Part shown: one piece after another, positions 1-63,014 of the stretch
Numbering within the stretch: position 1 is the stretch's first letter
How the letters are laid out: every line of letters starts with the position of its first letter
NCBI GenBank assembly: GCA_012522765.1
Contig: JAAYJW010000193.1
Location: 1-63,014, forward strand
From: a candidate division WS1 bacterium
GTDB lineage: Bacteria > Armatimonadota > Zipacnadia > Zipacnadales > UBA5352
Length of the DNA: 63,014 bases
Direction: 5' to 3'
The notes under the pieces: model-generated
What the model saw: only the letters and a program-made list of their open reading frames with translations
The model's database searches: none
What the model was told of the DNA's origin: nothing
Translations under genes and position numbers: made by a program

Positions 1-40
1 ACTATCGCTTCGGCGGCCGGTTTTGTTCCGCCTGCATGTT

Positions 41-1066
41 CTATCCCCCGCCCAGCAGCCCGAGCAGGCGCGCGACTACCTCACGGTCAATCTCGGCCGC
101 CAGATCCATCCCCTCCAGTCGCACCGCCATCTCCTCGACAAGCGCCGGATCGGGAGCATCGCCGAGCCCCAGTGTCAGCAGCACCTCGTTCGCAAGCTGC
201 TCGCCGATCGCTTGATCGAGCGCGGTCATTACATCCAGCGCCTGCACGCACATCAGCGTGTTGAGCTCAGCCGCCATGGGGTCGGCAGTCGGCGGATTCG
301 GTACCACACCACGTCGCACCCCGGCGATCAGCGCCGGGACCAGCTCCCACCGCCCTGCCTCCACCAGCGCCCCGCCAAGTCGCCCCACAGCGGGCCAGTT
401 CGGCAAGCGCGACTGCGCCATCAGGTCCTCCGGCGGCTCCGGAGACGTCAGATCGATCTTCCAGACCACTCGCGACCCGGGCAGCAGTTCGCCGTTCGTC
501 GCGACGATCTCGCCCGGCAGCGTCACCGAGAAGCTGATGCCACTGTCGCCGCCGCTCATCATCATACCCATCATGTCGCCGAGGGCAGCATCCATGCCCT
601 CAATCTGCACCTGGCCCTCGTCCGGCTGCTCTGCCGTCGGCTGATCCTGTGGCTGCTCATCCACCTGCCCGGCTTCCATCGGTTCCTCGGGCAGAGGCAT
701 GGTAAAGGTATAGACGTTGCTCAGCGTCCCCTGGGTCATCGAGAATTCGGGCTGCGGCTGAGCATCGGCCGTGAAGAGGCTCTCTCCCGGTCCAGCCTCG
801 CCCTGCCACGCCTGTACATGCCATTGGTCGCGCTCGAAGGCCGGTTCTTCAGTCCACTTCCCCGGCGCCAGGCCGTCGCTGATGTTGCTGGAGAAATCGC
901 CCTCCCCGCCCTCCATCATCGACTGCATGACTCCCGCCTCGAGACGCGCGGTGGTCGAACCATCCGGCGCCATAGCGAACTGCCCATCCACGAAGATGCA
1001 GCCGCCCGTCAGCGTCAGCGCGACGAGGGCCATGACCATCAGCGTGAGCTTAGTGGTAGACACCAT
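41..1066 (-). CDS. Putative lipoprotein, uncharacterised (LppM/DUF3153-like)
   Basis: 341-aa ORF with a hydrophobic signal and lipobox LTGG-C; acidic mature domain; overlaps the stop of the upstream gene. Confidence 0.6.
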   Translation of the reverse strand: MVSTTKLTLMVMALVALTLTGGCIFVDGQFAMAPDGSTTARLEAGVMQSMMEGGEGDFSSNISDGLAPGKWTEEPAFERDQWHVQAWQGEAGPGESLFTADAQPQPEFSMTQGTLSNVYTFTMPLPEEPMEAGQVDEQPQDQPTAEQPDEGQVQIEGMDAALGDMMGMMMSGGDSGISFSVTLPGEIVATNGELLPGSRVVWKIDLTSPEPPEDLMAQSRLPNWPAVGRLGGALVEAGRWELVPALIAGVRRGVVPNPPTADPMAAELNTLMCVQALDVMTALDQAIGEQLANEVLLTLGLGDAPDPALVEEMAVRLEGMDLAAEIDREVVARLLGLLGGG

Positions 1067-2120
1067 ACTCTTCCACCGCCTCCGAGAGTGCGACTACATT
1101 CTCCCACGGCACATCCGGCTCCAGCACGTGCGTGGGTGCTATCAGCAATCCACCGTCACAGCCGACGTTCTCAACCGTCCACTTAACCGCTGCTTTGACG
1201 TCTGCCGGCGAACCAAAGGGCATTGTGGTCTGCGTGCCGATGCAGCCCCAAAACGAGAGCCGATCGCCATACTGCCGCTTCAGCGCCGCCGGGTCCATGC
1301 ACTCGGGCTGCACCGGGTTGAGGATGTCGAAGCCGATCTCGATCAGGTCCTCAATCACCGGCCGCACGTCCCCGTCGCTGTGATACCACGCCAGGATCTC
1401 CGGATTCTCGTCCTTCGCCGCCTTGATGACCCTCCGCCAGCGCGGTTTGAGCCACTCGCGCCACATCTTCGGGCTCATCATCATTCGATCCTGCATGCCG
1501 ATGTCATCGCCGCAGTGGATCATATCACAACCGGCCTGCCCGTAGCGCGTCGCCATGAAGGCGCGGTCCTCGGTGATCCGGTCGAAGATGTATCCCGCGT
1601 AGGGCGGATCGAGCAACATCTTCTCCATCAGCTTCTCCATCCGCGGCATCTGCCACGCGTTCTCCCAGATGTGCCCGATGCTCCCGGCAACGAACCATTC
1701 ATCGGAGTGCAGATCGGCCACGGCCTGTTCGAGGTGAGCGTGTCGCCAGCCGGGGGTGTAGTCAGGCCACGGGAACTCCTCAAGCTCCGCGACCGTCTCG
1801 GTCTTCGCGAGCGGATAGAGGCGACTGGTGAAGTGGAAGAAGTCGGACGGGGCGCGACCGGTGCCGTATTCGCTGAAACTGCAGCCTTCGGGGACTCCAT
1901 CGGGGTAAAAGCGCGTGAAGTCCGGCAGCTTCTCCGGCCCCCGGAAGCTCACCGTGCGGCGCTCGAAGCCGAAGTATTCGGCGGCATTTGTCGCGCCGGT
2001 CTGCCGCACAAACTCTTCCTGCAGCGTTGGAGTGAAGCTCCACTCCTTTGGCACACGGTCGGGCTTTTCCCTGCGGATGGCGGTTAGAACGCGCTCTCGC
2101 GGTGACATATCTCGCGGCAT
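1050..2120 (-). CDS. Uroporphyrinogen decarboxylase (URO-D/MtaA-like) family protein
   Basis: MSPRERV..AI..EKPDRVP start, GDDIG.Q...MMSP..WRE..KP, HSDG, LNPVQP and G.LIAPTH motifs typical of the family. Confidence 0.85.
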   Translation of the reverse strand: MPRDMSPRERVLTAIRREKPDRVPKEWSFTPTLQEEFVRQTGATNAAEYFGFERRTVSFRGPEKLPDFTRFYPDGVPEGCSFSEYGTGRAPSDFFHFTSRLYPLAKTETVAELEEFPWPDYTPGWRHAHLEQAVADLHSDEWFVAGSIGHIWENAWQMPRMEKLMEKMLLDPPYAGYIFDRITEDRAFMATRYGQAGCDMIHCGDDIGMQDRMMMSPKMWREWLKPRWRRVIKAAKDENPEILAWYHSDGDVRPVIEDLIEIGFDILNPVQPECMDPAALKRQYGDRLSFWGCIGTQTTMPFGSPADVKAAVKWTVENVGCDGGLLIAPTHVLEPDVPWENVVALSEAVEEYGVYH

Positions 2121-2907
2121 CAGCGGACAGGTCCTCCTTCAGATCGCATGCGCCCGTAGAGAAAGATCATCGTCGCGATGACGCTCACCGACAGCATGAC
2201 GACGCTCACCACCGGCGAGATGATGTCGGCCAGCAGGCCCACAATCAGCCCCGGCACGAGGAAACGATCAGCCACCGCCAGAGCCGCATCATCTCGGGGG
2301 TGACCAGCGTGTCGAGTATCTCTACCGCACCCTTCAGGTAGAAGCCGCACTCGATGCAGCGCGCTCGACCGGGCTGGTTCTCAGCGCCGCAGACCGCGCA
2401 GACCCGCAGGCCCATCTCCTCGCGCCGCTTCCGCGCGAGGCAGCGCTCAAGATGCCGCTTCGCCTGCGCGCTGAGTTCGTGCATCTCCACGTACGCCTGA
2501 TAGTGCTCGATCGCGCGCTCCCAGTCCTCCTGTTCCTCGTAGATCTGCCCGAGACGCAGGTGCGGGTAGGGCACGTCCGGCTGGCGCTTGAGCGCCGCCT
2601 TCAGGTTGAGGATGTCCGCGCGCAGCAGCCGTCGCCCCCTGATCGCCTCGGAGGCGATCGGCAGCAGCGGGATGGCGCCCACAACGAGCGCGAGCAGGAT
2701 GATCGGCCCCACCGCCGCCAGCCCCTGCATGGAGAAGCTCAGCGCGATCAGCACCAGCATCACGCCGACGATCATCATCAACTCGAAGCCGCTGAGAGTG
2801 CGATCAACCAGCCACATGCCGAGCAGGCGGTAGACTGACCAGCCGCACAGCAGCAGAACGAGCACGATCAGCGGGCCGAAGATGAACGCAATATCGGCTC
2901 CGGGCAT
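2120..2907 (-). pseudogene. Membrane protein with TPR and Zn-ribbon, split by an apparent 1-bp deletion near 2262-2264
   Basis: ORF 2245-2907 (TM helices, TPR, CxxC..CxxC) continues in the frame of ORF 2120-2350 (LVPGLIVGLLAD...). Adding one T to GTTTCC gives 263 codons whose stop overlaps the URO-D ATG. Confidence 0.7.
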
Positions 2908-2957
2908 CCTCCGTCACCCCCTGCTCCGGCAGATGTCAGTCGCTCGGCTCTTCCATG

Positions 2958-3004
2958 CCGTAGATGCTCGCCCCGCGGTCAACAAGCTTCTCCCGCAGCG
3001 CGTC
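2958..3004 (-). repeat. 47-bp direct repeat, copy 1 (probable displaced 3' end of the FAD oxidoreductase gene)
   Basis: ccgtagatgctcgccccgcggtcaacaagcttctcccgcagcgcgtc is identical to 4228-4274; in context it reads DALREKLVDRGASIYGMEEPSD* on the minus strand. Confidence 0.95.
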
Positions 3005-3124
3005 CACACCGGCGAATCGCGCGTTGGCGCAATTCGCCGCCTACGCGTCGTCATGCGCCGTCGGACGCCGTTGTTCCTCCAATGCCCGCACCTGCGGCGG
3101 CTCCGGGAAGGCCTCGATGGTCCT

Positions 3125-3213
3125 CTCCTACGGCGTGAGCGTCTGCCGCACGATCCGGTTCCGCGCCATCAGGCGCGCGAGTCATGAGCGTCGGCTGCAT
3201 GGCTTTGTTCGGC
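3125..3213 (-). mobile_element. Integron attC-like recombination site (solitary, degenerate R')
   Basis: Minus strand reads GCCGAAC-aaagc-CATGCAGCCGAC...cgcgcc-TGAT-ggcgcg...GTGCGGCAGA-cgctcacgcc-GTAGGA, i.e. R'', L'', apical stem, L' and an R' lacking one T relative to GTTAGG. Confidence 0.6.
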
Positions 3214-4089
3214 ATGAATGGCAATTTCATCCGCCAGCCTGGGCAGCAGCACCTCTGGCAGACAATGGCCAAGCCCGTCAATTTCTATCAGTCGGGCATT
3301 TGGAAGCAAGTCTGCGATGTGTTTGCCATGGGGCGGTGGGTTAAGAGGGTCCTCAGAACCCTGAATCACCAGGGTCGGAATGCTCACTCCTCTTAACTCC
3401 TCCCCCCGTGAAAACGAAACCGGAGTTGCCAGTGCGTGATTCCCGGGCTGTGTCCAGCTTCCAGCATGATCTATACAGCGTCGCTCACGAAGTCGGAAGT
3501 CTGACTCGTCAAACTCAATCCTGTTCCCTGCAAGCAGACGCCATTCTCTAACACGGCGATCGAGCTCTTCTTCTATGCTTTCAGAGGGAGTTGCGCGCTC
3601 AGAAAGCGCTTCAAGCACATTCTTATTTGGAACAGGCAAACCGTCCGGCGAACTCTCTCCTGAAAAAGCCCGGGCAATATTGCCAACGAAGTCCACATCA
3701 AGCGCCGCTCCACACATAACCGTCAAGCTATGGAGTCGATCCGGATGATCCAGTGCAAGCACTTGCCCTAATGTCGCGCCCATCGACAAACCTACAATAT
3801 GTGCTTTGTTCACTTCCCATGCGTCGAGAACCGATACTGCATCTGACGCCAGATCCTCCACGGCATAGGGAGATTCATCAAAGTCAATGAAGGTAGAACG
3901 CCCCGTATCACGATGATCATACCGGATGACGCGATACCCTTTGGAAACGAGCAGCTCAACAAATTCATTCGGCCACATCAGTGCTGATGCATTGGCGCCA
4001 GCAACCAAAAGGATCGTGTCTATTCGACCCGATCCAACTGACTCACTCCAGAGTGATCTGCCGTCCACATCTACAAGCTTCTCTGGCAC
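3169..4089 (-). CDS. Alpha/beta hydrolase, RdmC/DnrP-like methylesterase family
   Basis: GLSMG nucleophile elbow, IRYDHRDTGRST, DP..P.PHGKH and GLGH motifs; GTG start at 4089 with GGAGG RBS; visibly more AT-rich than its neighbours. Confidence 0.85.
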   Translation of the reverse strand: MPEKLVDVDGRSLWSESVGSGRIDTILLVAGANASALMWPNEFVELLVSKGYRVIRYDHRDTGRSTFIDFDESPYAVEDLASDAVSVLDAWEVNKAHIVGLSMGATLGQVLALDHPDRLHSLTVMCGAALDVDFVGNIARAFSGESSPDGLPVPNKNVLEALSERATPSESIEEELDRRVREWRLLAGNRIEFDESDFRLRERRCIDHAGSWTQPGNHALATPVSFSRGEELRGVSIPTLVIQGSEDPLNPPPHGKHIADLLPNARLIEIDGLGHCLPEVLLPRLADEIAIHAEQSHAADAHDSRA

Positions 4090-4211
4090 GACAATCGTCC
4101 TCCACATAGGGCCCGATCGCGTGGGCATCCGGAGGATCACAGGCGATCCCTTCGGAGTTACTGCGCACTACAGCGCCTCAGACCACCGGCCCCCTCTTCA
4201 CCTCTCCCCCA

Positions 4212-5504
4212 TCACTCTTCGCTGAGACCGTAGATGCTCGCCCCGCGGTCAACAAGCTTCTCCCGCAGCGCGTCTACATCAACGGATCGGACGTCGGCCT
4301 CCTCCAGAGCCATCTCGGCGGCGCATCCGGCCGCTTCGCCTATTGCCATCACGATCGGCATAACGCGCATTGAGCTATGCGCCGCATGGTCGCAGGAGAT
4401 GCAGCGGGCGGCGATCAGCAGGTTGTCGAAGCCCCGCGGCGTGATGCAGCGGTACGGCACGTCGTAGGCCTCGCCCGGTGGCAGGCGCTTGATGACCGTG
4501 CCCGTCCCCGCCGGGTTATGTATGTCCACCGAGTACGATCCGCGCGCGATGCCATCATCGAACTTGTGCGCCTCGAGGACGTCATCCACGGTCAGCAGGT
4601 AGTCGCCCATGATGCGGCGGCTCTCGCGGATGCCGATCTGCGGCGCCATCTCCTCCAGCCACGCCTCCTCGAAGCCGGGCACGTGGTCAACGAGGAAGCG
4701 CACCATCTGCCGCACCTGCCGCCGGCCGATCAGTTCCGCGTCAGTCATATCCTCGGCATTGGTGGCGTCGTGCATAACCACGCGGGTGGTGTTGAAGTGT
4801 ACCTGGCGATCGTGGGTGGTGAAGAACTTCAGCACGTTCTCGCGCGGGTTGTCGATCTCGCCGCGCTCCTTTGCGGCGTCGTAGAGTTCGTTGATCTCCT
4901 GCCGCGAGGGCATCGCCTCAATGTTCACGTTCATCATCCGGAAGCAGAGCGTCATTGGCTGGCAGTGGCCATCCTCCTCGCGCCCGATCTCCACCTCCGC
5001 GCCCGCCCACGCCGCGAGATCGCCATCGCCGGTGCCATCGATGAAGATCTCGCCATGCACCTGTCGAAGGCCGGACTTGCTGAGGGTGGCGATGCTGGTG
5101 ATCGCTTCATCGGCGGTATCTACATCGGCCAGCATGGTGTGAAGCTGCAGCCTCACGCCCGCCTCGGCGCAAAAATCCTCAGCGACGAACTTGAACATTT
5201 CCTCATCGAACGCCGAGGGCTGTCTTGGCCCGCCCCAGCCGCCGTACTCATCGAGGCGCCCGGTGATGCGCTCGAAGAGCCCACGGATGATCGGCTTGCC
5301 GCCGGCCACCCACGGCATGAACGGGTTCACCAGCCCCGCGGTGGCCATGCCGCCGAGGAAACCGTAGCGTTCGATCAGCAAGACATCGGCGCCCTCCTCA
5401 GCAGCCGCGACTGCGGCGCATAGTCCACCCGGGCCGCCTCCCACCACGACCACTTCGGCCTCGTCGGCTACATCCAGCGCGTCATAGTTGATCGCATTGC
5501 TCAT
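4212..5504 (-). CDS. FAD-dependent oxidoreductase (FAD_oxidored family)
   Basis: VVVVGGGPGG Rossmann motif, ERYGFLGG..T.G.V, IDGTGDGD, RESRRI.G.Y.LT, YDVPYRC motifs. Confidence 0.9.
   Translation of the reverse strand: MSNAINYDALDVADEAEVVVVGGGPGGLCAAVAAAEEGADVLLIERYGFLGGMATAGLVNPFMPWVAGGKPIIRGLFERITGRLDEYGGWGGPRQPSAFDEEMFKFVAEDFCAEAGVRLQLHTMLADVDTADEAITSIATLSKSGLRQVHGEIFIDGTGDGDLAAWAGAEVEIGREEDGHCQPMTLCFRMMNVNIEAMPSRQEINELYDAAKERGEIDNPRENVLKFFTTHDRQVHFNTTRVVMHDATNAEDMTDAELIGRRQVRQMVRFLVDHVPGFEEAWLEEMAPQIGIRESRRIMGDYLLTVDDVLEAHKFDDGIARGSYSVDIHNPAGTGTVIKRLPPGEAYDVPYRCITPRGFDNLLIAARCISCDHAAHSSMRVMPIVMAIGEAAGCAAEMALEEADVRSVDVDALREKLVDRGASIYGLSEE
4228..4274 (-). repeat. 47-bp direct repeat, copy 2 (inside the current 3' end of the FAD oxidoreductase)
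   Basis: Identical to 2958-3004, offset 1270 bp. Confidence 0.95.
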
Positions 5505-5854
5505 CAGTCAGACTCCTCGGGTTCATTCAGATCTACTGTAATGTGCATGCCCTGTTCGGCGGCCTCACGCGCCAGCGTGTTCCACTCCTGCATCTCGTCA
5601 AACTGCTCCCGCGAGCAGGGTAGCAGCTCAACCTGGATATCCCATCGCCACTTCGCCTGAAGCTCCGGCAGCAGCTTGCTCAGCGGCTGGCCCGCGAACC
5701 TGTCGTCGAGCAGGACGAGGTTGAGGTCGGAATGAGGTCGTTCATCACCACGCTGGCGAGAGCCGAAGAAGATCGCTTCTTGGACGCTCACGCGGCGCAT
5801 GAAGGCGCGGATCTCCTCGATCAGTTCCTCTCGCGGTACTTTGCCTCGATCCAC
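5504..5854 (-). CDS. Minimal nucleotidyltransferase MNT3 (116 aa)
   Basis: FFGSRQRGDERPHSDLNLV motif; GTG start overlaps the HEPN3 3' end by 34 bp; stop overlaps the oxidoreductase ATG. Confidence 0.8.
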   Translation of the reverse strand: MDRGKVPREELIEEIRAFMRRVSVQEAIFFGSRQRGDERPHSDLNLVLLDDRFAGQPLSKLLPELQAKWRWDIQVELLPCSREQFDEMQEWNTLAREAAEQGMHITVDLNEPEESD

Positions 5855-6219
5855 TCGAAGGCCTCCTCTGCCAGTTCCACGGCCTCCTGCGCGTCCTCGG
5901 GTTCGAACTGCTCCGAGGGCGGACCGCCTGCGGCATCCACGTAGCGCGTGGACATGTAGAACGGGTTCAACCGCTTGATGATTTGCCAGATCGGCTCGGG
6001 TATCCTCCCGAAGATGTCGTGGATCATCGCCTGGAGTGAGTGCTCGCGTGGCATGGGGCGCTTGAGGAGGATCGGGTAGCCGCACTTGAGGAGCTTCTCG
6101 ATCGCCTGCCGTGCGTGGAAGATAGCGTGGTGGGGGATGACGTGCTGCGAGAGCAGGCGGGCCGCCTCAAGGTCAATGCGGGCGTCGGCGATCCATCCCT
6201 GTTCGCGTTCGGAGAGCAT
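5821..6219 (-). CDS. HEPN domain protein HEPN3 (COG2250-like, 132 aa)
   Basis: W..DA..DL.AA, F.A.QA.EK.LK, P.REH.L and Y..TRY motifs; ATG at 6219. Confidence 0.8.
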   Translation of the reverse strand: MLSEREQGWIADARIDLEAARLLSQHVIPHHAIFHARQAIEKLLKCGYPILLKRPMPREHSLQAMIHDIFGRIPEPIWQIIKRLNPFYMSTRYVDAAGGPPSEQFEPEDAQEAVELAEEAFEWIEAKYRERN

Positions 6220-6338
6220 AATAGTCAGGTGGCCTCGTGGGATTCGTCGTCGGCCATGATACGTATACCCTCGCGGTCGGCGATGCGCTCGATGCCGATC
6301 TGCTTGCGCGCCTCCTCGAACTCCTCGGGAGTGTAGGC
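6178..6338. repeat. 161-bp direct repeat, copy 1 (MNT 3' end plus HEPN 5' end)
   Basis: Matches 7068-7228 with about 6 mismatches counted by eye; offset 890 bp. Confidence 0.9.
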
Positions 6339-6575
6339 CAGAAGCTCGATGGGAGGACGCACAAGTCGCCACTCCAGATAGAGCGGTGGCAGTCGATCCA
6401 GAAAGCGCACGCCCTTGAAGCGGGAAGAGATGAGCATGAGGTCGGCGTCGCTGTGTCGCCGTTCCTCACCGCGGGCATATGAGCCGTAGAGGATCGCCTC
6501 CTCGACATCCACACGCCGCAAGTAATCGCGGATTTCCTCTACGAGCCTTTCTCGCGTAAGAGGGCGGTCGCCCAC
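6225..6575 (-). CDS. Minimal nucleotidyltransferase MNT2 (116 aa)
   Basis: LYGSYARGEERRHSDADL motif; GTG at 6575 gives the same length as MNT1 and MNT3 (the ORF track starts at ATG 6593). Confidence 0.85.
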   Translation of the reverse strand: MGDRPLTRERLVEEIRDYLRRVDVEEAILYGSYARGEERRHSDADLMLISSRFKGVRFLDRLPPLYLEWRLVRPPIELLAYTPEEFEEARKQIGIERIADREGIRIMADDESHEAT

Positions 6576-6946
6576 TGTAATGTCTTTGAGCATTGTCTCC
6601 TCGCCTCCTCCGCATCCGCTTTACAGTATTCCTCGCCTGGCACAGCCATCAGGCTGCTGCGATAGCGAGAGATCGTGTAGTGACGATCTAAGCCCGCGAG
6701 CGCCTCCAGAATCTCCTGGGGCACTTCCGTACCGGGCGGTACGCCGTCCGCGGCAAGCATTCGAAGGCTATGTGAATGCGGAGGTTCCTCACTATGCTGG
6801 TCCGCGTAGAGAGCTTTGAGTGCCTTCTCAGCGGCCTGTTGCGCTATGAAACACGCCCAGTTGTACTTCTCCTCGCGTATGTTGGAATGGACGGCCAGCA
6901 TGTCCTCCTGGGCCTGCCGCACCCATTCCTCAGCCTCCCGTCGCAT
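6539..6946 (-). CDS. HEPN domain protein HEPN2 (COG2250-like, 135 aa)
   Basis: W..QA.ED, YNWACF.AQQAAEKALKA, PPHSHSL and Y..SRY motifs. Confidence 0.85.
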   Translation of the reverse strand: MRREAEEWVRQAQEDMLAVHSNIREEKYNWACFIAQQAAEKALKALYADQHSEEPPHSHSLRMLAADGVPPGTEVPQEILEALAGLDRHYTISRYRSSLMAVPGEEYCKADAEEARRQCSKTLQWATALLREKGS

Positions 6947-7022
6947 CAGCTACGCAATCCTCCCGGTGACCGATAGCCTGAACCCATCCGCCGAGCCGCG
7001 GCAGTGGCGCGGATCAGGAGCA

Positions 7023-7109
7023 CTACATGTACCTGGCCTCAAGTACGTAAGCGGCTTCAAGCTGGGCGCGGGCGTCGGCGACCCATCCCCGTTCGCGTTC
7101 GGAGAGCAT
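7023..7109 (-). pseudogene. Truncated HEPN N-terminus (28 aa)
   Basis: MLSERERGWVADARAQLEAAYVLEARYM* is a paralog of the HEPN3 start MLSEREQGWIADARIDLEAA. Confidence 0.75.
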
Positions 7110-7228
7110 GATGGTCAGGTGGCCTCGTAGGATTCTTCGTCGGCCATGATACGTATACCCTCGCGGTCGGCGATGCGCTCGATGCCGATCTGCTTGCGCG
7201 CCTCCTCGAACTCCTCGGGAGTGTAGGC
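7068..7228. repeat. 161-bp direct repeat, copy 2
   Basis: Near-identical to 6178-6338. Confidence 0.9.
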
Positions 7229-7465
7229 AAGCGCTTCAAGGAATGGCAGCGATGGGTCCCACGCGTGATGCAGGGCGGCGAGGCGCTGGTGAGGTACCGT
7301 ACCTTCAAAGCGCCGCGAGATGACCATCAAGTCGACATCGCTGTCGCCCAGATTGGTTCCTTTGGCTCGCGAACCGTAGAGTATCGCTTGCCTGACCGCG
7401 ATCCGCGACATGAAGCGCCTGATTTCGTCGATTAGCTCTTCGCGTCGAAGGAGGCGGAGAGCCAC
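7115..7465 (-). CDS. Minimal nucleotidyltransferase MNT1 (116 aa)
   Basis: LYGSRAKGTNLGDSDVDL motif; GTG start with GGAG RBS. Confidence 0.85.
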   Translation of the reverse strand: MALRLLRREELIDEIRRFMSRIAVRQAILYGSRAKGTNLGDSDVDLMVISRRFEGTVPHQRLAALHHAWDPSLPFLEALAYTPEEFEEARKQIGIERIADREGIRIMADEESYEAT

Positions 7466-7502
7466 GATATTATCTCCTGCCGCTCTCGTTTTGGCACCGT
7501 CT

Positions 7503-7539
7503 GCCGTCCCCGATTGCCGATTGCCGCTTCCCGGCCGTT
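7503..7539 (-). repeat. GGCAATC / AACGGCCGGGAA motif cluster, the same family as the flanks of the four-helix-bundle gene
   Basis: Minus strand after the gatB stop reads aacggccgggaa-g-cggcaatcggcaatcggggacggc; both parts occur at 46681-46732. Confidence 0.7.
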
Positions 7540-8968
7540 ACAGCCTTTCCCGCAGCATCTCGTTCACCATGCCGGGGTTCGCCTGACCCTGTGTCTTCTT
7601 CATCACCTGGCCGACAAGGAAGCCGATCGCCTTGTCCTTGCCCTCACGCACATCCTGCACCGGGCCGGGGTTCTCGGCGATCACCTCGTCTATCACGCTC
7701 TCGAGCGCGCCGCTGTCGGAGATCTGCTCGAGGCCCTCCTCGGCGACTATCTCGCGCGCACTGCGCCCGGTCTCGAACATCGTCCCCAACACGTCCTTGG
7801 CGATTTTGCCCGAGATCACGTTCTCCTCGATCAGCGAGAGCAGTTCGGCGAGGTTGGCGCAGCTCACCGGGCTCCGCTCGATGCTGACGCCGGCTTCGTT
7901 GAGCAGGCTCATCAGGTCGCCCATCACCCAGTTGCTCACGGTCTTCGCAGCGCCCTCGAAGCGCTCGCAAGTCTCCTCGAAGTAGTCGGCCAGCGCCCGG
8001 GTCTCGGTCAGCACCCGCGCGTCATACTCGGGCACTTCGTACTGCTCGCAGAAGCGCTCGCAGCGCGCGGCGGGCAGTTCGGGGCAGCTATTGACGATCC
8101 CCTCGACCCACGCCCGGTCCGGCTCCAGCGGCACCAGGTCGGGCTCGGGGAAATACATGTAGTCGTCGGAGGTCTCTTTACGGCGCATCAGCGCGGTGAC
8201 GCCGTTGTTCTCATCCCAGCGGCGGGTCTGCTGGAATAGCTCGTCCTCGCGCCCCTCCGCGACAGTCTTGCGCTGGCGAGCGATCTCATACTTGACCGCC
8301 TCGAAGACCGAGCGGATCGAGTTGAGGTTCTTGATCTCGACTTTCGGCGTCGCCTCGCCGGTCTGCCGATCATTGAGGTTCACCGTCGGCTCCGCGCGCA
8401 GGGCGCCCTCCTCCATGTTGGCGGTGGACACGCCGATGCAGCGGAGGATCAGGCGAAGCTGCGTGAGGTACTCGCGGCACTGCTCGGCAGTCGTAAAGTC
8501 GGGCTCGGTGACGATCTCCATGAGCGGGATGCCGCCGCGATTGTACTCGACCAGCGTGGAGCCGGTCTGCAGGTGGATGTTCTTACCGGTGTCCTCTTCG
8601 AGGTGCGCGCGGCGGATGCGGATGCGCACCGGCTCACCATCCACCGTAAGGTCGATGGAGCCATCGTAGGTCAACGGCTCGTCATACTGCGAAACCTGAA
8701 AGTTCTTCGGCAGGTCGGGGTAGAAGTAGTTCTTGCGAGCGAAGCGACAGCGATCGGCGACCTTGCAGCCGAGCGCGGCTCCGGTGCGAATGACATACTC
8801 GACCGCCTTCCGGTTGGGCACCGGCAGTGACCCGGGGAGGCCGAGGCAGGTCGGGCAGACGTTCGAGTTCGGCTCCGCTCCGAACTGCGTCGAGCACGAA
8901 CAGAACATCTTCGATTCGGTGTCAAGCTGAACGTGAACTTCCAGACCGATCATAGGCTCCATAGCCAT
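7538..8968 (-). CDS. gatB: Asp-tRNA(Asn)/Glu-tRNA(Gln) amidotransferase subunit B
   Basis: IGLEVHVQL, RKNYFYPDLPK.FQ.SQ, HLEEDTGK, YNRGG.PL.EIVTEPD and C-terminal GQVMK motifs. Confidence 0.98.
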   Translation of the reverse strand: MAMEPMIGLEVHVQLDTESKMFCSCSTQFGAEPNSNVCPTCLGLPGSLPVPNRKAVEYVIRTGAALGCKVADRCRFARKNYFYPDLPKNFQVSQYDEPLTYDGSIDLTVDGEPVRIRIRRAHLEEDTGKNIHLQTGSTLVEYNRGGIPLMEIVTEPDFTTAEQCREYLTQLRLILRCIGVSTANMEEGALRAEPTVNLNDRQTGEATPKVEIKNLNSIRSVFEAVKYEIARQRKTVAEGREDELFQQTRRWDENNGVTALMRRKETSDDYMYFPEPDLVPLEPDRAWVEGIVNSCPELPAARCERFCEQYEVPEYDARVLTETRALADYFEETCERFEGAAKTVSNWVMGDLMSLLNEAGVSIERSPVSCANLAELLSLIEENVISGKIAKDVLGTMFETGRSAREIVAEEGLEQISDSGALESVIDEVIAENPGPVQDVREGKDKAIGFLVGQVMKKTQGQANPGMVNEMLRERL

Positions 8969-9163
8969 CAACAATCACCCTTGCGGCAGCAACTGAAGCG
9001 TCAGATGCGACGAAAGCAAACGCAGCGACGGCAGCGGCCCGTCGCTGACGGGCCTATGATACACCGGGCGCGGAGGCTTGTCGAGGGGGCAGGTTGCGAG
9101 ACGGCGCGGAGAGGGGCATAATCGTCACAGGCAGATCGAGTGAGGTCGAAGGAGGCACGGGCG

Positions 9164-9364
9164 ATGGCCGATGTGAAGGACAAGGCTCTTCAAGCGGATG
9201 AAAGCGCCTGCCATCAGGCGCATGACGTCGAGGGTTCCCCTGAGCCGTGGTCCGAGGAGAGGATCCGGCGTTGCGACGAGTGGATGAAGCGGTTGGTCGG
9301 TGCCATCGAGATGCCCTTTGAGGTGGACGTAGAGGACTACTTCCGGCGCGCCCGCGAGGAGTAG
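9164..9364 (+). CDS. Small acidic hypothetical protein (66 aa)
   Basis: AAGGAGG RBS before ATG 9164; fills the gap between gatB and the ArnT-like gene. Confidence 0.5.
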   Translation: MADVKDKALQADESACHQAHDVEGSPEPWSEERIRRCDEWMKRLVGAIEMPFEVDVEDYFRRAREE

Positions 9365-9413
9365 TCGGCCCGAGCTTCAGGTCATCCGCTACGACCAGCC
9401 TTAGCTTCCGCGC

Positions 9414-11069
9414 TCACCTCGCCGGCCCTCCGTAGCCTGTCGCGACATGCAGCAGCGGGTCGTCCTGCAGCGTCTGCAGCGCGGCGAAGTCGAACTGCTC
9501 CCGCCAGTCCTCCGCGGGCTTGAGCACCAGCACCGCAGGCCGCCCCAGCAGCGCCGGGTCGCTCAGATCCGTATCCGCCCAATAGTCATACTGCGATTCG
9601 CGCCGCCCCACATACTTCCCCGCGTCATAGACAACCGGCCGCCCATCCATGTAGAACGCAAGCTGGCTTGCCTGGCCGTAGGAACCGGCGATGACCAGCG
9701 GCTCCTGCCCGGTCTGACCGCGTAGCAGCTCCCGCGCTGCGTCGGCCTCCGCGGCAAGATCCTTGCCTCCACTGAGTCGGAACATCGGCACCGCATCGCC
9801 GATCACTGGCATACGCGCCCAGGCATGCGGGAAGGCCACGATGGTCAGCGTCACCACCCCCCAGCCGATCATCCAGCGCCAGCCGCTTACCCACGCGCTC
9901 CGCGGCTTTGGCGGCGACTTGATGCCCGCCTGCCTCGCCGCCTCAGCGTGCGCCAGCCACTGCCGCCGTCTTTCTCGCCAGCGCGGCACCTCCTGCACGG
10001 TCGCCTCCGATAGCAGCACAAGCAGCGTCAGATAGCCGCTGACCGGCCAGTTCGCCTCCACCCGCGACGCCAGCGAGACCAGCGCGAAGAAGCCGAGTGT
10101 CGGGAGGCCGCAGCAGAGCAGGTACAGGTGCGTGGGCCATCGCTCAGGGACGCGCCGCCTGATGACGCGCACCGCGGCCATCACGATCAGCACGAACGCC
10201 GGGATGCCGAGCACGCCAAGCTGAGTCGCCAGCAACTCCAGCGCGGAGAATCCGCCGAAGGGCTCATCCCACTGCGTCGGCACATCGCCACCGGGGGCGC
10301 CGAGATGACCAAGCTCATGCCGCACCGCCGGCCAGCCGTTCTCCGCGTTCCAGATGAACCACGGCAGTATGCCAACCATGAAGCCGATGACGACGATCAG
10401 CACGCCGGCCGTCAGTCGCCGATCCCACGGCAATTGCCGCCTCCGCAGCCAGGCGTAGATCAGCAGGCCCGGCGCGAACAGCACGATCACGTACTTCACA
10501 AGGAAGCCCAGCCCCAACGCGACACCCAGCGCCGCCCAGAGCGTCCACGGCCGATCGCCCCGCTCGTGTGATCGGAACGCGTGCCACGCAATCCACGCGC
10601 AGAGCAGCCATGAGGCCATGAAGGGCGGATCAATCGTCATTAGCTGCGCTTCAAGCTGGAAGATCGGAATGAGGTTGAACGCAACCGCTGCGAGGAAGCC
10701 CGCGCGCTGATCGCCAGTCGTCTGCATCGCCAGCCGCGCCACCAGCAGCGAGGCCACTGCCGACGACACCGCGGCCGGAAGTCGGATCGCCCACTCGCTG
10801 GTGCCGAAGATGGCTGTGCTCGCGCCGATCAGCCACGCCACTCCGGGGCCCTTGGAGTAGTAGGAGAGGCTCAGCCGCCTCGACCACTCCCAGTAATGCG
10901 CCTCGTCGTGGATAAGCTCCCACGGGCTCAGCCAGATCAGGTAGATGACGCGCAGCACCAGCAGGCCCACCACAAGGAGCACCGCCGCGCGCCAGTCGGC
11001 CCAATTGAGCCACCGTCGCTCGGCTGCATCAAGCTCCTCAGTTTCTACCGCCGCATCAATCTGCGACAT
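9414..11069 (-). CDS. ArnT/PMT-like (GT-C fold) membrane glycosyltransferase
   Basis: DEAHYWEWSRRL...YYSKGPG, IRLP, IDPP and GLGFLVKY motifs with many TM helices; start uncertain (11069 or 11081). Confidence 0.85.
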   Translation of the reverse strand: MSQIDAAVETEELDAAERRWLNWADWRAAVLLVVGLLVLRVIYLIWLSPWELIHDEAHYWEWSRRLSLSYYSKGPGVAWLIGASTAIFGTSEWAIRLPAAVSSAVASLLVARLAMQTTGDQRAGFLAAVAFNLIPIFQLEAQLMTIDPPFMASWLLCAWIAWHAFRSHERGDRPWTLWAALGVALGLGFLVKYVIVLFAPGLLIYAWLRRRQLPWDRRLTAGVLIVVIGFMVGILPWFIWNAENGWPAVRHELGHLGAPGGDVPTQWDEPFGGFSALELLATQLGVLGIPAFVLIVMAAVRVIRRRVPERWPTHLYLLCCGLPTLGFFALVSLASRVEANWPVSGYLTLLVLLSEATVQEVPRWRERRRQWLAHAEAARQAGIKSPPKPRSAWVSGWRWMIGWGVVTLTIVAFPHAWARMPVIGDAVPMFRLSGGKDLAAEADAARELLRGQTGQEPLVIAGSYGQASQLAFYMDGRPVVYDAGKYVGRRESQYDYWADTDLSDPALLGRPAVLVLKPAEDWREQFDFAALQTLQDDPLLHVATGYGGPAR

Positions 11070-11258
11070 CGCGTCCTCCATCTCTCCCACGATCAGCGTC
11101 TTCAGCGTCACAGATTACGCGGAACTCGACGCAGACGCAAGTACCGCAGGCCGGATCGAATGCAGGCGCAACTTCATACGCTCCCGGGGGAGGCCATTTC
11201 GGCCCGATGGCGAACCATCATCCCGTTGCGCTCAGACGCACCTAAGGGAGACCCGCAG

Positions 11259-12227
11259 ATGGACGCGCAGAACCAACCCGACCAGCCCCAGGTTTCCATC
11301 GTCATTCCCGTCTACAATGAAGAGGAGACCATCCCCCACCTTCATGACGCGCTCGCGACCGCTCTCGCGGACCTCGACCGCCCGTGGGAGGTCGTGCTTG
11401 TCAATGACGGATCGAAGGACCGCAGCGCCGAGAAGCTCGACGAGGTGGCTCAGAAGGACCCGCGCTTTGTCGCGATACACCTGCGCCGCAACTTCGGTCA
11501 GACGGCCGCAATGTCGGCGGGTTTTGACCACGCGCGCGGCGAGATCATCGTCGCGATGGATGCGGACCTGCAGAACGATCCCGCCGATGTCCCCAAGCTC
11601 CTCGCGAAGATGGACGAGGGCTATGATGTCGTCAGTGGCTGGCGCAAGGACCGCAAGGACAAGTGGCTGACGCGCATCTTCCCGTCGCAGGTGGCGAACT
11701 GGCTCATCTCGCGCGTAACCGGTGTCTACCTGCATGACTACGGCTGCTCGCTCAAGTCCTACCGCCGCGAGATCCTCGACGACGTGCAGCTTTACGGCGA
11801 GATGCACCGCTTCATCCCGGCACTCGCGCGCTGGGCGGGCGCCAGCATCACGGAGGTCGTGGTGACGCATCACCCGCGGCAGTTCGGCTCGTCGAAGTAC
11901 GGGCTCTCGCGCACGCTGCGCGTCTTCCTCGACCTGCTGACGGTGAAGTTCCTGCTCAGCTACGTGACGCGCCCGATCCAGGTCTTCGGCAAGTGGGGTC
12001 TGCTCTCAGGCGCCGTGGGCTTCCTGCTGGCGCTGTGGCTGACGATAGATAAGCTCGCGTTCGGCCATGACATCGGCAACCGCCCGGCGCTTCTGCTTGC
12101 GGTGCTGCTGATCGTGGTGGGCTTCCAGTTCGTGACGATGGGCCTGCTGGCGGAGCTTCAGGCGCGCACCTACTACGAGGCGCAGGGCAAGCCGATCTAC
12201 GCGATCCGGCGCATTACGCGGGGGTAG
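11259..12227 (+). CDS. GT2 glycosyltransferase, ArnC/GtrB/DPM1-like polyprenol-phosphate sugar transferase
   Basis: SIVIPVYNEEE, V.DGSKD, RNFGQTAAM.AG, MDADLQNDP, VVSGWR motifs and two C-terminal TM helices. Confidence 0.9.
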   Translation: MDAQNQPDQPQVSIVIPVYNEEETIPHLHDALATALADLDRPWEVVLVNDGSKDRSAEKLDEVAQKDPRFVAIHLRRNFGQTAAMSAGFDHARGEIIVAMDADLQNDPADVPKLLAKMDEGYDVVSGWRKDRKDKWLTRIFPSQVANWLISRVTGVYLHDYGCSLKSYRREILDDVQLYGEMHRFIPALARWAGASITEVVVTHHPRQFGSSKYGLSRTLRVFLDLLTVKFLLSYVTRPIQVFGKWGLLSGAVGFLLALWLTIDKLAFGHDIGNRPALLLAVLLIVVGFQFVTMGLLAELQARTYYEAQGKPIYAIRRITRG

Positions 12228-12340
12228 CGGGAGGACGGCGTCACAAAGACAGCCGCGGCCGTTGGCGTTTGTCAACGGCCCTGCCGCCTCGCGCTGCCGC
12301 TCGCAAGAGCGCGCAACTGATGTCGCAGCCTCACGCTTCC

Positions 12341-12551
12341 CATGTGCCACGGGCGCCCTCGCCCGTGGGTCGTTCGGCATAACCGCTTCATCTGGCACGA
12401 CCCACGAGTTCACCCTGAGCGACATGCCAGATAGCGCCGCCGTCTTTAGAGCTTGCGAAAGCAAGCTACGGTAAGGGACAGTCGTTGCCGTTAGCCGTTC
12501 CTCCGGGAGGCCGCCGTAACAGCCCACGGGCGAGGGCGCCCGTGGCACATG
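12341..12551. repeat. REP-doublet (REPIN/MITE-like) element with 29-bp perfect inverted repeats
   Basis: catgtgccacgggcgccctcgcccgtggg (12341-12369) is the reverse complement of 12523-12551; each arm is itself a 9-bp-stem hairpin. Confidence 0.75.
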
Positions 12552-12609
12552 ACGGCGCCAACTACCGCCGCGCTTCGCGCCTCCCCTCGCCGGGGCCGGG
12601 CCGCCGCCT

Positions 12610-13926
12610 CTACTCCCACGTCAGTTCCGTCAACTCCCGCTGCAGGGCGCACTCCAGCCGCCATGCCTCGTGCGGGAACTCGTCCATCACGTTCTGCTGC
12701 TCCGCCGGATCGGCCTGCCGGTCGTAAAGCTCATCCTCCTCACTCGCGCCCGGCATCAGCAGGCTCCAGCGTTCATCGCGGATGGCGCGACCGCCGTTGA
12801 AGCTGCCGGTGATGGCCGTCTCACGCACACGCTCCACCTCGCCCCGCACCAGCGGCAGCAGGCTCGTGCCGTGGATGTTCGGCATCGCTTCAACGCCCGC
12901 GGCATCGCAGATCGTCGGCGCGATGTCCGAGAGCCGCACCAGCGCCTCACGCCTCTCCCCCGCCGCCTGTCCGGGCAGGTGCAGGATCAGCGGCACCGCC
13001 GCGAGTTCCTCATACATCCATGTCCGATGCTTGCGCACGATCCCGTGGTCGTCCAGCGGTTCCCCGTGGTCGCTTGTGAAGACGATCATGCTGTCATCGA
13101 AGTAGCCGAGCTGGCGCGCAGCGTCGAGCAGCCTCCCGATCCAGCGGTCCACGAAGGTAATTTCGCCCGCGTACAGCGCGCGCACGTTCTGCATCTCCTC
13201 CGGCGTCAGGTAACCCTCAACCTGCGACGGCACCGGGTCGATGATCTCCATGCCCTCGTAGCCGGGATTGTACTGCTCTTTCAGCTCAAGCGGCGGGTCC
13301 CACGGCTCATGCGGGTCGAAGAGGTCCACCCAGAGAAACAAATTGTCGCGACCCTGGTGCGCCTCCAGCCAGTCTATCGCCCGCAGGCAGACCTGCGCAC
13401 AGAAGTAGTCTTCCTCGGTTTCGCGAACAGATATGTTGCGCAGATACTGCCGGAACATCTCCGCAAAGCGCTCGTTCTTCTCAGAAACCTCACTCGGCTT
13501 GAAGTGCTGCTCGTAAAGCGCATCTATCTGCGCCTCATCAACCTGCGATGGGAGTATCCACGGATCATACTCCTGCCCGCGGATGAAGACGCGCTCATCG
13601 AAGCCCCGGCCGTAGTTGTAGCCGGGCTTGTGCAGATGGTAGACATCGGTGACGAGGGCGGATGTGAAGCCCTTGTCCCACAGCCACTCCGCGACCGGAA
13701 GGTCATCCCGCTCAAAGGGCTGCCATGGCCGGAACGGGAAGTTGATCCGCCCGAGCATCATCGAGGTGCGGCAGGGCGCCGTATAGAGGGAGTCGGCGTA
13801 GGCGCCATCAACCAGGCAGCTTTCGGTTGCGAAGCGATCGAGGTTCGGCGTCTCTACCCAGTCATTACCGTAGCACCCGACGTGGTCCTTGCGGAAGCTG
13901 TCCGCGACGATCACGATGACGTTCAT
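12610..13926 (-). CDS. Sulfatase-like hydrolase (alkaline phosphatase superfamily)
   Basis: NVIVIVADSFRKDH, TAPCR signature, FDPHEPWDPP, VD.WIG, TSDHG and ELYD...DP.E motifs. Confidence 0.85.
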   Translation of the reverse strand: MNVIVIVADSFRKDHVGCYGNDWVETPNLDRFATESCLVDGAYADSLYTAPCRTSMMLGRINFPFRPWQPFERDDLPVAEWLWDKGFTSALVTDVYHLHKPGYNYGRGFDERVFIRGQEYDPWILPSQVDEAQIDALYEQHFKPSEVSEKNERFAEMFRQYLRNISVRETEEDYFCAQVCLRAIDWLEAHQGRDNLFLWVDLFDPHEPWDPPLELKEQYNPGYEGMEIIDPVPSQVEGYLTPEEMQNVRALYAGEITFVDRWIGRLLDAARQLGYFDDSMIVFTSDHGEPLDDHGIVRKHRTWMYEELAAVPLILHLPGQAAGERREALVRLSDIAPTICDAAGVEAMPNIHGTSLLPLVRGEVERVRETAITGSFNGGRAIRDERWSLLMPGASEEDELYDRQADPAEQQNVMDEFPHEAWRLECALQRELTELTWE

Positions 13927-14537
13927 GAGCGTGTCTCCCTCTCCGGCGGCCCGATCTGCTCGCTGATGATCTGCTCGACTTCGTCCAGCCATGCCTCACG
14001 CTGCCGGGGCGTGCTGGTGCATATCACGCCGAAGGTGCGCCTGTATACGTTCGTCACTCCGCACAGTCCGAAGATGCAGTCGCGCCAGATGCGCTCCAGG
14101 GGGTCGCCGAATATCTCCGCCTCGCGCTGCGCCTCGGTGTTGGAGGTGTTGAGCACCACCGCTGCTCGGGCCCGCAACAGCCCCTGAGGGACGCCCTCGC
14201 CCCCATCGCCTTCGAGAAAGCGGTAAGCGATGCCCGGCCGGAACACTCGGTCGATCCAGCCCTTCATGACCGCGGGCGGCATCCCCCACCAGTTCGGGTG
14301 CACGATCACGATCGCCTCCGCCTCCGCAAGTTGGCGGCAATGTGCGGCGACAGCCGCGTCAACCGCTCCATCGGCAGGCTCCTCGCATCCGGGCAGGATG
14401 GCATCGAATCCCTCCGCCTGCAGGTCATGGGCGACCACGTCGTGCCCCAGCGTCAGCAGTGCCTGCTCCGCACGGCGGGCGATGGCGTGATTGAAGCTGT
14501 CAGGCCTCGGGTGGCCCACAATTAGAAGTGCTGACAT
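13923..14537 (-). CDS. NAD(P)H-dependent oxidoreductase, Flavodoxin_2 (quinone reductase-like)
   Basis: GHPRPDSFNHAI, HDL....FD and P.WW.MPP.MKGWIDRV motifs; ATG at 14537. Confidence 0.88.
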   Translation of the reverse strand: MSALLIVGHPRPDSFNHAIARRAEQALLTLGHDVVAHDLQAEGFDAILPGCEEPADGAVDAAVAAHCRQLAEAEAIVIVHPNWWGMPPAVMKGWIDRVFRPGIAYRFLEGDGGEGVPQGLLRARAAVVLNTSNTEAQREAEIFGDPLERIWRDCIFGLCGVTNVYRRTFGVICTSTPRQREAWLDEVEQIISEQIGPPERETRS

Positions 14538-14718
14538 CAGATAGAGTCTCCCTGCAAAGAGTGCCGGCGTCGGCTCATTCACCACGGGAAGTCCCATGCC
14601 CTCCAGCAGAAGAGCGTCCTTTAGTCTGAGGCAGGCGCCGTCGCATCGCGCTTGCAGGCACGGCCCGCGTGTGGTTGAATAGGGGAGTACCGATTGAGGC
14701 AGTGGTTGGCGGTGTAGA

Positions 14719-15258
14719 ATGTCGCCCGAGGAGAGGCCCGAGAGACGCACCTGCCCCGTCTGTGGAACCGTGCAACCGCCGGATGTGAGCGCCAGGCGCT
14801 GCCCGCGCTGTGGTGCGCGCAGCCTTAGCTGGGGCCGGCAGAAGGCGATTCCGCCGCCAATTGTGTTGTTCAACGCCCGCCTCTGCGGCATCATGGCCGG
14901 CATCCAGATCGCCATGATCGCGCTGCTGGTGATGGGCGCTCGGCTGCCGATCCCGTGGCCGCTGGCGCTCTCGGTCGTGGCGCTCCCCGTGGTGGGATAC
15001 ATGCTGGTCGGCGTTATCGTGCCGCGCATGCCGGCGGAGTGGCGCACAACCTACCTGGTGGGCGCTATCTCGTTGAACGCCGGGCTGCTTGGGGCGGCTG
15101 CCAGCGCCATCCTGGGGCTGCTCGACCCGACACTGCTCCTGGCGGTGACGGCCGCGTTGATGGCGCTGCTATGGCGGCCCCTGCGGCGCGCGATCCACGC
15201 CGCTCCGGAACTGAACCGGTCGGAAGAAGAGCGGGCGACTGAGGACTACTCTGATTAG
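14719..15258 (+). CDS. Membrane protein with N-terminal Zn-ribbon
   Basis: CPVCG...CPRCG followed by about four TM helices. Confidence 0.6.
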   Translation: MSPEERPERRTCPVCGTVQPPDVSARRCPRCGARSLSWGRQKAIPPPIVLFNARLCGIMAGIQIAMIALLVMGARLPIPWPLALSVVALPVVGYMLVGVIVPRMPAEWRTTYLVGAISLNAGLLGAAASAILGLLDPTLLLAVTAALMALLWRPLRRAIHAAPELNRSEEERATEDYSD

Positions 15259-15290
15259 CGTCACCGACGAAGTACGCAGGAGGCCCAAAC

Positions 15291-16547
15291 ATGTCGGTCC
15301 AGCAGCAGGTAACTCATGCCGCAAGCAGCGCACGACGCGCCAGTCGCACTCTCGCGAGCATCTCCGCCGAGCAGCGCGCGGACGCACTGCGAGCGATGGC
15401 ACAGGCGCTTCGAGATCACTCCGCGGGCATCATCGCCGCGAACGCCAACGACATGAAAGCCGGGAGCGAAGCGGGCCTCAGCGCCGCCATGCTCGACCGC
15501 CTGATGCTCGATGACGAGCGCGTGGAGAAGATCGCGGTCGCCCTCGAAGAGATCGCCGACCTGCCGGATCCCGTCGGCGATGTACTCGCCGAATGGACGA
15601 TCGACAACGGTCTGCTGATCCAGCGCGTCTCCGTCCCCATCGGCGTCATCGGCATCATCTACGAGTCGCGCCCGAACGTTACCGCAGACGCGGCCGGCCT
15701 ATGCATCAAGTCGGGCAATGCCTGCGTCCTGCGCGGCGGCTCCGAGGCGATACACTCGAATCTCGCCATCGCCGCGGTGCTGCAGGATGCCGCCGAGGCG
15801 GCCGGACTGCCCGCGGGCTGCATTTCGATCGTGCCCGTGACCGATCGCGATGCCGTGGGCGTCATGTGCCGGCTGCCGGAATACATTGACATGATCATCC
15901 CGCGCGGCGGCGAGGGCCTTATCCGCGCCGTGACCGAGAACGCACAGGTCCCGGTGCTCAAGCACTACCGCGGGATGACACAGATCTACGTGGATGAGGC
16001 GGCCGATCGCGACCGGGCAGTGACACTCGTGCACAACGCCAAGGTGCAGCGGCCGGGCGTCTGCAATGCCGTGGAGAACCTCTACGTGCACTCGGGCGCG
16101 CCTGGTGTTCTCAATGCGATCGTGAGCGACCTGCTCGCGGCCGGTGTTGAGGTGCGCGGCTGTCCGCGCACGGTGGAGATGGTAGACGCCGAGATCGTCG
16201 CCGCCACGGATGAGGACTTCGACACTGAATACCTCGACCTGATACTCGCGGTGAAGGTCGTCGATTCGCTTGATGAGGCACTCGAGCAGATCGCCGAACA
16301 TACCTCCGGGCTTGCCGAGGCGATCATCACCGAGGACCAGGAGGCTGCGGATCGCTTCCTCCGCGAGGTAGATTCCGCGGCGGTCTATCACAACGCTTCG
16401 ACACGCCTGACCGATGGCGGTGTCTTCGGTCTCGGGGCTGAAATCGGCGTCTCGACCGATAAGATTCACGCGCGCGGGCCTGTCGGTGCGGCGCAACTGA
16501 CCATCTTCAAGTATGTCTGCCGCGGCGATGGGCAGATTCGCTCGTGA
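15291..16547 (+). CDS. proA: Glutamate-5-semialdehyde dehydrogenase
   Basis: PIGVIGIIYESRPNVTAD, KSGNA..LRGGSEA, CNAVE, VYHNASTR.TDG..FGLGAEIG.ST.K.HARGP motifs. Confidence 0.97.
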   Translation: MSVQQQVTHAASSARRASRTLASISAEQRADALRAMAQALRDHSAGIIAANANDMKAGSEAGLSAAMLDRLMLDDERVEKIAVALEEIADLPDPVGDVLAEWTIDNGLLIQRVSVPIGVIGIIYESRPNVTADAAGLCIKSGNACVLRGGSEAIHSNLAIAAVLQDAAEAAGLPAGCISIVPVTDRDAVGVMCRLPEYIDMIIPRGGEGLIRAVTENAQVPVLKHYRGMTQIYVDEAADRDRAVTLVHNAKVQRPGVCNAVENLYVHSGAPGVLNAIVSDLLAAGVEVRGCPRTVEMVDAEIVAATDEDFDTEYLDLILAVKVVDSLDEALEQIAEHTSGLAEAIITEDQEAADRFLREVDSAAVYHNASTRLTDGGVFGLGAEIGVSTDKIHARGPVGAAQLTIFKYVCRGDGQIRS

Positions 16548-17695
16548 GGGGGAGCGTGAACGTGGAAACCGAAGCAACAAGGCCGCGCCGCATCGTGGCA
16601 AAAGTCGGCACGAGGCTGGTCGTGGATCCGGACGGCCAGGTCAGGCACGACTTTCTCTCGCGCATGGCGCGGGAGCTTCGCGGCCTCATGGACCAGGGCG
16701 TCGAGGTGCTGCTCGTCACCTCCGGAGCTGTGGGCATCGGCCGCAGGATGATCTTCCCGCCCGGCAGGCGGCTGCGCCCATCGGAGCGCCCCTCAGCCGC
16801 CGCGGTGGGTCAGCCGCTGCTGATGCGCTACTGGGCCGAAGCACTCACGAACGTGGATATCGCCTCCGCGCAGGTACTGCTGACGCAGGATGACGTGGTG
16901 GATCGCGGCCGCTGCATGCGGCTTCGCGACACGCTCGAGGACCTGCTGAGTTGGGGCGTACTGCCGATCCTCAATGAGAACGACAGCATCTCGGTTGAGA
17001 GCGTGACCTTCGGCGAAAACGATCTCATGGCCGCGATGGTCGCCGTGGCGATCACCCCGGCCGAATTGCTCGTGATGCTCTCCGACCAGGAAGGGCTGTT
17101 CACCGCCGATCCTCGGTCGGACGCGGCAGCCAGGCTGATCTGCCAGGTGCAGCCGCATGAGGACGTGGCGCAGTTTGCGTCAGGCGCCGGCGGGCCGGAG
17201 TCGCTGGGCGGCATGTCGGCGAAGATCGAGGCCGCGCGGCGCGCGACCGATTGCGGCATCCGTGTTGTGATCGCCGACGGTAACGCGGAGGGTGTGCTCG
17301 CGCGTGCGGTGAGGGGCGAGACGATCGGCACCTGCCTGCTCGCACGGCCGCGCATGCCCAGCCGCAAGGCATGGCTCGCCGTGCATCTGATGCCGCGCGG
17401 GGTGCTGGTGGTTGACGACGGAGCGCGCGAGGCCCTCCGGCAGTCGGATGGCGCGAGTCTGCTTCCCAGTGGAATCGTCGCGGTAACCGGCCATTTCCAT
17501 GAGGGCGATCTCGTGACCGTGCAGGACCGAGCGGGAAAAGAGATCGCGCGGGGTCTGGCCAACTACTCGGCCGCTGAAGTGGCCCGCATCATGGGCCATC
17601 ACTCATCTGAAATAGAGCAGGTGCTGGGGCGCGCAGGAGCCTCTGAAGTGATACACCGCGACGACATGGTCGTGAGTTCGATAGACACCGTTTGA
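16544..17695 (+). CDS. proB: Glutamate 5-kinase with PUA domain
   Basis: RIVAKVGT, VTSGAVG.G, AAAVGQ, PILNEND, FGENDL.AA.VA, GGM.AKI and C-terminal HRDDMV motifs. Confidence 0.96.
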   Translation: MRGSVNVETEATRPRRIVAKVGTRLVVDPDGQVRHDFLSRMARELRGLMDQGVEVLLVTSGAVGIGRRMIFPPGRRLRPSERPSAAAVGQPLLMRYWAEALTNVDIASAQVLLTQDDVVDRGRCMRLRDTLEDLLSWGVLPILNENDSISVESVTFGENDLMAAMVAVAITPAELLVMLSDQEGLFTADPRSDAAARLICQVQPHEDVAQFASGAGGPESLGGMSAKIEAARRATDCGIRVVIADGNAEGVLARAVRGETIGTCLLARPRMPSRKAWLAVHLMPRGVLVVDDGAREALRQSDGASLLPSGIVAVTGHFHEGDLVTVQDRAGKEIARGLANYSAAEVARIMGHHSSEIEQVLGRAGASEVIHRDDMVVSSIDTV

Positions 17696-17709
17696 GCGCG
17701 TGGTCGCTT

Positions 17710-17753
17710 AGACGCAAGTGGCCCTCGCCAGAAGGCGGGGGCCACTTGCGTCT
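17710..17753. terminator. Probable bidirectional terminator between convergent genes
   Basis: agacgcaagtggccctcgcc-agaa-ggcgggggccacttgcgtct, a stem of about 20 bp. Confidence 0.7.
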
Positions 17754-17774
17754 TGTGCATTGTGCGGATGAGCG

Positions 17775-18056
17775 TCAGTCGGTCGGTGGCGGGGGCGGTA
17801 CATCCGCGCCCTCGGCCGGGGCCTCTGCGCCCTCTGCCGGGACCTCTGCGCCCTCAGCCGGTGCCTCTACGCCCTCGGCCGGTGCATCTGCGCCCTCAGC
17901 GGGTGCGGGCTCCTCCACCGGCGGCGGCTCCGGCATCGGCTCCTCCGGCACGATGACCTCTTCCTGCTCTGCCGGACAGCCGCTAATGACCATCAACGCG
18001 GTCAACGACGCCACGAGCGCGATGATCATTACAACGATGCCCCACTTGCTCCTCAT
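17775..18056 (-). CDS. Small Pro/Ala/Glu-rich lipoprotein
   Basis: MRSKW + hydrophobic stretch + ISG-C lipobox; five PAEGxxx repeats. Confidence 0.7.
   Translation of the reverse strand: MRSKWGIVVMIIALVASLTALMVISGCPAEQEEVIVPEEPMPEPPPVEEPAPAEGADAPAEGVEAPAEGAEVPAEGAEAPAEGADVPPPPPTD
17801..17905. repeat. 21-bp in-frame tandem repeat x5
   Basis: Units c(a/c)tc(t/c)(g/a)cgccctc.gc.gg.. encode the PAEG(A/V)(E/D)(A/V) heptads. Confidence 0.9.
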
Positions 18057-18169
18057 AGGTGCAGCCTCCTTCTGCGACATTCGCCGCGTTCCCAGACGCA
18101 GCGTACCTTCATCGCCCTCGCGGGCGGTCCAGCCATGGGGTTTAACAACAACAACTCTCCTCGCGTTCC

Positions 18170-19036
18170 CTAGTTGCCGAGGAGGTCCGATTGAGAGTAG
18201 CTTCTGCGCAGCAGAAGGCCGGCGCGACGGATCTCATCCTCCGTGATCGGTCCGCCCTCCCGCAGAAGATCGTACTCGTATTCGGCGGAAATATCAATAC
18301 CCGGCCCAAAAGCATCTTCATCAATGTCGAGACAGTCGGTTGCGTCGAAGATCTCTTGCGACTTCTCGAAGCTGGCTTCAGCCGCATCCTCAAAGCCCGC
18401 GGCCCGCAGAACGTTCCCGATCCACCAGTGAAGCTGACCATCGAAGGCTTCGCCGCGCAGGCCATCCTGAAACGCGCTCACCGCGCTGAGGCACGCGAGG
18501 CGGAAGCGATCTTCATCATCAACTTCCCGCGTCCCTGCTTCCGCATTGTAGCGCGTAAACGCGTGTGTTGCAAGCTCGAATCTATTGTAGCCCAGAGCAA
18601 AGTGCACCAGCGGGTGATCCGCGCCGGAGCTGACTGCCGTCTCGAGCCGTTCGACTACACGATCAACCATGGCAAGCTGGTAGTAGCACTCAGCCGACAA
18701 CAGCAGGCGCCCGACCTCCGGCTCCCCGTCGGTCGCGTCTACGGCGATCTGCTCGAGCAGCACGCGCAGCCCGATGTCCCGCTTCTCGGCCGCGGAACGC
18801 ACGTTCCCAAGCGTAACCTGCTCTTCGGTGGCGAACGTCTCCAGCGCGCGATGGTATCGCTCAACTACTTCGAGGAACTCGGCGAAGCGGAGCCTGATCC
18901 CCTGTGAGGCCCGGCTTTCGCCGAAGAGGAACTCGGCGATCAGGCTGTAGTAGACGAGGGCGAAGGTCGAGATCGTCTCGTACTCGCCCAGCTTCTCCAG
19001 CCGATCATGGATTTCTTCCTGACCCGACCATGACAT
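18170..19036 (-). CDS. TPR-like hypothetical protein
   Basis: 288-aa helical ORF with TPR-like segments (HFALGYNRF; HWWIGNVLRAAG). Confidence 0.6.
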   Translation of the reverse strand: MSWSGQEEIHDRLEKLGEYETISTFALVYYSLIAEFLFGESRASQGIRLRFAEFLEVVERYHRALETFATEEQVTLGNVRSAAEKRDIGLRVLLEQIAVDATDGEPEVGRLLLSAECYYQLAMVDRVVERLETAVSSGADHPLVHFALGYNRFELATHAFTRYNAEAGTREVDDEDRFRLACLSAVSAFQDGLRGEAFDGQLHWWIGNVLRAAGFEDAAEASFEKSQEIFDATDCLDIDEDAFGPGIDISAEYEYDLLREGGPITEDEIRRAGLLLRRSYSQSDLLGN

Positions 19037-19131
19037 TGCTGCGATGACAACCCCTCACCCGGTCCTCAGTGATACGCCAACGGACAATTCCCCGCCCTGC
19101 TGCAGAGACCTCCTCGTGCGGAGGCAATAGA

Positions 19132-19158
19132 GACGGGGGCCCGAAAGGGGCCCCCGTC
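19132..19158 (-). terminator. Hairpin downstream of rplL, probable terminator
   Basis: gacgggggccc-gaaag-gggcccccgtc. Confidence 0.65.
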
Positions 19159-19180
19159 GAAGCGTCGGAATGCGGTGCAA

Positions 19181-19558
19181 CTACTTCAGTTCGATCTTCG
19201 CACCGGCCTCTTCGAGCTTCTTCTTCATGTCCTCGGCCTCTTCCTTCGAGACCTGCTCGACCACGACGGCGCCCGGAGCTGACTCGACAAGCTCCTTGGC
19301 CTCCTTCAGACCGAGGGAGGTGCTGACCTCGCGCACCGCCTTGATCACCTTGATCTTCTCGGCGCCAGCATCGGCGATGATGACGTCGAACTCCGTCTGC
19401 TCCTCTTCCTCAGCCGCGGCAGCCGGACCGACCCCACCGGCCATTGCAACCGGAGCAGCAGCCGTTACGCCGTACTTCTCCTGGAGCTGGTCCTTCAGCT
19501 CGACGAGCTGCAGGACTGTGAGCTGGTCTATCGCTTCAATGATCTCGTCAACCGTCAT
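19181..19558 (-). CDS. rplL: 50S ribosomal protein L7/L12
   Basis: [35 protein letters not shown] motifs. Confidence 0.99.
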
Positions 19559-19606
19559 TATGCTCTCTCCTCATGTCCTACTGTGAATACTATCTGCGCG
19601 CTTGCG

Positions 19607-20140
19607 TTAAGCGGCTGCTTCGCCGCGCTTGTCGGCTACTGCCTGCAGCGTGAACACCAGGTCCGAAACAAGGCCGCTGAGCGTGTACACGAACCCTGTG
19701 ACCGGTGAAGCGATGCCTCCAACGACAGTCGCCCGAAGTTCGTCGAGCGGCGGAACCTTCGACAGCTTGTCGATCTGCTCGGCGCTGAGTATCTCGCCGT
19801 CAACGACGCCGGCCTTCACCGGCGGCTGATCGTGGCTCTCGGCGAAAGTGGCCAGCACCTTCAGCGGTTCCACCGGATCATCGCCGCAATACGTGATCGC
19901 GTTCGGCCCGGCCAGCATCTCCGCGAGGCTCTCGTAATCGGTCCCCTCGACGGCGACCTTGAGCAGGCGGTTCTTCACCACCTGCATGTGACCGCCCGCC
20001 TCCAGCAGTTGCCCACGAAGCTCGGTGGCCGCCGATACGGACAGACCCTGAAAGGCCGTCAGGTATACGCTGCCGGCGTCCTCGAGATGCTCCCGCATCT
20101 CCTCTACCATCTGCTTCTTCTCTTTGGTCGGAATCTTCAT
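19607..20140 (-). CDS. rplJ: 50S ribosomal protein L10
   Basis: QVVKNRLL, GPNAI and final L..VADK motifs; syntenic with rplL. Confidence 0.97.
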   Translation of the reverse strand: MKIPTKEKKQMVEEMREHLEDAGSVYLTAFQGLSVSAATELRGQLLEAGGHMQVVKNRLLKVAVEGTDYESLAEMLAGPNAITYCGDDPVEPLKVLATFAESHDQPPVKAGVVDGEILSAEQIDKLSKVPPLDELRATVVGGIASPVTGFVYTLSGLVSDLVFTLQAVADKRGEAAA

Positions 20141-20179
20141 TCACCTCCCCGTATGGGCGGCACCCAAAACCAAAAACGG

Positions 20180-20315
20180 GAGCGCCGAGTAGCAGGCGCT
20201 CCCGTGGCGGCAGTTGCGGTGCCGTCAAACGGTGGCATCCTGGCCTCGGCAGGCGGAGCCTCGGTATCTCGGCCCCATTACGCCCCCGTTGGGGGCACCG
20301 GCTGTCTTAAGCCCG
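20180..20315 (-). promoter_or_regulatory. L10 leader (rplJL autoregulatory RNA)
   Basis: Minus strand TAAGACAGCCGGTG...CCTGCCGAGG between rplA and rplJ resembles the L10_leader consensus; boundaries approximate. Confidence 0.7.
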
Positions 20316-20345
20316 GAATCGGCTGTTGTATGTGCAGCGGAGGTC

Positions 20346-21050
20346 TTACGCGGCTCGCCGCGCAAGGAACTCCGTAACGTCAACCTTTACGCCCGGCCCC
20401 ATCGTGGCCGAGAATGTGATGCTTCTGATGTACCGACCGGCCAGCGACGCCGGGCGGGCTGCGATCACAGCATCAATCAGCGTGCGGAAGTTCTCCTCAA
20501 GCTGCTCCGCGCTGAATGAGGTCAGGCCCAGCGGCACATGCAGCACCGCGCCGCGGTCCATCTTGAACTCGACCTTGCCGCCCTTGAGCGATGCGACGGC
20601 CCCGGCAATGTCATCGGTGATATTGCCGGCCTTCTTGGAAGGCATTCGCGGGCCTAGCTGCTTGCCCAGCGGGCCGACCACGCGCATCATCTGCGGCTGC
20701 GCCACGAGGATGTCGAACTCGTCCCAGCCGTTGCGGATGGCCTCGACCAGGTCCTCACCACCGACGCGGTCGGCGCCTGCGGCCTCTGCCGCACGCACCG
20801 CCTCGCCCTCAGCGAAGACCGCGACCCGCGGAACCTTGCCCGTGCCATGCGGGAGCATGACCGTGCCGCGAACGTTCTGATCGCCCTTGCCCGGCGTGAC
20901 GCCGAGCTTGATGGCGCAATCCATCGTCTCGTCGAAGTTGGCGGTGGCCGTCTCCTTCACCAGGGCGATGGCTTCCGCCACCGGAAGGTAGACGCTGGCG
21001 TCCACCTTCTCCCTGCTCTCCTCATACCGCCTGCTCATCGTGCGTGCCAT
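20346..21050 (-). CDS. rplA: 50S ribosomal protein L1
   Basis: FDET, DQNVRG.V.LPHGTGK, LGPR.MPS.K.G, EFKMD and TMGPGVK motifs. Confidence 0.98.
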   Translation of the reverse strand: MARTMSRRYEESREKVDASVYLPVAEAIALVKETATANFDETMDCAIKLGVTPGKGDQNVRGTVMLPHGTGKVPRVAVFAEGEAVRAAEAAGADRVGGEDLVEAIRNGWDEFDILVAQPQMMRVVGPLGKQLGPRMPSKKAGNITDDIAGAVASLKGGKVEFKMDRGAVLHVPLGLTSFSAEQLEENFRTLIDAVIAARPASLAGRYIRSITFSATMGPGVKVDVTEFLARRAA

Positions 21051-21090
21051 GCAACTCACCTCGGGGTGCGGCAAATCCACTTTCGAGCGC

Positions 21091-21642
21091 CTACTCCTGC
21101 TCCTGATCCTCTGCGGCCTCGGTCTCGGCTGCCACCTCGCCAACAGGTGCGGCGGGCGCCTCGACCTCCTGCTCGACCACGGTGTCCTCAGGCGCAACAT
21201 ACTCGGCGCCGGTCGCCTTCTCAACGACCTTAATGCCCATGCTCCGCGCGGTGCCGGCAACGATGCGAGCACCGGCGTCGATGTCGCGGGCGTTCAGGTC
21301 CTCCAACTTGACCTGAGCGATATCACGTACCTGGTCCCACGTGACCTCGCCCACCAGCATCTTACCCGCCTGTCCACTGGCGGTCTCAAGGCCTGCCGCC
21401 TTCTTCAGAAGGCTGGAGGCCGGCGGGCTCTTTCGGATGAAATCGAAGCTGCGGTCCTGGTAGACTGTGATCTCCACCGGGATGATGTCACCCATCTGCT
21501 GAGCCGTCTGGGCGTTGAACGTCTTGCAGAAATCCATGATGTTCAGTCCGTGCTGACCGAGCGCGGGCCCCACGGGGGGCGCGGGCGTGGCCTTGCCGGC
21601 CGGAACCTGCAGCTTGATGACGGTCATTACCTTCTTGGCCAT
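21091..21642 (-). CDS. rplK: 50S ribosomal protein L11 with an acidic C-terminal extension
   Basis: [27 protein letters not shown] and GTARSMG motifs; 183 aa. Confidence 0.99.
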
Positions 21643-21681
21643 CTCGGGCGCTCCTCACGCCGCGCGCCTGCCGGCGGGCGA

Positions 21682-22206
21682 CTAAAGCTTCTCTACCTGC
21701 GTAAAATCCAGTTCAACCGGGGTCTCCCGGCCGAAGATGGATATCAGGACCTTGAGCGTCTCACGCTCGGGGTTCACTTCGATGATCTTGCCGGTAAACT
21801 CACCGAATGGCCCCTCGGTCACACGAACGCTCTGGTCGATCGTCCATGTGGTCTTCGGCCGCTGGCTCTCCTCGCCAACGACCTCGAGGATCTGCTGCAC
21901 CTCGTCCGGCCGCAGCGGCACCGGCTCGTCCGACGAACCGACAAAATGCGTCACCCCATTCGTCTGGGTGATAAGCTGGCGCATCTCATCAGTCGCATCG
22001 ACTTCGATCAGCACGTAGCCGGGGTAGAGCTTGCGCTTCACTTCCCGGCGCTGACCGCCTGCCGATCGGATCTCCGTCTCCGTCGGCACCAGAATGCGGC
22101 CGAGCAGGTGTGACAGGTCCTTGGCCTCGGCCCGCTTTTCAAGGCTGGCCTTGACCTTGTTCTCCTTCCCTGTCAACGTGTGCAACACGTACCATTGCTT
22201 TGCCAT
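21682..22206 (-). CDS. nusG: Transcription antitermination factor NusG
   Basis: WYV.HT..G.E, YPGYVL, GPF..F.G and V.ISIFGRETPVEL.F.QVEK motifs. Confidence 0.99.
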   Translation of the reverse strand: MAKQWYVLHTLTGKENKVKASLEKRAEAKDLSHLLGRILVPTETEIRSAGGQRREVKRKLYPGYVLIEVDATDEMRQLITQTNGVTHFVGSSDEPVPLRPDEVQQILEVVGEESQRPKTTWTIDQSVRVTEGPFGEFTGKIIEVNPERETLKVLISIFGRETPVELDFTQVEKL

Positions 22207-22248
22207 GGTCCCGCCTTCTGGCGACTTGCGCGACTTTATGTTCTGCGG

Positions 22249-22461
22249 CTACTCGTAGAGGCGCAGAGCCCCGACGAGCCTCGTGAATACCAGATCGAGC
22301 AGCCCGATCCACACCGCGATGATCGCCACAGACACGATGACGACACCTGTGAAGGCGTGTGTCTCCTCGTGAGAGGGCCATACCACGCGCTGCAGTTCCA
22401 TCCAGACATCTTTGAGGAACCGGCCGATTGATCGGAACGGGCGCCTGACACGCTCTAGCAT
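22249..22461 (-). CDS. secE: Preprotein translocase SecE
   Basis: FLKDV..EL.RV.WPS plus a single TM helix; upstream of nusG. Confidence 0.93.
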   Translation of the reverse strand: MLERVRRPFRSIGRFLKDVWMELQRVVWPSHEETHAFTGVVIVSVAIIAVWIGLLDLVFTRLVGALRLYE

Positions 22462-22617
22462 CTGTTTCCTCTCCCCGACGGCCCCGCGGGGCGCCGGGTC
22501 CGTCGCCCGGGGATTCTCTCCCCGGAGGCGCACGGCGGGCGCCGAAGTATCTGCGCCCGCGTGCTCATTATACTCCGCTGTGCATCACATGAACCCGAAC
22601 TGCACGGGACGGGCTGC

Positions 22618-22694
22618 TGGCAGGGGCAGCGGGACTCGAACCCACAACCGCCGGTTTTGGAGACCGGTGCTCTGCCAAATTGAGCTATGCCCCT
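22618..22694 (-). tRNA. tRNA-Trp (CCA)
   Basis: AGGGGCATAGCTCAATTTGGCAGAGC...CT-CCA-AA...GTTCGAGTCC...CCA cloverleaf. Confidence 0.97.
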
Positions 22695-22725
22695 ACCACG
22701 ACTGCCTGGGGCGAACGCGGCCTCA

Positions 22726-22887
22726 CTACTTCTTCAGCCGCGTCTCCTCGTGCTCCGTATGCTTGCGGCAACGCTGACAATGCTTCTTCAGCGTCATCTT
22801 GTTCGGCGAGTTCTGCCGATTCTTTTCGGTGTAGTAATTGTTCGCGCCACAGTCGCTGCAGCGCATGATGATCTTAGTTGCGGGCAT
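22726..22887 (-). CDS. rpmG: 50S ribosomal protein L33, Zn-binding form (53 aa; below the ORF track cutoff)
   Basis: [53 protein letters not shown]. Confidence 0.95.
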
Positions 22888-22905
22888 TGTCTCTCACATC
22901 CGCCC

Positions 22906-24108
22906 TTAGTCGATGACCTTGGTGACCACGCCGGCGCCGACGGTCAGACCGCCCTCGCGAATGGCGAAGCGAACGCCCTGCTCCATGGCGATGGGCTGGA
23001 TCAGCTCCACCGACACGGTGACGTCGTCGCCCGGCATGACCATCTCGGTGCCCTCCGGCAGCGCCACATCGCCGGTTACGTCGGTGGTGCGGAAGTAGAA
23101 CTGCGGCCGGTAGCCGGTGAAGAACGGCTTGTGGCGGCCACCCTCAGCCTGGGTCAGAACGTAGACCTGGCCCTCGAACTTGATGTGCGGCTTGATACTG
23201 CCGGGCTTCGCGATGACCTGGCCGCGCTCGACCTCATCGCGCTCCACGCCGCGCAGCAGCAGGCCGACGTTGTCGCCCGCCAGACCCTCGTCGAGCGTCT
23301 TGCGGAACATCTCGACGCCGGTGACGACTGACTTGCGGGTCTCGTGCAGGCCGATGATCTCAACCTCGTCGCCGGTGTGGACCATGCCGCGGTCCACGCG
23401 GCCGGTAGCAACCGTGCCGCGACCGGAGATGGTGAAGACGTCCTCGACCGGCATCAGGAACGGCTGATCCACCGGGCGGTCCGGGGTCGGAACGAAGCTG
23501 TCAACCGCGTCGAGCAGTTCGAAGATCGGGCCGCACTTCTCGCACTCCCGACCGCCGCAGCCGCACTCCATGGCCTGCAGGGCGGAACCGGCAATGACGG
23601 GAGTGTCGTCGCCGGGGAAGTCGTGGGAGCTGAGCAGATCGCGGACCTCAAGCTCGACGAGCTCGAGCAGCTCGGGGTCGGCGATGTCAACCTTGTTCAG
23701 GAAGACGACCATCGCGGGAACGTCTACCTGGCGAGCGAGCAGCACGTGCTCGTGGGTCTGCGGCATGGGGCCGTCCGTTGCCGCGACGACCAGAATGGCG
23801 CCGTCCATCTGCGCCGCACCGGTGATCATGTTCTTGATGTAGTCGCGGTGACCGGGGCAGTCCACGTGTGCGTAGTGGCGCTCCTTGGTCTCATACTCGA
23901 CGTGACAGGTCGCGATCGTGACGCCGCGGTCGCGCTCCTCGGGAGCGTTGTCGATCTGATCGAAGTCAAGTGCCGTGGCCGAGCCCTCGTCGGAGTTGGC
24001 CAGACACCTGGTGATCGCGGAGGTCAGCGTCGTCTTGCCATGGTCAACGTGACCGATGGTACCAACGTTCACGTGCGGCTTTGTTCGCTCGAAATGTTGC
24101 CTCGCCAT
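22906..24108 (-). CDS. tuf: Elongation factor Tu
   Basis: [23 protein letters not shown] and [21 protein letters not shown] motifs. Confidence 0.99.
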
Positions 24109-24263
24109 GATACTTCATTGCCTCCTAGACGCTGTGAGCTGCCCGCGGGTCCCGGGGCAGTGATTCCCGGCCGACAGTCGGCCGAGAGGCCGACGGTATT
24201 GCCGGCCTGTCCGCTTGATGAGTCTTCTCCCCGGCATTGGCCGGGCCGCTACACGAAAAACAC

Positions 24264-24339
24264 TGGAGCCCACGACCGGATTTGAACCGGTGACCTTGTC
24301 CTTACCAAGGACACGCTCTACCAACTGAGCTACGTGGGC
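24264..24339 (-). tRNA. tRNA-Thr (GGT)
   Basis: GCCCACGTAGCTCAGTTGGTAGAGC...TT-GGT-AA...GGTTCAAATCC...CCA. Confidence 0.97.
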
Positions 24340-24347
24340 GATGGTGA

Positions 24348-24433
<86 letters not shown>

Positions 24434-24485
24434 ACCCGAACCTGGTTGTCAACGTCACCCCGGCGCCGTCCGACTCACTCAACTG

Positions 24486-24560
24486 TGGAGCCGGCGATCC
24501 GATTCGAACGGACGACCTGCTCATTACAAGTGAGCTGCTCTACCACTGAGCTACGCCGGC
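24486..24560 (-). tRNA. tRNA-Thr (TGT)
   Basis: GCCGGCGTAGCTCAGTGGTAGAGC...TT-TGT-like loop CTTGTAA...GTTCGAATC...CCA. Confidence 0.96.
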
Positions 24561-24601
24561 CCGATGCAATGCCCACCGGGGCGTACCCCGGCGGGCATCT
24601 T

Positions 24602-24630
24602 ATCATAACAATATTGCCCGACTATGTCCA
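24602..24630 (-). promoter_or_regulatory. Sigma70-type promoter for the tRNA-tuf operon
   Basis: TGGACA-N17-TATGAT on the minus strand. Confidence 0.6.
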
Positions 24631-24639
24631 GCCCCGATT

Positions 24640-25284
24640 TCAGTGCGACACCGCACCCTGCGGGACGTGATCCTCGAGTTTCTTCTTCGCCCGCTGCAGG
24701 GCATTGTCAACCTGCTTGACGTTCGTTCCGAGGCTGTCCGCGATGTCCCGGTAGGAGTAGCCCTGGAGATACTGGCGTAGCACCTCGCGCTCGAGTTCGG
24801 ACAATGACCTGTCCATCTCGGCGGTTACGCGACGCTGCAACTCCCGGCCCACGACCAGCGACTCGGGGCCGTCCGAATTCTCATCGGCCAGCACCTCCTC
24901 GAGCATCCCCTCATCCTCGAGTTCAGACGCCGCCGCTTCCATCGAAACATACGCGTTGAGCGCATTGTGCTTCTGACGACTGGCGCACTTGACTGCGCTG
25001 ATGATCTGGCGCGTTACACACAGCGCCGCGAACTTTCGAAAGCCACCGAATCGGTGCAGGGAGAAATCCCTTATCGCCTTGTAGAGGCCGATCATGCCCT
25101 CCTGGATGACGTCCTCGCGCTCCGCACCCATGAGGAAGTAGCTCTTCGCCTTCGCCTCAACCAGGCCCTGATACTTGCGCAGCAGATACTCCGTTGCGTC
25201 GCCTCGACCCTCTTTGGCGAGGGCGATCACGTCGTCTTCCGGCATTCTCCGCAGTGTACGATACTGCCTCGCCGACCCCTTCAT
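24640..25284 (-). CDS. sigH: RNA polymerase sigma factor, SigH-like
   Basis: KA.SYFL.GAEREDV.QEGMIGLYKAIRDF, RQIISAVK.A.RQKH..LN.Y.S and SY..IA..L....K.VDNALQR.K.KL motifs. Confidence 0.88.
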   Translation of the reverse strand: MKGSARQYRTLRRMPEDDVIALAKEGRGDATEYLLRKYQGLVEAKAKSYFLMGAEREDVIQEGMIGLYKAIRDFSLHRFGGFRKFAALCVTRQIISAVKCASRQKHNALNAYVSMEAAASELEDEGMLEEVLADENSDGPESLVVGRELQRRVTAEMDRSLSELEREVLRQYLQGYSYRDIADSLGTNVKQVDNALQRAKKKLEDHVPQGAVSH

Positions 25285-25437
25285 GAAACCCCACCTCCAC
25301 GTTATGAAGCACACGCTTCTCGTACAGAATCGGCCTCCACGGCCGACTCGCGTTGTGAATGCGTATCGGTTGCTTCCGAATGTCCTCATTCCAATGAGCT
25401 CTTGCCCAAGCACCCGACGGCACTTGGACGGGTCTAA

Positions 25438-25467
25438 ACTATAGCCCATGCGGCGGGCGAAAGTCAA
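25438..25467 (-). promoter_or_regulatory. Sigma70-type promoter upstream of sigH
   Basis: TTGACT-N18-TATAGT on the minus strand. Confidence 0.55.
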
Positions 25468-25538
25468 GCACGACTCTTACAGCGTATGGCGTCTGGAGCG
25501 GGCCATCACCGCATCGTAGCGACAGATCGAAGCGCCGG

Positions 25539-25772
25539 TCAATGCGTGCTGTACCAGATGACCGCCCCGACGGTCATGGCCACAATCCAGCCGATTGCGA
25601 AGTACTTGGTGAGGCGTGCCAGCAGTTCTTCCCGGGTGCCCTTGCGGAACTGACTCGAGTCGGTTCCACCCATGGCGGCCGAGAAGCTTTCAGCCTTCGA
25701 TGTCTGCATGACGACGGAGACAATCAGGCCGATTGCCAACAACGCTGAAATGATCTGAATGATGACCATCAT
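25539..25772 (-). CDS. secG: Preprotein translocase SecG
   Basis: TM1-Q.SK...FSAAMGG...E.LL.RLT-TM2 architecture, 77 aa. Confidence 0.85.
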   Translation of the reverse strand: MMVIIQIISALLAIGLIVSVVMQTSKAESFSAAMGGTDSSQFRKGTREELLARLTKYFAIGWIVAMTVGAVIWYSTH

Positions 25773-26052
25773 GGCGGTTGCATACCTCTTAGCGGTCTTC
25801 TGGCGCGCCCGATACCGCGCAGTGGCGGCGAGATTCTCACAGGTCGAATCTATTCGTTCGCGCCGCATCTGTCAATGCCGTCCGCAGAAGTCATAGGTGA
25901 CTCGCGGGGTGCAATAGTATGCTCCGGCCCTGATGTCGGGACCGGAGCGTTGACACATTACACTATCTCGGCGCGTGGGTCAAGGTTGTCGTGCGAACCC
26001 TCATCTGGTAATATTGCAGGCGACAGCCCAATCTCGGGCGCGTGGAGGTCAT

Positions 26053-27618
26053 GTGGACGCCTATCGCAGAGATGTGGTCGCTGAAGAAGTCCATGTCCAT
26101 GCCCCCCCTGCAGGCAGCGGGCGGCTGCGTATCGCGCTGCTCTTCCCCAGCAGTTACGCGGTTGGGATGGCCAACCTCGCGGTCCAAACGCTGTACGGGC
26201 TCCTGAACAGCCGCGGAGACGTCCGCTGTGAGCGCGTCTTCTATCCGGGCATTCCCGAACGGGGGCGGCAGCGCGAGGGGGTGCTGCGCTCGGTAGACGA
26301 GGGTACCGCGCTCGGGGCGTTCGACGTCATCGCTATCACCTCTTCATTCGAGCTTGACTGGCTGAATGTGCCGGCGGCTCTGAAAGAGGGTGGAGTGCCG
26401 GTTCTCTCGGCGGATCGCCCGCCGCAGGCGCCGCTGGTCATCGCGGGCGGGCCGGCCGTCACCGCCAACCCGCAGCCGCTGGCGCCGATGGCCGATGCGC
26501 TCTTTATCGGCGAGGCCGAACCTGTCATCAACCCGTTGCTCGACCTGCTGCTGGAGCACGACAGAAGCAGCGGAGCGGGCCGGGAGGCGATCCTCGAGGG
26601 TCTCACCGAAATCCCCGGCTTCTACGTTCCGGCGTTCGTCGAGCAGTCACTGCCGATCCAGCGGATTGCGCTGCGGGACCTCGACGAGGTGCCGACAACA
26701 ACAGAGATCCTGTCGCCGCACTCCGAGTTCCCGTCAACATTCCTTATTGAGACGGGGCGTGGCTGCCCCCGCACCTGTCGCTTCTGCCTCGCGCGGCAGA
26801 TCTACCATCCGCTGCGGATGCGCAGCGCCGAGTCAATCCTCCGGAGCGCGGGTGAGGGGCTGGAGCATACCAACCGCATCGGCCTTGTCGGGGCGGCGGT
26901 GGCGGAGCATCCGAAGATCGAGCAGATTGCGACACAGATCGTGGAGATGGGCGGGCGCGTGAGCACGTCCTCGCTCAGGACCGAGGGCGTCAGCGAGGAA
27001 CTGCTCGCCGCTCTTGCCGCGGGCGGCCAGCGGACTATCACTCTCGCGCCCGAAACGGCCGTGGAAGAGCTGGCCGAGACCCTCGGCAAGCAGATCAGCT
27101 ACGAGGCGATCCGTGACACGGTCGCGCTCGCCGCCAAACACAGCCTCACTGACGTCCGTCTCTACTTCATCCTCGGCATCCCCGGTGAGACCGATGCAGC
27201 GGCGGTCGCAATCGCGGACTTCGTCGAGGCACTCGAGCGTGAGGTGCCGGCCATTCACATTACGGTTTCAGCCGGGGCGCTGGTGCCCAAGCCGCACACG
27301 GAGCTTCAGCGATCGGCGGTTCCGGGGCCCGATGAGGTCGCCAGGCGCATGAAGATTCTGCGCAAGCAGTTGCGATCGCGAACGCGAGCCGAGGTCCGCC
27401 TCGCTTCCGCGCGCTGGGGGGCGGTGCAGACGGTGCTCGGGCGCGGGGGCCGCGAGCTTGCGCCGGTGCTCACCGCCGCCGCCGGCGGTGGCCCCGGTGA
27501 TTTCGAGCGGGCGCTGCTGCAGGAACAACTCTCGCTGGAAAGCTATCTGGAAGAACAGAGCGGGCCGATGCCATGGGAGGTCGTCGCCGACTGCCTGCTA
27601 CAGGATGCCGGGCAATAG
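26053..27618 (+). CDS. B12-binding-like radical SAM protein (TIGR03960/YgiQ-like)
   Basis: Y.VGMANL, GGP.VT.NP.P, IE.GRGCPRTCRFC (CxxxCxxC) and T.APET motifs; GTG start with GGAGG RBS. Confidence 0.85.
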   Translation: MDAYRRDVVAEEVHVHAPPAGSGRLRIALLFPSSYAVGMANLAVQTLYGLLNSRGDVRCERVFYPGIPERGRQREGVLRSVDEGTALGAFDVIAITSSFELDWLNVPAALKEGGVPVLSADRPPQAPLVIAGGPAVTANPQPLAPMADALFIGEAEPVINPLLDLLLEHDRSSGAGREAILEGLTEIPGFYVPAFVEQSLPIQRIALRDLDEVPTTTEILSPHSEFPSTFLIETGRGCPRTCRFCLARQIYHPLRMRSAESILRSAGEGLEHTNRIGLVGAAVAEHPKIEQIATQIVEMGGRVSTSSLRTEGVSEELLAALAAGGQRTITLAPETAVEELAETLGKQISYEAIRDTVALAAKHSLTDVRLYFILGIPGETDAAAVAIADFVEALEREVPAIHITVSAGALVPKPHTELQRSAVPGPDEVARRMKILRKQLRSRTRAEVRLASARWGAVQTVLGRGGRELAPVLTAAAGGGPGDFERALLQEQLSLESYLEEQSGPMPWEVVADCLLQDAGQ

Positions 27619-28595
27619 CTGAACCCGCCCTTCTCCCCTACGTCTACAGACTCGCGCCGCCGACGGGTCATTACGAACTGGCGGCGCTGGAGTTCCAGGC
27701 GCTCACCGGCGCCGACGCGCCGGCGGCACTTCCGTGGGACCGGCAGGAGGATCACAACGACGTGCCACGCTTCGCGCGAGCCGGCGCGGGCGTGGACGTC
27801 GCCCGCTCCGCCTACATCGCCGAGTGCGTCCATGTGCTCACCGAGGCGGACACGCTGGACGAGATGTTGGCCGCGACGGGCAGGCTCGGCCTGCGGCGGG
27901 AGCGGTTCCGGATACGGGTACACAAGAGCGGATATGAGGCCCCTGTTTCCTCCAACGAAATCGCGCGGACCATCGCGGACCTGATAGACGGCGCGCCCGA
28001 CCTCTCGCGCCCGGTAACGGAGTTTGTGGTTTTCGGCAGCCCCCGGCGCTGGCTGCTGGGCGAGAGCGTCTCGCGGGGGCTGAACGCCTGGCACGGGCAT
28101 GAGCAGCGGCCGTTCCAGTACTCCAGCGCGCTGCCGCCGCGAGTTGCCCGCGCGATGGTGAACCTCGTGGCCCTGCCCGGCGATCGGCTCATTGACCCCT
28201 GTTGCGGCGTCGCAACGGTGCTTGTTGAGGCCGCGGAGATGGGCGTTGAGCCGTTCGGCTGGGAGATCAATCGGCCGGTTGCGGAACATGCGGCCGCCAA
28301 TTTGTGTCATCACACTCAGCAGGCGTGGCTTACGATCGGCGATGGACGGGATGCCCGCGGCCGCTGGGATGGCGCTGTGCTCGATCTGCCCTACGGCCAC
28401 GCCGCGGTGCGGGTGCAGAGTGAATGCCTGGAGCTGGTCGAGCATGCGCTCAAGGTGGCACCACTCGCGGCCATCGTCACAGTGGACGATCTTCGCGATT
28501 TTCTGGAGGGACTCGGGGCCGCTGTGTTGGGTGTCGCCGAGCTGCCGAAGAATAACCTCGTGCGCCGCGTGCACTGGGTCCGCTCACCGCTGTGA
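27573..28595 (+). CDS. RNA methyltransferase, Trm11/TrmG10-like
   Basis: RPF.YSSALPPR.ARAMVNL, LIDPCCG..T.LVEA and DLPYG motifs; start uncertain. Confidence 0.75.
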   Translation: MGGRRRLPATGCRAIAEPALLPYVYRLAPPTGHYELAALEFQALTGADAPAALPWDRQEDHNDVPRFARAGAGVDVARSAYIAECVHVLTEADTLDEMLAATGRLGLRRERFRIRVHKSGYEAPVSSNEIARTIADLIDGAPDLSRPVTEFVVFGSPRRWLLGESVSRGLNAWHGHEQRPFQYSSALPPRVARAMVNLVALPGDRLIDPCCGVATVLVEAAEMGVEPFGWEINRPVAEHAAANLCHHTQQAWLTIGDGRDARGRWDGAVLDLPYGHAAVRVQSECLELVEHALKVAPLAAIVTVDDLRDFLEGLGAAVLGVAELPKNNLVRRVHWVRSPL

Positions 28596-28631
28596 AGCCA
28601 CTCGTGGACAACTATGACAGGGAGTGAAGTC

Positions 28632-29012
28632 ATGGACAGGCAGGTTCTCTCAAGCGATCGTATTCCCCCCGCGGTCGGTCCGTATTCACAGGCGGTTCGG
28701 GCTGGAGAGCTGATCTTCTGCTCCGGCGTAATCGGACTTGATCCTGAGACGAAGAAGCTGGTGGATGGAGCCCTCGAGGATGAGGTCCGGCGGGTGATGG
28801 ACAACCTGCGCACGCTGCTGGAGGACTGCGGCAGCAGCCTCGACAACGTCGTGAAGACAACCGTGTTCCTCGTGGACATGGGGCAGTTCCAGGCGATGAA
28901 CGGAGTCTATGCACAGTACTTCGGTGATGAGCCGCCCGCGCGCTCGACCATCCAGGTGGCGGCGCTGCCGCTCGGGGCGCGTGTCGAAGTGGAGGCGACT
29001 GCCATTGCGTAG
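28632..29012 (+). CDS. ridA: RidA/YjgF family enamine deaminase
   Basis: GPYSQAV, SG.IGLDP, VVKTTVFL.DM..F..MN.VY..YF...PARS...VAALP.GA.VE.E motifs. Confidence 0.92.
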   Translation: MDRQVLSSDRIPPAVGPYSQAVRAGELIFCSGVIGLDPETKKLVDGALEDEVRRVMDNLRTLLEDCGSSLDNVVKTTVFLVDMGQFQAMNGVYAQYFGDEPPARSTIQVAALPLGARVEVEATAIA

Positions 29013-31287
29013 AAATCCACCACGTCCGGCCATTGTTCTGCTGTGGGCCGTCATACTGACGGCCTGCTTCACCATGCCCGCAGCGGCTCAGAATCTCCTG
29101 CGAAACGGAGGCTTTGAGGGCCCCGTGGCTGATGATATTCCGCAGAACTGGATGTTCCACGACTTCCGCGCGGATGCGCTGGCGAGTGGAAAAGTCGAGA
29201 CGAAGTCGAAATTCGGCCGCCAGAGCCTGCTGCTGCAGGCGCCTGCTTTCCCGGCGGATTTCACCGCGTTCTGCCGGCCTCTGGATGTGGACGATCTGCA
29301 GGGCCATGAGGTGCTCTTCTCCTGCTACTACCGCACGGAGGAGCATCCGCAAGCACTCGTGACGCTGAGCACTTACGCGGAGGACTTCACCCCACTCGAG
29401 TTCCGCACGCCGGAGCTGCACAGCGAGTCGCATCCCATCGGCGAGAGCAAAGACTGGCGGCTCTACGTCTCGCGCCTGACCATCCCCGAGGGCGCCGAGC
29501 AACTGGTTGTCATGCTGCGCATCCAAGGTGGCGGCAAGGTCTGGTGGGACGGCGTCTCGGTGCGACCTGTCGGCGGCGAGGTCGAAGTGAGCGTGGAGGA
29601 TGCCGGCACGGTCGAGAGCTTGCCCGACAGGCGGGTGGTGCGCTGTCGCCTGAGGAATGTCACGAAGCATGAGTTGCCCCTCGTGCTGCATGTCGAGGCG
29701 TCCGACGATCAGAAGGTCCGGCGACGCGAGAAGATGGAGTGCCGGCTTGCGCCGGACCAAAGCCGTGTCGTGGAGGTCGGCTACAAGTACAACTTCGACG
29801 AGCCACACTTGCTCACCGTGCGGCTTGAGGGCGCCGAGGCCGACACGCTGCACGAGTACCGGGAGCAACAAACGCCAGGGCTGGTGGATGCGCGGGTGAC
29901 ACAACCGGCATTCCGATCGCTGGTCCTGTCGAGCCTGCCGACCGATGAGATAGTGATCACCGGAAGGCTCAATGCCAGCCCGCAGATCGCGCGACTGGCA
30001 AGGGTCTCCGCGAGTCTCGTGGGCACCGGGGCATTCTCCGCCGACCCCGAGATGATGACCGACAGGGGCCTGCTGGGCAACTGGCAGATCACACTGCCCG
30101 CAACGGGCATGCTCACCGGCCGCTACCAGGTGGATGTCACCGCCGAGGTCGAGGACAGAAAGCACACGCTCAGCATTCCCGTCGAACGGGTGCCGCAGGC
30201 CCCCGCAGAGACGGCTTACGATGCCCGCAATCGCCTCTGGGTCAACGGAGAGGCGATCTTCCCCATAGGGATCTATGAGGTCGTCTTTGACAGCGACCTG
30301 CCGAGGGTCGCCGAGGCCGGCTTCAACTTCACCATCACCCCCTCGCGAATGGTCAGCTACAACTTCGCTGATGCCGCGAAGGAGGCGGGCGTCGGTATCT
30401 TCCTCGCCTCCGACACCCTCGATGGCCAGTTCTGGCAGCACACCACGCGCAAGTACTTCGGCCACCCCGCGATGCTGGGCTGGTACGGCCTTGACCTGCC
30501 CGATACCAAGGCGGTGATGCTGGCGACACTCCGCGAGGCCTACGTCCACGCGACAACCGGCCCGTATCCCGCGATGGCCGAGATGGACCCGCGCCGCCCG
30601 GTGTTGCTCTCACTGCGCCCGAACTCGATGATGGATCAATATGCTGAACTCGCGGACATCGTGCTGGCGTGGAGCGACCCTGTCCCCCGCTGGCCGATCA
30701 CGATTGTGGCGGACGCCGTGGAGACCGCGCGAGAGGCGGTTGACGGGCGCAAGCCAGTGTGGGCGATCATCCAGTCCTCGGGCTACCGCTGGCTGAATGA
30801 GATGAGCACCACGCCCGTGAGGGATGATCGCGTTCCGACGCCCGACGAGAACCGGGCGATGGTATACCTCGCGCTGATGGCCGGCGCCGACGGCGTCGTG
30901 TATCACGCGTTCGGGATGCCCGCGATCGGGCAGCGGCCCTCATACCTGATGCATCGCGACGCGCCCGAGCTGTGGGCGGGAATCCTCGAGACCAACCGCC
31001 AGCTTGCGGAACTTGCGCCGGTGCTGCTGGAGGCGCGTCCTGAGCCGATCGAACTCGGTTATGACAGCCCGGTCCGTGTAGCCTCCTGGCACAGCGGCGA
31101 CACGAAGTACGTGGTCGCTGTGAACACCCAGGATACCACCGCAGCGATCGCGTTCGACATCGGCGCCGAGGCGGGCGCTGAGGTGGGGGTCCCATTCGAG
31201 AACCGCTGCGTCATCGCCACCGATAGCGGCGACATCGGCGACATATTCAGACCCTACGAGGTACACGTTTATAAGATCGGCGGTTGA
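29005..31287 (+). CDS. Large secreted hypothetical protein (N-terminal CBM-like jelly roll, C-terminal glycoside-hydrolase-like barrel)
   Basis: Signal peptide ending AAA-QNLLRNGGFE; LWVNGE..FPIG.Y, W.IIQ and Y.AL..GA.G..Y segments; TTG start with GGAGG RBS. Confidence 0.65.
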   Translation: MRRNPPRPAIVLLWAVILTACFTMPAAAQNLLRNGGFEGPVADDIPQNWMFHDFRADALASGKVETKSKFGRQSLLLQAPAFPADFTAFCRPLDVDDLQGHEVLFSCYYRTEEHPQALVTLSTYAEDFTPLEFRTPELHSESHPIGESKDWRLYVSRLTIPEGAEQLVVMLRIQGGGKVWWDGVSVRPVGGEVEVSVEDAGTVESLPDRRVVRCRLRNVTKHELPLVLHVEASDDQKVRRREKMECRLAPDQSRVVEVGYKYNFDEPHLLTVRLEGAEADTLHEYREQQTPGLVDARVTQPAFRSLVLSSLPTDEIVITGRLNASPQIARLARVSASLVGTGAFSADPEMMTDRGLLGNWQITLPATGMLTGRYQVDVTAEVEDRKHTLSIPVERVPQAPAETAYDARNRLWVNGEAIFPIGIYEVVFDSDLPRVAEAGFNFTITPSRMVSYNFADAAKEAGVGIFLASDTLDGQFWQHTTRKYFGHPAMLGWYGLDLPDTKAVMLATLREAYVHATTGPYPAMAEMDPRRPVLLSLRPNSMMDQYAELADIVLAWSDPVPRWPITIVADAVETAREAVDGRKPVWAIIQSSGYRWLNEMSTTPVRDDRVPTPDENRAMVYLALMAGADGVVYHAFGMPAIGQRPSYLMHRDAPELWAGILETNRQLAELAPVLLEARPEPIELGYDSPVRVASWHSGDTKYVVAVNTQDTTAAIAFDIGAEAGAEVGVPFENRCVIATDSGDIGDIFRPYEVHVYKIGG

Positions 31288-31308
31288 GACCACCGGTGCG
31301 GGGAGGCC

Positions 31309-32853
31309 ATGCAGTTGCCCGGGCCTGAGATGACAAACATCGTGCAGTACTGGCGCGCCACTGTTGCTCGCTTCCCGAACAAACCCGCCGCGGTCTACGA
31401 GGGCAACGCCTACACCTACGCCGAGGCAGACCGGCTCAGCGGCTGCATGGCAGAGGCGCTGACGAGCCGCTTCGGCCTCAGCGATGGCGATCCGGTAGCC
31501 ATCTCGATGCCCAACTGCATCGAGCATTTCCTCGCATACTGGGCGGTGATGCGCGCCGGTGGAGTGGTCGCCGCCGTCAACTGCCGCCTTGGCGAAGATG
31601 AGATGGCGCACGTGCTGGGCGACACCGGGGCGCGCATCCTCATCACCCACGGGCGAGTGCAGGCGCAGGTGGAGGCGGGCCTGCGGGAAGCCGACGACAT
31701 CGAGCGCGTCGTCGTCGCAGAGCCCGCCGAGGATCGTAGCGCGCGCTTCGACGATCTCACCGCCGGCGATGGCTGGCGGAGCTTCAAAGAGGCCGATCCG
31801 CGGCCTGAGGACCTGGCGGTCATCGCCTACACCTCCGGCACCACCGGCAGACCCAAAGGCGCGATGATGCGCCACGCCGACCTGCTCTTCAACGTGAAGA
31901 ACTGCCTCGTGGCGCACTCATTCCGCCACGAGGACGTTCACATGCTCGCCCTGCCGATGTTCCACTGCACCGCCCTCTACTCCCTGCTGCCCTCGTCGGC
32001 ATACCTCGGCTCGACGCTGGCAATCGCTCCGCGCCCTGACCGTCACGAGTTGCTCGAACTGATCGCAAGCGCGCGAGTGACCACCTTCCTCGGCCCACCG
32101 ACGCTCTTTGCTATGCTGGCTCAGGGCGATGAACTGGCGGAATGCGACAGCTCGTCGCTGCGCCTGATCTCCTACGCCGGTTCGCCGATGCACCCGGATA
32201 CGATCCGCCGCCTGCGGGAGTCGCTGCCGCAGGTGGCGCTGCGCAACTTCTTCGGCCTCACGGAGACAACATCAGTGACGCACGTGCTGCCGAGCGAGGA
32301 CGCGGTCAGCCATGCCGATTCGGTGGGCAAGCCGCTGCCGGAGGTGCGGGCGATTGTGGCGGACGACTCCGGAGCGCCGGTCCCTGCGGGCGAGACGGGC
32401 GAGTTGTTGATTCACCGCAGCAACGTCATCGCCGGCTACTGGAACATGCCGGGGCGCCTCGAGGAGGAGATCCGCGGAAGCTGGTTCCACACCGGCGATC
32501 TGGCGCACTACGATCAGGACGGCTATCTCTACGTGCATGGCCGCGAGAAGGACGTCATCATCGTCTCGGGCGAGAACGTGATCGCCGGCGAGGTCGAGGC
32601 GGTCATCGAAGCGATAGCCGGCGTGCGCGAGGTGGCGGTGGTGGGGATACCCGCGACGGGCATCCGGGCCTATCTGGGCGAACTGGTGAAGGCGGTTGTG
32701 GTGCTTGACGATGGTGCGGCGGTGGATGAGCGGGCGATCAAGCGCGCGTGCGTGCAGTCGCTGGCAAGCTACCAGGTGCCGCAGGTGATCGAGTTCCGCG
32801 ACACCCTCCCGCGCAACCCCGCCGGCAAGGTGCTCAAGCGGGAACTTGTTTGA
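31309..32853 (+). CDS. Long-chain acyl-CoA ligase / class I adenylate-forming enzyme
   Basis: YTSGTTGRPKG, FGLTET, GWF.TGD.A, GR.KD.I..SGEN and LPRN.AGKVLK motifs. Confidence 0.93.
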   Translation: MQLPGPEMTNIVQYWRATVARFPNKPAAVYEGNAYTYAEADRLSGCMAEALTSRFGLSDGDPVAISMPNCIEHFLAYWAVMRAGGVVAAVNCRLGEDEMAHVLGDTGARILITHGRVQAQVEAGLREADDIERVVVAEPAEDRSARFDDLTAGDGWRSFKEADPRPEDLAVIAYTSGTTGRPKGAMMRHADLLFNVKNCLVAHSFRHEDVHMLALPMFHCTALYSLLPSSAYLGSTLAIAPRPDRHELLELIASARVTTFLGPPTLFAMLAQGDELAECDSSSLRLISYAGSPMHPDTIRRLRESLPQVALRNFFGLTETTSVTHVLPSEDAVSHADSVGKPLPEVRAIVADDSGAPVPAGETGELLIHRSNVIAGYWNMPGRLEEEIRGSWFHTGDLAHYDQDGYLYVHGREKDVIIVSGENVIAGEVEAVIEAIAGVREVAVVGIPATGIRAYLGELVKAVVVLDDGAAVDERAIKRACVQSLASYQVPQVIEFRDTLPRNPAGKVLKRELV

Positions 32854-32903
32854 TGCGCGGCTTGATCCCAGAGTAGCAGGATAGTGAAACAAGTGCATTC
32901 AGG

Positions 32904-32931
32904 TTGACAATCTACCGCTCAGAAGTATACT
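32904..32931 (+). promoter_or_regulatory. Near-consensus sigma70 promoter
   Basis: TTGACA-N16-TATACT. Confidence 0.75.
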
Positions 32932-32939
32932 TAACCTAC

Positions 32940-33120
32940 TACCAGCACGTCCTGCTGCTGGTGAGATGGAGGAGTTCGGATCCAGACGTTGATCTCACGT
33001 CTTCGACGGTACGCTGAGAGGCGGGCGGAGACATGCCAGCGGGAGCCTGGGGACTTTTGATGAGGGTCCGCCCTGACAACAGGGCAGGGCCCTCATTTGC
33101 GTACTACTGGCGGTTACGCA
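32940..33120 (+). promoter_or_regulatory. Structured 5' leader of the prepilin/DUF1559 gene (unclassified)
   Basis: Several hairpins, including a ~16-bp stem atgagggtccgccctg-acaa-cagggc(a)gggccctcat. Confidence 0.4.
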
Positions 33121-33147
33121 TCAGAGGAAGTGGACGGGAGGGCTACC

Positions 33148-33756
33148 ATGTTCAGACGCAGGGGTTTCACACTGATCGAGTTGTTGGTGGTCATCGCGAT
33201 CATCGCCATCCTGGCGGCGATCCTGTTCCCGGTCTTCGCCCGTGCGCGTGAGAAGGCGCGGCAATCAAGCTGCACCTCCAACGTCAAGCAGTTCGCGCTC
33301 GCCTTTCTCATGTACGTTCAGGACTACGACGAGCGGTTCCCGATGGGCCTGTCGCCCAGGACTCCGGCAGGCTTTCTGACCGCAATGGACCTCGTGATGC
33401 CTTACGCCAAGAACGAACAGATCGCCCTCTGCCCCAGCGACTCCACAAACCCGGCGAGTCTCGACTTCCGAGCCGTCGGCGCCGGTGTCTACAGCTACAG
33501 CATCAACGATCAGATATGCAGGTCACCGATAATCTTGCAGGGGGCACCTGTTGCGCTCGCGGCGGTCCGACAGCCTTCGGAGACAACATTACTCTATGAC
33601 GCACGTAACACGGGGACCGCAATCGACCCGAATGTCCGCTGCGCAAAGCGACACAACGACGGGGCGAACTGCGGCTTCGTGGATGGGCACGTCAAGTGGT
33701 TCCAGTCGAAGCCGGCACGCGCGGACACGTTGGACTACTGGAACTCGGCGCCGTAG
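33148..33756 (+). CDS. Prepilin-type N-methylation / DUF1559 protein (C-terminal H-X9-DG)
   Basis: RG|[32 protein letters not shown] and [16 protein letters not shown]. Confidence 0.92.
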
Positions 33757-33809
33757 CACCCGGAGCAAAGCGCCTGCTCTGGAAACGCGCACGATAATGT
33801 GCCCAAACG

Positions 33810-33838
33810 TTGACACGGGGCGCGCTCTGTGGCATAGT
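33810..33838 (+). promoter_or_regulatory. Possible sigma70 promoter for the SLH gene
   Basis: TTGACA-N17-CATAGT. Confidence 0.45.
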
Positions 33839-33893
33839 AGCTTCTGCCGGTCGAGGCGCGGCCTGGGCGCCATCTGCACGAGGAGGAATCACC

Positions 33894-34508
33894 GTGCATA
33901 AATTCGCAGTAATAGCCGCGCTCGCAGTACTGATCGCCATCGCCGCCCCCGGCGCTTGGGCGCAGGACTACATCACGCAGACGGTGCCGCCGCTGGCGCC
34001 GTACATGCAGGACCTCGAAGAGGTTTACGGCCTCGGCATCATCGAGGGCTACCGAGACGATACCTTCCGCCCCGACGCCATCGTCGAGCGGGCCGAGCTA
34101 TGGGTGGCGTTCAACCGCCTTGCGGACGTCTGCCGCGCGCGAGGCCTTGAGCTGCCCAACGACTATGAGCCGTGGGAGGCCACCTACGGCCGCGGCTTCC
34201 GCGACCACTGGGGGATGGAGGCGTGGGAGCGGCTGACGAAGACCTACCTCGCCGATGACCGCCCGCTGCCGATCATGATGAACTTCGATGCGCCGGTCAA
34301 GCGGATCGAGTTCGCGGAGCTGGGCGTGGCGGTCATGCGCAGCTACGGAATGCTGCCCTACGACATGACCCCCGCAGAGCTCGCGATCGGCCAGGACATC
34401 ATGGTGCGGCAGCCCGACGGCTACTTCCACTTCCAGGGCGAAATGCCGCGCTGGGAGCTGGCCGTCTGCCTCTCACGCCTGCTTGAGCAGATCGCTCCGT
34501 TCGAGTAG
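33894..34508 (+). CDS. S-layer homology (SLH) domain protein
   Basis: Signal peptide; GIIEGY.DDTFRPD..V.RAE and a final PDG.F.....MPRWELA SLH-like repeat; AGGAGG RBS before GTG. Confidence 0.75.
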   Translation: MHKFAVIAALAVLIAIAAPGAWAQDYITQTVPPLAPYMQDLEEVYGLGIIEGYRDDTFRPDAIVERAELWVAFNRLADVCRARGLELPNDYEPWEATYGRGFRDHWGMEAWERLTKTYLADDRPLPIMMNFDAPVKRIEFAELGVAVMRSYGMLPYDMTPAELAIGQDIMVRQPDGYFHFQGEMPRWELAVCLSRLLEQIAPFE

Positions 34509-34524
34509 GACGCGTCTATCTGTG

Positions 34525-34836
34525 CTACGAGGGCCCGGCGTCGCTATCGGCGCCGGGCTCTTTGTCCTGCCCCAGCGCCTGTATCTCGGCGCGCACCTGC
34601 ATCATCTGCTCCTTGAGCACCCGCGCGCGCTCCAGAATCACCTTGATCTCCTCATCAAAGATCTGCCGCATCAATAGAAGCTCCTCGGCGCGCTTGCCTG
34701 CCTCAACATACGCTCGGTCCAGATCGTCATCAAGAGAACCGAGTTTCGCCTGAAGCTGAATGATCTCCGCCTGGCGACCTGCAGCCCCGGCGAGGTCCCC
34801 GAGTGCGTCGGTGGCTTTTCTGAACCAGTCGGTCAT
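34525..34836 (-). CDS. Coiled-coil hypothetical protein (103 aa)
   Basis: MTDWFRKATDALG... amphipathic helical ORF with GGAGGG upstream. Confidence 0.55.
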   Translation of the reverse strand: MTDWFRKATDALGDLAGAAGRQAEIIQLQAKLGSLDDDLDRAYVEAGKRAEELLLMRQIFDEEIKVILERARVLKEQMMQVRAEIQALGQDKEPGADSDAGPS

Positions 34837-34975
34837 CTTCGCCCTCCGATCGGCCGAATGTGTGTCAGCGGGACCTTCCCCACCTCCGCCTGCTACTCCT
34901 GCGCGAAGAAGGGAACTGCCTGTTGTCCGAGGAATGATAGAACGTATGGAGACGATCAGAGGAGGTAACTCAACC

Positions 34976-36367
34976 ATGTGTTTCCGAGGCCTGCTGATAC
35001 TACTGGTGCTGGCCCTTTGCGTGGTCGCCCACGCGCAACAGCCGAAGCTGCTTCTTCGCGCCACTTTCGACGGAACCTGCGCCCTTGAGCCTGAAGGCGA
35101 GGGGCAGCTTGTTGCCGGTGAGTTCGTGGAGGGGCGCGAAGGACAGGCGATCAAGTCGACCGTCGCCAATGAACCCGCAGCGATGATCCCACTCACTGCG
35201 GCTAACCCCGAGGACGGCACGCTCATGTTCTGGTTCCGATCCGATGTGCCGCTGCTTGGGCCTGACGACGAGCGCGTCCGATGGTCTCCTGTGACCACCC
35301 AGGGAGCACCCGGCCCAGATGTTGACATCGTACACCAGCACCATCAGACGCAGATAGCGACCGGCAATCCGTGGGATCAGCGGCATCGTGGCGGAGCGCG
35401 CGAGGTCTACGGCCGCCTGATCCCGGGCAAGTGGTATCACATGGCCGTCACCTGGCACAAAGCCGACAACGACCTCTGCTTCTGGCTCTTCGGCATCCCG
35501 CAGAGCGACACCCTCGGCAAGTGGAATGCACTGGACCACTCGGATGCCCCGTGGGGCGAGGCGCTGAGCGTCGGTGCCGCTATGGGAGCAGTTGATGACC
35601 TGCGCCTCTACGACCGCGTTATGACTGCCGAAGAGATCATCGCCGCCGGTGACTACGGCGACGGTGAGTGCATGTATGATGAGGGACGCGTGTTCTTCGA
35701 CACCGTACTCGACATCGAGCACCTCAAGGGCGAAGTGGTGATCGAGGACACGTTCGATGAGCCGTGGGAGCAGAACTGGGTGCTTGAAGGGCCGGGGATC
35801 CTGACGCAGGAGGGCGGGCGCCTGCGGATGCAGGAGCCTGAGCCGGGCACTGAGGGCGCGAACAACATCGTGCTGTGGCATCGCACCGAGACGCCGAAGG
35901 ACTACATCGCCGAGTGGGAGTTCACGCCCAACGAGGTCGCGGGCCTGTGCATCGTGTTCTTCAGCGCGAAGGGCCGCAACGGTGAGAGCATCTTCGATCC
36001 TGCGCTGGCTCCGCGCGACGGCACCTTCACCGGCTACCACTCCGGCGACATCAACTGCTATCACATCAGCTACTTCCGCAACACCTCCACCCGTCAGCCC
36101 AATGCCGCGCTGCGCAAGAACTACGGCTTCTACCGCGCGGCGGAGGGCTACGACTGGATCCCGCTGGAGGCGGGTGTGACCAGTCGCATCACGCTGGTAA
36201 AGCGCGGCGCGCACATCCAGTTCGCGGTGAATGACCGCATCTCGATCGACTGGGTGGATGACGGCGTAACGCGCGGCGGCGTCTGGGGCGCGGGCCACAT
36301 CGGCCTGCGGCAGATGTTGACCACCGACGGCTGGTATGACAACTTCCGCGTCTGGGCGGTCAAGTAG
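34976..36367 (+). CDS. Secreted LamG-like + DUF1961/YesU-like domain protein
   Basis: Signal peptide; GTLMFW, WYHMAVTW and DDLRLYDR (LamG); GDINCYHISYFRN and G.IGLRQM segments. Confidence 0.7.
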   Translation: MCFRGLLILLVLALCVVAHAQQPKLLLRATFDGTCALEPEGEGQLVAGEFVEGREGQAIKSTVANEPAAMIPLTAANPEDGTLMFWFRSDVPLLGPDDERVRWSPVTTQGAPGPDVDIVHQHHQTQIATGNPWDQRHRGGAREVYGRLIPGKWYHMAVTWHKADNDLCFWLFGIPQSDTLGKWNALDHSDAPWGEALSVGAAMGAVDDLRLYDRVMTAEEIIAAGDYGDGECMYDEGRVFFDTVLDIEHLKGEVVIEDTFDEPWEQNWVLEGPGILTQEGGRLRMQEPEPGTEGANNIVLWHRTETPKDYIAEWEFTPNEVAGLCIVFFSAKGRNGESIFDPALAPRDGTFTGYHSGDINCYHISYFRNTSTRQPNAALRKNYGFYRAAEGYDWIPLEAGVTSRITLVKRGAHIQFAVNDRISIDWVDDGVTRGGVWGAGHIGLRQMLTTDGWYDNFRVWAVK

Positions 36368-36388
36368 CGGGCCGGATCAGTCAATCGG

Positions 36389-36422
36389 GCGAAGGCCGGG
36401 CCGACACAGGTCCGGCCTTCGC
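36389..36422. terminator. Probable bidirectional terminator
   Basis: gcgaaggccgg-N12-ccggccttcgc between convergent genes. Confidence 0.65.
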
Positions 36423-36423
36423 G

Positions 36424-37323
36424 CTACTCCGGCCACTCCACGAACTGCACTTCCTCACCATCGAACCGCTCGCGGATGACCTCAAGCGCCTCCGGATTGC
36501 TGTCAACGAGGCAGAAGTGGCGGCCAAGCTCAAGCGCCGCTGCTCCTGTCGTCCCCGAGCCGGCGAAGAAGTCGAGCACCAGGTCGCCCGGCCGCGATGA
36601 CGCCGCGACGATCCGCCGCAGGATGCCGAGCGGTTTCTGCGTCGGGTACCCCGTCTTCTCCTTGCCGGTAGGCGATACGATCGTGTGCCACCAGGTGTCG
36701 GTCGGGAACTTGCCGCGCGCTGCCTTCTCCGCGCTCACCAGCCCCGGCGCCATGTACGGGATGCGATCCACCTCATCGCGGTTGAAGACGTAGTTGCCCG
36801 GGTTCTTCACGTAGAGCAGGATGTTGTCGTGCTTGGCGGGCCAGCGGGTCTTGCTCCGCCCGCCGTAGTCGTAGGCCCAGATGATCTCGTTGAGAAAGCA
36901 CTCGCGGCCGAAGATCGCGTCAAGCAGAACCTTGCAGTAATGTACTTCGCGGTAGTCTATGTGAAAGTAGAGAGAGCCATCGGCGCTCAGCACCCGGTGG
37001 GCCTCGCGCAGCCTCGGCTCCAGGAAGCCGAGGTAGTCGTCGAAGGTGTCCTCCCATGCCCGGGAGATGACCTCGCGGGTCCGGTATCGATTGCCGCCGA
37101 AGCCGGTGCGGTCGCCGTTTTCGTCGCGCTCCACCTGCACCTGCGTCCGGGCCTGCCGACCGCCGGTGTTGAAGGGCGGGTCAATGTATATCAGCGGCAC
37201 GCAATCATCCGGCAGCCGCCTCAGCAGAGGCAGGTTGTCGGACAGATGCACGCTGTTGAGGCTGAGATCTACGTCGGGAGGCGTGATGGCGCGATCTTCC
37301 CTTCTCGTCGGAGTGTGCGGCAT
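36424..37323 (-). CDS. Site-specific DNA methyltransferase (N6/N4, beta class), orphan
   Basis: YIDPPFNTG precedes YPTQKP and VLDFFAGSGTT; no endonuclease-like neighbour. Confidence 0.9.
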   Translation of the reverse strand: MPHTPTRREDRAITPPDVDLSLNSVHLSDNLPLLRRLPDDCVPLIYIDPPFNTGGRQARTQVQVERDENGDRTGFGGNRYRTREVISRAWEDTFDDYLGFLEPRLREAHRVLSADGSLYFHIDYREVHYCKVLLDAIFGRECFLNEIIWAYDYGGRSKTRWPAKHDNILLYVKNPGNYVFNRDEVDRIPYMAPGLVSAEKAARGKFPTDTWWHTIVSPTGKEKTGYPTQKPLGILRRIVAASSRPGDLVLDFFAGSGTTGAAALELGRHFCLVDSNPEALEVIRERFDGEEVQFVEWPE

Positions 37324-37434
37324 TATTCCCGCCGCGGCCGCAATGAACCTCCCGCGGGCAGAAGGAGGCCTCTGCCGCTGCGGCGAACTGCCACGCGTAA
37401 GTCATCCGGGTCGGCCATCGGAGTCGAGGGCCAG

Positions 37435-38388
37435 ATGAAGTTGATCGTTCAGATCCCCTGCCTCAATGAGGAAGAAACGATCCCGCAGACCATTGCCGAC
37501 ATCCCGCGCGAGATAGAGGGGATCGACGCTGTGGAGGTGCTGGTGATTGACGACGGGTCGAGCGACGCCACCGTGGAAGCGGCACGCGCGGCGGGGGCCG
37601 ATCACGTCATCAGCTTTGCGCAGAATCGCGGCCTTGCGGCTGCGTGGAGCGCCGGCATTGACGCGGCCCTTAGGCTGGGCGCCGATGTGATTGTCAACAC
37701 TGACGCCGACAATCAGTACGCGGGAAGCTCGATCCCGGACCTCGTGCGGCCGATCGTGGCCGGAGATGCGGACATGGTCGTCGGCGCGCGGCCGATAGAT
37801 CAGATCGAGGAATTCTCATGGATGAAGAAGCGCCTGCAGCGGCTCGGAAGCTGGGTGGTGCGCAAGGTCTCGTCCACGCACATCTCCGACGCCACCAGCG
37901 GCTTCCGCGCCTACTCCCGCGATGCGGCGATCCGCCTCGCCGTGGTGTCGAACTTCACCTACACGCACGAGACGCTCATTCAGGCCGGTCGCACCGGTCT
38001 CGCGGTCGCCGAGGTGCCGATCGGGACGAACCCGAAGACGCGCGAGTCGCGGCTCTTCCGCAGCATTCCCGAGTACATCCGCCGCTCGGTCGGCACGATC
38101 CTACGCATCTACGCGCTCTACGAACCGCTGGCGCTGTTCAACCTCGTAGCGGGGATACTGCTGGCGATCGGCATTCTGCTCGGTATACGCTACGCCTACT
38201 TCATGGCGATCGGCGAGGGCACCGGCCACGTGCAGTCGGTCATCGTCGCCGCGCTGCTGCTGATGCTGGCGGCGCAGGCGTTCGCGCTGGGCCTGCTGGC
38301 GGACCTGATCGCGGCGAACCGCAAGCTCATACAGGACGCGCGCTCGCGCCTGCGCGAGGTGCAGTTCCGTGACGGCAATGACCACTGA
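37435..38388 (+). CDS. GT2 glycosyltransferase (DPM1-like)
   Basis: IQ/VQIPCLNEEE, IDDGSSD, N.GLA.A, TDADNQY, DMVVG.R and DATSGFRA motifs; C-terminal TMs. Confidence 0.9.
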   Translation: MKLIVQIPCLNEEETIPQTIADIPREIEGIDAVEVLVIDDGSSDATVEAARAAGADHVISFAQNRGLAAAWSAGIDAALRLGADVIVNTDADNQYAGSSIPDLVRPIVAGDADMVVGARPIDQIEEFSWMKKRLQRLGSWVVRKVSSTHISDATSGFRAYSRDAAIRLAVVSNFTYTHETLIQAGRTGLAVAEVPIGTNPKTRESRLFRSIPEYIRRSVGTILRIYALYEPLALFNLVAGILLAIGILLGIRYAYFMAIGEGTGHVQSVIVAALLLMLAAQAFALGLLADLIAANRKLIQDARSRLREVQFRDGNDH

Positions 38389-40003
38389 GGCCAGGCCGCC
38401 CACCGAGACGCCCGCAGTGGCGCCTAGGCCATCGGCAGCGGAACTACTGCTGGTAACGCTGCTCGCGGCGGCGCTGTGGGCGGGCTATCTCGCGCGCACC
38501 GACTTCCACCTCTTCCCCCGCGACGACGTGATGCAGGCGGTCAGCGCGGCGAGGCAACTCGCCGCCGGGGAGGGCTTCACCACCCGCGTAGCCGAGCCGC
38601 CGATGCTCGTCTTCCTGCGCGAACAGGGTGTTGACACCGCTCCGCCGTGGCCGAGCGCACTGAGAGCGCCGCTCTCAGTCGGCCTCATCGGCCTGCTGAT
38701 GCCCCTGACCGGTGAACCGCTGGCGGTGGCGCTGTCATCGGGCATCTTCTTCATCCTGTCGGTGCCGGTGCTTTACCTCGTGTCTTTCCGGCTCGCCGGC
38801 AGGCCTGCGGCAATCCTCGCAGCCGCGGTGTACGTCCTCTCCCCCGCCGGCCTCTACCTCGGCTCCAGCGGCCTCACCGAAAGCAGCACGATCTTTGCCC
38901 TGTCGGTCATCGTGCTGATGATGATGCGACCGATCACACCCGCGGCGGCGCTCACGGCAGGTCTTGCGGCCGGGATCGGCTACCTCGGCCGCTCGACGAT
39001 GACGATGTGGGCGGTCCTGATCGTGCTGTACATCCTCTGGATGGCGCGCGACGCTGGCTGGCTGCCAGCGGCAGGCCGGGTGGTCCTCTTCTGCATTCCG
39101 CTGGCGGCGGCGGTCTGGTGGTGGGGCGCGCAGATGGAGGCGCAGACCGGGGAGTTCGGCTATTCAGCTCAGGAGGACATCAGCATCCGCCGCGACACGG
39201 GCCTCTACCCCGGCCGCTCATCTTCGCTCGCGCTGGAGCACTGGACGATCGGGGAGTTCGTGCGCGCGCACCCGGGGGTGATGGCGAGCAAGTATGCCCG
39301 CATCGCCGAGGCCACGTGGCCGCAGTTCATCACAATGGACGGGCTCACGCTGATCGTCGCGCTCTTCGTCGCGGAGTTCGTGATCGTGCTCGCGGGCGGT
39401 AAGCGTGTCGATGTGCAGTGGCTGGTCTACCTGCTGATCGCCCAGCAACTGCTGATGGTGCCGCTGGCCTCACTCGGGCACGGCGGCGTTTCGGCGAACC
39501 GCTACCTCGACCCGTTCGGGCCCATCGCCGCCACCTTCGGCGCGGCATTCGCGGTCGAGCTTGTGCGCCGCTACGGCGCCTCGATGCGCCGGGCGACTCT
39601 GCCCTTCGCGCTGCTCGTGGCACTGCTCGCGGTACCGGTCGCGATGGACGCCGCCGTGGGGCGCTATCACGGAGCCGCGATGGAGGAGACGCGGGAGCTT
39701 GCCGCGGTGCTGCTGGCGCAGGGCGAGCCGGATGATGTGATCGCCAGCACCCACCACGCGTGGCTCTCGTGGGCGACGAACATGTATACCGTCGGGCTGC
39801 CGATCACACCCGCCGAGTTCCTGCGCATGGACGAGGAGTTGCTCGCCGCAGACTGGGTGCATCTCAAGCATCGTGGCGAGACGAACGAGGAGCGCACGTC
39901 CGCATGGACGCCGATCATGGAAGGGCGTGCGGAGCTTCCGGGCTTCGAGCTTGTGCAGCGCTTCGAGGGCGGGAGCGTGCTCCTGCGCAGAGCCGGCGAC
40001 TGA
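38378..40003 (+). CDS. ArnT/PMT-like (GT-C) membrane glycosyltransferase
   Basis: DD..Q...AR.LA.GEGF early loop, many TMs, RY..P motif; coupled to the GT2 gene. Confidence 0.7.
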   Translation: MTTEARPPTETPAVAPRPSAAELLLVTLLAAALWAGYLARTDFHLFPRDDVMQAVSAARQLAAGEGFTTRVAEPPMLVFLREQGVDTAPPWPSALRAPLSVGLIGLLMPLTGEPLAVALSSGIFFILSVPVLYLVSFRLAGRPAAILAAAVYVLSPAGLYLGSSGLTESSTIFALSVIVLMMMRPITPAAALTAGLAAGIGYLGRSTMTMWAVLIVLYILWMARDAGWLPAAGRVVLFCIPLAAAVWWWGAQMEAQTGEFGYSAQEDISIRRDTGLYPGRSSSLALEHWTIGEFVRAHPGVMASKYARIAEATWPQFITMDGLTLIVALFVAEFVIVLAGGKRVDVQWLVYLLIAQQLLMVPLASLGHGGVSANRYLDPFGPIAATFGAAFAVELVRRYGASMRRATLPFALLVALLAVPVAMDAAVGRYHGAAMEETRELAAVLLAQGEPDDVIASTHHAWLSWATNMYTVGLPITPAEFLRMDEELLAADWVHLKHRGETNEERTSAWTPIMEGRAELPGFELVQRFEGGSVLLRRAGD

Positions 40004-40028
40004 GAGCGTAAGTGCAGCAGTTACGACA

Positions 40029-40057
40029 GCGGCCGCCACGGTAGACGTGGCGGCCGC
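40029..40057. terminator. Probable bidirectional terminator
   Basis: gcggccgccacg-gtaga-cgtggcggccgc. Confidence 0.65.
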
Positions 40058-40085
40058 CGCTGAGTCTGCGTTACGCCCTTGCCTC

Positions 40086-41318
40086 TCAGTCCTCGAGGAA
40101 CGGGAGGCCGCGCTTGCTAAGTATCTTGTACTGCAGCGCGTGGATCTTCGTCGCCGGGCCCGAGTCGGGCTGCTGGAAGCTGGTGGTCGCCAGCGAGCGG
40201 ATCTCGGGGTCGAAGAGGCCGCTGTCTGACTCGCGGCCGATGATGTCAATGTTGCCCTTGTAAAGCGACAGGGTGTACTTGCCGGTGACTACCGCCTGCG
40301 AGCTTTCGATGAATGCCGCGCAGTCCTCCGTGAACGGGTGGAACCAGGCGCCGTGGTAGACCTGGTAGGCCCAGAGGCGCTCGATGTTCGGCTTGTTCTG
40401 CACCTGCTCCTTGGTCAAACAGAGCTGCTCAAGGTCGCGATGGACCTTCAGGATCACGGTAGCCGCGGGGGCCTCGTAGACCTCGCGCGACTTGAGCCCG
40501 ATCATCCCGTCCTCGAACATGTCGATCTTGCCGATGGCGTGCTTGCCCGCGACATCATTGAGGTACTGAATGATGTTCGCTAGGCCAGTCACGTCATCGC
40601 ACTTGACCGGGATGCCGCCCTCGAACTCGATGGTGACCTCCTGCGGCTCGTCGGGAGCGCTCTCGGGGAACTGGTACCACACGTACTCGTCCTCCGGGAT
40701 GCGCATCTGCAGGTTGTCAACCTCGCCGGAGCCGATCGACCGGCACCACATCGTCAGGTCGTCGCCGATGCCCGCCTTGTACGGGATGTTGTAGTACTCG
40801 CAGAGCTGCTTCTCCTGCTCGCGGGTGAAGTCGAACTCGCGGACGGGGACGATGACCTCGAGGTCGGGGGCGAAGATCGCGAAGACGTTCGCCATGCGGT
40901 ACTGATCGTTGCCCTTGCCGGTTGAGCCCTCGCAGATGGCGTCACAGCCCTGCGCGACAGCCCACTCCGCCACGTTGCGCGCGATGAGCTGCCGGGTCAT
41001 GGACGTCGCGACCGGGTAGCCCTCGTAATTCGCATTGGCGCGAATCGCGCGGGCGATCCACTCGTCGGCGAACTCGTCGGTCGCCTCCATCAGTTCCCAC
41101 GGCACACCCAGCAGTTCGGCCTTCGAGCGGCAGTCCTCGATCTCGCGGTCGGTCAGACCCACGTTGACTGTGACGGCGAGAACCTCCTCGGCGCCGTAGT
41201 ACTCCTTCAGCAGCGTGATGGCCAGCGTAGAGTCGAGGCCGCCTGAGAACGCCAGCGCAACCTTCTTGACCTGCGGGATTTCTACTTTCGGCTGAAAGTC
41301 AGGATGCTGGTTGGGCAT
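40086..41318 (-). CDS. argG: Argininosuccinate synthase
   Basis: KVALAFSGGLDST, YEGYP..T...R.LI, GSTGKGNDQ.R, G.KSRE.YEAPAA motifs. Confidence 0.95.
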   Translation of the reverse strand: MPNQHPDFQPKVEIPQVKKVALAFSGGLDSTLAITLLKEYYGAEEVLAVTVNVGLTDREIEDCRSKAELLGVPWELMEATDEFADEWIARAIRANANYEGYPVATSMTRQLIARNVAEWAVAQGCDAICEGSTGKGNDQYRMANVFAIFAPDLEVIVPVREFDFTREQEKQLCEYYNIPYKAGIGDDLTMWCRSIGSGEVDNLQMRIPEDEYVWYQFPESAPDEPQEVTIEFEGGIPVKCDDVTGLANIIQYLNDVAGKHAIGKIDMFEDGMIGLKSREVYEAPAATVILKVHRDLEQLCLTKEQVQNKPNIERLWAYQVYHGAWFHPFTEDCAAFIESSQAVVTGKYTLSLYKGNIDIIGRESDSGLFDPEIRSLATTSFQQPDSGPATKIHALQYKILSKRGLPFLED

Positions 41319-41376
41319 CTTCGTTCCTCCTGTTGTCACTCTGTCGATCCCGGCGCCGATGGCGTCGGGGACCGCG

Positions 41377-42570
41377 TCAGTCTTCTTCCTCCAACGGCTC
41401 CTCGCAGTATGCGCAGCAGACTTCGCCGCAGGGCATCGTCTGGAAGAAGCCGGCGAGGAAACGCTCCTCCCACGTGATGCACCTGTCGTTGCGGCACTTT
41501 CGTTCAGCCGAGGCAGAGTCAGGCCCCTCCTCGGCCTCCTGCCTGGCGCGTCCGGGCGAGGCCACCGCCTCCGGCCGCTCATCGCCGCGCCGCTCAAAGC
41601 CGCGGAACGCGTTGCGCTCGTCCTCCAGCAATCCGAGCAGATGCGCCACCAGCGCCATCCGCACCGGCACACCCCCGTGCGCCTGCTCGAAGTATGCAGC
41701 CCGGGAATCGTCGTCAATCTCCGGGTTGATCTCCTCAACCCGCGGCAGCGGGTGCATCACGATCATGTTCTCCGGGGCGCGCTCCATCAGCGCCGCATCC
41801 ACCACGAAGTCGGCCGCGATGGCCCGTGCGCCCTCGCGCTCCTCCTCCGGGAACCGCTCGACCTGCACGCGGGTGGCGTAGAGCACGTCAAGCTCGCCCA
41901 GCACCCCGTCAACGCTCGTAACACATTGCGGACGCTCGCCCGAGATCTCCTCGATCTCGTCGAGGTAACGCTTCGGCATCGCAAGCTGCTCCGGGGCGAT
42001 GCAGACTACCTGCGAGCCCAACCGCGCGAGCGTCGCGCCCAGCGAGTGAACTGTGCGCCCATACTTGAGGTCGCCGAAGAGGCCCACGGTGAGGCCATCC
42101 AGCCGATCGAAGCGGCGCTTCAGGCAGAACAGGTCGGTGAGCGTCTGCGTGGGGTGCGCGTGGGCGCCATCGCCCGCGTTGATAACAGGTATCTCAGCCG
42201 CATCCGCGGCGACCTTCGCCGCGCCCATCTTCGGGTGCCGGATCACGAGGATGTCGGCGTAGCCGCTGACGGTGCGGGCGGTATCCGCGAGCGTCTCACC
42301 CTTGGCGACCGATGAGCCGCCGGGCTCGGAGAAGCCCAGCACGCTCCCGCCGAGCCGCAGCATCGCGCTCTCGAACGAGAGCCGAGTGCGAGTGCTTGGC
42401 TCGAAGAAGCAGGTGGCCATGATGCGGTCGAGGCGCTCGGAGGCATGCCGCTTGCCCGCATCGCCGAAGCCGATGGCCTCCGCCATCTGACCGGCAGTGT
42501 CGAGCAGCGCGCGGATCTCCTCAGTGGAGAGGTCCGACATCGTGATCAGATCGCGTCCCGCAAGTGACAA
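41377..42570 (-). CDS. pyrB: Aspartate carbamoyltransferase catalytic chain with a fused PyrI-like Zn domain
   Basis: FFEPSTRTRLSFE, HPTQTL.DL, GDLKYGRTVHS and MHPLPR motifs; C-terminal C.N.RC...C..C. Confidence 0.95.
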   Translation of the reverse strand: MSLAGRDLITMSDLSTEEIRALLDTAGQMAEAIGFGDAGKRHASERLDRIMATCFFEPSTRTRLSFESAMLRLGGSVLGFSEPGGSSVAKGETLADTARTVSGYADILVIRHPKMGAAKVAADAAEIPVINAGDGAHAHPTQTLTDLFCLKRRFDRLDGLTVGLFGDLKYGRTVHSLGATLARLGSQVVCIAPEQLAMPKRYLDEIEEISGERPQCVTSVDGVLGELDVLYATRVQVERFPEEEREGARAIAADFVVDAALMERAPENMIVMHPLPRVEEINPEIDDDSRAAYFEQAHGGVPVRMALVAHLLGLLEDERNAFRGFERRGDERPEAVASPGRARQEAEEGPDSASAERKCRNDRCITWEERFLAGFFQTMPCGEVCCAYCEEPLEEED

Positions 42571-42586
42571 TGCACGGCCTCCCTCG

Positions 42587-43459
42587 TCAAACACCCAACG
42601 TTTCGTTTATGTCGTTCTTCGCCGCCCGCGCTGCATCGGCGGCCGCCGCGGCAAAGTCCTCAACGTCACCGCCCGCGTAGATGATCCCGCGCGATGAGTT
42701 CACCACCGCGCCCATGCCATCCTCGTCGAACGCCGGCGCCACATCCTCTGCTCCGCCGCCCTGTGCGCCGTAGCCCGGGACGAGGAACGGTGTCCGCGGC
42801 ATCACTTCGCGCAACTCGCGAAGCTGCTCGGGCCATGTCGCTCCAACCACCGCGCCGACCGATGACCAGCCGCTCTCCCCCACGCCATCCGCGCCCCAGC
42901 GGTCCACGAGCTCCGCCAAGTGGCGGTAAATCGGCTTGCCGCCCGCGTCAAGGTCCTGTATCTCCGCTGAGGACGGGTTCGACGTCTTCACCAGCACGAA
43001 GACACCGCCGCCTGCCGCACGAGCCGTCTCGATGAACGGCATCACACCGTCCGAGCCGAGGTAGGCGTTCACCGTCACCGCGTCCGGAACGCTGCCTGCG
43101 TCAGGTGCCTCGAACAGCGCCCGGGCGTAGGCCTCCGCCGTGGAGCCGATGTCATTGCGCTTGGCATCTACGATCACGATCAGCCCGAGACGCTTCGCCT
43201 GCGCCACGACCTCGTGCAGCAGCTCCATCCCGCCGCTCCCGAGCGCCTCAAAGAACGCGGAGTTGGGCTTTGCCACCACGCAATGCTCGGCGACCGCGCT
43301 CAGGATGCGGCTGCAAAACTCGCGCACTCGAGCGAGAGGGTCATCTATCCCGCCCAACGCCTCAGGCAGCCGCTCTATGACCGGGTCGATCCCGACGCAG
43401 ACGCGGCTGTCCTTCTCTTTGATTGCCGCCATGAGGCGGTCGGCGAAATGCTCGGACAT
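42587..43459 (-). CDS. pyrF: Orotidine-5'-phosphate decarboxylase (subfamily 2)
   Basis: VCVGIDP, KPNSAFFE..G, D.KRNDIGST..AYA, KTSNPSS and LVPGYGAQGG motifs. Confidence 0.96.
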   Translation of the reverse strand: MSEHFADRLMAAIKEKDSRVCVGIDPVIERLPEALGGIDDPLARVREFCSRILSAVAEHCVVAKPNSAFFEALGSGGMELLHEVVAQAKRLGLIVIVDAKRNDIGSTAEAYARALFEAPDAGSVPDAVTVNAYLGSDGVMPFIETARAAGGGVFVLVKTSNPSSAEIQDLDAGGKPIYRHLAELVDRWGADGVGESGWSSVGAVVGATWPEQLRELREVMPRTPFLVPGYGAQGGGAEDVAPAFDEDGMGAVVNSSRGIIYAGGDVEDFAAAAADAARAAKNDINETLGV

Positions 43460-43465
43460 CGGCCC

Positions 43466-44230
43466 TCAGCGTTTGTGCGCCTGGATAATCAGCATGCGCT
43501 CCCAGCCCTCGAACGGGCGGCCGTCGTACTCCGAGTAGACGCCTTCTATCTCCAGCCCCACCCGGTCGAAAAGGTCCTCGAGTTCGTCCAGCCCGTACAG
43601 CCGGATGGACGCCCTGTGCAGCACCCGGTCGGGATCATCGGGATCGGTCCACACGCTGCTGATGCGATGCCCCTCCGCGTCATAGCGGCAGCGGATGATC
43701 GCGACGCTGCCGTCGGCGCGCGTCACTTCCTGGTGGTAGGGCGCGTAGAGTATCTGATAGGAGCGATTGCGCGTCTCCAGCAGAAAGCGCCCACCGGGCC
43801 TCAGGCAGCGCACGGTCTCCTCCAGCACCGCCACGTTCTGTCCCTCATCAATGAAGTAGCCGAAGCTGTTGAACAGGTTCAGCGCCACGTCCAACGAGCC
43901 AGACCGCAGCGGCAGGCTGCAGGCATCTCCGCGCACCAGCGATAGCCCCGCTACATCTCTGCCCATTATGCGCGCGATGTCCAGCATCATCGCCGATACG
44001 TCAAGGCCGATAATCTGCATTCCCCGTTGCGCCAGCGGGATCGCGTGTCTGCCCATCCCGCAGCAGATGTCCGCCACATGCTCGCCGGGCTGGAGTTCGA
44101 GCAGCGAGATGATGCCCTCGATCTGTTCCGCCGTCTCCTCCTCACCGGGGAAGAACGAGAGCGGGATGCTGTCCAGGCTCTCGAAGAAGTCCCGCCACCA
44201 CGCCTCATTGCACCACTTGTCTTCCGCCAT
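43466..44230 (-). CDS. Class I SAM-dependent methyltransferase
   Basis: VADICCG.GRH, GLD.S..ML, N.FNSFGYF and LRPGG.FLLE motifs. Confidence 0.9.
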   Translation of the reverse strand: MAEDKWCNEAWWRDFFESLDSIPLSFFPGEEETAEQIEGIISLLELQPGEHVADICCGMGRHAIPLAQRGMQIIGLDVSAMMLDIARIMGRDVAGLSLVRGDACSLPLRSGSLDVALNLFNSFGYFIDEGQNVAVLEETVRCLRPGGRFLLETRNRSYQILYAPYHQEVTRADGSVAIIRCRYDAEGHRISSVWTDPDDPDRVLHRASIRLYGLDELEDLFDRVGLEIEGVYSEYDGRPFEGWERMLIIQAHKR

Positions 44231-44250
44231 CACGCCTCCGGCCTCGCCCA

Positions 44251-45270
44251 CTACAGCAGGTCCGCGAGGTCCACGAAACCATCGTCCCATGCACTCGATT
44301 GTCGCTTCCTGGAGATCTGCTGCAGGGCCGTCACTACCCGTGCAGCCTGCGCCGACACCACCTGCGCGAGGCTCAGGCTCTCCTCGCTGAATGCCCCATC
44401 GCACTGGTCGTAGAAGGCGATTACGCCCGCGACCTCGCCGTCGGACTGCAGCGGCTCTGCAAGCACCGACTGCACGCCGAGAAAACCGAGATGCTCATCA
44501 TCCGCGATTGCGCCGGAGAGGACGTCGTTCTCAATGCGCGCCACACCGGTCACTGCAGCCGAGCCAAGCAGTCCACAGTCAAGCGCAACATCCCTGCCGA
44601 CCACGTCCCTCTCGGCCAACCCTTCGGTGACAATCCCCTGCAGTCGGGGCGGATCGTGCCGGATCCCGTAGACGGCCGCTGCGCGCGCATGCGTCACCTG
44701 TATCCCCGCGCGCAGTATCGAGCGCAATGTATCGGTGAGATCCTCACTCTCGCCCAGTTCCCGGCCCAGATCCACGAATGCAGAGAGGTCCTCGTTGGCG
44801 CTGCGCACCCGCTCGGATAGCTGCTCCTGCTGGCGGAGCAGTTGATCGTTGGCGGCACGCAGTTCGGTGAGCAGCGCGTCATGCCGCCCGCGCAACCGCT
44901 GGCCTTCGATCCCGCGGTTGACGATCCGCACCAGGTCCGCGGCTGAGAACGGCTTGCGGAGGTACTCATAGGCGCCGAGCCTGACGGCTTCCATCGCGGT
45001 CTCGAGGCTCGCGAAGCCGGTGACGAGCACCACTACAGCCTCGGGACTGCGCTGCTTGATCGAGCGCAGCAGCGTCAGGCCATCTGTGCCGGGCAGCATG
45101 ATGTCGAAGATCGCCGCGTCGAAGTGCCCGCTCGCGATCGCCGCAAGCGCGGACGCGCCATCCTCGTGGGAGGTCACCTGGTGCCCCGCGCGCCCGAGTG
45201 CCTTTGCACAGAGCTCTCTGATAGCCGGCTCATCGTCCACGACCAGCACTTTTGCGCCCTGATCGATCAT
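44251..45270 (-). CDS. Response regulator (REC, coiled coil, GAF)
   Basis: VLVVDDE, FDIMLP..DG, TG...LE.A.EA...GA..YL.KPF; C-terminal GAF-like domain. Confidence 0.85.
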   Translation of the reverse strand: MIDQGAKVLVVDDEPAIRELCAKALGRAGHQVTSHEDGASALAAIASGHFDAAIFDIMLPGTDGLTLLRSIKQRSPEAVVVLVTGFASLETAMEAVRLGAYEYLRKPFSAADLVRIVNRGIEGQRLRGRHDALLTELRAANDQLLRQQEQLSERVRSANEDLSAFVDLGRELGESEDLTDTLRSILRAGIQVTHARAAAVYGIRHDPPRLQGIVTEGLAERDVVGRDVALDCGLLGSAAVTGVARIENDVLSGAIADDEHLGFLGVQSVLAEPLQSDGEVAGVIAFYDQCDGAFSEESLSLAQVVSAQAARVVTALQQISRKRQSSAWDDGFVDLADLL

Positions 45271-45303
45271 GCTGCTCCCCCCGCAATCGTCGGCACCGCC
45301 ACG

Positions 45304-45600
45304 TCAGACGGTGTATGTCACCTCGAAATCCGTGCTTTCGCCCCGGGGCTCCCGCCAGCGCTCGTCCACTCGCTCGACCCACGACATCGGCGGGCCCTTG
45401 CGGATGGTACCCAGCAGGCGCTTGAGATCCTCCTCAGGACCCTCAGCGACCAGCTCGACGTCGCCTGAACGAAGGTTGCGCACCCAGCCGCTGAGGCCCA
45501 GATTCCGCGCCTCGCGCTGGACGAAGTAGCGGAAGCCGACGCCCTGCACCCGCCCCCGAACGGTCGCCTCAAGCCTTCGCTGATCCGCGCCGGCGGACAT
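45304..45600 (-). CDS. acyP: Acylphosphatase
   Basis: V.GRVQGVGFRYF, GWVRNL..G.VE.VAEG motifs. Confidence 0.95.
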   Translation of the reverse strand: MSAGADQRRLEATVRGRVQGVGFRYFVQREARNLGLSGWVRNLRSGDVELVAEGPEEDLKRLLGTIRKGPPMSWVERVDERWREPRGESTDFEVTYTV

Positions 45601-45604
45601 GCCC

Positions 45605-45994
45605 CTACTCCCGCTTGCCTCGGTGCGCGGCGGATAGCTGGGCGCCTTTGGCCGCTACCAGCGCGCCGAGCCATCCCAGCACCAGCAAGCCCAGCATCTT
45701 CAAGCCGACGATCACGCCCACGTCAACTACCGTCGGCCCCTGATAGGGCGTGGCGACCACTACCTCGTCGCCACCCACATTCTCCTGAACCGCGACAGTG
45801 GTTTCCGCCGCCTGCGCCTGGGCGGTGCGGACTTCCTGCACCTGCGCGTCAACGCCCTCAAAGACCTCGCGAACCCAGGTGAAAACCATGATGATCATGG
45901 CGATACCGACGAGGAAAACAATCAGCCCCACGACGCCACCGAAGATGTCGAAGGCTCTCGCCGCACCGTCCGCGGATCGCTGTTCGTCAGACAA
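45605..45994 (-). CDS. Two-TM membrane hypothetical protein
   Basis: 129 aa with two hydrophobic helices flanking a polar loop. Confidence 0.6.
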   Translation of the reverse strand: MSDEQRSADGAARAFDIFGGVVGLIVFLVGIAMIIMVFTWVREVFEGVDAQVQEVRTAQAQAAETTVAVQENVGGDEVVVATPYQGPTVVDVGVIVGLKMLGLLVLGWLGALVAAKGAQLSAAHRGKRE

Positions 45995-46028
45995 TTCGCA
46001 GTCACCCCTTAGCTGTCGTCGTCGCGGG

Positions 46029-46037
46029 AGTATAACA
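46029..46037 (-). promoter_or_regulatory. Possible extended -10 promoter
   Basis: TGtTATACT on the minus strand, about 35 bp upstream of the 45994 start. Confidence 0.4.
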
Positions 46038-46078
46038 TACGCGCGCCTGAGGCGGCAACCGCCTGACCCGGCTCGGAA

Positions 46079-46576
46079 TCAGCCTGCGACCGCGTTGTAG
46101 CTGTAGAAACCGGCCACGGAAAGCGCGGTGACAATGATGCTGGCTATCACGACCCCGATGGTCAGGCAAATGACCGCTCGCCAGAAGCTCATTTCGAAGA
46201 CGGCGGCGACCAGCGCGCCGGTGTATGCGCCCGTGACCGGCAGCGGCACCGCCACAAAGAGCGTGAGGGCGTAGACCCCGTACTTGTCCACCATCGGCTT
46301 CTTCGCTCGCGCGCGGGCGATCAGCCGGCGCACGATGCCTGTGAATATGCCCCGAGCGATGAGCCAGTCGGCGATGCGGTTGAACCAGAGCAGGATCGGG
46401 ATGACGATGAGCACGTTTGCGATGATGGCGATCGGGAGGATCTCCGCGAGCGGTAGCCCCTGCGCCATTCCTACGGGGATTCCGCCGCGGACCTCAAAGA
46501 TCGGGAGCGCCGAGACGATCGCCACCTTCAGCAGCGGGGGCAGCCCCGCCAGCGCTCCCAGTATAGCCTCTTTCAC
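46079..46576 (-). CDS. COG2426 small multidrug export family membrane protein
   Basis: SALPIFEVRGGIP and LFVAVPLP.TGAYTG.L.A motifs; GTG start after GGAGG. Confidence 0.85.
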   Translation of the reverse strand: MKEAILGALAGLPPLLKVAIVSALPIFEVRGGIPVGMAQGLPLAEILPIAIIANVLIVIPILLWFNRIADWLIARGIFTGIVRRLIARARAKKPMVDKYGVYALTLFVAVPLPVTGAYTGALVAAVFEMSFWRAVICLTIGVVIASIIVTALSVAGFYSYNAVAG

Positions 46577-46659
46577 GTAGTTGCCTCCCTGGTGATTGAT
46601 ATGAAGGTGAGGTTCGCTGCGAGGTGCGCGGTACCCTTTCGGCGAATAGTGAGAAGAGC

Positions 46660-46762
46660 CGGCAATCGGGAATGGGCAATCGGCAATCGGCAATCGGGAA
46701 CGACTACGGCAACGGCCGGCAACGGCCGGGAACGGCTGGAACGGCTGGAACGGCTGGAACGG
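46660..46762 (+). repeat. Left flank of the four-helix-bundle gene: GGCAATC-type 7-mers, then (G)GAACGGC(C/T) 9-10-mers
   Basis: cggcaatcgggaatgggcaatcggcaatcggcaatcgggaac...ggaacggct ggaacggct ggaacggc. Confidence 0.9.
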
Positions 46763-46801
46763 CACGAACTCAAGTTACCTGTTCCTACGGGGGGTTCGCG
46801 G

Positions 46802-47176
46802 ATGCGCCGCGAAATCTGCGACTACAAGGATCTTGAAGTATGGCAGAAGGGCATGACCCTCGCGCGGAATGTGTACGTCGTCACGGAGAAGATGCCCTCG
46901 GCGGAGCGATACGGGCTTACGAGCCAGATGCGCAGGGCAGCGGTATCGATTCCGTCGAATGTGGCCGAGGGTTACGGACGTGGCAGCCGCGCTGACTACG
47001 CGCGTTTCGTTAAGGTGGCGCGGGGCTCTGCCGCTGAACTGGAGACACAGGTAATACTTGCTGAGAGCCTTGAGCTGCTGCATCCGGTGGATACGGCTAC
47101 GTTGTTGCAGCTCACGCTCAGCATCCGGCAGATGCTGAATGCACTCATCAGGTCACTTGAGTCCAAGCAATCATAG
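46802..47176 (+). CDS. Four helix bundle protein (TIGR02436 / 23S rRNA IVP-like)
   Basis: YKDLEVWQK, E.YGLTSQMRRAAVSIPSNVAEG.GR and F..ARGS..ELETQ motifs. Confidence 0.95.
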   Translation: MRREICDYKDLEVWQKGMTLARNVYVVTEKMPSAERYGLTSQMRRAAVSIPSNVAEGYGRGSRADYARFVKVARGSAAELETQVILAESLELLHPVDTATLLQLTLSIRQMLNALIRSLESKQS

Positions 47177-47241
47177 CCGTTTGCAGTCGTCGCCGTCGCC
47201 GTCGCCGTTCCCGATTGCCGATTGCCCATTCCCGATTGCCG
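47177..47241 (-). repeat. Right flank: reverse complement of the left flank (31-bp perfect inverted repeat at 47211-47241)
   Basis: ccgattgccgattgcccattcccgattgccg pairs perfectly with 46660-46690; preceded by gtcgcc 6-mers. Confidence 0.9.
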
Positions 47242-47289
47242 ACACGAGTCATCTTGTTTCCCGACAAATATTGAGCCCACCCAACCACC

Positions 47290-48231
47290 ATGCTTATCAA
47301 CACACGTGAAGTTCCCACCTTCGCCGTCATCGCCCTCGGCGGGTGCTGCTGGGATTACCTCGGCATCATCCCGCACTATCCCGGCGTTGATCAGAAAGTC
47401 GCGATCGCAGAACTCTCCATGCAGGGCGGCGGGCAGGCCGGCACCGGAGCGGTGGCTGTCGCACGCCTCGGCGGCAAAGTCGCCATCGTCAGCCGTATCG
47501 GCGAGGACGAGTTCGGCAGGCATATCCGCGAAACGTTCGAAGCCGAGGGGGTCGACACGCGTTGGCTGATGCAGGTCCCGGGAGCTACCTCCCAGTGGGC
47601 CTTCTGCGCGATTGACGAGACCACAGGCAAACGCACGATCTTCTACATCCACGGGACCAAGGGGAAGTTTACCCCGGAGGAACTTGATCGAGAGGCAATC
47701 CTCGACTGTCGCTGCCTGCTTGTTGACGGCCATCACAACGTCGCCGCCGCGCAGGTCGTAAGGTGGGCTCAGGAGGCTGGCGTTCCGGTGGTGCTCGACC
47801 TCGAGCGGCGGCAGGATCAGGACGATGTCCTGCTCACGAGGGCTTCCCATCCGGTCCTCCCGCACAAGTTCGCGCTCAGCTACACCGGCGAGGGCGATGT
47901 CGTCGCCGCCGGAGAGGCGCTCCTGGCCGCCGGGCCGCAGGCAGTCGTGATAACGCTCGGGCCCGAGGGCGCAGTCGGCTTTGATGCGGACGGTGTCATT
48001 CACCAGCCAGCGATTCCCATGGAGCCGATCGTTGACACCACCGGCGCGGGGGACGTCTTCCACGGCGCCTTCGCCTACGGTGTCGCGATGGGCCATGACC
48101 TCGCGGAGAACCTGCGTTTCTCCTCTGCGGTTGCAGCGATGAAGTGCCGGATGCTCGGCGGACGCGCAGGCATTCCCACCATGTCGGAGGTGCAGCGACT
48201 GCTTTCCAGCGGCCGGCCGCAGCGAATCTGA
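47290..48231 (+). CDS. PfkB family carbohydrate kinase (YihV-like)
   Basis: GGG.A...AVAVARLG, IG.D..G, T.G..G and DTTGAGD.FHGAF motifs. Confidence 0.92.
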   Translation: MLINTREVPTFAVIALGGCCWDYLGIIPHYPGVDQKVAIAELSMQGGGQAGTGAVAVARLGGKVAIVSRIGEDEFGRHIRETFEAEGVDTRWLMQVPGATSQWAFCAIDETTGKRTIFYIHGTKGKFTPEELDREAILDCRCLLVDGHHNVAAAQVVRWAQEAGVPVVLDLERRQDQDDVLLTRASHPVLPHKFALSYTGEGDVVAAGEALLAAGPQAVVITLGPEGAVGFDADGVIHQPAIPMEPIVDTTGAGDVFHGAFAYGVAMGHDLAENLRFSSAVAAMKCRMLGGRAGIPTMSEVQRLLSSGRPQRI

Positions 48232-48428
48232 GCCTGTCTCGAAAGCGCACAGGAAGAAGGCCGCGGCGCCGCGAAGGTTATTGAGCGGAACCGCGGCGGG
48301 GCAGTTGCCGCCCCCGTCGGGTTTGTGTATATTGCAGGCCACGGTGGCGGCTGAGGGTGAAGTCCCGGGTAGAGCGGTCGCGACAGGTTGATTGAGGATC
48401 TGAATCCGGTCGAGGAGGGTGATGGACG

Positions 48429-48956
48429 ATGGATGTTTGTGAGGTCATGGTGGTGGCCATCGAGATGGAGGCGGAATCGGAGCGGTTCTATCAGCAGGCC
48501 GCGAGCACTTCCTCGAACCCGCTTGCCATCCGCACCTTTGAGGCGCTCGCGGAGTGGGAGGTCGAACACAGGAGATTGCTCGAGGCCGTTCATGCTAAGG
48601 CTGAGGCGACACAGAGCTGCCCAACGCTGGCAGAGCTGGAGGCCGAAGAACTGGACATGATCGAGCACGCCGAGTTGATCTTCAAGACCGCGCTGCAGGA
48701 CGTGGACGACACGCTGGCGCATGACCCGACGCTCAGCGGCGCCTACGCCACCGCGATGGAGAAGGAGCGCAAGGCGATCGCCTTCTACCAGGAGCAGCTT
48801 GAAGCGACCGAGGATCCCAACGAGAAGCAGCTCTACGAGTTCCTGCTCAAGCAGGAGCGCGGGCACCTGAGCCTGCTGGCGACCACCGAAGAGTACCTCA
48901 ATGACACGAAGTACTGGTTCTTCAAGGAAGAAATGTGGTTCGCCACTCCGGGATAG
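48429..48956 (+). CDS. Ferritin-like / rubrerythrin family protein
   Basis: Two helix pairs with E..E...Y, E..H, A...E and E..H diiron-type ligands. Confidence 0.85.
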   Translation: MDVCEVMVVAIEMEAESERFYQQAASTSSNPLAIRTFEALAEWEVEHRRLLEAVHAKAEATQSCPTLAELEAEELDMIEHAELIFKTALQDVDDTLAHDPTLSGAYATAMEKERKAIAFYQEQLEATEDPNEKQLYEFLLKQERGHLSLLATTEEYLNDTKYWFFKEEMWFATPG

Positions 48957-49080
48957 GATGTGGCGACCTCTGGCCGGGGAGCGCTGAGAGGCTTCCCGAT
49001 GGGGATCGGATTACGGGCCGGTTGGGGTGCCCCTGCGGGAGGCACCACCGGCCCCTTCAGCATTTCAGGGAGTGTTACAG

Positions 49081-50592
49081 ATGACGCAGGGTTGCGGCTC
49101 GGGTTCTGGTTCGGAGAAACTCTGGGGTGGACGGTTCGCCTCCGATGTTGACAGCGCGATGCTCGACTTCAGCGAGTCCACAGAGGCGGACTCCTACATG
49201 ATTGCCGAGGACATCTGGGGCAGCCAGGGCCACGCCCTGATGCTCCACGACTGCGGGATCATCTCCCGCGAGCACCTCGTGGAGATACTGCGCTGGCTGG
49301 AGATCGCGCGGGAGAGGTTCGAGGCGGGCGAGCTTACGCTCAAGCGTGACCTCGAGGACGTGCACATGAACGTCGAAAGCTACCTGCGCGAGGGCGCGGG
49401 CCCTGAGGCCGGCGGCCGCCTGCACACCGCCCGCTCCCGCAATGACCAGGTCATCACGGACTTCCGGATGCGCCTGCGTCGCTACCTGTTGCAGATACGC
49501 CGGGCCGTCATAGTGCTGCGCGGGGTGCTGCTTGAGCTTGCGGCCAGTCACTCTGAGGACACCATGCCCGGCTTCACGCACACTCAGCACGCCCAGCCGA
49601 TCACCGTCGGCTTCTGGCTGGCCGCCCATGCCGCGGGCCTCGAACGCGATGAGCAGCGGCTTGCGAATGCCTTCGTGCGCACGAACCAGTGCCCGCTGGG
49701 AGCTGCGGCGCTGGCGGGCACCTCGTTCCCGACCGACCGCGAACTCACCGCGGAGTTGCTTGGCTTCGACGGCGTCATCTTCAACGCGCTCGACGCCGTC
49801 CAGTCGCGTGACTTCGCCATCGAGTCGCTCGCGGCGTTCAGCGCTCTGATGACGAACCTCTCGCGCATGGCAGAGGAGATAGTGGTCTTCTCCTCCCCCG
49901 CATTCGGGATGCTGGAGGTGGACGACGCCTTCGCTACCGGCAGTTCGATCATGCCGCAAAAGAAGAACCCTTGCGCCGGAGAGCTTGCCCGCGCGCGCAC
50001 AGCCGCCGTTCATGGGCGGCTGATGGAGCTTCTCACGCTGCTCAAGGCGCTTCCGAGCGGCTACAACCGCGACTTCCAGAACGACAAGCCGCCGGTCTGG
50101 CAGGCCTGCGAGCATGTGATTGCGACCCTGCGAGTGATGGCGCCGATGTGGCGCTCCATGACGCTGAAGCTCGAGCGCATGGCGGAGCTTGCGGGCGCGG
50201 AGTTCGCATCGGCGACGGAACTCGCGAACTGGCTGGTGCGCGAGCGCAACATGCCCTTCCGCGACTGCCACGAACTGGTCGGCTCACTCGTCGGCAGACT
50301 CGTGGCCGAGGGGCTGACGCTCGACGACCACCAGCGCGTGGCGGAGATCGTAACCGAGCTTGGTCAGCCGATCTCGGCGGAGCAGGTCGAGGGGATAGTT
50401 GACCCGGTGGAGGTCGTCCGGGCGCAGAAGAGCCTCGGCTCGACGAACCCCAGGCAGGTCCTCGCGTGCGTTGCGCAGTTGAGGTGCAACCTCGAGGAAG
50501 ACGCGTCCGATGTCGAGGCCGATCAGCAGCGACTCGATGAAGCCTATGATGAGACGATGCGGCGCGTGCGCGAAGTGCTCGGGGAGGCGTAG
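49081..50592 (+). CDS. argH: Argininosuccinate lyase
   Basis: LWGGRF, EDVH.NVE, LHTARSRNDQV.TD, PG.THTQ.AQP and GSSIMPQKKNP motifs. Confidence 0.97.
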   Translation: MTQGCGSGSGSEKLWGGRFASDVDSAMLDFSESTEADSYMIAEDIWGSQGHALMLHDCGIISREHLVEILRWLEIARERFEAGELTLKRDLEDVHMNVESYLREGAGPEAGGRLHTARSRNDQVITDFRMRLRRYLLQIRRAVIVLRGVLLELAASHSEDTMPGFTHTQHAQPITVGFWLAAHAAGLERDEQRLANAFVRTNQCPLGAAALAGTSFPTDRELTAELLGFDGVIFNALDAVQSRDFAIESLAAFSALMTNLSRMAEEIVVFSSPAFGMLEVDDAFATGSSIMPQKKNPCAGELARARTAAVHGRLMELLTLLKALPSGYNRDFQNDKPPVWQACEHVIATLRVMAPMWRSMTLKLERMAELAGAEFASATELANWLVRERNMPFRDCHELVGSLVGRLVAEGLTLDDHQRVAEIVTELGQPISAEQVEGIVDPVEVVRAQKSLGSTNPRQVLACVAQLRCNLEEDASDVEADQQRLDEAYDETMRRVREVLGEA

Positions 50593-50598
50593 CACCGC

Positions 50599-51488
50599 TC
50601 AGGCGAAGCCGTTGTCGTCGAGCCATCGGAGGAAGCCGCGAGCGCAGCGATCGAGGTTCTCGCGGCTTCCGCCTCCGCGCACCGGCGAGCATATCTCATA
50701 GGCGACGGGGCCGTCGAAGCCGCCATCGAGCAGCCCGCGCAGGAACTCGGCACTCGCCAGGTCCCCCTCCCCCATCGGCACAGCGCGAGCGAAATCCACG
50801 TCCAGTCGCCGGTAGTTCACCAGTTCAGGCTGATACTGGTAGCGCGGGAGCGCGACGTAGTCGGCGAAGGTCGAGTATACACTGTGCGGCGCCATCTCTC
50901 GCGCGGTGTCATAGGGCTTCTCGCCCCTCAGGCACGGGGACCACGGGTCGAACATCAGCGCGCAGTTGTCACGGCCCACGTCACGCAGAAGCTCCAGCAG
51001 CGCATTTGAGTGTACCGCGACGTCGTGGTGATTCTGAACGCCGATGGTGACGCCATGCTCGCCCGCGCGGTCGCAGCACTCCTGCAGCCCCACCACCGTC
51101 CGCCGCCACGCCTCCGCGACCGGCATCTCAGGCCGCTCGTATGAGGTGAAGACCCGCACAAGGCCGCAGCCCAGTGCCTCCGCCATCTCCGCAAGACGCT
51201 CGACGTAGCCCACCTGCATCTCGCCGAACGGGACCTCGCCCGCCTCGGCGCCACCGGTGAAGTTCGTGTATGCCGCCACGCAGGAGACCTCGACGGATGA
51301 CTGCGCGCAGACTTCGGCGAGCCGCATCGCTCCACCGGCCAGTCCAGTGGCGAGAGGTGCGGGCGCTTGCCCATCAACTCGATGCCCGCGTAGCCAAGTT
51401 CGGCGGAGTGAAGCACGAACTCCTCGACAGCGAGAGTCTCCTGCCCCCACAGTCCGGCATAGCTGACTGAGAAGAGAACCGGCTTCAT
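50599..51488 (-). pseudogene. Sugar phosphate isomerase/epimerase (AP-endonuclease-2 TIM barrel), frameshifted near 51322-51340
   Basis: N-terminus MKPVLFSV...GYAGIEL...PHL is in one frame and the body (QNHHD, D.W.P, G.GD, YE) in another; 890 nt plus 1 gives 297 codons. Confidence 0.75.
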
Positions 51489-51575
51489 CGTCCCTTCCTC
51501 CATCTGCAGCGTTTCATCTTCGACACATTCGATGAAGGCGGGCTCATTCCTCCGCGGCAGCGAACTCGAACCTGC

Positions 51576-53522
51576 TCACCGGTTCCCCCAGATCGCCGGG
51601 TCTGCGTTGATGTACTTCTGGCCGATCCAGATGCCCGGGATCCCAAGCTGGACGAGCACGGGCGCAAGTTGGTAGTTGGACGTGAAAGGTCCCTGGTGTT
51701 TATCGGATTTGTTGATGAAGTAGCCCCCGGAGCCGTCGGCCGTCAGCAGCGTTCCCTCGGCGTCAGGCGTGTTCGGGTGCAGGATCCACGTGTCCTTCTC
51801 CTGGGGCCCGTACATGGTGTGCGTGAGAATGATGTGCACGAGGTAGAGTGGCCCGAACTCAAATCGCTCCACGGGCTGGTTAGGCGTGCCCTCAGCCGCC
51901 GCGCCGCCCTCATCCGTCCCCGCGATCTGCGTGGTAGCCTCGGGTATCTCGATCTCGCGCACCATCGCTTCGATCAGCGCCAGCAGCGCACGGTAGACAT
52001 CCTCCTGCGGGGCAACCTTCTCCAGCGCCTCGAGCTTGTGCAGCAGGAAGCGCTGCTGCGTGATAGTGAACGCGCGCTTGAGTTGCTCCGCCGACTCCTC
52101 AAGCCGGGCGTAGAGATCGGCGCGATTGGCTCGGTTGAGGTCGCCCACCAGGTAGCGGGTCGCGTTGAGGGCGGCCTGGCCATTGCGCATGGCCGCCCGC
52201 ACCTGATCGAGCGTGGCATCGGGCGGAAGCGCCCAGAGCCGCATCCTCGCGGCCTCAAGCGAGTTGGCCGAGCGCTGGGTGCGGAACTCCAGGTCACCCT
52301 TGTTGCGGAACGCCTCCTTCAGTCTCGGCCACAGCTCTCCCTCGATCCAGGCCACGATCGGTGCTCCGAGCAATTCGACGATGATCTCGTTGCTCGTGAT
52401 CTTGAACAGCAGTTGCGCGACCTTCCGCTGCACCAGGTCATGTGCTTTGGCCCGCACCGCGCTGCGGAATGAGCTTGCATCGTGGAAGGCGAGCCCGATT
52501 TCCCGCTGCGTTATCTGATCAAGCTCCTGCTCCGCGCCGGCACGCAGACGCGAGACCGCCTCGTTCCTCACCGCCACAATGCCCTCCGTAGCCAGCAGCA
52601 CGATGAGGCCCTCCGCCTCTACCCGCTCATCCACCTTCTGCGCGAGCAGGGCCACCAGCTCGTTCCTCGCGGCCGTCGCCTCCTGCTGCAGATTGCGCGC
52701 GGCTGCATAGGCCCGCAGATCGAAGTTGATGCGCGCGCCGATGGCGCTTCCTGAGCGGTCGGTCAGCTCAAAGCACTCACGGATCAGATCAAGCTCCTCC
52801 GTCAGACCACGTCGCGTACGGGAGTTCACAAACGCGTTCAGTGTAGCCTTGAACGCCCGCCCCTCGGCGACCAGGTCATTGCCCGCCGCCTGCATATCCT
52901 GCGCCCACTGGCGCGCCTGTGCATTATCCTCCGGCTGTGTCGCCTGAAGCGCGCCGATGCGCAGATCGATGGCTGAGAGTTTTGCTCGATGATCGCGCAG
53001 AGGCTGCAGGTAAGCGGTGACTCCGGGATCGGCAGCGGGGATAATCGGCTCGGGAACTGTTTCGAGAGTCCAGTCGCCCTCAGGCAGGCCACCTTCAGTG
53101 CGGGGCCGCTCCGCCGCTGGCGCTCCCGGCGGACCGGTCCTGATCAGCGCCATCTGCGCGCGAGCCCGCACTACCGGATCGGGATCCCTCTCGGCGATCT
53201 CCTCAAGCCTGCCGGCCGCGGAGTTCGCCGCCGGCCCAATGCGCCCGAGAGCGCCGATGGCCATCCCGCGGTCAACGGCCTCATCTGCATCGAGAAGATC
53301 GAGCAATGCTGGAACGGCAGCAGCAGCCTCCGGACCGGCAGCAGCGCCGAGGACGGCCAGTGCGGCGCGCCCGAGCACCGGGTCTTCACCCTGGAGGTGC
53401 TCGATCAGCGTGCTGAGCGGGATGCCCCGGATCAAGACGTCGTCATCTGCGAGGACGGCCACAGGCGACCATACGACAGCAAGCACCAGAAGAACGCCGG
53501 CGACGAAGGCTGAACGCATCAT
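51576..53522 (-). CDS. Secreted HEAT-repeat / helical hypothetical protein
   Basis: Signal peptide ending AVLA-DD; HEAT-like repeats (AVPALLDLL, AIGALGRIG), long helical core. Confidence 0.65.
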   Translation of the reverse strand: MMRSAFVAGVLLVLAVVWSPVAVLADDDVLIRGIPLSTLIEHLQGEDPVLGRAALAVLGAAAGPEAAAAVPALLDLLDADEAVDRGMAIGALGRIGPAANSAAGRLEEIAERDPDPVVRARAQMALIRTGPPGAPAAERPRTEGGLPEGDWTLETVPEPIIPAADPGVTAYLQPLRDHRAKLSAIDLRIGALQATQPEDNAQARQWAQDMQAAGNDLVAEGRAFKATLNAFVNSRTRRGLTEELDLIRECFELTDRSGSAIGARINFDLRAYAAARNLQQEATAARNELVALLAQKVDERVEAEGLIVLLATEGIVAVRNEAVSRLRAGAEQELDQITQREIGLAFHDASSFRSAVRAKAHDLVQRKVAQLLFKITSNEIIVELLGAPIVAWIEGELWPRLKEAFRNKGDLEFRTQRSANSLEAARMRLWALPPDATLDQVRAAMRNGQAALNATRYLVGDLNRANRADLYARLEESAEQLKRAFTITQQRFLLHKLEALEKVAPQEDVYRALLALIEAMVREIEIPEATTQIAGTDEGGAAAEGTPNQPVERFEFGPLYLVHIILTHTMYGPQEKDTWILHPNTPDAEGTLLTADGSGGYFINKSDKHQGPFTSNYQLAPVLVQLGIPGIWIGQKYINADPAIWGNR

Positions 53523-53692
53523 CCTCACCACTCCCTGGCGGAGCGCCCACGACGTCCCGACTCCGTTTCGCCAGACATTCGGCGGTCTACGGCGAGTTCC
53601 TGCCCGCATCCGGGAGGATTCTGCGGAAGTAAGAGACAATGACCGTCTGCGTCGGCAGCAGGTATCAGGCGCGCCATCCGGAGGCATCCAGC

Positions 53693-55117
53693 ATGACCGC
53701 ATTCAGCTACCGTGAACTCTACTGCCCCGCGCACTTTGGCAACACACATGAAGTCATGTCCGCGGCCGAGATACGCGATATGTGCCGGGAAGCGCAGCGA
53801 TCCGGCTACACGGTCTACGGCGACTGGTTCGACTCCGCCGACCTGAAGAACCCGCTCGATAATCCCCGCAACGAGCACCTCCTGCCGCAGGAACTCTGGG
53901 AGCGCAAGCTGCGCAACTTCCGCATCGCCCAGGAGGAGGGGCTGGACACGAACCTGATGCTCACCAGCAACCACGTCTACCTGAACCAGCTCCGCCCGGA
54001 CCTGCTGGCGGACACCTCCAATGATCGCCGCATGTTCGGCCAACTGCTCTGCCCGAACATCCCCGAGGCGCGGGAGATCATCCTGCGTAACGCACGCGAG
54101 CTTTTCGAACTAATGGCCGCAGCGGGCGTGGAACTCGGCAACATCCACGGCTTTGCCTACGACTACGGCGGCTGCTCCTGCGAGAAGTGCTCGCCGTGGA
54201 TCGTGACGATGGCGAAGCTCTTCCTCGATGAGCTTGAGGTGGCGCGCGAGTTCTTCCCCGACTGCACGCCGCGGCTGATAGGTTGGTGGGTGACGGAGGA
54301 GGAGCACGAGTTTCTTGCCGACTGGGCGGATGAGCATGCGCCGGGCGTCTTCAAGTCCTGCGCGCTGCACATTCAGTACGGCAACACCCGACCCCTCGGC
54401 TCGCCGCGACTGCCGGAGGGATGTGAGCCGCATGCATTCGTGCATATCGGCTACAACAGCGTCCCGACTACACCGAAGGATGTCTACGGGATCTTCGGCC
54501 CGGTGGTGGCGCCTGAGCGACTGGAGGCAACCGAGCGCGATCTCTCCGAACTCGGCTGCACGGGCTACGTGACTTATGACGAGGGCGCGTTCGATGATGT
54601 CAATCGCGACATCTGGGCCTCACTCACCTCCGGCCGGGCACAGGGCGCAGTAAAGGTGCTGGAGGATTACGCGCGGAGGCATTTCGGGGCCGGGGATGAC
54701 GCAGCGGCGTGGGCGCAGTGGCTGACCCAGTGGAGCGAGCCGTGGGAAGTGGATCTTCCCGCCGCGCGGGCGGAGTTTGAGCGACTTGTGCAACAGCTTC
54801 CGGCGGCGGCGCTGACTACCGGCGATCGGCTGGTGCCGTCGCTAGACTGGCGGCTTGCGCAGTGGGAGTGCAAGCTGCGGCTGTTTGAGCGACTGGCGGA
54901 GATAGAGGCCGGAGATGACTGGACCGAGACGAGACTGAGCGCGGCCGATGGCTTCGTGGACGAGCTTGAGTGGATGCAGCGGCACTGCTGGGGAATCGGC
55001 CCGCTGCGCCACGCGATCCACCCGCACTTCCAGCGACCGGCGTGGTGGGCGGATTACGCCCGCCTGCGGCGGCTGCAGCGTCTGAGCGATCTCTCGCAGC
55101 TTGGCAGCGAGGTGTGA
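53693..55117 (+). CDS. Hypothetical protein, possible glycoside-hydrolase-like barrel
   Basis: 474-aa ORF with GGAGG RBS; DYGGCSCEKC..W cysteine cluster. Confidence 0.55.
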   Translation: MTAFSYRELYCPAHFGNTHEVMSAAEIRDMCREAQRSGYTVYGDWFDSADLKNPLDNPRNEHLLPQELWERKLRNFRIAQEEGLDTNLMLTSNHVYLNQLRPDLLADTSNDRRMFGQLLCPNIPEAREIILRNARELFELMAAAGVELGNIHGFAYDYGGCSCEKCSPWIVTMAKLFLDELEVAREFFPDCTPRLIGWWVTEEEHEFLADWADEHAPGVFKSCALHIQYGNTRPLGSPRLPEGCEPHAFVHIGYNSVPTTPKDVYGIFGPVVAPERLEATERDLSELGCTGYVTYDEGAFDDVNRDIWASLTSGRAQGAVKVLEDYARRHFGAGDDAAAWAQWLTQWSEPWEVDLPAARAEFERLVQQLPAAALTTGDRLVPSLDWRLAQWECKLRLFERLAEIEAGDDWTETRLSAADGFVDELEWMQRHCWGIGPLRHAIHPHFQRPAWWADYARLRRLQRLSDLSQLGSEV

Positions 55118-55145
55118 GAGAATTTATTGCAGGCCACACGTCAAC

Positions 55146-55178
55146 AAGCGGCCCCCGCCGGATTGGCAGGGGCCGCTT
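55146..55178. terminator. Hairpin after DUF1559 copy B, probable terminator
   Basis: aagcggcccccgcc-ggatt-ggcaggggccgctt. Confidence 0.65.
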
Positions 55179-55198
55179 TCGTCTTAGAGCCTGTTCCT

Positions 55199-55864
55199 CT
55201 ACATGCGGGCCGCCGCGTCGCAGTAGTCGTAGTCGAACTGGATGTCGTCATTCTGCCAGGCGCCGATAAGCCCGCCCTTGGAGAAGCTCTTCGCGTGGCC
55301 ATCGAGGAAGCCGACATTCATCTGATCGTTGTGCTCGAACTTGGATTTGCTGCCCCATGGGCGATAGCTGGAGGTTTCATTGACCTCGCACGGGCTGCTC
55401 GGATACCAGTACTGCCAGTACTCGTTCTGCTCCGTGAGCCAGACCCATTCAGCCGGTTGCTTGAGGGTCGCCATCAGCCGACCCCGAAGGTCCATGTTTG
55501 CACCGTAGCTGTTGGTCTGACTCGCCCACGCCGCCCATCTGCCAGTCCATGCGCTCTCGTTGTGCTTGTGCGAGGGGCAGACGAGGATCTGCGCGTTGTT
55601 CATGTACGGCATGATCAGGCCGAACCAGGGGCCGGGATCGGCGCCATCTTCGTAGGAGTAGTGCGTCCCCAGCGGCAGGGTCTCATCGTAGTCCTGGACG
55701 TACATCAGGCAGCCGAGCATGATCTGCTTCACATTCGAGAGACAACTCGACTGGCGCGCTTTCTCGCGAGCGCGAGCGAAGACGGGAAAGAGGATCGCCG
55801 CCAGAATGGCGATGATCGCGATAACCACCAACAACTCGATCAGGGTAAAGCCTCTCTTCTGCAT
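55199..55864 (-). CDS. Prepilin-type / DUF1559 protein, copy B
   Basis: RG|FTLIELL start; [15 protein letters not shown]. Confidence 0.92.
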
Positions 55865-55957
55865 CGAACCACCTCGATTACGTCGAATCTTTGCTCATTA
55901 GTGATCTCATTCCCCGCTACATCCATTTCCACCTCCCGAATTGACGCACATTATGCG

Positions 55958-55990
55958 AAGCGGCCCCCGCGGGGTGAGCGGGGGCCGCTT
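55958..55990. terminator. Hairpin after DUF1559 copy A, paralog of 55146-55178
   Basis: aagcggcccccgc-ggggtga-gcgggggccgctt. Confidence 0.65.
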
Positions 55991-56009
55991 TCGTCGGGTC
56001 CTCTGTCGC

Positions 56010-56720
<711 letters not shown>

Positions 56721-56810
56721 CTTCCACTACCTCCCGCTATCAATGCCATGTCACTGTGCTCTGTTTCCGCGCCTGAACTGCCCCACCTCCATTCCTTAAC
56801 GACCCATTTC

Positions 56811-56857
56811 ATTATAGCTTAGTCGGGCTCGCAATCAACGATCAACGCGTTTTTTTT
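56811..56857 (-). promoter_or_regulatory. Sigma70 promoter with an upstream A-tract for the DUF1559 pair
   Basis: Minus strand A8 tract, then TTGATT-N16-TATAAT. Confidence 0.6.
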
Positions 56858-56960
56858 CGGTTGGGTCGGCGACTAATCTCATTGGAAAAGAGGAATCCAG
56901 ACTATGGCGCTGCGAATACTACCGTAACAGCAAAGCTGGAGGTCCGGGAGGGGTGCGCTC

Positions 56961-57767
56961 ATGCTGCACGGGAACCGGCACGGCTTCGCCATCACCGTAG
57001 TTGTGGCTCTCTTACTGCTCACTGTCGGCCTCTTCAATGGCAGCCCCGTCTGCGAGGCCGTCAGGTACTGGTGGATCTGGGCGCCCAATCCTCCCCCACC
57101 GCCGACGCAGGGCAGCATGGCGCTCATCCCCATTGATGTCTCTGGCGCCACAGTGACCGGCAGTATCCACTACAGCAATGGCCATCTCGGCGACTCTGGC
57201 AGACAGGACCTGCCTCTGCGCCTGCTCTGCGTGGATGTCGGTGGGGTCGCCGCTTGCGTGGAAGATGGATACTGGTGCGAAGTGCTGCCGGATGAACGTA
57301 TTGCGGCCCGCGAGCGGGATGGCCGCCGGACTCTCGTTGCATACCTGCAGGTGAACCTTGCCCCTGGCGACCGCATTCCTCTGTGCCACCAGGAATTCGT
57401 CTTCGAGAGCGACGAAGCGGTGGAGCTTGATCTGCCCTTTGCCATTGAGCTGAAGGATGACGGGGTCGAAGGGTATCCTCTCACGTACAGCGCGTCTTTG
57501 GGAGAGATGCAGGCTGAGGCTTCGCAGCAATGGTGCGAGGCCGAATCGGCGTGGGATCCGCTGCTGAAGCTGCCCGATCAGGTGATTGTCACGCATGTGA
57601 TGGCGCACGGCAGATCAGGGGTCTGCTACGGAAACGTGGATGTTGCGGTGGATGGAAAGCCGCTCGACATGTCCGGCTTCACCGATGACCGCGGCACATG
57701 GCTGGTAACCGGCATGGAGGGCAGCCTGCTGTGCGAGTTCCTCGCGAATGGGCCGGTAATGCCCTGA
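56961..57767 (+). CDS. Exported hypothetical protein (268 aa)
   Basis: N-terminal hydrophobic segment, Pro-rich linker, GGAGG RBS; no family recognised. Confidence 0.55.
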   Translation: MLHGNRHGFAITVVVALLLLTVGLFNGSPVCEAVRYWWIWAPNPPPPPTQGSMALIPIDVSGATVTGSIHYSNGHLGDSGRQDLPLRLLCVDVGGVAACVEDGYWCEVLPDERIAARERDGRRTLVAYLQVNLAPGDRIPLCHQEFVFESDEAVELDLPFAIELKDDGVEGYPLTYSASLGEMQAEASQQWCEAESAWDPLLKLPDQVIVTHVMAHGRSGVCYGNVDVAVDGKPLDMSGFTDDRGTWLVTGMEGSLLCEFLANGPVMP

Positions 57768-57826
57768 TGGTACGCGCAGCGACAGCGGCCGGAGCCGCTG
57801 TCGCCATGCCTGCGTGAAGTGCCTCT

Positions 57827-58774
57827 CTACTGGGGCGGGGCCTGCTGTCGCGCTGCTCGTCGCCGGCCGACCCAGCGGCGGATCAGCGCGATGACGATCA
57901 GAAGCGGCACCCAGACGACCGCACCGGTGATGACGATGTAGATCAGCGCCGTCACTATCCACTGCACCGCGCCCACCAGTCCGCGCCAGGCGCCTCGCAG
58001 GTGGTAGAGGATCCGCCAGCCCGCGGTCTCCTGCACCGGTGCCTCGCCGTATTCGTGCAGCGACAGCGTCAGCGTGGAGTATCCGACCTGGTCCTTGAGG
58101 TAGCGGAGGCGGCCCTGGTGGCCCTCAATCTGCCCACGCACCTCCGTCAGTCGCTGCTCGACCTGCAGAAGCTCCTCGACGGTGTCCGCCTCATTGAACA
58201 TCTCCCGCACCCGCTGCTCCTGCGCCTGCAGGTTCGCTATGCGCCGCTCGAGGTCCATGTATTCTTCGGTGACGTCCTGGCCTCCGAGGTGATCGCGCTC
58301 GACTTTGCCCAGCGCCTTCACCGCATCGTATACAACGCGGAACTGCGCCGATGGCACCCGGGCGACGATCTGCGCCTGCCGGCTCGTATCGTAGTCATTC
58401 ACCGTGAGAGAGCTGATGAAGCCGCCGGCGCGGTCTACGCTATCGAGCACACTCTTCTGCGCCTCGTCGAGGTTCTCCACCTCAAGATCGACTTCGGCGG
58501 TCTTGATGACCTTCCGATCGCCGGCAGCCTCGGCCGCCGCGATCATCGCCATGGCCGATTCGGTATCGCCCGTTGCAGCGATGTCTGCGCCCTCGGTCGC
58601 CGCGGCGTCCATGCGCTCCATCGGAGCCGACGGTGGCGGAGCGGCCTCCTCAGCAATCTCCGGCGGGATCGCCTTCTCACTCTGCTGCAGGCCACAGCCG
58701 CCGACTGTCGCGAACGTAACCAGCACCGCCACCAGCGCGAGATGGAAGATGGGCAACCGCTTGAGCCGGTTCAT
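57827..58774 (-). CDS. DUF4349 domain lipoprotein
   Basis: Lipobox VGG-C; RKVIKTA.V.LEV, ARVPS..F, DVTE.Y.D...RI.NL, L.VE..L..VR..IE motifs and a C-terminal TM. Confidence 0.88.
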   Translation of the reverse strand: MNRLKRLPIFHLALVAVLVTFATVGGCGLQQSEKAIPPEIAEEAAPPPSAPMERMDAAATEGADIAATGDTESAMAMIAAAEAAGDRKVIKTAEVDLEVENLDEAQKSVLDSVDRAGGFISSLTVNDYDTSRQAQIVARVPSAQFRVVYDAVKALGKVERDHLGGQDVTEEYMDLERRIANLQAQEQRVREMFNEADTVEELLQVEQRLTEVRGQIEGHQGRLRYLKDQVGYSTLTLSLHEYGEAPVQETAGWRILYHLRGAWRGLVGAVQWIVTALIYIVITGAVVWVPLLIVIALIRRWVGRRRAARQQAPPQ

Positions 58775-58859
58775 CTGCGACTCCTCCAGTGGGCGAATTC
58801 GCATGCTGTCACCGCGTAGGACGCGCCGGAAGCACCTTCAGTTCCATCCCCCTCGCGAT

Positions 58860-59285
58860 TCAGGAGCCGCTACGCAGCAGCGGAAGCGCGTCCGGCGACA
58901 TCTCCCGCCTCAGCGATATCGGCAGCACCTGCAGGACGATCTCGGTCAGGTAGAGCACGATCGTCTCCGGTTCGAGGTGCCCGGCTATTGTGGTATCGCA
59001 ATCGGAGGCAGTAATGTGCGCGTGGACACTTCCGCCGGCAATCAGCCCGGTGAGCGAGCAAAGCTCCATCGGCCCCTCGTGGACGATGTAGCGGTTCTTC
59101 GGCGGCAACTCGCACCACTCGCCAACATGGACATGCGTGCGCTGCAGCGCGCCGAAGCCGGTGACGATGGCGGCGGTGTCCAGCGCCTCGTCATCGGCCA
59201 CCTGCTGCAGCGACTCGAGCAGCAGGTCGCCGTGGTCGAGACGCACCACGATGGTACCGCGGTCGTCAGATATGAAGCGCTCCAT
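58860..59285 (-). CDS. PPC/DUF296 domain protein
   Basis: VRL..GD.L..SL, G.G.L, EL.SLTG.I and HAHI......GHL motifs. Confidence 0.85.
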   Translation of the reverse strand: MERFISDDRGTIVVRLDHGDLLLESLQQVADDEALDTAAIVTGFGALQRTHVHVGEWCELPPKNRYIVHEGPMELCSLTGLIAGGSVHAHITASDCDTTIAGHLEPETIVLYLTEIVLQVLPISLRREMSPDALPLLRSGS

Positions 59286-59286
59286 C

Positions 59287-59523
59287 TCAGCCCAGCCGCT
59301 TCCAGGTCATGTTGACGATCTCCGAGTTGCGGAAGGTGAAGGTCTTCTGCCAGAGGCTTTCCGAGCCGCCGACGCGTACACGGCACCTGGTGACAAGGCG
59401 GCCGTCGCCGTCATCGTTCAGTTCGTCCTGCAGCACCTCGCACTCGCGCAATTCCTCACCGTAGTGGCTCCTGAGATAGGCGCCGACTTTCTGCTCGATC
59501 TGTGTCTGGTCAAGTGTGGGCAT
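59287..59523 (-). CDS. Small hypothetical protein (78 aa)
   Basis: GGAGG RBS before ATG 59523; stop abuts the PPC gene start. Confidence 0.6.
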   Translation of the reverse strand: MPTLDQTQIEQKVGAYLRSHYGEELRECEVLQDELNDDGDGRLVTRCRVRVGGSESLWQKTFTFRNSEIVNMTWKRLG

Positions 59524-59682
59524 GACTGGCCCTCCATTCAAGCGGATATTGCCGCTACGGGCACTCGCGATTGTGCACACTCTTTCGCTTCGAACGCTCC
59601 CATGACCTGCCTCATGGAGGAGCCGGTCGGTCCCGTGGCGAAGAGTGCGCCACCGATTGAAGCCGATCCGAGGTGTGAGACG

Positions 59683-62600
59683 ATGCGTTTTCTGATGACG
59701 GTCGCCCTGCTGATGCTTCTCATGACTACCGCGTGCATGGCACAGACGGATCACCTGCTTTTCCGTGCCTCATTTGATGAAGCGCTCACGGCGGAGGTAG
59801 CCAACGGCGATCCCGAACCGGTATGGGCCCGTGGCGGCACGAAGATTGTCGAGGATGGCCAGCAGGATTCCTGCGCGGCCGTGCCTGATGGCGGAAGCCT
59901 GAGCTATGAAGCCCCCGGTAACGTCTACTGGGAGCGCGGCACTCTCAGCTTCTGGTGGCGATGCGACGATGCAGTCGGCCAGACCGAGTTCACCGTCGCC
60001 AGCCTCGGATCGTTCTACCACTTCTACTACGGCCGCTGGTTGCGCCTCTACTCCCTCGGCGGGCGGCTCTACATGCATATCTGGGACTGGCATCATGATG
60101 GGACACGCCTTTCGGTAAGCTCCGGCGAGTTCCTGCCACAGCAGGGCGAGTGGTATCACATAGCGATGGGCTGGGATGCGGCGAAGGGTTTCGCTCTCTA
60201 CATCAACGGCGAACAGATCGGAAGCTCAGATCGCGCCTTCTACCTGCCGCTGAACATAAACCAGATCGGCCTCGGCGTCTCGGCGGTCGCGAGTCATGCC
60301 AAGGCCTCTTCGACCCGCTCCCAGCGATTCGACGAAGTGCGCATCTTCGACCGCTGGCTCGATGACGCGCAGATCGCGGCACTGTCCACCGGCGAGGATG
60401 TGCGAGTGGGGCCGGCGCTGGACCAGGAGGCAATCGCCACCCATCGTGTCGAGAGCCTCGGAATGCACACCGGCCATGGGATGCCGATCGCACCCGACGA
60501 TGGTGAGACGCTGATCGTGACAGAGCCGCAGGTCGTGACCGCGAAGGACGTTCTCCGGACGCAGATGACGGGCCTCGACGGCAATCTCGCGAGCAAGTGG
60601 CCCTCGGGCATGCGCTACTCAACTGAGGGTCTGCGCTATGATGTGGAGATGGCGGGCGAGGCCGTCAACTATGTGGCGATGACCGCCAGCCATGAGGGCC
60701 GGGTGCAGCTTGTTGAGGGCGACCGGGGGACGGTGGTGGCGGAACGCACGACCGATGATCCGTTCATCACCCGCGAGTTGCTCGAACAGCCGGTAGCCGT
60801 CGACTCCGCGCATGTAACGCGCGCGATCTCGGAGGAGGATCGCCGCCACGACGGCGCGTTGATCGACCTGCAGATGCTGCACGTAGCCACAGGACCGGCG
60901 ACGGAGGCCGGTGCACAAAGCAGCCCGCTGGGGCTGGCGGCGCTCGACCAGCTTGGCGCCACGGGAGCGGAAATCCACGGAGAGTATCCCGCTGCCGATC
61001 AGACGACGCTTACACCTGCGGCGGAGGCCGCGAGCGTGTCGCTCTCACCGATGCAGGTGCTGCACCTCACATCAGAGGCGGCGACAGAGCGCACAGGCAT
61101 CGGTAGCGTCGGTCTGCGGTTCGAGCTTGCCACGGAGGCCCCAACGGTGCGGGCACGGCTGGAGATGATGCACCCGCTGAACTACACGCGGCGGCAGATG
61201 ATCCTCGACTTCATCCCCGACGGCAGTGAGGTGTCGCTGGAGCTTGATAGCCGCGACCTCGTGCTGGAGCCGGGGCAGCGCATCCACCTCGCCCTGCACT
61301 TCACCGAGCCGGTGCAGCTATCGGCCGCCAGCATCTCCCCGCGGGAGATCCCGGTGCAGACGGCCGCTGAGCAGTACTTCCCCGATCAGTTGCGGATGAT
61401 GAAGATGTACTTCATGCGCCTGAGCGAGGCGCGGCCATGGGGATGGGATGCGAGCAAGATCAAGCTGCTGGGTGAGCTCTACACCTGCATGTATCAGTTG
61501 CGCGAGCTTCGCCCGGATGATGAGACCGTCATGGCCTACTACCACTGGACACACACGGGCGAGCCGAAGCCGGTGATGGACCTTCCCGCGGCGCCCGCGG
61601 GTGTGCCGGAGTGGGCGTGGTATCAGGTCAAGCTGCTGGAGATGTGCAAGAGCGTGCCGCAGTGGTGGATAGACAACCGGCAGATCGAGACCGGCGAGTT
61701 CGGCTCCAATGACGGCCCCAACGATGACTCAGTGCTCGTGCAGGACTTTGTGGGACTTCATCTGATGGACGGCCCGGATGAGAGGCTGCTGGAGAGCGCG
61801 CGGAAAGTCGGGCTGCTGACGTGGGGCCTGACGATGGAGAACGGTATGAACCGCCAGGTCACTGACCCGCTGCACGCCTATGAGTGGGGCGCGAACGTCA
61901 ACAACATGCTGGCGGTGATGGACTACGGCAATCCGCTGTGGTATGAGCGGATGCTGGAGATGGGCCAGCACTACGATGCCCTCACCGGCATTAACCCGCA
62001 GGGCCATCGGCACTACCGCTCGAACCGCTACGGCCTGTCGCAGATCGTCACGGAGGGCCGCTACGGCTGGGACACGACAAGTAACGCGCTCAACATGCAG
62101 TCGGCGGCTCTGCTCGGCTGGTACAGCGGTCACGACGATTCGCAGCGCTACATGACCGAGTGGGCCGACGCATGGATGGAAGATATCGTTGACCCCGAGG
62201 ATGGCCGCGGGCGCGCCTACACGGTGGAATTCGCGACGGGGAAGAAGGAGCCTCAGCGGCTGCTCAGCTACGCCTTCGCGCTCATCCCGTGGGCGTGCTA
62301 CGATCAGACCCGTGACGACCGCTATCTGCGCGCGCTATCGCTGGTGTGGGAGAGCGACCGGCGCCACTACGACGGCCCCACGCGCAGCATTGACGTGCTG
62401 CAGCAGCTTGTGACGCATACCGAGCGAGAGGATATCCGTGCAAACATCCTCGAAGTGATTTCGGGGATTGACCTGTGGAGTTCGCCCATTCGCTACACGG
62501 ACACTCGCCCCGAGTACAAGTACATGGAGTGGCTGCTGACCGGCGACGAGAGCGCGGTCACCGAGGCGCTCAAGGCAACTCTGTCGGACCTGACGTGGGA

Positions 62601-63014
62601 GCTTCCGATGTACACGACCGCCGAGCAGTCGCCGGATCGGCTCTGGCTACCGCAGCCGATCCTCAATCACATGATGCTTGGCGACATCTCCCTCCTGCGC
62701 AACCGCATCTACCCGCTGCACTGGGTGAGTTGGGAGAACACCGGCGGCAAGCTTGCCGCGTGGGTGCTGGAGAAGGATCCGAAGCACCTGCGCGTCTGGC
62801 TGGTGAACACTGGCGAGGAGGCGCTGAACCCGTTCATGCGCGTCTGGCGACTCGACCACGGGCAGTATGAGGCGCGCCTCGGAGCGGACGCGGACGGCGA
62901 TGGGCAGATTGATGCCGATGCCGCCACCGCAACGGCCACTCTCGGGCGTGGGAGCAGGATGCAGGTGCCGGAATTGGCTGCGAAGACCGTGATGGTGCTG
63001 GAGGTCACGCAGAC
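59683..63014 (+). CDS. Large secreted LamG-domain protein, 3'-truncated by the window edge (>1,100 aa)
   Basis: MRFLMTVALLMLLMTTACMA signal; GTLSFWW, WYHIAMGWD and FDEVRIFDR (LamG). In-frame wherever spot-checked through to the last codon; the long + frame is absent from the track, consistent with no stop in the window. Confidence 0.8.
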   Translation, partial: MRFLMTVALLMLLMTTACMAQTDHLLFRASFDEALTAEVANGDPEPVWARGGTKIVEDGQQDSCAAVPDGGSLSYEAPGNVYWERGTLSFWWRCDDAVGQTEFTVASLGSFYHFYYGRWLRLYSLGGRLYMHIWDWHHDGTRLSVSSGEFLPQQGEWYHIAMGWDAAKGFALYINGEQIGSSDRAFYLPLNINQIGLGVSAVASHAKASSTRSQRFDEVRIFDRWLDDAQIAALSTGEDVRVGPALDQEAIATHRVESLGMHTGHGMPIAPDDGETLIVTEPQVVTAKDVLRTQMTGLDGNLASKWPSGMRYSTEGLRYDVEMAGEAVNYVAMTASHEGRVQLVEGDRGTVVAERTTDDPFITRELLEQPVAVDSAHVTRAISEEDRRHDGALIDLQMLHVATGPATEAGAQSSPLGLAALDQLGATGAEIHGEYPAADQTTLTPAAEAASVSLSPMQVLHLTSEAATERTGIGSVGLRFELATEAPTVRARLEMMHPLNYTRRQMILDFIPDGSEVSLELDSRDLVLEPGQRIHLALHFTEPVQLSAASISPREIPVQTAAEQYFPDQLRMMKMYFMRLSEARPWGWDASKIKLLGELYTCMYQLRELRPDDETVMAYYHWTHTGEPKPVMDLPAAPAGVPEWAWYQVKLLEMCKSVPQWWIDNRQIETGEFGSNDGPNDDSVLVQDFVGLHLMDGPDERLLESARKVGLLTWGLTMENGMNRQVTDPLHAYEWGANVNNMLAVMDYGNPLWYERMLEMGQHYDALTGINPQGHRHYRSNRYGLSQIVTEGRYGWDTTSNALNMQSAALLGWYSGHDDSQRYMTEWADAWMEDIVDPEDGRGRAYTVEFATGKKEPQRLLSYAFALIPWACYDQTRDDRYLRALSLVWESDRRHYDGPTRSIDVLQQLVTHTEREDIRANILEVISGIDLWSSPIRYTDTRPEYKYMEWLLTGDESAVTEALKATLSDLTWELPMYTTAEQSPDRLWLPQPILNHMMLGDISLLRNRIYPLHWVSWENTGGKLAAWVLEKDPKHLRVWLVNTGEEALNPFMRVWRLDHGQYEARLGADADGDGQIDADAATATATLGRGSRMQVPELAAKTVMVLEVTQ

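Follow-up and report, generated by a model that had tools for sequence, protein, structure and literature searches.

How did a gene with the base composition of a foreign sequence come to lie among the genes of an uncultured Armatimonadota bacterium, and what has become of the recombination site that may have carried it there? The initial annotation of the window (the whole stretch of DNA that was analysed, 63,014 nucleotides) had described an alpha/beta-hydrolase gene as a solitary integron-like cassette with an 89-bp attC and no integrase. Cassette descent and the lack of an integrase stood up to analysis; the site itself did not, being truncated and belonging to an attC family of about 59 nt rather than 89. 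We consider it very probable that the hydrolase gene is a former integron cassette domesticated in the Armatimonadota chromosome. It is a clear, though not unprecedented, case of cassette domestication. The features of the locus are collected in Table 1.

Table 1 Features of the hydrolase locus, with positions in the window
Feature	Position	Strand	Basis
FAD-dependent oxidoreductase gene, host, directly upstream, same strand	4212..5504	minus	Pfam FAD_oxidored 1.2e-127
Direct repeat copy B, native 3' end of the FAD gene (...VDALREKLVDRGASIYG)	4228..4298	minus	repeat search
Spacer of ~80 nt between host intergenic DNA and cassette RBS	4104..4185	minus	no significant match
RBS GGAGGA, 8 nt before the hydrolase GTG	4098..4103	minus	sequence; aligns with AAGGAGG of gammaproteobacterial cassettes
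Cassette-derived alpha/beta-hydrolase gene, 306 aa, GTG start	3169..4089	minus	ORF list, Pfam, homolog-aligned start
Truncated attC	3164..3213	minus	alignment with eight intact cassette attCs; model R2
R'' GCCGAAC	3213-3207	minus	aligned to homolog R''
attC spacer AAA	3206-3204	minus	alignment
L'' GCCATGCAG, extrahelical G at 3198	3203-3195	minus	alignment; followed by variable loop
L' CCTGATGGC, includes stop TGA at 3171-3169	3173-3165	minus	alignment
Cassette/host junction, best at 3164|3163, ambiguous by ~4 nt	3161..3164	minus	three-way alignment of window, host relatives and cassettes
TPR1 pseudogene remnant, last 32 codons of a TPR/zinc-ribbon membrane protein paralog	3068..3163	minus	BLASTP, DNA alignment
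Direct repeat copy A, orphan duplicate of the FAD 3' end, between TPR1 remnant and TPR2	2958..3028	minus	repeat search
TPR2, host TPR/zinc-ribbon membrane protein gene, downstream neighbour	2245..2907	minus	Pfam TPR and Zn_Ribbon

The hydrolase gene and its homologs in gammaproteobacterial integrons

The GTG start was the best one in alignment with homologs; alternative calls of the ORF extend to 4107 or 4140. The predicted protein matched Pfam Abhydrolase_1 (PF00561) at E 2.6e-24 (86.7 bits against a gathering score of 25.8) and aclacinomycin methylesterase RdmC (PDB 1q0r) at E 3.3e-86. Residues S119, D264 and H292 (323-aa numbering) were invariant across 15 aligned hydrolase sequences. The product is thus predicted to be an RdmC/EstT-like serine esterase, and the ORF is intact, with the Ser, Asp and His positions conserved and an RBS of its own. 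The structures of EstX and EstT, of the same fold family, also matched it, at 7.6e-40 and 1.3e-37. Its best NCBIfam matches were the macrolide-esterase models NF052610, NF041759 and NF033124, all below their curated cut-offs (194.2 against 420, 144.6 against 450 and 136.4 against 600 bits, the last for EstX), so that the hydrolase is related to EstT and EstX but not assignable as a member.

As the initial annotation had it, the gene is read from the minus strand behind a leader with only an RBS, and is richer in AT than the host genes. GC3 was 0.48, compared with 0.80-0.89 in host genes and 0.47-0.50 in the gammaproteobacterial copies, and windowed GC was 0.51-0.55 over the ORF versus about 0.62-0.69 in its surroundings. 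No promoter-like site was found in a scan of positions 2800-4400 with a sigma-70 consensus, which may not fit this host phylum. The gene has the form expected of a cassette, a compact, promoterless single ORF with its own RBS, and is presumably transcribed by read-through from the upstream FAD gene.

The best homologs, with 78-84% amino acid identity, came from Ketobacter, Marinobacter, Kineobactrum and Halomonas (loci L004-L013, from Ketobacter sp. MCCC 1A13808, Marinobacter sp. DUT-3, Kineobactrum salinum and Halomonas sp. Y3), and DNA identity between the window gene and these copies was 77-82%. The homologs lie in arrays of small same-strand genes (GNAT, glyoxalase, GrpB, GST, GFA), and the Ketobacter array adjoins a divergent integron integrase (TIGR02249, 423.7 bits versus a cut-off of 265). 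At least seven distinct array contexts share identical cassette boundaries. In all gammaproteobacterial copies the 5' boundary reads G|TTCAGCAG and the 3' boundary ...CCTGATGGC(T)GGCG|TTA, and the sequences outside both are unrelated among copies. The attC of the homologs is 59-60 nt long, ends 8 nt past the stop codon and overlaps the last ~14 codons, the conserved tail AEQSHAAD being a translation of the attC. Its R'' (GCTGAAC) is the reverse complement of GTTCAGC, and the bottom strands form a hairpin of R box and L box in which two bases are bulged (z -2.0 to -3.3).

Sites were searched for with a surrogate attC covariance model from two genomes, seeded with four Kineobactrum sites of equal length and expanded with Infernal. 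Model R2, built solely from 16 other array attCs with the hydrolase attCs excluded, found the hydrolase attCs in nine loci (29-33 bits, E 7e-5 to 4e-4), and 44 of its 44 hits were on the cassette strand; array attCs were also located by models R1 and R2. A MAFFT alignment of nine array attCs of unequal length was structurally poor and was not used for the model. A finder combining regular expressions with folding detected the strong array sites and was dropped in favour of the covariance model because it demanded R''/R' complementarity, which adjacent cassettes need not show. Among more distant homologs, one (L021, 60% identity) likewise ends its ORF in an attC (19.5 bits), and the attC model search gave no match in two others (L022 and L023, 65% identity). 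Judged by their boundaries, arrays and attCs, the hydrolase homologs are genuine integron cassettes, which bears out the annotated capture of the gene from an integron. The donor is unsampled (the nearest copy has 84% amino acid identity), so the boundaries in the window are taken from the family and not from the actual parent.

The attC of the window and its junction with host DNA

Two annotated motifs, GCCGAAC and ATGCAGC (3200-3194), are present in the window and are by homology parts of a real attC. The window R'' and the homologs' GCTGAAC both depart from RYYYAAC at position 4, with AAC kept and aligned. The R' core (GTTRRRY) is missing, the window reading GGCG-CGGAACC where eight homologs have GGCG-TTA or GGCG-TTC, and a structure check across the aligned sequences found three R-box pairs broken in the window alone. 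The L''/L' duplex is retained with its extrahelical bases, GCCAT[G]CAGCCG[A]CGC pairing with GCGCGCCTGATGGC. Across nine sequences the L-box helix is 94.6% paired and includes one compensatory pair (C-G / G-C); the named attC structure is 93.6% paired, versus 23-39% when slid.

Model R2 aligned positions 3160-3213 with four R' positions deleted, at a score of 8.6 bits (E 0.39 for 1.6 kb searched without filters), compared with 29-33 bits for the intact homologs, and the default search of 222 kb did not call the site. The bottom strand of 3145-3220 had a z of -1.3 and a fold that differs from the attC fold. When 2500-4700 was compared with Rfam (E up to 10), the matches were chance ones to miRNAs and snoRNAs, and no attC-like family was among them. 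Recognition of an attC by the integrase requires the R''/R' duplex. With R' absent the R box cannot pair, and recognition by an integron integrase is no longer to be expected. The window attC is a truncated and probably dead copy. At 8.6 bits and without R' it is a truncated remnant rather than a SALIN in the strict sense: no intI or further attC is nearby, as in a SALIN, and an attC at the model threshold is lacking. Neither a complete integron nor a CALIN (at least two attC) is present in the window.

In line with the annotated lack of an integrase, tblastn with the Ketobacter IntI found no integron integrase in the 63-kb window (best E 1.2), the contigs seen reaching about 150-245 kb, and the covariance model found no credible second attC in the same 63 kb. 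The only other model hit, at 44625-44699 (16 bits), was rejected; it has GTGAC/GTCAC, not AAC/GTT, and lies inside a 339-aa ORF.

Beyond L' the window turns into host coding sequence, which starts at 3163. The TPR1 remnant matched residues 260-291 of the 292 residues of a relative's protein with 66% identity (L014, BLASTP E 4e-12) and a second protein with 58% identity (L018, E 9e-12). It carries an in-frame TAG at 3130-3128, CCG TAG GAG versus CCG CAG GAG in relatives. In five related Armatimonadota MAGs the order is FAD-TPR or FAD-TPR1-TPR2 and the hydrolase gene is missing; their FAD orthologs are 83-87% identical, and TPR2 shares 77% DNA identity with its counterpart at L015. As comparison with these relatives shows, the cassette sits where the host paralog TPR1 would have its 5' ~90%. 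The C-terminus of TPR2 is frameshifted relative to its orthologs, and the C-terminal residues were found in another frame (ORF 2120-2350).

The same end of the cassette emerges from foreign contigs. The host occurs widely in digesters, landfills and leachate, and related cassettes with intact attC co-occur with it in the same landfill and leachate samples. Foreign cassette contigs part from the window at exactly 3164/3165, and three of them, from landfill or leachate, share 3165-3216 and then read GGCGTTCAAGG, GCGTTAGGT or GGCGTTATGC.

These data make it very improbable that an essentially intact solitary attC (SALIN) lies at 3125-3213 with an R' short of one T, even though the R'' and L''-like motifs are truly present and no integrase is nearby. 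The minimum free energy structure of the supposed 89-bp imperfect palindrome (3125-3214) consists of three small stem-loops and is no better than those of shuffled sequences (z +0.13, 107 of 200 shuffles as good), and its apical 6-bp stem is partly a product of the cassette/host junction. The supposed L' GCGGCAGA (3149-3142) and R' GT-AGG (3131-3127) both fall within the TPR1 remnant, that is, among C-terminal codons of a host gene. GTAGG reflects a CAG-to-TAG stop mutation in that remnant, the true R' being absent. The homologous attCs are 59-60 nt long, and the covariance model aligns only 3160-3213. A missing T due to assembly error is at odds with three assemblies and with contigs from four independent metagenome runs, which show 0 gaps. 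The initial annotation had also named two observations that would speak against a cassette. One, a non-significant attC model score, was obtained; as to the other, the AEQSHAAD tail in homologs outside cassette contexts, the tail occurs inside such contexts and not outside them.

Three assemblies made with different assemblers have the same arrangement, contigs from the four metagenomes cover 2975-4257, and single contigs span 2975-4257/4274 in metagenomes X3 and X4. Insert depth equals flank depth in all four (X3: 39.6 versus 39.9 and 39.2). The cassette arrangement is fixed and correctly assembled. An assembly chimera, in which a gammaproteobacterial gene was stitched in through a repeat, could draw on the intact-attC cassettes in the same samples and on a 47-nt repeat of k-mer size; its probability is nevertheless almost negligible, given the agreement of three assemblers, the X3 and X4 contigs that span the locus at flank depth, and a junction (3164|3163) in unique sequence outside the repeat.

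Route of entry and the flanking repeat

The source is a compact, promoterless esterase cassette with a 59-60-nt attC, resident in integrons of marine and halophilic Gammaproteobacteria. A copy from an unsampled donor, with about 80% DNA identity to the known ones, very probably entered the Armatimonadota lineage, where the cassette now lies between the FAD-oxidoreductase gene and TPR2. Travel as a cassette would account for the tight match of the insert to the cassette ends. At the junction there is a GCG microhomology, and the 9-mer CCTCGCGCG is shared by both parents 10 nt upstream of it; the chance of a 9-mer so near the junction was estimated at about 0.002-0.008. The attC is cut off at the canonical G|TT crossover or 2-5 nt short of it. 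We suggest, with the balance even between acceptance and rejection, that the cassette was joined by microhomology-guided illegitimate recombination that replaced host DNA, and not by canonical attC x GTT exchange.

The 5' side is less distinct. The spacer 4104-4185 matched nothing beyond chance among host relatives, cassette loci and the rest of the window, and the covariance model had no hit in it; the window copy has a shorter, unalignable 5' leader compared with the gammaproteobacterial copies. The half of a preceding attC that had been annotated at 4111-4129 found no support from the covariance model, and a 7-mer with such slack is expected by chance. The spacer does hold a weak candidate 5' boundary, GCG|ATCGGGC (4120-4111), where R'' would predict GTTCGGC.

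That candidate boundary would suit a second route, integrase-catalysed attC x attG insertion into TPR1 at about codon 260 followed by deletion of upstream TPR1, in which the crossover would swap the 3' part of R' (TT after G) for target DNA without GTT. Experiments in E. coli have established this route (bioRxiv 10.1101/2022.09.11.507474). The insert fits the cassette ends tightly and the 3' joint lies 0-3 nt from the canonical G|TT, a proximity that speaks for an integrase having taken part and tells against an illegitimate join that was purely random. The target, however, reads G|AAC or C|AAC and does not match G|WT, and a canonical joint would need two substitutions in the last bases of the cassette. 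An integrase active in an Armatimonadota cell would also be needed, together with a second event deleting at least 780 nt, and nothing in this route would account for the 9 nt of microhomology next to the joint. On this evidence we regard insertion by an integrase as somewhat unlikely.

A further feature is the 71-nt direct repeat that flanks the locus, 47 nt of which are identical and the following 24 match at 16, with a spacing of 1270. Copy B is the expected end of the FAD gene, the FAD proteins of relatives likewise ending ...YGLSEE*. No significant trace of copy A or of a FAD 3'-end vestige was found in the TPR1-TPR2 spacer of relatives (p 0.1-0.8), which leaves a simple vestige of tandem TPR duplication unsupported, and homology extending past the 71 nt was not significant. 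In three metagenomes the depth of the 47-nt unitig was double that of its neighbours, so that both copies are present in every genome.

One could accordingly imagine that a 1,270-bp unit (repeat, spacer, cassette and TPR1 remnant) arose through a Campbell-type single crossover of a circle at the 47-nt FAD segment, or that copy A is the scar left when a tandem amplification of the esterase region collapsed. The repeat brackets the unit exactly and stands at double depth, and a crossover or conversion tract would be expected to produce such an identical 47-nt core between diverged flanks. The circle, however, would have to carry the host's own FAD piece and TPR1 end, which presupposes a prior insertion at the same locus. 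Insert depth equals that of the flanks, which gives no sign of a deletion or excision variant; copy A and the cassette lie ~135 nt apart, with host-derived DNA between them, and relatives have no trace of the repeat. Both versions are quite improbable. Neither an illegitimate join nor an integrase mechanism explains the repeat.

Returning to the microhomology join, a broader and unlikely extension of it is that cassettes may leave integrons without an integrase. To our knowledge, Armatimonadota is a phylum without known integrons. A free or nicked cassette would have been captured there, the GC-rich attC stem serving as a homology patch and R' being destroyed in the joining. The attC-encoded C-terminal tail would remain as a protein fossil that marks 'ordinary' chromosomal genes as former cassettes, and the 71-nt repeat would be a scar that this one complex event left behind through template switching or amplification.

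Significance and comparison with known systems

The locus offers a base-by-base record of an integron cassette becoming an ordinary chromosomal gene in a distant phylum: the family of the parent cassette is available, as are the junction, the host gene that was overwritten and relatives that lack the cassette. Former cassettes without R' evade attC-based scans, and homology to cassette boundaries together with the attC-encoded tail can still reveal them. The RdmC/EstT/EstX esterase group includes enzymes that inactivate polyketide antibiotics. The cargo, a predicted esterase of this group, may be relevant to resistance; because the host lives in digesters, landfills and leachate together with intact cassette copies, the gene deserves a substrate test.

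Integron cassettes inserted into genomes by attC x attG recombination were described by Loot et al., with a GWT target consensus in E. coli, and later domestication through loss of the attC was proposed there (bioRxiv 10.1101/2022.09.11.507474). A SALIN is a single attC lacking an integron integrase (IntegronFinder 2.0, PMC9024848). The window resembles both in having a lone promoterless cassette ORF downstream of a host gene with no integrase or other attC nearby. It differs in its truncated attC, a joint without GWT, the replacement of ~90% of a host gene and an Armatimonadota host, and a SALIN scan would not report the site, which falls below any sensible model threshold. With the esterase cassettes of L004-L013 it shares the length of 306 aa, GC3, the attC-encoded tail and the same R''/spacer/L''/L' sequence. 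Those cassettes keep GGCG|TTRRRY and the 5' G|TTCAGCAG, other attCs in the array and variable neighbours, whereas in the window copy R'' reads GCCGAAC, R' is lacking, and the DNA to either side is that of the host.

The genes estX and estT encode alpha/beta-hydrolase macrolide esterases, and estX is a classical cassette of class 1 and class 2 integrons (PMC11214618, PMC9974460). Like estX, the window hydrolase is a cassette-borne esterase; unlike EstX and EstT, it is much closer to RdmC and scores far under the cut-offs for those two enzymes. The match to RdmC (1q0r) is full-length (residues 2-294), with the nucleophile elbow G-L-S-M-G and the Asp and His positions kept. RdmC is a biosynthetic tailoring enzyme of a Streptomyces anthracycline cluster, whereas the window hydrolase is the product of a stand-alone mobile gene, and its last ~12 residues, past the aligned region, are encoded by the attC.

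The hydrolase cassette family

The hydrolase gene is compositionally foreign. Its windowed GC is 0.51-0.55 against about 0.62-0.69 in the surroundings, and its GC3 is 0.48 against 0.80-0.89 in host genes (n=4), as the initial annotation had noticed in calling the ORF more AT-rich than host genes. That annotation was also right that an RBS alone precedes the ORF: GGAGGA lies ahead of the start codon, and a promoter scan at the gene found zero sigma-70-like sites. Transcription would come from the upstream FAD-dependent oxidoreductase (FAD) gene. The product gave a full-length match to the RdmC aclacinomycin methylesterase (1q0r; 3.3e-86) and weaker matches to the EstX and EstT macrolide esterases (about 1e-40 to 1e-29). 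Its top NCBIfam matches are macrolide-esterase models, yet these are far under cut-off (194 vs 420 bits). The catalytic Ser/Asp/His alignment columns are invariant, and the protein is probably a functional serine esterase with a predicted polyketide-type ester substrate.

The closest homologs (78-84% amino acid identity) were found in Marinobacter, Halomonas, Ketobacter, Kineobactrum and related metagenome contigs, surrounded by typical cassette arrays of small same-strand GNAT, glyoxalase, GrpB, GST and GFA genes. The Ketobacter array is preceded by a divergently oriented integrase (TIGR02249 'integron integrase', 423.7 bits, cut-off 265). With a slash marking the boundary, conservation in all copies starts at G/TTCAGCAG, 38 nt ahead of the start codon (DNA alignment A4), and ends at ...CCTGATGGC(T)GGCG/TTA, 8 nt past the stop (DNA alignment A3). 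Beyond both boundaries the copies are unrelated, and neighbors differ in at least seven contexts. The R'' GCTGAAC of the homologs matches the reverse complement of G+TTCAGC exactly, which is what closure of the circular cassette should give. These sequences place the hydrolase in a genuine family of integron cassettes, and the proposed capture from an integron is upheld. Translation of the attC yields the conserved C-terminal tail H-AEQSHAAD-ARTSRG. Occurrence of AEQSHAAD outside cassettes, which had been considered as a counter-indication, was not seen: every cassette-borne homolog at 60% identity or above carries it, the 60% homolog likewise having an attC at its ORF end, and the Archangium and Planctomycetes proteins, which are more distant, lack it.

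Two Halomonas-type loci, L011 (6921-7460) and L012 (6921-6979), carry an identical hydrolase cassette in the context of a conjugative element (TraC, AbiE). In one of them the hydrolase is followed directly by an additional glyoxalase cassette with its own attC (7377-7460, 41.9 bits), which suggests cassette gain or loss with integrase absent within 6 kb.

Intact and truncated attC sites

An attC covariance model was trained on other array attCs alone, with hydrolase attCs left out; the seed of four Kineobactrum sites with 14 compensatory pairs was grown to 16 sites. The model found 59-60-nt hydrolase-cassette attCs in nine loci (29-33 bits, E 7e-5 to 4e-4), and in a search of 222 kb all matches (44/44) were on the cassette strand. 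The named attC structure was 93.6% paired, versus 23-39% in slid controls, with one compensatory pair. Homolog bottom strands folded (z -2.0 to -3.3) into a hairpin of R-box, spacer and L-box that leaves two bases bulged.

Features of the hydrolase unit and its host locus
Feature	Coordinates	Strand	Remark
R'' GCCGAAC	3213-3207	minus	kept in window
Spacer AAA	3206-3204	minus	kept in window
L'' GCCATGCAG	3203-3195	minus	kept in window
L' CCTGATGGC	3173-3165	minus	kept in window
Stop codon TGA inside L'	3171-3169	minus	kept in window
Alpha/beta-hydrolase ORF	start GTG 4089, ends 3169	minus	306 aa; start by homolog alignment
RBS GGAGGA	4098-4103	minus	upstream of hydrolase GTG
Repeat copy B	4228-4298		native 3' end of FAD gene
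Repeat copy A	2958-3028		orphan fragment between TPR1 remnant and TPR2, ends ...YGMEEPSD*
Tandem TPR paralogs	L014 6478-8384; L018 6540-8409		paralog types share about 47% aa identity

The window reads G-CGGAACCGG in place of the GGCG/TTRRRY of eight intact sites, and three R-box pairs are broken solely there. A covariance-model check of this site had been proposed earlier; with filters off, our model aligned 3160-3213 with the R' positions deleted and scored 8.6 bits (an E of 0.39 over 1.6 kb), compared with 29-33 bits for intact homologs. R' has thus been lost. Integrase binding to attC requires the R''/R' duplex, so the site is presumably no longer recombinable; because of the truncation, standard scans would miss the cassette. 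The R'' and L'' region of the initial annotation is real, and its L' (3149-3142) and R' ('GT-AGG', 3131-3127) instead belong to a host pseudogene, a TPR1 remnant 66% identical to the related Armatimonadota locus L014. Its 89-nt imperfect palindrome (3125-3214) did not hold up either: the single-stranded fold gave three small hairpins, equaled by 107 of 200 shuffles (z +0.13). An Rfam search of the hydrolase/attC region gave no match.

As annotated, no integrase lies beside the cassette, and neither an integrase nor a second attC was found in the 63-kb window. The sole other model match there (44625-44699, 16 bits) has GTGAC/GTCAC, not AAC/GTT, sits within a 339-aa ORF and was judged a chance GC-rich hairpin.

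Contigs of other organisms from landfill and leachate metagenomes match 3165-3216, part from the window exactly at 3164/3165 and then read GGCGTTCAAGG, GCGTTAGGT or GGCGTTATGC. In such contigs from three runs (X4, X5, X8) the attC part of about 52 nt alone matches, with 5 mismatches, and both sides differ; this type of attC may thus also move with a cargo gene that is different or very divergent.

Host locus and cassette joint

The host is an uncultured Armatimonadota; five MAGs, among them UBA5352 and a Candidatus Zipacnadia bin, have FAD-oxidoreductase orthologs of 83-87% identity. After the FAD gene, two relatives (L015, L016) have one TPR/zinc-ribbon membrane protein gene, and two others have tandem paralogs, TPR1 and TPR2; the two-copy arrangement is ancestral to the window. 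The hydrolase was found in none of the Armatimonadota relatives compared. Positions 3163-3068 code for the last 32 TPR1 residues (66% identity to L014 residues 260-291/292, E 4e-12; 58% to L018), and an in-frame TAG (3130-3128) stands in place of the CAG of relatives. The cassette therefore sits in place of the first ~260 TPR1 codons and has replaced TPR1. The FAD-hydrolase-TPR2 order is present in three independent assemblies, contigs from four metagenomes of different studies cover 2975-4257 gap-free, and insert depth equals flank depth (39.6 vs 39.9 and 39.2 in run X3). At this resolution these data rule out assembly error, a chimera and a polymorphic insertion, and the gap-free contigs speak against the missing T of R' being an assembly deletion.

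The downstream gene TPR2 (2120-2907 region; 220 aa) is frameshifted relative to 249-299-aa orthologs, its C-terminal transmembrane segment (FLVPGLIVGLLADII...FLYGRMRSEGG) lying in a different frame (ORF 2120-2350); the 220-aa call is identical in three assemblies. With the TPR1 remnant, this means that both paralogs are damaged in this lineage. Between gatB and the FAD gene (5504-7465, minus), three nucleotidyltransferase ORFs and two HEPN ORFs lie in alternation, a layout consistent with tandem HEPN/MNT-type toxin-antitoxin pairs; these pairs resemble a local duplication.

The best position for the joint is 3164/3163, with parents ...GATGGCG (cassette) and CG(C/G)AACCGG (host), microhomology GCG, and a 9-mer common to both parents, CCTCGCGCG, 10 nt upstream. 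On the 5' side, host-like intergenic sequence is traceable to about 4183, cassette-leader homology begins only near TGTGGAGGA (4108-4100), and the ~80 nt between matched nothing. GCG/ATCGGGC (4120-4111) resembles the expected G/TTCGGC and, with the 3' end, would let both ends of the insert abut on a cassette circle; within 70 nt, however, a match this loose (one substitution, one insertion) is expected by chance. The covariance model found no attC half there and does not support the suggestion that 4111-4129 resembles half of a preceding attC.

Flanking a 1,270-bp unit is a 71-nt direct repeat, identical over 47 nt and matching at 16/24 positions thereafter. Its 47-nt unitig is twice as deep as single-copy sequence (81.2 in X3, 19.1 in X1, 15.8 in X8). 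The copies are 100% identical over 47 nt and orthologs are 86-87% identical to either, so duplication or conversion was recent; relatives show no trace of copy A. Mismatches between the copies, eight in all, are concentrated where copy A forms one arm of a hairpin, as a quasi-palindrome template-switch mutation would produce. This hairpin (3010-3039, minus; 13-bp stem, 4-nt loop, CGGCGAATTGCGC-CAAC-GCGCGATTCGCCG) lies exactly at the diverged edge of copy A. Copy A may be a scar left when an amplification collapsed, filler copied by template switching during a complex insertion event, or the product of Campbell-type integration. In the metagenome contigs neither an excised nor a deleted form was seen.

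A domesticated cassette

The hydrolase gene is of cassette ancestry and arrived recently, its GC3 being unameliorated. The tight fit of the insert to the cassette ends indicates that the DNA moved as a cassette. Two routes of integration were weighed. An integrase-catalyzed attC x attG insertion with deletion afterwards has been documented experimentally as regards the insertion (bioRxiv 10.1101/2022.09.11.507474), and a joint at the canonical crossover, 3161/3160, would require two substitutions; we regard this route as rather unlikely. The non-GWT joint, 9-nt microhomology and simultaneous loss of host DNA favor an illegitimate join, by which cassette DNA would have been joined to the host chromosome as host DNA was lost; we give this an even chance.

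Domestication through attC loss is a documented idea (bioRxiv 10.1101/2022.09.11.507474). The hydrolase unit is an isolated, domesticated integron cassette in an unusual host phylum, Armatimonadota: not a new kind of element, but a new and well-documented instance of a phenomenon already known.

Follow-up and report, generated by a model that had tools for sequence, protein, structure and literature searches.

Neutralisation of a HEPN protein through AMPylation by an MNT has been shown only for Class I HepT/MntA pairs, with HEPNs of PF01934/PF08780 carrying the RX4HXY motif (Yao et al., 2020; PMC7641770). In MntA, the D39E/D41E changes abolish AMPylation and weaken neutralisation (PMC7641770). 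Class II HEPN/MNT pairs, known as "HEPN-T" (Anantharaman, 2013) and as COG2250/COG1708 (Makarova, 2009; PMC2701414), include T. thermophilus TT1696 (1UFB), S. tokodaii ST0689 (1WOL), and T. maritima TM0613 (1O3U). According to Yao et al. (2020; PMC7641770), Class II has no biochemical study, and its toxin–antitoxin (TA) status is unvalidated; our literature searches found no published experiments on any Class II HEPN/MNT pair.

Gene content and family assignment

The window, that is, the whole analysed stretch of 63,014 nucleotides, carries an array of HEPN and MNT genes behind gatB, originally predicted to be a stack of three divergent HEPN/MNT pairs that may serve as a stress or anti-phage module with expression tied to gatB. 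Its components, in window coordinates, are as follows.

7538..8974, minus strand: gatB (Asp/Glu-tRNA amidotransferase subunit B), upstream anchor; GatB_N PF02934, E 3e-109; GatB_Yqey PF02637, E 9e-55
7466..7537, minus strand: gatB–MNT1 spacer, 72 nt, holding the MNT1 ribosome-binding site AGGAG (7479..7475)
7115..7465, minus strand: MNT1, 351 nt, GTG start, 116 aa; PF01909, E 1e-9, 38.8 bits
7026..7109, minus strand: HEPN remnant, a 27-codon ORF (MLSERERGWVADARAQLEAAYVLEARYM, then stop) matching HEPN profile positions 2-20 only
6947..7025, minus strand: non-coding filler between the remnant and HEPN2; no homologue detected
6539..6946, minus strand: HEPN2, 135 aa; PF05168, E 2e-24, 86.5 bits
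6225..6593, minus strand: MNT2, 369 nt, 122 aa; PF01909, 39.4 bits
5821..6219, minus strand: HEPN3, 132 aa; PF05168, E 6e-18, 65.7 bits
5504..5854, minus strand: MNT3, 351 nt, 116 aa; PF01909, 21.0 bits, exactly the 21-bit cut-off
4212..5504, minus strand: FAD-dependent oxidoreductase, downstream anchor; FAD_oxidored PF12831, E 1e-127
7051..7231, no strand: direct repeat copy A, comprising the MNT1 3' end, the junction, and the start of the HEPN remnant
6161..6341, no strand: direct repeat copy B, comprising the MNT2 3' end, the junction GAGGCCACCTGA-N5-ATG, and the start of HEPN3

Thus, the predicted gene order (MNT1, truncated HEPN, HEPN2, MNT2, HEPN3, MNT3) and the tight packing behind gatB are both seen. 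MNT2 shares 55 nt with HEPN2 and ends 5 nt short of HEPN3, MNT3 overlaps HEPN3 by 34 nt, and, as predicted, the MNT3 TGA and the oxidoreductase ATG have base 5504 in common; in relatives, too, these two genes abut or overlap. All genes of the window are separated by stop codons, and nucleotidyltransferase (NTase) and HEPN domains never occur here in one polypeptide. The length of 351 nt, initially ascribed to all three MNTs, holds for MNT1 and MNT3. The MNT2 ATG at 6593 is preceded by a GGAGG Shine-Dalgarno sequence, and the N-terminus that it adds, MLKDITVGDRPL, is kept in the orthologues of the related loci L176, L198, L201, and L221; therefore, we assign 369 nt (122 aa) to MNT2, and 351 nt is obtained only by starting at the internal GTG 6575.

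The statement that the array has no obvious promoter agrees with our search, as one weak sigma-70-like match (9/12) lies at 7497..7469, and the three matches found are within chance (1.6±1.3 expected). No terminator-like site was found on the minus strand from gatB to the oxidoreductase, and the 72-nt spacer has no significant fold (z -0.8). The whole block is presumably co-transcribed.

The original prediction also raised an assembly artefact, such as a chimeric or mis-collapsed repeat region. A 181-nt repeat with copies as similar as these (92% identity) could conceivably confuse an assembler, but the same gap-free array recurs in five contigs that were assembled independently within at least three projects (JGI, ENA, and Logan; different samples), with identities of 100%, 99.9%, 99.9%, 97.9%, and 99.9%, and one of the five represents a strain differing at 62 sites. 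Since these independent assemblies carry the same layout, the probability of an artefact is practically negligible.

Profile searches confirmed the predicted domain identities. HEPN2 and HEPN3 score far above the gathering cut-off of 22 bits for PF05168 and match neither PF01934 nor PF08780, and all three MNTs match PF01909. The histidine of RX4H is absent: the corresponding segments read RYRSSL in HEPN2 and RYVDAA in HEPN3, with no His 4-6 residues past the Arg. HEPN2 retains the family-invariant Q, K, H59, R94, and Y95, and HEPN3 retains all Class II-invariant residues (Q, K, H, R, and Y), with H60 encoded at 6042..6040 and R92-Y93 at 5946..5941; the R and Y are invariant in an alignment of 66 HEPN sequences. 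The PDB relatives of the HEPNs are TT1696, ST0689, and TM0613; HEPN2 matches 1UFB with E 1e-15, and the AF2 model of HEPN3 (pLDDT 95.9) has the HEPN helical-bundle fold with TM 0.83-0.86 to TT1696 (1UFB). ANT(3'')(9) is present among the weak fold matches; the best ones, by fold and by sequence alike, are HEPN proteins that stand alone rather than aminoglycoside NTases. The nearest relatives of HEPN2 are HEPNs found between gatB and HEPN3 in L176 and L198 (55-56%). By these sequence features (PF05168, no RX4H), all HEPNs of the array are assigned to Class II, and not to type VII HepT/MntA. The RNase/MNT mechanism that the original prediction treated as established was shown for Class I HepT/MntA only and is not supported for these HEPNs.

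MNT1 and MNT2 have the intact GS-x10-DxD motif (GSRAKGTNLGDSDVDL, GS…DVD, and GSYARGEERRHSDADL, GS…DAD, respectively). In MNT3, GS is followed by D43-L-N45 in place of DxD (Asn codon 5722..5720), and N45 aligns to the second catalytic Asp of the solved MNTs 8XEH and HI0073. Asn occupies this position, as DxN or NxN, in all 43 MNT3 protein clusters drawn from a database of 5.8 billion proteins, and DxN is found in 15/15 loci and 10/10 metagenome loci, as opposed to DxD in all 92 readable MNT motifs of other Class II loci. Elsewhere in the MNT3 family, G31, S32, and D72 are invariant, and D43 nearly so. Because the DxD catalytic dyad is missing, MNT3 is probably unable to AMPylate anything; residual or altered catalysis may persist, as Asn can ligate metal and the rest of the active site is conserved. 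With the NCBIfam MntA equivalog model NF047752, the MNTs of the array reach 27.0, 26.2, and 22.7 bits, whereas the cut-off is 60. They match two candidate models of PADLOC, PDC-S09 and PDC-M05A, with E 1e-6 to 1e-11, while the HEPNs match no PADLOC model and the array contains no complete known defence system.

Conservation of the HEPN3–MNT3 pair

The suggested Armatimonadota origin of the window is supported. Comparison of the regions downstream of gatB found HEPN3–MNT3 flanked by gatB and the oxidoreductase in at least 15 Armatimonadota genomes at the species level and in 11 metagenome contigs. The pair is syntenic in all 26 related loci, most of which were found via HEPN3 itself, an ascertainment bias by which clade genomes lacking the pair could be missed; an independent search based on the oxidoreductase recovered the pair in 5/5 clade genomes. 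All relatives with the respective flank have gatB orthologues (71-88% identity) ahead of the HEPN/MNT locus and oxidoreductase orthologues (64-87%) behind MNT3. In 80 gatB loci of other lineages (886 kb), we found no HEPN and one MNT. Hence the proposed link to gatB holds as far as conserved adjacency is concerned. At the same time, synteny in the clade covers the entire stretch PMT–gatB…oxidoreductase…URO-D; therefore, adjacency alone is no proof of a functional link.

The pair has diverged together with gatB. The Mantel correlation with gatB is 0.96 for HEPN3 and 0.93 for MNT3, values reached by none of 2000 permutations, and HEPN3 and MNT3 are each monophyletic, with congruent trees. The mean p-distances are 0.225 for gatB, 0.26 for HEPN3, and 0.34 for MNT3, and dS is alike across the four genes. 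The dN/dS values are 0.05-0.17 for HEPN3 (0.29 in one pair), 0.06-0.19 for gatB, and 0.14-0.37 for MNT3, and within-species changes in MNT3 are mostly synonymous. HEPN3 has 47 full-length protein clusters (64-89% identity), nearly all of 132 aa, and 46 columns of its alignment are invariant. An outgroup has the order gatA-gatB-HEPN-MNT, with a normal DxD in the MNT. Judged by synteny and divergence, HEPN3–MNT3 is an ancient pair inherited with its neighbouring genes across an entire class of Armatimonadota, and its distribution is not the patchy, horizontally mobile one known for Class II modules (Makarova, 2009; PMC2701414), although the modules in front of it do turn over.

A TA module would not typically be retained vertically for so long, with its putative toxin under such strong constraint. 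A domesticated, non-toxic function accounts for this pattern equally well or better.

The variable slot and the direct repeat

The region between gatB and HEPN3, which we call the slot, varies among the related loci. Where fully visible, it is empty in five loci, holds a solo MNT in two, a fused MNT-HEPN in four (L179, L180, L183, and L188; the fusion confirmed by Pfam in L179 and L183), and a HEPN→MNT pair in five. The slot content of the window is the largest seen among these loci. MNT1 groups with the MNTs in the slot of L190, L181, L183, L180, and L186 as an MNT1-type lineage, and MNT2 belongs to an MNT2-type lineage with L176, L179, and L188. Consequently, the three pairs are not the equivalent units of the original prediction: by comparison with relatives, occupancy of the slot by MNT1, the remnant, and HEPN2-MNT2 is specific to the lineage, and HEPN3–MNT3 is the ancient syntenic core.

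The two repeat copies are 92% identical over 181 nt and 96% identical over a 164-nt core. The remnant starts with ∼22 N-terminal codons of the HEPN3 type, followed by unrelated sequence and a stop, and its homology to HEPN3 orthologues ends near 7042. It is identical in strain L084, which is 2% diverged and shows mosaic SNP tracts. The filler 6947..7025 has no HEPN signal in any frame and no blastn match in the related loci. As the repeat spans the end of an MNT and the start of HEPN3, the truncated HEPN is most readily read as a relic of recombination. Most related loci, including 3/5 of those with an empty slot, have the junction motif GAGG[AC]C[ACG]C[CG]TGA-N3-5-ATG ahead of HEPN3.

Explanations of the locus and comparison with known systems

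The explanation that we consider probable is a composite Class II locus, made of a vertically inherited HEPN3→MNT3 core and a variable slot that collects modules and bears a recombination scar. In this scheme, HEPN3→MNT3 would already have stood beside gatB in a deep Armatimonadota ancestor and then have passed vertically, between gatB and the FAD oxidoreductase, across Ca. Zipacnadia-like genomes, under purifying selection as strong as that on gatB. The core MNT has fixed Asp→Asn in the metal-binding DxD dyad; its nucleotidyl transfer is thus predicted to be lost or drastically altered, and its action on HEPN3 would depend on stoichiometric binding (type II-like) instead of AMPylation. The slot, extending from gatB to the conserved translation-initiation junction of HEPN3 (GAGGNCNCCTGA-N3-5-ATG), gains and loses further Class II modules whose MNTs retain GS-x10-DxD. 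In this genome, it holds MNT1, HEPN2→MNT2, and the 27-codon remnant, a probable relic of another HEPN3 copy; together with the 181-nt repeat, this relic is the likely scar left when recombination joined two array haplotypes where the MNT end meets the HEPN3 start. The HEPNs are putative effectors, RNA-targeting or RNA-binding, and may be neutralised by the DxD MNTs through nucleotidyl transfer to the Tyr that is invariant in the R-Y motif.

Alternatively, HEPN3–MNT3 may be non-toxic and serve the host as a heteromeric regulator that binds RNA or nucleotides and includes a pseudo-enzyme MNT, possibly acting on the downstream oxidoreductase operon or on gatA/gatB-linked tRNA and translation functions. 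We regard this as a possible but rather doubtful reading, and we are just as hesitant about its corollary that selfish or defensive cassette behaviour is confined to the slot modules. Class-wide synteny, co-divergence with gatB, and a dN/dS of about 0.1 on the supposed toxin are consistent with domestication, as are the invariable loss of the catalytic Asp in MNT3, the one-base MNT3 stop/oxidoreductase ATG overlap with its counterparts in relatives, and the outgroup pair directly behind gatA-gatB; moreover, inactive HEPN domains are known as RNA-binding regulators, e.g., MtlR (Anantharaman, 2013). However, HEPN3 keeps Q, K, H, R, and Y, with nothing marking inactivity, the synteny extends to the neighbourhood as a whole, and the regulatory target is putative. 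In a version that we put forward tentatively, the core pair is a domesticated complex of a Class II HEPN with a pseudo-nucleotidyltransferase, and the junction is a recombination trap capturing HEPN/MNT cassettes and occasionally other genes. If this is true, DxN MNTs form a new functional subfamily with a host function fixed clade-wide (Zipacnadia-like) beside gatB, and the locus is a chromosomal site of cassette accretion with a tamed TA module at its centre.

It is very unlikely that the array is, as implied by the original prediction, simply three independent mobile TA modules stacked behind gatB by chance and type VII-like, each MNT AMPylating its HEPN. Thermophiles and archaea are indeed rich in Class II modules, which are mobile there (PMC2701414), MNT1 and MNT2 keep GS-x10-DxD, the MNTs match candidate-defence models of PADLOC, and slot content turns over. 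But MNT3 lacks DxD, the HEPNs lack RX4HXY and are not PF01934, the MntA model yields 23-27 bits against a cut-off of 60, and gatB loci of other lineages have no HEPN. For the core pair, such a stack is contradicted by the gatB-linked synteny and co-divergence in all 26 related loci. The chance also seems slight that the locus encodes a two-subunit nucleotidyltransferase rather than a TA system, with HEPN as the substrate-binding subunit (cf. kanamycin nucleotidyltransferase) and an antibiotic, a metabolite, or an RNA end as the substrate. Makarova (2009; PMC2701414) left this possibility open for MNT-HEPN, and both the KNTase-like fused MNT-HEPN proteins in the slot of relatives and the weak ANT(3'')(9) match point in this direction; against it, the DxN MNT of the core is unlikely to catalyse transfer, the best matches are stand-alone HEPN proteins and not aminoglycoside NTases, and neither a resistance nor a biosynthetic context is present.

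Like type VII HepT/MntA, the composite locus that we favour has a HEPN-superfamily protein adjoining a minimal Pol-beta nucleotidyltransferase and a conserved Tyr beside a conserved Arg, a possible AMP acceptor, and the order MNT2→HEPN3 mimics mntA→hepT. Unlike type VII, its HEPN family is PF05168, without RX4HXY, rather than PF01934/PF08780, its MNTs fall far below the MntA equivalog cut-off, HEPN usually comes first, and MNT3 lacks the DxD needed for AMPylation. The single-ORF MNT-HEPN genes in the slot of relatives resemble FhepTA (PMC13000451) and KNTase-like fusions, whereas the genes of the window are separate; FhepTA, moreover, belongs to the Class I type, has RX4HXY, and resides on mobile elements. 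The closest likeness is to Class II modules, with which the array shares the Pfam families PF05168 and PF01909, the fold (TM 0.83 to 1UFB), the invariant Q, K, H, and R-Y without RX4H, small genes that overlap and run in one direction, the prevailing HEPN→MNT order (69/80 surveyed loci), and, in MNT1 and MNT2, GS-x10-DxD. It differs from them in that the core pair is neither patchy nor mobile but syntenic and co-diverging with gatB across a bacterial class, that the core MNT is invariantly DxN, compared with 92/92 readable DxD motifs elsewhere, and that the modules abut in one packed array, where one HEPN has an MNT on both sides.

Gene layout, transcription and family assignment

The gene map and Pfam searches bore out the gene order read earlier from the sequence, including the truncated HEPN and the overlap of the MNT3 stop with the oxidoreductase ATG. 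Pfam assigned PF05168 to HEPN2 and HEPN3, and PF01909 to MNT1, MNT2 and MNT3.

Features of the gatB block, in minus-strand order
8974..7538, minus: gatB
72 nt, minus: spacer between gatB and MNT1
7465..7115, minus: MNT1, GTG start, 116 aa; PF01909 (NTP_transf_2), E ~1e-9
7109..7026, minus: HEPN remnant, a 27-codon ORF beginning 5 nt past the MNT1 stop
79 nt, minus: non-coding stretch from the remnant to HEPN2
6946..6539, minus: HEPN2; PF05168 (HEPN), E 2e-24
6593..6225, minus: MNT2, overlapping HEPN2 by 55 nt; PF01909, E ~1e-9
6219..5821, minus: HEPN3, beginning 5 nt past MNT2; PF05168, E 6e-18
5854..5504, minus: MNT3, overlapping HEPN3 by 34 nt; PF01909, 21.0 bits, exactly the cut-off
5504..4212, minus: PF12831 FAD-dependent oxidoreductase; its ATG and the MNT3 TGA have base 5504 in common

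All three MNTs had been given as 351 nt, which does not hold for MNT2, as it has this length only when read from an internal GTG. Since a GGAGG Shine-Dalgarno sequence precedes its ATG at 6593 and four orthologues share its N-terminus, MLKDITVGDRPL, we take MNT2 to be 369 nt long. The array is not an assembly artefact: five independently assembled contigs, found via the HEPN2 protein in JGI, ENA anaerobic digester and Logan data, give one gap-free layout at 97.9–100% identity. The contig L084, from a diverged strain of the window species (97.9% identity), differs from the window by 62 substitutions, none of them in the HEPN remnant, and 0 indels.

The gene spacing from gatB to the oxidoreductase (overlaps of 55, 34 and 1 nt, two gaps of 5 nt, one of 79 nt, and the 72-nt gatB spacer) would permit a single transcript through the whole block, and a terminator scan found no terminator-like sites on its minus strand. 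The absence of an obvious promoter was confirmed, as the promoter scan signal did not exceed chance. Its sole match, a weak sigma-70-like GTGCCA-17-GATAAT (7469–7497, minus strand), is most likely due to chance; its −10 element is separated from the MNT1 GTG by just 3 nt and overlaps the spacer following the Shine-Dalgarno sequence. Folding of the gatB–MNT1 spacer gave no structure signal beyond chance, and an Rfam search of 4000–9300 at E ≤ 0.1 yielded no match. Base composition gives no sign of a foreign origin of the array, as its GC content is merely 1–5 points lower than that of the flanks. Farther downstream, an alpha/beta-hydrolase gene (3169–4140, minus strand) has a GC content of about 51–53% versus about 65% in its flanks. 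Every related locus lacks it at this site and has different genes after the oxidoreductase, e.g., one encoding a TPR protein and then URO-D; the hydrolase gene is probably a recent horizontal insertion.

Class II HEPN/MNT modules rank among the most abundant gene pairs of archaea and thermophilic bacteria. HEPN2 and HEPN3 belong to this family, described as "HEPN-T" by Anantharaman et al. (2013; PMC3710099) and as "Class II HEPN/MNT" by Yao et al. (2020; PMC7641770). According to the latter, Class II HEPNs lack the RX4HXY motif, while the adjoining MNTs retain GSX10DXD; the class had no biochemical study, and its toxin–antitoxin (TA) status awaited validation (PMC7641770). In the literature searched, we found no experimental work on Class II pairs after 2020, and neither HEPN nor toxins nor gatB come up in the description paper of Zipacnadia. 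Both HEPNs are akin to the structural-genomics proteins TT1696 (1UFB), ST0689 (1WOL) and TM0613 (1O3U). The AlphaFold model of HEPN3 (pLDDT 95.9) superimposes on 1UFB with TM 0.83–0.86, while HepT structures are weak matches. Residues invariant across 66 family members (Q, K, H of xHSL, and R-Y) are all retained in HEPN2 and HEPN3, and neither has a histidine 4–6 residues past the arginine (RYRSSL and RYVDAA, respectively). Among 80 unrelated Class II loci, the order was HEPN→MNT in 69, MNT→HEPN in nine and undetermined in two, and therefore HEPN2→MNT2 and HEPN3→MNT3 are canonical pairs. The three stacked pairs proposed earlier are not alike: only HEPN3–MNT3 is a conserved core, the other members lying in a variable slot between gatB and HEPN3.

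The core pair and the active site of MNT3

Among loci located through HEPN3 relatives, the core pair, in the context gatB–[slot]–HEPN3–MNT3–oxidoreductase, occurs in 15 species-representative Armatimonadota genomes (Ca. Zipacnadia, Armatimonadia and "WS1", with gatB 71–87% identical to that of the window) as well as on another 11 metagenome contigs. HEPN3 and MNT3 overlap by a constant 34 nt across related loci. A separate search that started from the oxidoreductase, which reaches the closest relatives only, recovered the pair in all five clade genomes found. As a control, 80 gatB loci of other lineages (886 kb; relatives from the gatB search, at ≤52% identity among the matches listed) contained no HEPN and one MNT. 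Full-length HEPN3 formed 47 protein clusters at 64–89% identity, the named ones annotated as Armatimonadota; nearly all are 132 aa long (two are 129 aa and two 131 aa), and their alignment has 46 invariant columns.

The pair has evolved together with its neighbors. Distances of HEPN3 and MNT3 correlate with those of gatB (Mantel r 0.96 and 0.93, respectively, equalled by none of 2000 permutations), and the neighbor-joining trees of both are monophyletic and mutually congruent. Mean p-distances were 0.225 for gatB, 0.26 for HEPN3, 0.34 for MNT3 and 0.20 for the oxidoreductase, with dN/dS of 0.06–0.19, 0.05–0.17 (one pair 0.29), 0.14–0.37 and 0.07–0.18, respectively; dS was alike for the four genes within each genome pair. 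By these sequence measures, the core pair with its DxN-type MNT is retained class-wide under selection that appears as strong as that on its essential neighbor gene.

The distinguishing feature of MNT3 is its active site. In the alignment, MNT1 and MNT2 read GS-x10-D-x-D, and MNT3 reads GSRQRGDERPHS-D-L-N; in a profile of 13 MNT3 orthologues, N45 lines up with the second DxD Asp in the solved MNTs 8XEH and HI0073. In these orthologues G31, S32 and the third carboxylate D72 are invariant, and D43 nearly so. The Asn was observed in 15/15 syntenic genomes (one of them with NxN), 10/10 metagenome loci and all 43 clusters returned by a search of a database of 5.8 billion proteins. By comparison, 92 of the 93 readable MNT motifs from 80 generic Class II loci and the window are DxD, the sole DxN being MNT3 itself. 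A single-sequence AF2 model of MNT3 (pLDDT 60) was too poor for use. In Shewanella MntA, both Asp residues bind both Mg2+ ions, and the D39E/D41E substitutions abolish AMPylation and weaken neutralization (PMC7641770). We infer that nucleotidyl transfer by MNT3 is lost or strongly altered. Since the Asn and the rest of the site are invariant, MNT3 seems to be specialized rather than decaying.

Two distant loci bear on the age and rarity of this change. An unrelated low-GC metagenome contig (L219:222-826) encodes a HEPN that shares 45% identity with HEPN3 and, after it, an MNT with D-V-N; therefore, DxN has at least one occurrence beyond the gatB-linked clade and is rare but not unique. A distant Armatimonadota genome with a 55% identical gatB (L191:3021-6674) has the order gatA (Amidase)–gatB–HEPN–MNT with the canonical DxD, which means that the gatB adjacency is older than the DxN change.

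The variable slot and the HEPN remnant

Among the related loci, the slot is empty in L177, L170, L184, L173 and L200; holds a solo MNT in L181 and L185; a single-ORF MNT–HEPN fusion in L179, L180, L183 and L188 (confirmed by Pfam in L179 and L183); and a HEPN→MNT pair in L176, L186, L190, L198 and L221. The slot MNTs form two lineages, of which the window has one member each; this combination is absent from every other locus, and the window array is the largest seen. The fusions (L179:5152-5997, L183:5036-5854, L180:4002-4865 and L188 at ~1633–2466) are of the Class II type and have an intact DxD and intact HEPN H and R-Y, except that the L188 HEPN reads TRN (R-N). In L180, an ORF of 206 aa (5377–5997) that contains LEVGPGPG, a class I SAM-methyltransferase-like motif, lies between the fusion and HEPN3, so the slot is not confined to HEPN/MNT genes. 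The degenerate solo MNT of L185 (5653–5997) reads S-G-V-D-L, with the first Asp gone and a low profile score, and looks like an accessory MNT in decay.

The window carries a 181-nt direct repeat (6161–6341 and 7051–7231; 92% identical, 96% over a 164-nt core) that runs from the last ~38 MNT codons through the stop and the 5-nt spacer into a HEPN3-type gene, of which it includes the first ~20 codons; MNT1 and MNT2 are 61% identical overall, with nearly identical C-termini. The remnant ORF, MLSERERGWVADARAQLEAAYVLEARYM*, matches the HEPN profile at positions 2–20 only and resembles HEPN3 only up to about 7042. No HEPN-like sequence follows it in any frame, and a search of 6947–7041 (95 nt) in all frames and in related loci found neither a further remnant nor any other match. 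Because the repeat is 96% identical and the remnant is of the HEPN3 type, not a distinct paralogue, we interpret the remnant as a recombination join. The possibility that the truncated HEPN is a partner of MNT1 that decayed in place is rejected on the same two observations. The simplest history would be a join of two array haplotypes, gatB–MNT1–HEPN3… and …HEPN2–MNT2–HEPN3…, which would have left the first HEPN3 copy with only ~22 codons.

A motif, GAGG[AC]C[ACG]C[CG]TGA-N3-5-ATG, marks the HEPN3 start in most related loci; in the window it occupies 6220–6236 and 7110–7126. Of the five empty-slot loci, L177, L170 and L200 have it, L184 has a partial version and L173 lacks it; it is also missing from L199, and is present in L180 behind the methyltransferase-like ORF. 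Wherever it exists, the upstream ORF (an MNT, a fused MNT–HEPN or the methyltransferase-like ORF of L180) terminates inside it. We read this junction motif as a conserved translation-initiation region of HEPN3 that also serves as a homology patch. Comparison of L084 with the window over 5049–7635 shows a mosaic: the stretch between the gatB 3' end and HEPN3 diverges by about 0.5%, a 133-nt block within MNT3 (5672–5804) by 13%, the next 208 nt by 0% and the oxidoreductase by 7%, almost all differences being synonymous. Such a pattern suggests short tracts of recombination or gene conversion, ongoing within the species.

Possible function and comparison with known systems

The array has two Class II HEPNs, both intact, and three MNTs, two with full catalytic motifs and one with DxN; its genes are tightly coupled in translation, its core is deeply conserved and its slot turns over. 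Conservation and the analogy to Class I (HepT/MntA) suggest that the HEPNs could be effectors, their invariant H and R-Y forming a site that acts on or binds RNA. The invariant Tyr could be nucleotidylated by MNT1 and MNT2, and MNT3 may keep HEPN3 in check through binding. Strong constraint across class-level divergence argues that the host gains from HEPN3, and that addiction alone does not explain its retention. The main rival explanation, that the core pair has been fully domesticated into a non-toxic regulator, seems to us unlikely, although it deserves serious consideration.

To our knowledge, neither the TA status of Class II pairs nor their mode of neutralization has ever been tested. 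With two HEPNs, two MNTs with the intact dyad and one with a fixed Asp→Asn change, the locus is a natural experiment in about 2 kb, compact and well suited to testing whether Class II neutralization needs nucleotidyl transfer. It also records a resident module seeding an array that grows and shrinks at one chromosomal site.

The window MNTs differ from HepT/MntA, scoring 23–27 bits on the NCBIfam MntA equivalog (cut-off 60), and match PADLOC only at the candidate models PDC-S09 and PDC-M05A; HEPN2 and HEPN3 had no matches among NCBIfam and PADLOC models. The array members belong to a known, biochemically uncharacterized family. What is new is the class-wide, gatB-anchored, vertically inherited core pair, the invariant DxN MNT of this core, and the cassette-accreting slot marked by a conserved junction. 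The fusions found in this slot belong to Class II, whereas the fused systems described previously (FhepTA) belong to Class I (PMC13000451).

Follow-up and report, generated by a model that had tools for sequence, protein, structure and literature searches.

A four-helix-bundle protein gene enclosed by inverted heptamer arrays: one copy of a widespread cassette class with the architecture of rRNA intervening sequences

Ahead of a sugar-kinase operon of a candidate division WS1 bacterium, a single small gene lies between two arrays of seven-nucleotide units that mirror each other. Such an arrangement raises the question of whether the gene and the arrays form one element, and of what kind. It was met in a stretch of 63,014 nucleotides, analysed as a whole and called here the window. 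The perfect 31-bp inverted repeat reported in the initial annotation is confirmed on reading the sequence: 46660-46690 (CGGCAATCGGGAATGGGCAATCGGCAATCGG), once reverse-complemented, is identical to 47211-47241, and its units are GGCAATC/GGGAATG heptamers. The whole module covers 46660-47241 (582 bp). Its parts, its neighbours and one distant patch are as follows.

46079 to 46576, minus strand: left host gene, Sm_multidrug_ex (PF06695), divergent from the module, its start 83 nt from the left arm
46660 to 46725, plus strand: left arm, G-rich; heptamers GGCAATC/GGGAATG/GGGAACG at 46660-46700, then degenerate 9-10-mers (CGGCAACGGC)
46729 to 46764, plus strand: 9-mer tandem run GGAACGGCT, about 4 copies, located past the left arm and before the ORF
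46802 to 47176, plus strand: four-helix-bundle protein gene, 124 aa ('S23p' / 23S_rRNA_IVP family, distantly Avd-like), from profile matches
47177 to 47242, plus strand: right arm, C-rich complement of the left arm; CCGATTG/CCCATTC units; outer 31 nt at 47211-47241
47188 to 47208, plus strand: CGTCGC hexamer run, 3.5 copies, forming the inner portion of the right arm
47290 to 48231, plus strand: right host gene, PfkB-family sugar kinase, its start 48 nt past the right arm
7500 to 7535, minus strand: lone patch of the window heptamer unit (GGCAATCGGCAATCGGGGA on the minus strand), from tandem-repeat and pattern searches

The symmetry of the two arms extends beyond the perfect repeat, to about 65 nt with mismatches. 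A repeat search of the window gave the pairs 46660-46693/47208-47241 (34 nt, 97% complementarity) and 46666-46716/47192-47242 (51 nt, 86%). Local alignment of the 300-nt flanks, upstream against reverse-complemented downstream, delineated arms of ~66 nt with a score of 74, whereas shuffled flanks averaged 19.4 and never exceeded 30. Tandem Repeats Finder recognised period 7 at 46660-46697 (5.4 copies) and 47211-47242 (4.6 copies), period 9 at 46711-46763 (5.7 copies) and period 6 at 47188-47208 (3.5 copies). Together with the 51-nt pair, these arrays bear out the earlier proposal that inner 9-10-mer and 6-mer runs partly prolong the pairing, and the 9-mer run at 46729-46764 pairs partly with 47149-47181 (33 nt, 73%). 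The left arm contains three GGG runs, the right arm three CCC runs. The pattern GGCAATCGGSAAT, with at most one mismatch, occurs eight times in the window for 0.22 expected, seven times within the module and once at 7513-7525. Only one further patch of the unit is thus present in the 63 kb; it lies 39 kb from the module, with the gatB stop on one side and a nucleotidyltransferase/HEPN cassette starting on the other.

The sole gene inside the inverted repeat encodes, as first described, a four-helix-bundle protein of 124 residues. It matches PF05635 (4.9e-37, 126.8 bits for a cut-off of 33.8), TIGR02436 (1.6e-35, 121.6 bits, cut-off 24) and NF008911 (141.5 bits, cut-off 137), as well as the structure of XCC0516 (PDB 2GSC, E = 3.6e-25, residues 8-119). 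The protein contains RRAAVSIPSNVAEG, the conserved RxxxSxxxNxxE(G) core, and keeps 14/14 invariant columns of a 41-sequence family alignment. The gene looks intact and conserved. It starts with ATG, with a GGGGGG run 7-12 nt upstream, and its GC3 is 0.71, compared with 0.78-0.85 in the neighbouring genes. The Avd-like fold mentioned in the initial annotation amounts to no more than a remote homology: the match to PHROG 3206, 'Avd protein of DGR' (diversity-generating retroelement), has E = 2.4e-7, but both Avd models stay below their cut-offs (bAvd PF22296, 17.1 bits for 40; NF033474, 18.3 for 80). The module has no PADLOC match, and membership of a defence system was rejected.

The host locus can be followed among related Armatimonadota, orthology being judged by the similarity of both pfkB and Sm_multidrug_ex. 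The site between these two genes is filled in two relatives (L007 and L008) and empty in two others (L005 and L006), orthologues of Sm_multidrug_ex flanking filled and empty sites alike. Both filled sites hold a four-helix-bundle gene and inverted heptamer arrays with differing units, GGGGCAT in L007 (about 20 units) and GGGGAAT / CGATTGC in L008. Neither the gene nor the arrays are present at the empty sites, where the intergenic length, 117 to about 160 nt, fits the 83 + 48 nt of non-module spacer in the window. The discrete module first postulated, and the empty sites to be looked for at orthologous pfkB loci, are thus both found, gene and arrays being present or absent together. The terminal 17 nt of the left arm are conserved (16/17 in L007, 15/17 in L008), and those of the right arm match at 16/17 in L008. 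The module has, like transposons and MITEs, terminal inverted repeats, and its ends are conserved across the orthologous modules. The flanks of the filled and empty sites are too diverged to align for a target-site duplication.

Variation at closer range was provided by four independent metagenome assemblies that contain the module (L001, L002, L003 and L004). Over a 767-column alignment of the window with all four, the CGTCGC copy number is the sole difference, except for one substitution in L004. This number is 2.5, 3.5 or 5.5 among otherwise almost identical assemblies, a variation of the slippage type. The window, L001, L002 and L004 include both arms; in L003, whose contig breaks within the hexamer run, the gene and the left arm are present but the sequence stops short of the right arm.

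Several observations constrain how the module could be expressed or moved. Rubrerythrin and then argH follow pfkB on the same strand. Since Sm_multidrug_ex is divergent, host read-through from upstream is unavailable at the window site, which leaves the module itself and the 83 nt to the left of its arm as the only places where an mRNA crossing it could begin; a sigma-70 scan detected no sigma-70-like promoter there. The Rfam search of the window returned tRNAs only and no rRNA, with no match at the module even at E up to 5. The lack of reverse transcriptase and transposase noted at the outset was also found here: there is no reverse transcriptase in the module neighbours and 20 further large window ORFs (7 of these ORFs being without any Pfam match), and no transposase among the window ORFs scanned.

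The arrangement is by no means private to this genome. Sixty-seven testable, unrelated metagenomic loci of the PF05635 gene family were surveyed, with a periodicity threshold set from controls, since 0.83 over 35 nt misses arrays of heterogeneous units. A period-7/8 array is present on at least one flank in 56 of the 67 loci (84%), and period-7/8 patches are seen in 58-66% of gene flanks but in 8% of control segments. The flank-to-flank inverted-repeat score reaches at least 30 in 34/67 loci (51%), as against 1/169 control intervals (0.6%, Fisher p = 3e-21), so that flanking inverted heptamer arrays around other four-helix-bundle genes, a point raised by the initial annotation, are a family-wide feature. 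Median values are 31 nt for the arm and 482 nt for the outer span. Period-7 arrays amount to 1.9 per kb adjoining the gene and 0.19 per kb elsewhere. The units vary between loci, many of those in AT-rich genomes having no G runs (AGTTTTC, AGGTATT), but arrays on the same contig share the gene-flanking unit in 32/95 cases versus 11/950 across loci. The order of the units also matters for the symmetry: permuting it lowers the arm-to-arm score in seven of the nine loci with at least six units, including the window and Xanthomonas, and none of 200 permutations attains the observed score in the window. The G-rich arm is the upstream one in 35/37 loci, and the gene is co-directional with its neighbours by 52:6 upstream and 46:11 downstream. 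None of the 40 fetched loci scanned for rRNA context lies inside rRNA. Between distant array pairs of the metagenomic loci, the ORFs other than the four-helix-bundle gene are short and of low complexity, none of them convincing. A role of the heptamers as stop-codon insulators, through TAG or TGA, was also considered. Three-frame stops reading inward occur in 14/34 arms, for about 9.7 expected from random repeated heptamers, and the window arms contain no stop in any frame; it was rejected as a general property.

Named loci give a more concrete view of this recurrence. The Xanthomonas gene XCC0516, whose protein structure is solved, lies between accB and accC, flanked by exactly the published GGGAATC arrays, and the seventh position of each unit is there usually mismatched between the arms. 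Other genes of the family are found between umuD and umuC (L050) or between two tRNA genes (L055). A clean filled/empty pair is cyanobacterial: Nostoc edaphicum has arrays, gene and arrays between nrdA and nrdB, where Calothrix NIES-4105 has a 16-nt spacer, at 85% nucleotide identity. TTAG flanks this module on both sides, in AT-rich low-complexity sequence, which makes it a weak hint of target-site duplication. For such a duplication it is the only clean pair, the AT-rich spacer at the Calothrix hlyD/ABC site being unalignable. Two copies on cyanobacterial plasmids run antisense to the operon in which they lie. The window module is therefore one copy of a widespread, little-described class of cassettes, of roughly 0.45-0.7 kb, sited within transcription units (operons, tRNA clusters, rRNA) or at their head. 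The literature searched contained no paper linking PF05635 genes generally to flanking inverted heptamer arrays; most subscription journals were outside this search and a prior description is possible.

What such a cassette does is a more delicate question. The reading that we favour, with moderate confidence, is a cassette of the intervening-sequence (IVS) type, gained or lost as a unit, and we infer that, once transcribed, its two arms form a stem of the RNase III type. This reading draws on the family-wide arrays, the mirror-copy arms, the constant polarity of the G-rich arm, the co-direction with neighbouring genes and the clean presence or absence at orthologous sites. In Xanthomonas, moreover, the ends of assembled transcripts fall inside the GGGAATC arrays more often than inside control repeats (PMC4692102). 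That the flanks could pair and loop out, as was proposed, agrees with the predicted minimum-free-energy RNA fold of the window, which pairs the arms (z = -8.9); the arms also pair in the predicted fold of L008 (z = -4.2), and the L007 fold is no better than shuffled (z = -0.76). An excess of sense-strand G:U wobble pairs was considered as a signature of RNA pairing, and it is not seen: the arm mismatches show no excess of G:U-compatible changes on this strand (35 vs 45, p = 0.31), although a constraint acting purely on RNA would have led to one. The mismatches therefore give RNA pairing no particular advantage over a constraint at the DNA level. In the proposed sequence of events, the cassette would be co-transcribed with the host message, here as leader of the pfkB–rubrerythrin–argH mRNA. 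The 5' arm, rich in G, would pair with the C-rich 3' arm over at least 31 bp, or about 65 bp if mismatches are allowed, and this stem would close a 0.5-kb loop that contains the four-helix-bundle ORF. RNase III would cut this stem, by analogy with the Coxiella IVS; the cut would separate the cassette RNA from the host RNA and could gate translation of the four-helix-bundle protein. More speculatively, having the G-rich arm first might avoid exposing a C-rich Rho-loading site before its partner exists. That the protein binds the repeats is purely conjectural. The suggestion that the element is 'processed out' is not supported if a continuous mRNA is to be restored, because RNase III cuts and nothing re-ligates; to our knowledge such a restoration has no precedent.

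An RNase III cut in an mRNA leader would also cleave the host message, and its benefit or neutrality is an assumption. The antisense plasmid copies, the mismatched seventh position in Xanthomonas and, at the window site, the divergent upstream gene and the negative promoter scan also weigh against this reading.

A close known parallel to this architecture is the 23S rRNA IVS of Coxiella burnetii, with its 28-bp terminal stem and strain-variable GACAGAT heptamers before an S23p ORF (PMC4990558). The same protein family is thus encoded in the loop, the stem of 28 bp compares with 31 perfect bp in the window, and the size of 428 nt with 582 nt in the window and a median of 482 nt in the metagenomic set. 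In both cases, tandem heptamers are found by the ORF, copy number varies between strains and the element is present or absent between relatives; in the window, the heptamer arrays adjoin the ORF-bearing region and the between-strain variation is that of the adjoining hexamer run. The 23S rRNA analogy drawn initially therefore stands for the architecture (stem, heptamers, S23p ORF), whereas RNase III excision, demonstrated for the IVS by in vitro cleavage and mapped ends (PMC4990558), would apply to the window by inference. Other differences are clear. ORF-bearing IVS are located in a 23S rRNA gene, in helix 25 or 45, and the window element lies outside rRNA, between two divergent genes and just before a sugar-kinase operon; cut rRNA fragments stay functional, whereas this element sits in a putative mRNA; and the window gene is apparently intact, whereas the Coxiella ORF is decaying. 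XCC0516 is known to form a pentamer (as cited in PMC4990558). On the whole, the first interpretation is partly supported, by the discrete module, the family-wide arrays and the IVS-like architecture.

A different reading, possible though rather unlikely in our view, places the action at the DNA level, in the manner of REPIN–RAYT systems (Bertels & Rainey 2011, PMC3116915). The arrays would then be genome-specific dispersed hairpin repeats, and the four-helix-bundle protein would act on them in trans as the cognate factor that binds, maintains or mobilises them. Inverted pairs without a gene would count as non-autonomous copies, and the arms would be important at the level of DNA, through hairpins or cruciforms, template switching or gene conversion, and not in RNA. 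As in REPIN–RAYT systems, inverted copies of a repeat lie on either side of the gene, and this repeat recurs on the contig and, in related loci, as gene-less hairpin doublets, one lone patch being present in the window. The unit shared by arrays of the same contig, the second patch 39 kb away, the mirror-copy arms, the clean indels and the strand-symmetric spectrum of mismatches between arms all fit this reading. So do the gene-less inverted pairs built from the gene-flanking unit of the same contig, in L050 (3720-3806, inside umuC), L037 (260-405) and X. sacchari L094 (4306-4550), but their loops contain no remnant of a four-helix-bundle gene. In L050, gene-less heptamer hairpins and arrays also lie in frame inside umuC and umuD, with an unbroken reading frame. 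Palindromic elements that insert in frame into genes are known, namely the Rickettsia palindromic elements and MITEs; these L050 hairpins (not the window) resemble them, with a different repeat structure. We know of no transposase partner for heptamer hairpins. In Xanthomonas, 186 arrays and 70 inverted pairs were counted per genome (Rehm et al., PMC4692102), which also fits the DNA-level reading. Against this reading, the enclosed gene belongs to PF05635 and is not a Y1 (RAYT) transposase, the repeats are tandem heptamer arrays and not REP palindromes, and an action of the protein on the repeats is conjectural. No nuclease or recombinase motif is recognisable in the four-helix-bundle protein, whose sole characterised relative, Avd, is a reverse-transcriptase cofactor. 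Target-site duplication is not established, the Nostoc TTAG being weak evidence, and the strong co-orientation with host genes better fits a dependence on host transcription.

Far less probable is the view that the arrays are ordinary hypermutable simple-sequence repeats, or G-quadruplex regulators of the pfkB operon or of Sm_multidrug_ex, with the gene lying between them by chance. GGGAATC arrays and inverted pairs in Xanthomonas, and GGGGA(C/T)T in Nostoc, were described by Rehm et al. 2015 (PMC4692102). These authors view them as G-quadruplex-forming simple-sequence repeats, show that GGGAATC-type arrays form G-quadruplexes in vitro, and never mention the four-helix-bundle gene (PMC4692102). 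The resemblance concerns several points: the unit is near-identical (GGGAATG/GGCAATC in the window), the pairs are convergent with the G-rich array first, and the arrays are intergenic and abut neighbouring genes, those of Xanthomonas being transcribed. Under the Xanthomonas definition, at least two units of GGGAATC or (GGGANTN)n, the window qualifies; GGGAATG fits GGGANTN, and GGCAATC departs at position 3. The variable hexamer number among near-identical strains and the about 20 GGGGCAT units of L007 would also suit hypermutable repeats. However, the window arm has only three GGG runs, short of four consecutive G3 tracts, and with so many units devoid of G runs in AT-rich genomes the G-quadruplex was rejected as a common denominator. 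The empty orthologous sites contain no arrays, and arrays are about ten times denser beside four-helix-bundle genes than elsewhere. Moreover, neither a G-quadruplex nor phase variation needs an inverted symmetry that preserves unit order. Most Xanthomonas pairs, unlike the window module, are presumably gene-less.

It is even harder to see the module as a decayed diversity-generating retroelement, in which an Avd-like gene would remain after loss of the reverse transcriptase and of the template/variable repeats. The shared four-helix bundle, the PHROG 3206 match and the weak PF22296 and NF033474 scores point that way, but these scores are far under the 40- and 80-bit cut-offs, and the ORFs scanned include no reverse transcriptase. 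Nor do the repeats, which are short tandem arrays in inverted orientation, make up a template/variable pair, and the same build recurs in dozens of loci beside mostly co-directional host-type genes (accB/accC, umuD/umuC, nrdA/nrdB), whose flanks were unscreened for reverse transcriptases. As for a chance low-complexity match or an assembly artefact, the break of the L003 contig does indicate that assemblers struggle at this spot, but the probability is negligible given both arms in the window and three other assemblies (with left arm and gene in L003), a score far above shuffles and an architecture that recurs across phyla.

These results have some practical consequences. Heptamer arrays break assemblies, insertions of four-helix-bundle genes in cas operons have been taken as functional association, and flanking arrays might in principle pass for CRISPR-like repeats. 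On a broader scale, we tentatively raise the possibility, which we consider doubtful as a whole, that PF05635 proteins and genome-specific tandem-heptamer hairpins make up one widespread, previously unrecognised selfish or symbiotic system. The gene-bearing cassettes would be its autonomous members; the cyanobacterial STRR, the Xanthomonas GGGAATC arrays and the in-frame hairpins would be non-autonomous; rRNA IVS would be copies that landed in rRNA; and the protein would recognise or maintain its own arrays. A testable object is available in cultivable bacteria, the accB–XCC0516–accC locus of Xanthomonas, with a solved protein structure. If this proposal were true, three puzzles would merge. 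The first one, the origin of ORF-carrying rRNA intervening sequences, has stood since the early 1990s (the Leptospira IVS was reportedly described by Ralph & McClelland in 1993). The second one is the excess of tandem heptamers in many bacterial genomes, such as the cyanobacterial STRR (reportedly from Mazel et al. in 1990), GGGAATC in Xanthomonas and TAACTGA in Beggiatoa. The third one would be the function of the four-helix-bundle family itself, a very large family that is named by annotation pipelines and has so far been left unexplained.

The initial annotation described a perfect 31-bp inverted repeat enclosing a single four-helix-bundle gene, and direct reading of the sequence bears this out, 47211-47241 being the exact reverse complement of 46660-46690. 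A repeat search of the window returned an inverted repeat of 34 nt at 97%, with an extension of 51 nt at 86%. When the 300-nt sequences on either side of the gene were aligned locally, arms of about 66 nt emerged with a score of 74; after shuffling, scores averaged 19.4 and did not exceed 30. Tandem Repeats Finder detected one period-7 array on each side of the gene, a 9-mer run within the left arm region and a hexamer run within the right one. The module (46660-47241) lies in a divergent intergenic region, as follows.

46079-46576, minus strand: Sm_multidrug_ex, left neighbour of the module
46802-47176, plus strand: four-helix-bundle gene (124 aa), the sole gene inside the arms
47188-47208: CGTCGC hexamer run
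47290-48231, plus strand: pfkB, right neighbour, followed on the same strand by rubrerythrin and argH

The encoded protein is a full-length member of PF05635/TIGR02436, homologous to the Xanthomonas protein XCC0516 of solved structure (PDB 2GSC, E = 3.6e-25). The resemblance to Avd noted initially survives as remote homology (PHROG 3206, E = 2.4e-7), but both Avd models score far below their cut-offs. The locus showed no promoter-like site and no match to an Rfam family, and PADLOC gave no hit. The reported absence of any transposase or reverse transcriptase holds among the ORFs scanned.

The unit pattern of the module matches eight times in the window, versus 0.22 expected, with seven matches in the module and one at 7513-7525. 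A solitary patch of the same heptamer unit (7500-7535) is located between gatB and the first gene of two tandem nucleotidyltransferase (NTase)/HEPN pairs, and no inverted partner was found beyond these pairs. In this region (5845-7535) the two pairs also have a junction repeat in common, at about 6160-6225 and 7040-7115.

5845-6222, minus strand: HEPN
6225-6593, minus strand: NTase
6539-6946, minus strand: HEPN
7115-7465, minus strand: NTase

Elsewhere in the window, a 21-nt tandem repeat (17806-17906, 4.8 copies, GCGCCCTCAGCCGGTGCCTCT) inside a short minus-strand ORF (17775-18080) probably encodes a repeated heptapeptide.

The same module is found in four anaerobic-digester contigs (L001-L004), from other assemblies of the same species, with an identical protein. 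Over 767 aligned columns, the sole length difference between these and the window is the copy number of the CGTCGC hexamer (2.5, 3.5 or 5.5). L003 stops inside this run, and L004 differs by one substitution from the otherwise matching assemblies. Such near-identity, together with the copy-number differences, indicates that the element is real and that its inner repeats change by slippage; the differences themselves could stem from genuine slippage polymorphism, from limits of the assembly or from a combination of the two.

Relatives were sought by a PfkB search of species-representative genomes, which yielded four Armatimonadota (Candidatus Zipacnadia/Armatimonadia) with a PfkB identity of 71-74%. 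Sm_multidrug_ex adjoins pfkB in all four. Empty alleles, which the initial annotation had suggested looking for at this locus, were found in two of them (L005 and L006), where both the gene and the arrays are missing. The intergenic region there measures 117 and about 160 nt, respectively, in agreement with the non-module spacer of the window (83 + 48 = 131 nt). The other two carry the four-helix-bundle gene at the orthologous place (62% identity in L007, 72% in L008), within inverted heptamer arrays whose units differ from those of the window: about 20 GGGGCAT units upstream and their complement downstream in L007, GGGGAAT/GGGGGAT upstream and CGATTGC/CCATTGC downstream in L008. Even so, these two relatives match the window at 15-16 of the 17 outermost positions of each arm; the inner units have changed. 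PfkB identity places the window as outgroup to (L006,(L005,(L007,L008))), and the distribution of filled and empty sites on this order thus implies at least two losses or at least two gains at one site. This comparative evidence backs the idea of a mini-module. The four-helix-bundle proteins of L007 (5490-5882) and L008 (5493-5861) share 65% identity, versus 88-90% for the flanking PfkB and Sm_multidrug_ex proteins, which suggests faster evolution of the cassette than of its surroundings, or its replacement by a paralogue. Single heptamer-like motifs were seen at the empty sites, namely GTAATC...GGGAATCGCG and its short inverted counterpart CGCGATTC in L006 (5900-5960), and GGGGGCAATCC in L005 (620-640); they may have been left behind by a lost cassette, may be target motifs or may be due to chance.

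It had also been proposed to look for inverted 7-mer arrays around other family members, and these turn out to be widespread. A metagenome search, for which 41 family members were aligned as query, gave 80 diverse loci with 40-57% identity to the protein of the window. Of these loci, 67 had enough flanking sequence; 169 intervals of the same contigs served as controls. Upstream-versus-downstream inverted-repeat scores of at least 30 were obtained for 34/67 loci versus 1/169 controls (Fisher p = 3e-21), direct-repeat scores between flanks remaining at background. The arms are nearly always tandem arrays, with a dominant period of 7 in about 80% and of 8 in most others, and frequent super-periods of 14 or 21 nt. 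Periodic patches are present in 58-66% of gene flanks versus 8% of control segments, and an array is present on at least one side in 56 of the 67 loci. Median values are 31 nt for the arm, 23 nt from arm to start, 20 nt from stop to arm and 482 nt for the outer span. The unit varies between loci (AGTGGCC, AGTCGCT, AGGCAGT, AGGTATT, AGGGTTT, TGAGGGG and others), and recurs in other arrays of the same contig in 32/95 cases, versus 11/950 between contigs; we thus read it as genome-specific. Unit order is mirrored in seven of the nine loci with arms of at least six units, including the window. The G-rich arm is the upstream one in 35/37 loci, a bias which, whatever the orientation of the gene, fixes one of the two possible inverted-repeat configurations. 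The genes upstream and downstream mostly run in the same direction as the four-helix-bundle gene (52:6 and 46:11, respectively; ++ in 31/44 pairs).

Individual loci give further details of the insertion contexts. In the metagenomic locus L050, the gene lies between umuD and umuC. The upstream array (2827-2881) is in frame inside the Peptidase_S24 (umuD-like) ORF, and a gene-less inverted heptamer hairpin of about 87 nt (29 codons; 3720-3806) is in frame inside the uninterrupted IMS-family (umuC-like) ORF, both with a unit identical to that of the intervening cassette. In L055, the gene (419-802) has a tRNA gene on either side (187-260 and 834-906, co-directional); stable-RNA clusters beyond rRNA are therefore also among the sites of the cassette. 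The family is also common on cyanobacterial plasmids. In Nostoc edaphicum pNe_5 the cassette separates nrdA from nrdB and is antisense to both, whereas in a Calothrix plasmid, 85% identical at the nucleotide level, a spacer of only 16 nt stands there, so that the indel consists of exactly the arrays and the gene. TTAG flanks the Nostoc copy on either side, which is too little to establish a target-site duplication. Two Nostocales plasmid copies (L095 and L096) are antisense to their host operon (nrdA–nrdB and hlyD-like–ABC transporter, respectively), opposite to the strong co-orientation of the metagenomic sample.

In Xanthomonas, the XCC0516 orthologue is located between accB and accC. Its GTG start lies within the upstream array (GGGAATC GGGAGTG GAGAATC GGGAATC), and the downstream array (CCCATTC CCCATTC TCGACTC CCTATTC) reaches the accC start. 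Rehm et al. had presented these same GGGAATC arrays and "inverted pairs" as G-quadruplex repeats, without mention of the four-helix-bundle gene (PMC4692102). Transcripts were reported to tend to start or stop inside them (PMC4692102). X. sacchari has in addition, directly after accC, two GGGAATC-type arrays that form a gene-less inverted pair (L094, 4306-4550; also L092). The loop between them spans about 160 nt and showed no gene remnant; the gene-bearing cassette is 1.4 kb away. The same accC-downstream region of X. campestris L089 (4240-4874, up to the next gene) holds about five tandem copies of a roughly 95-nt unit unrelated to the heptamer arrays; according to gene calls, it is 364 nt shorter in strain L090.

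The analogy with 23S rRNA intervening sequences (IVSs) drawn initially holds for the build and the protein family. In the 428-nt IVS of Coxiella burnetii, a terminal stem of 28 bp, cut by RNase III at mapped positions, closes a loop that holds an S23p ORF, and two or three strain-variable GACAGAT heptamers lie directly ahead of this ORF (PMC4990558). PF05635 members are also known within 16S and 23S rRNA gene insertions of candidate-phyla-radiation bacteria, and inside cas operons (PMC3936711). The window element has the same build as ORF-bearing IVSs but, lying outside 23S rRNA, does not qualify as an IVS sensu stricto. Separate publications already cover ORF-bearing IVSs, heptamer arrays and the protein family. 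In the literature covered, which leaves out most subscription journals, no paper was found describing PF05635 genes outside rRNA as a gain/loss unit generally bracketed by inverted genome-specific heptamer arrays.

In predicted RNA folds of the module, a long stem formed by the two arms closes the structure for the window (z = -8.9) and for L008 (z = -4.2); arm pairing is not convincing in L007 (z = -0.76). A DNA-level role, with the four-helix-bundle protein as putative trans-acting partner of the arrays, is also conceivable, since three observations argue against a purely RNA-level constraint. G:U-compatible changes on the sense strand are not in excess among the arm mismatches (35 versus 45), some copies are antisense to their host operon, and gene-less hairpins sharing the unit of a gene-bearing cassette on the same contig recall REPINs around a RAYT gene. 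On the other hand, co-orientation, insertion into operons and stable-RNA clusters, the Coxiella precedent and the Xanthomonas transcript ends indicate an element adapted to transcription within host RNAs. These signs favour an RNase III-type stem, which would separate the cassette RNA from the host RNA and would gate translation of the enclosed gene. The putative RNA processing and binding of the repeats by the protein, as first proposed from the sequence, are plausible, and the window element is rated as an IVS-type cassette whose setting is an mRNA or an intergenic region.
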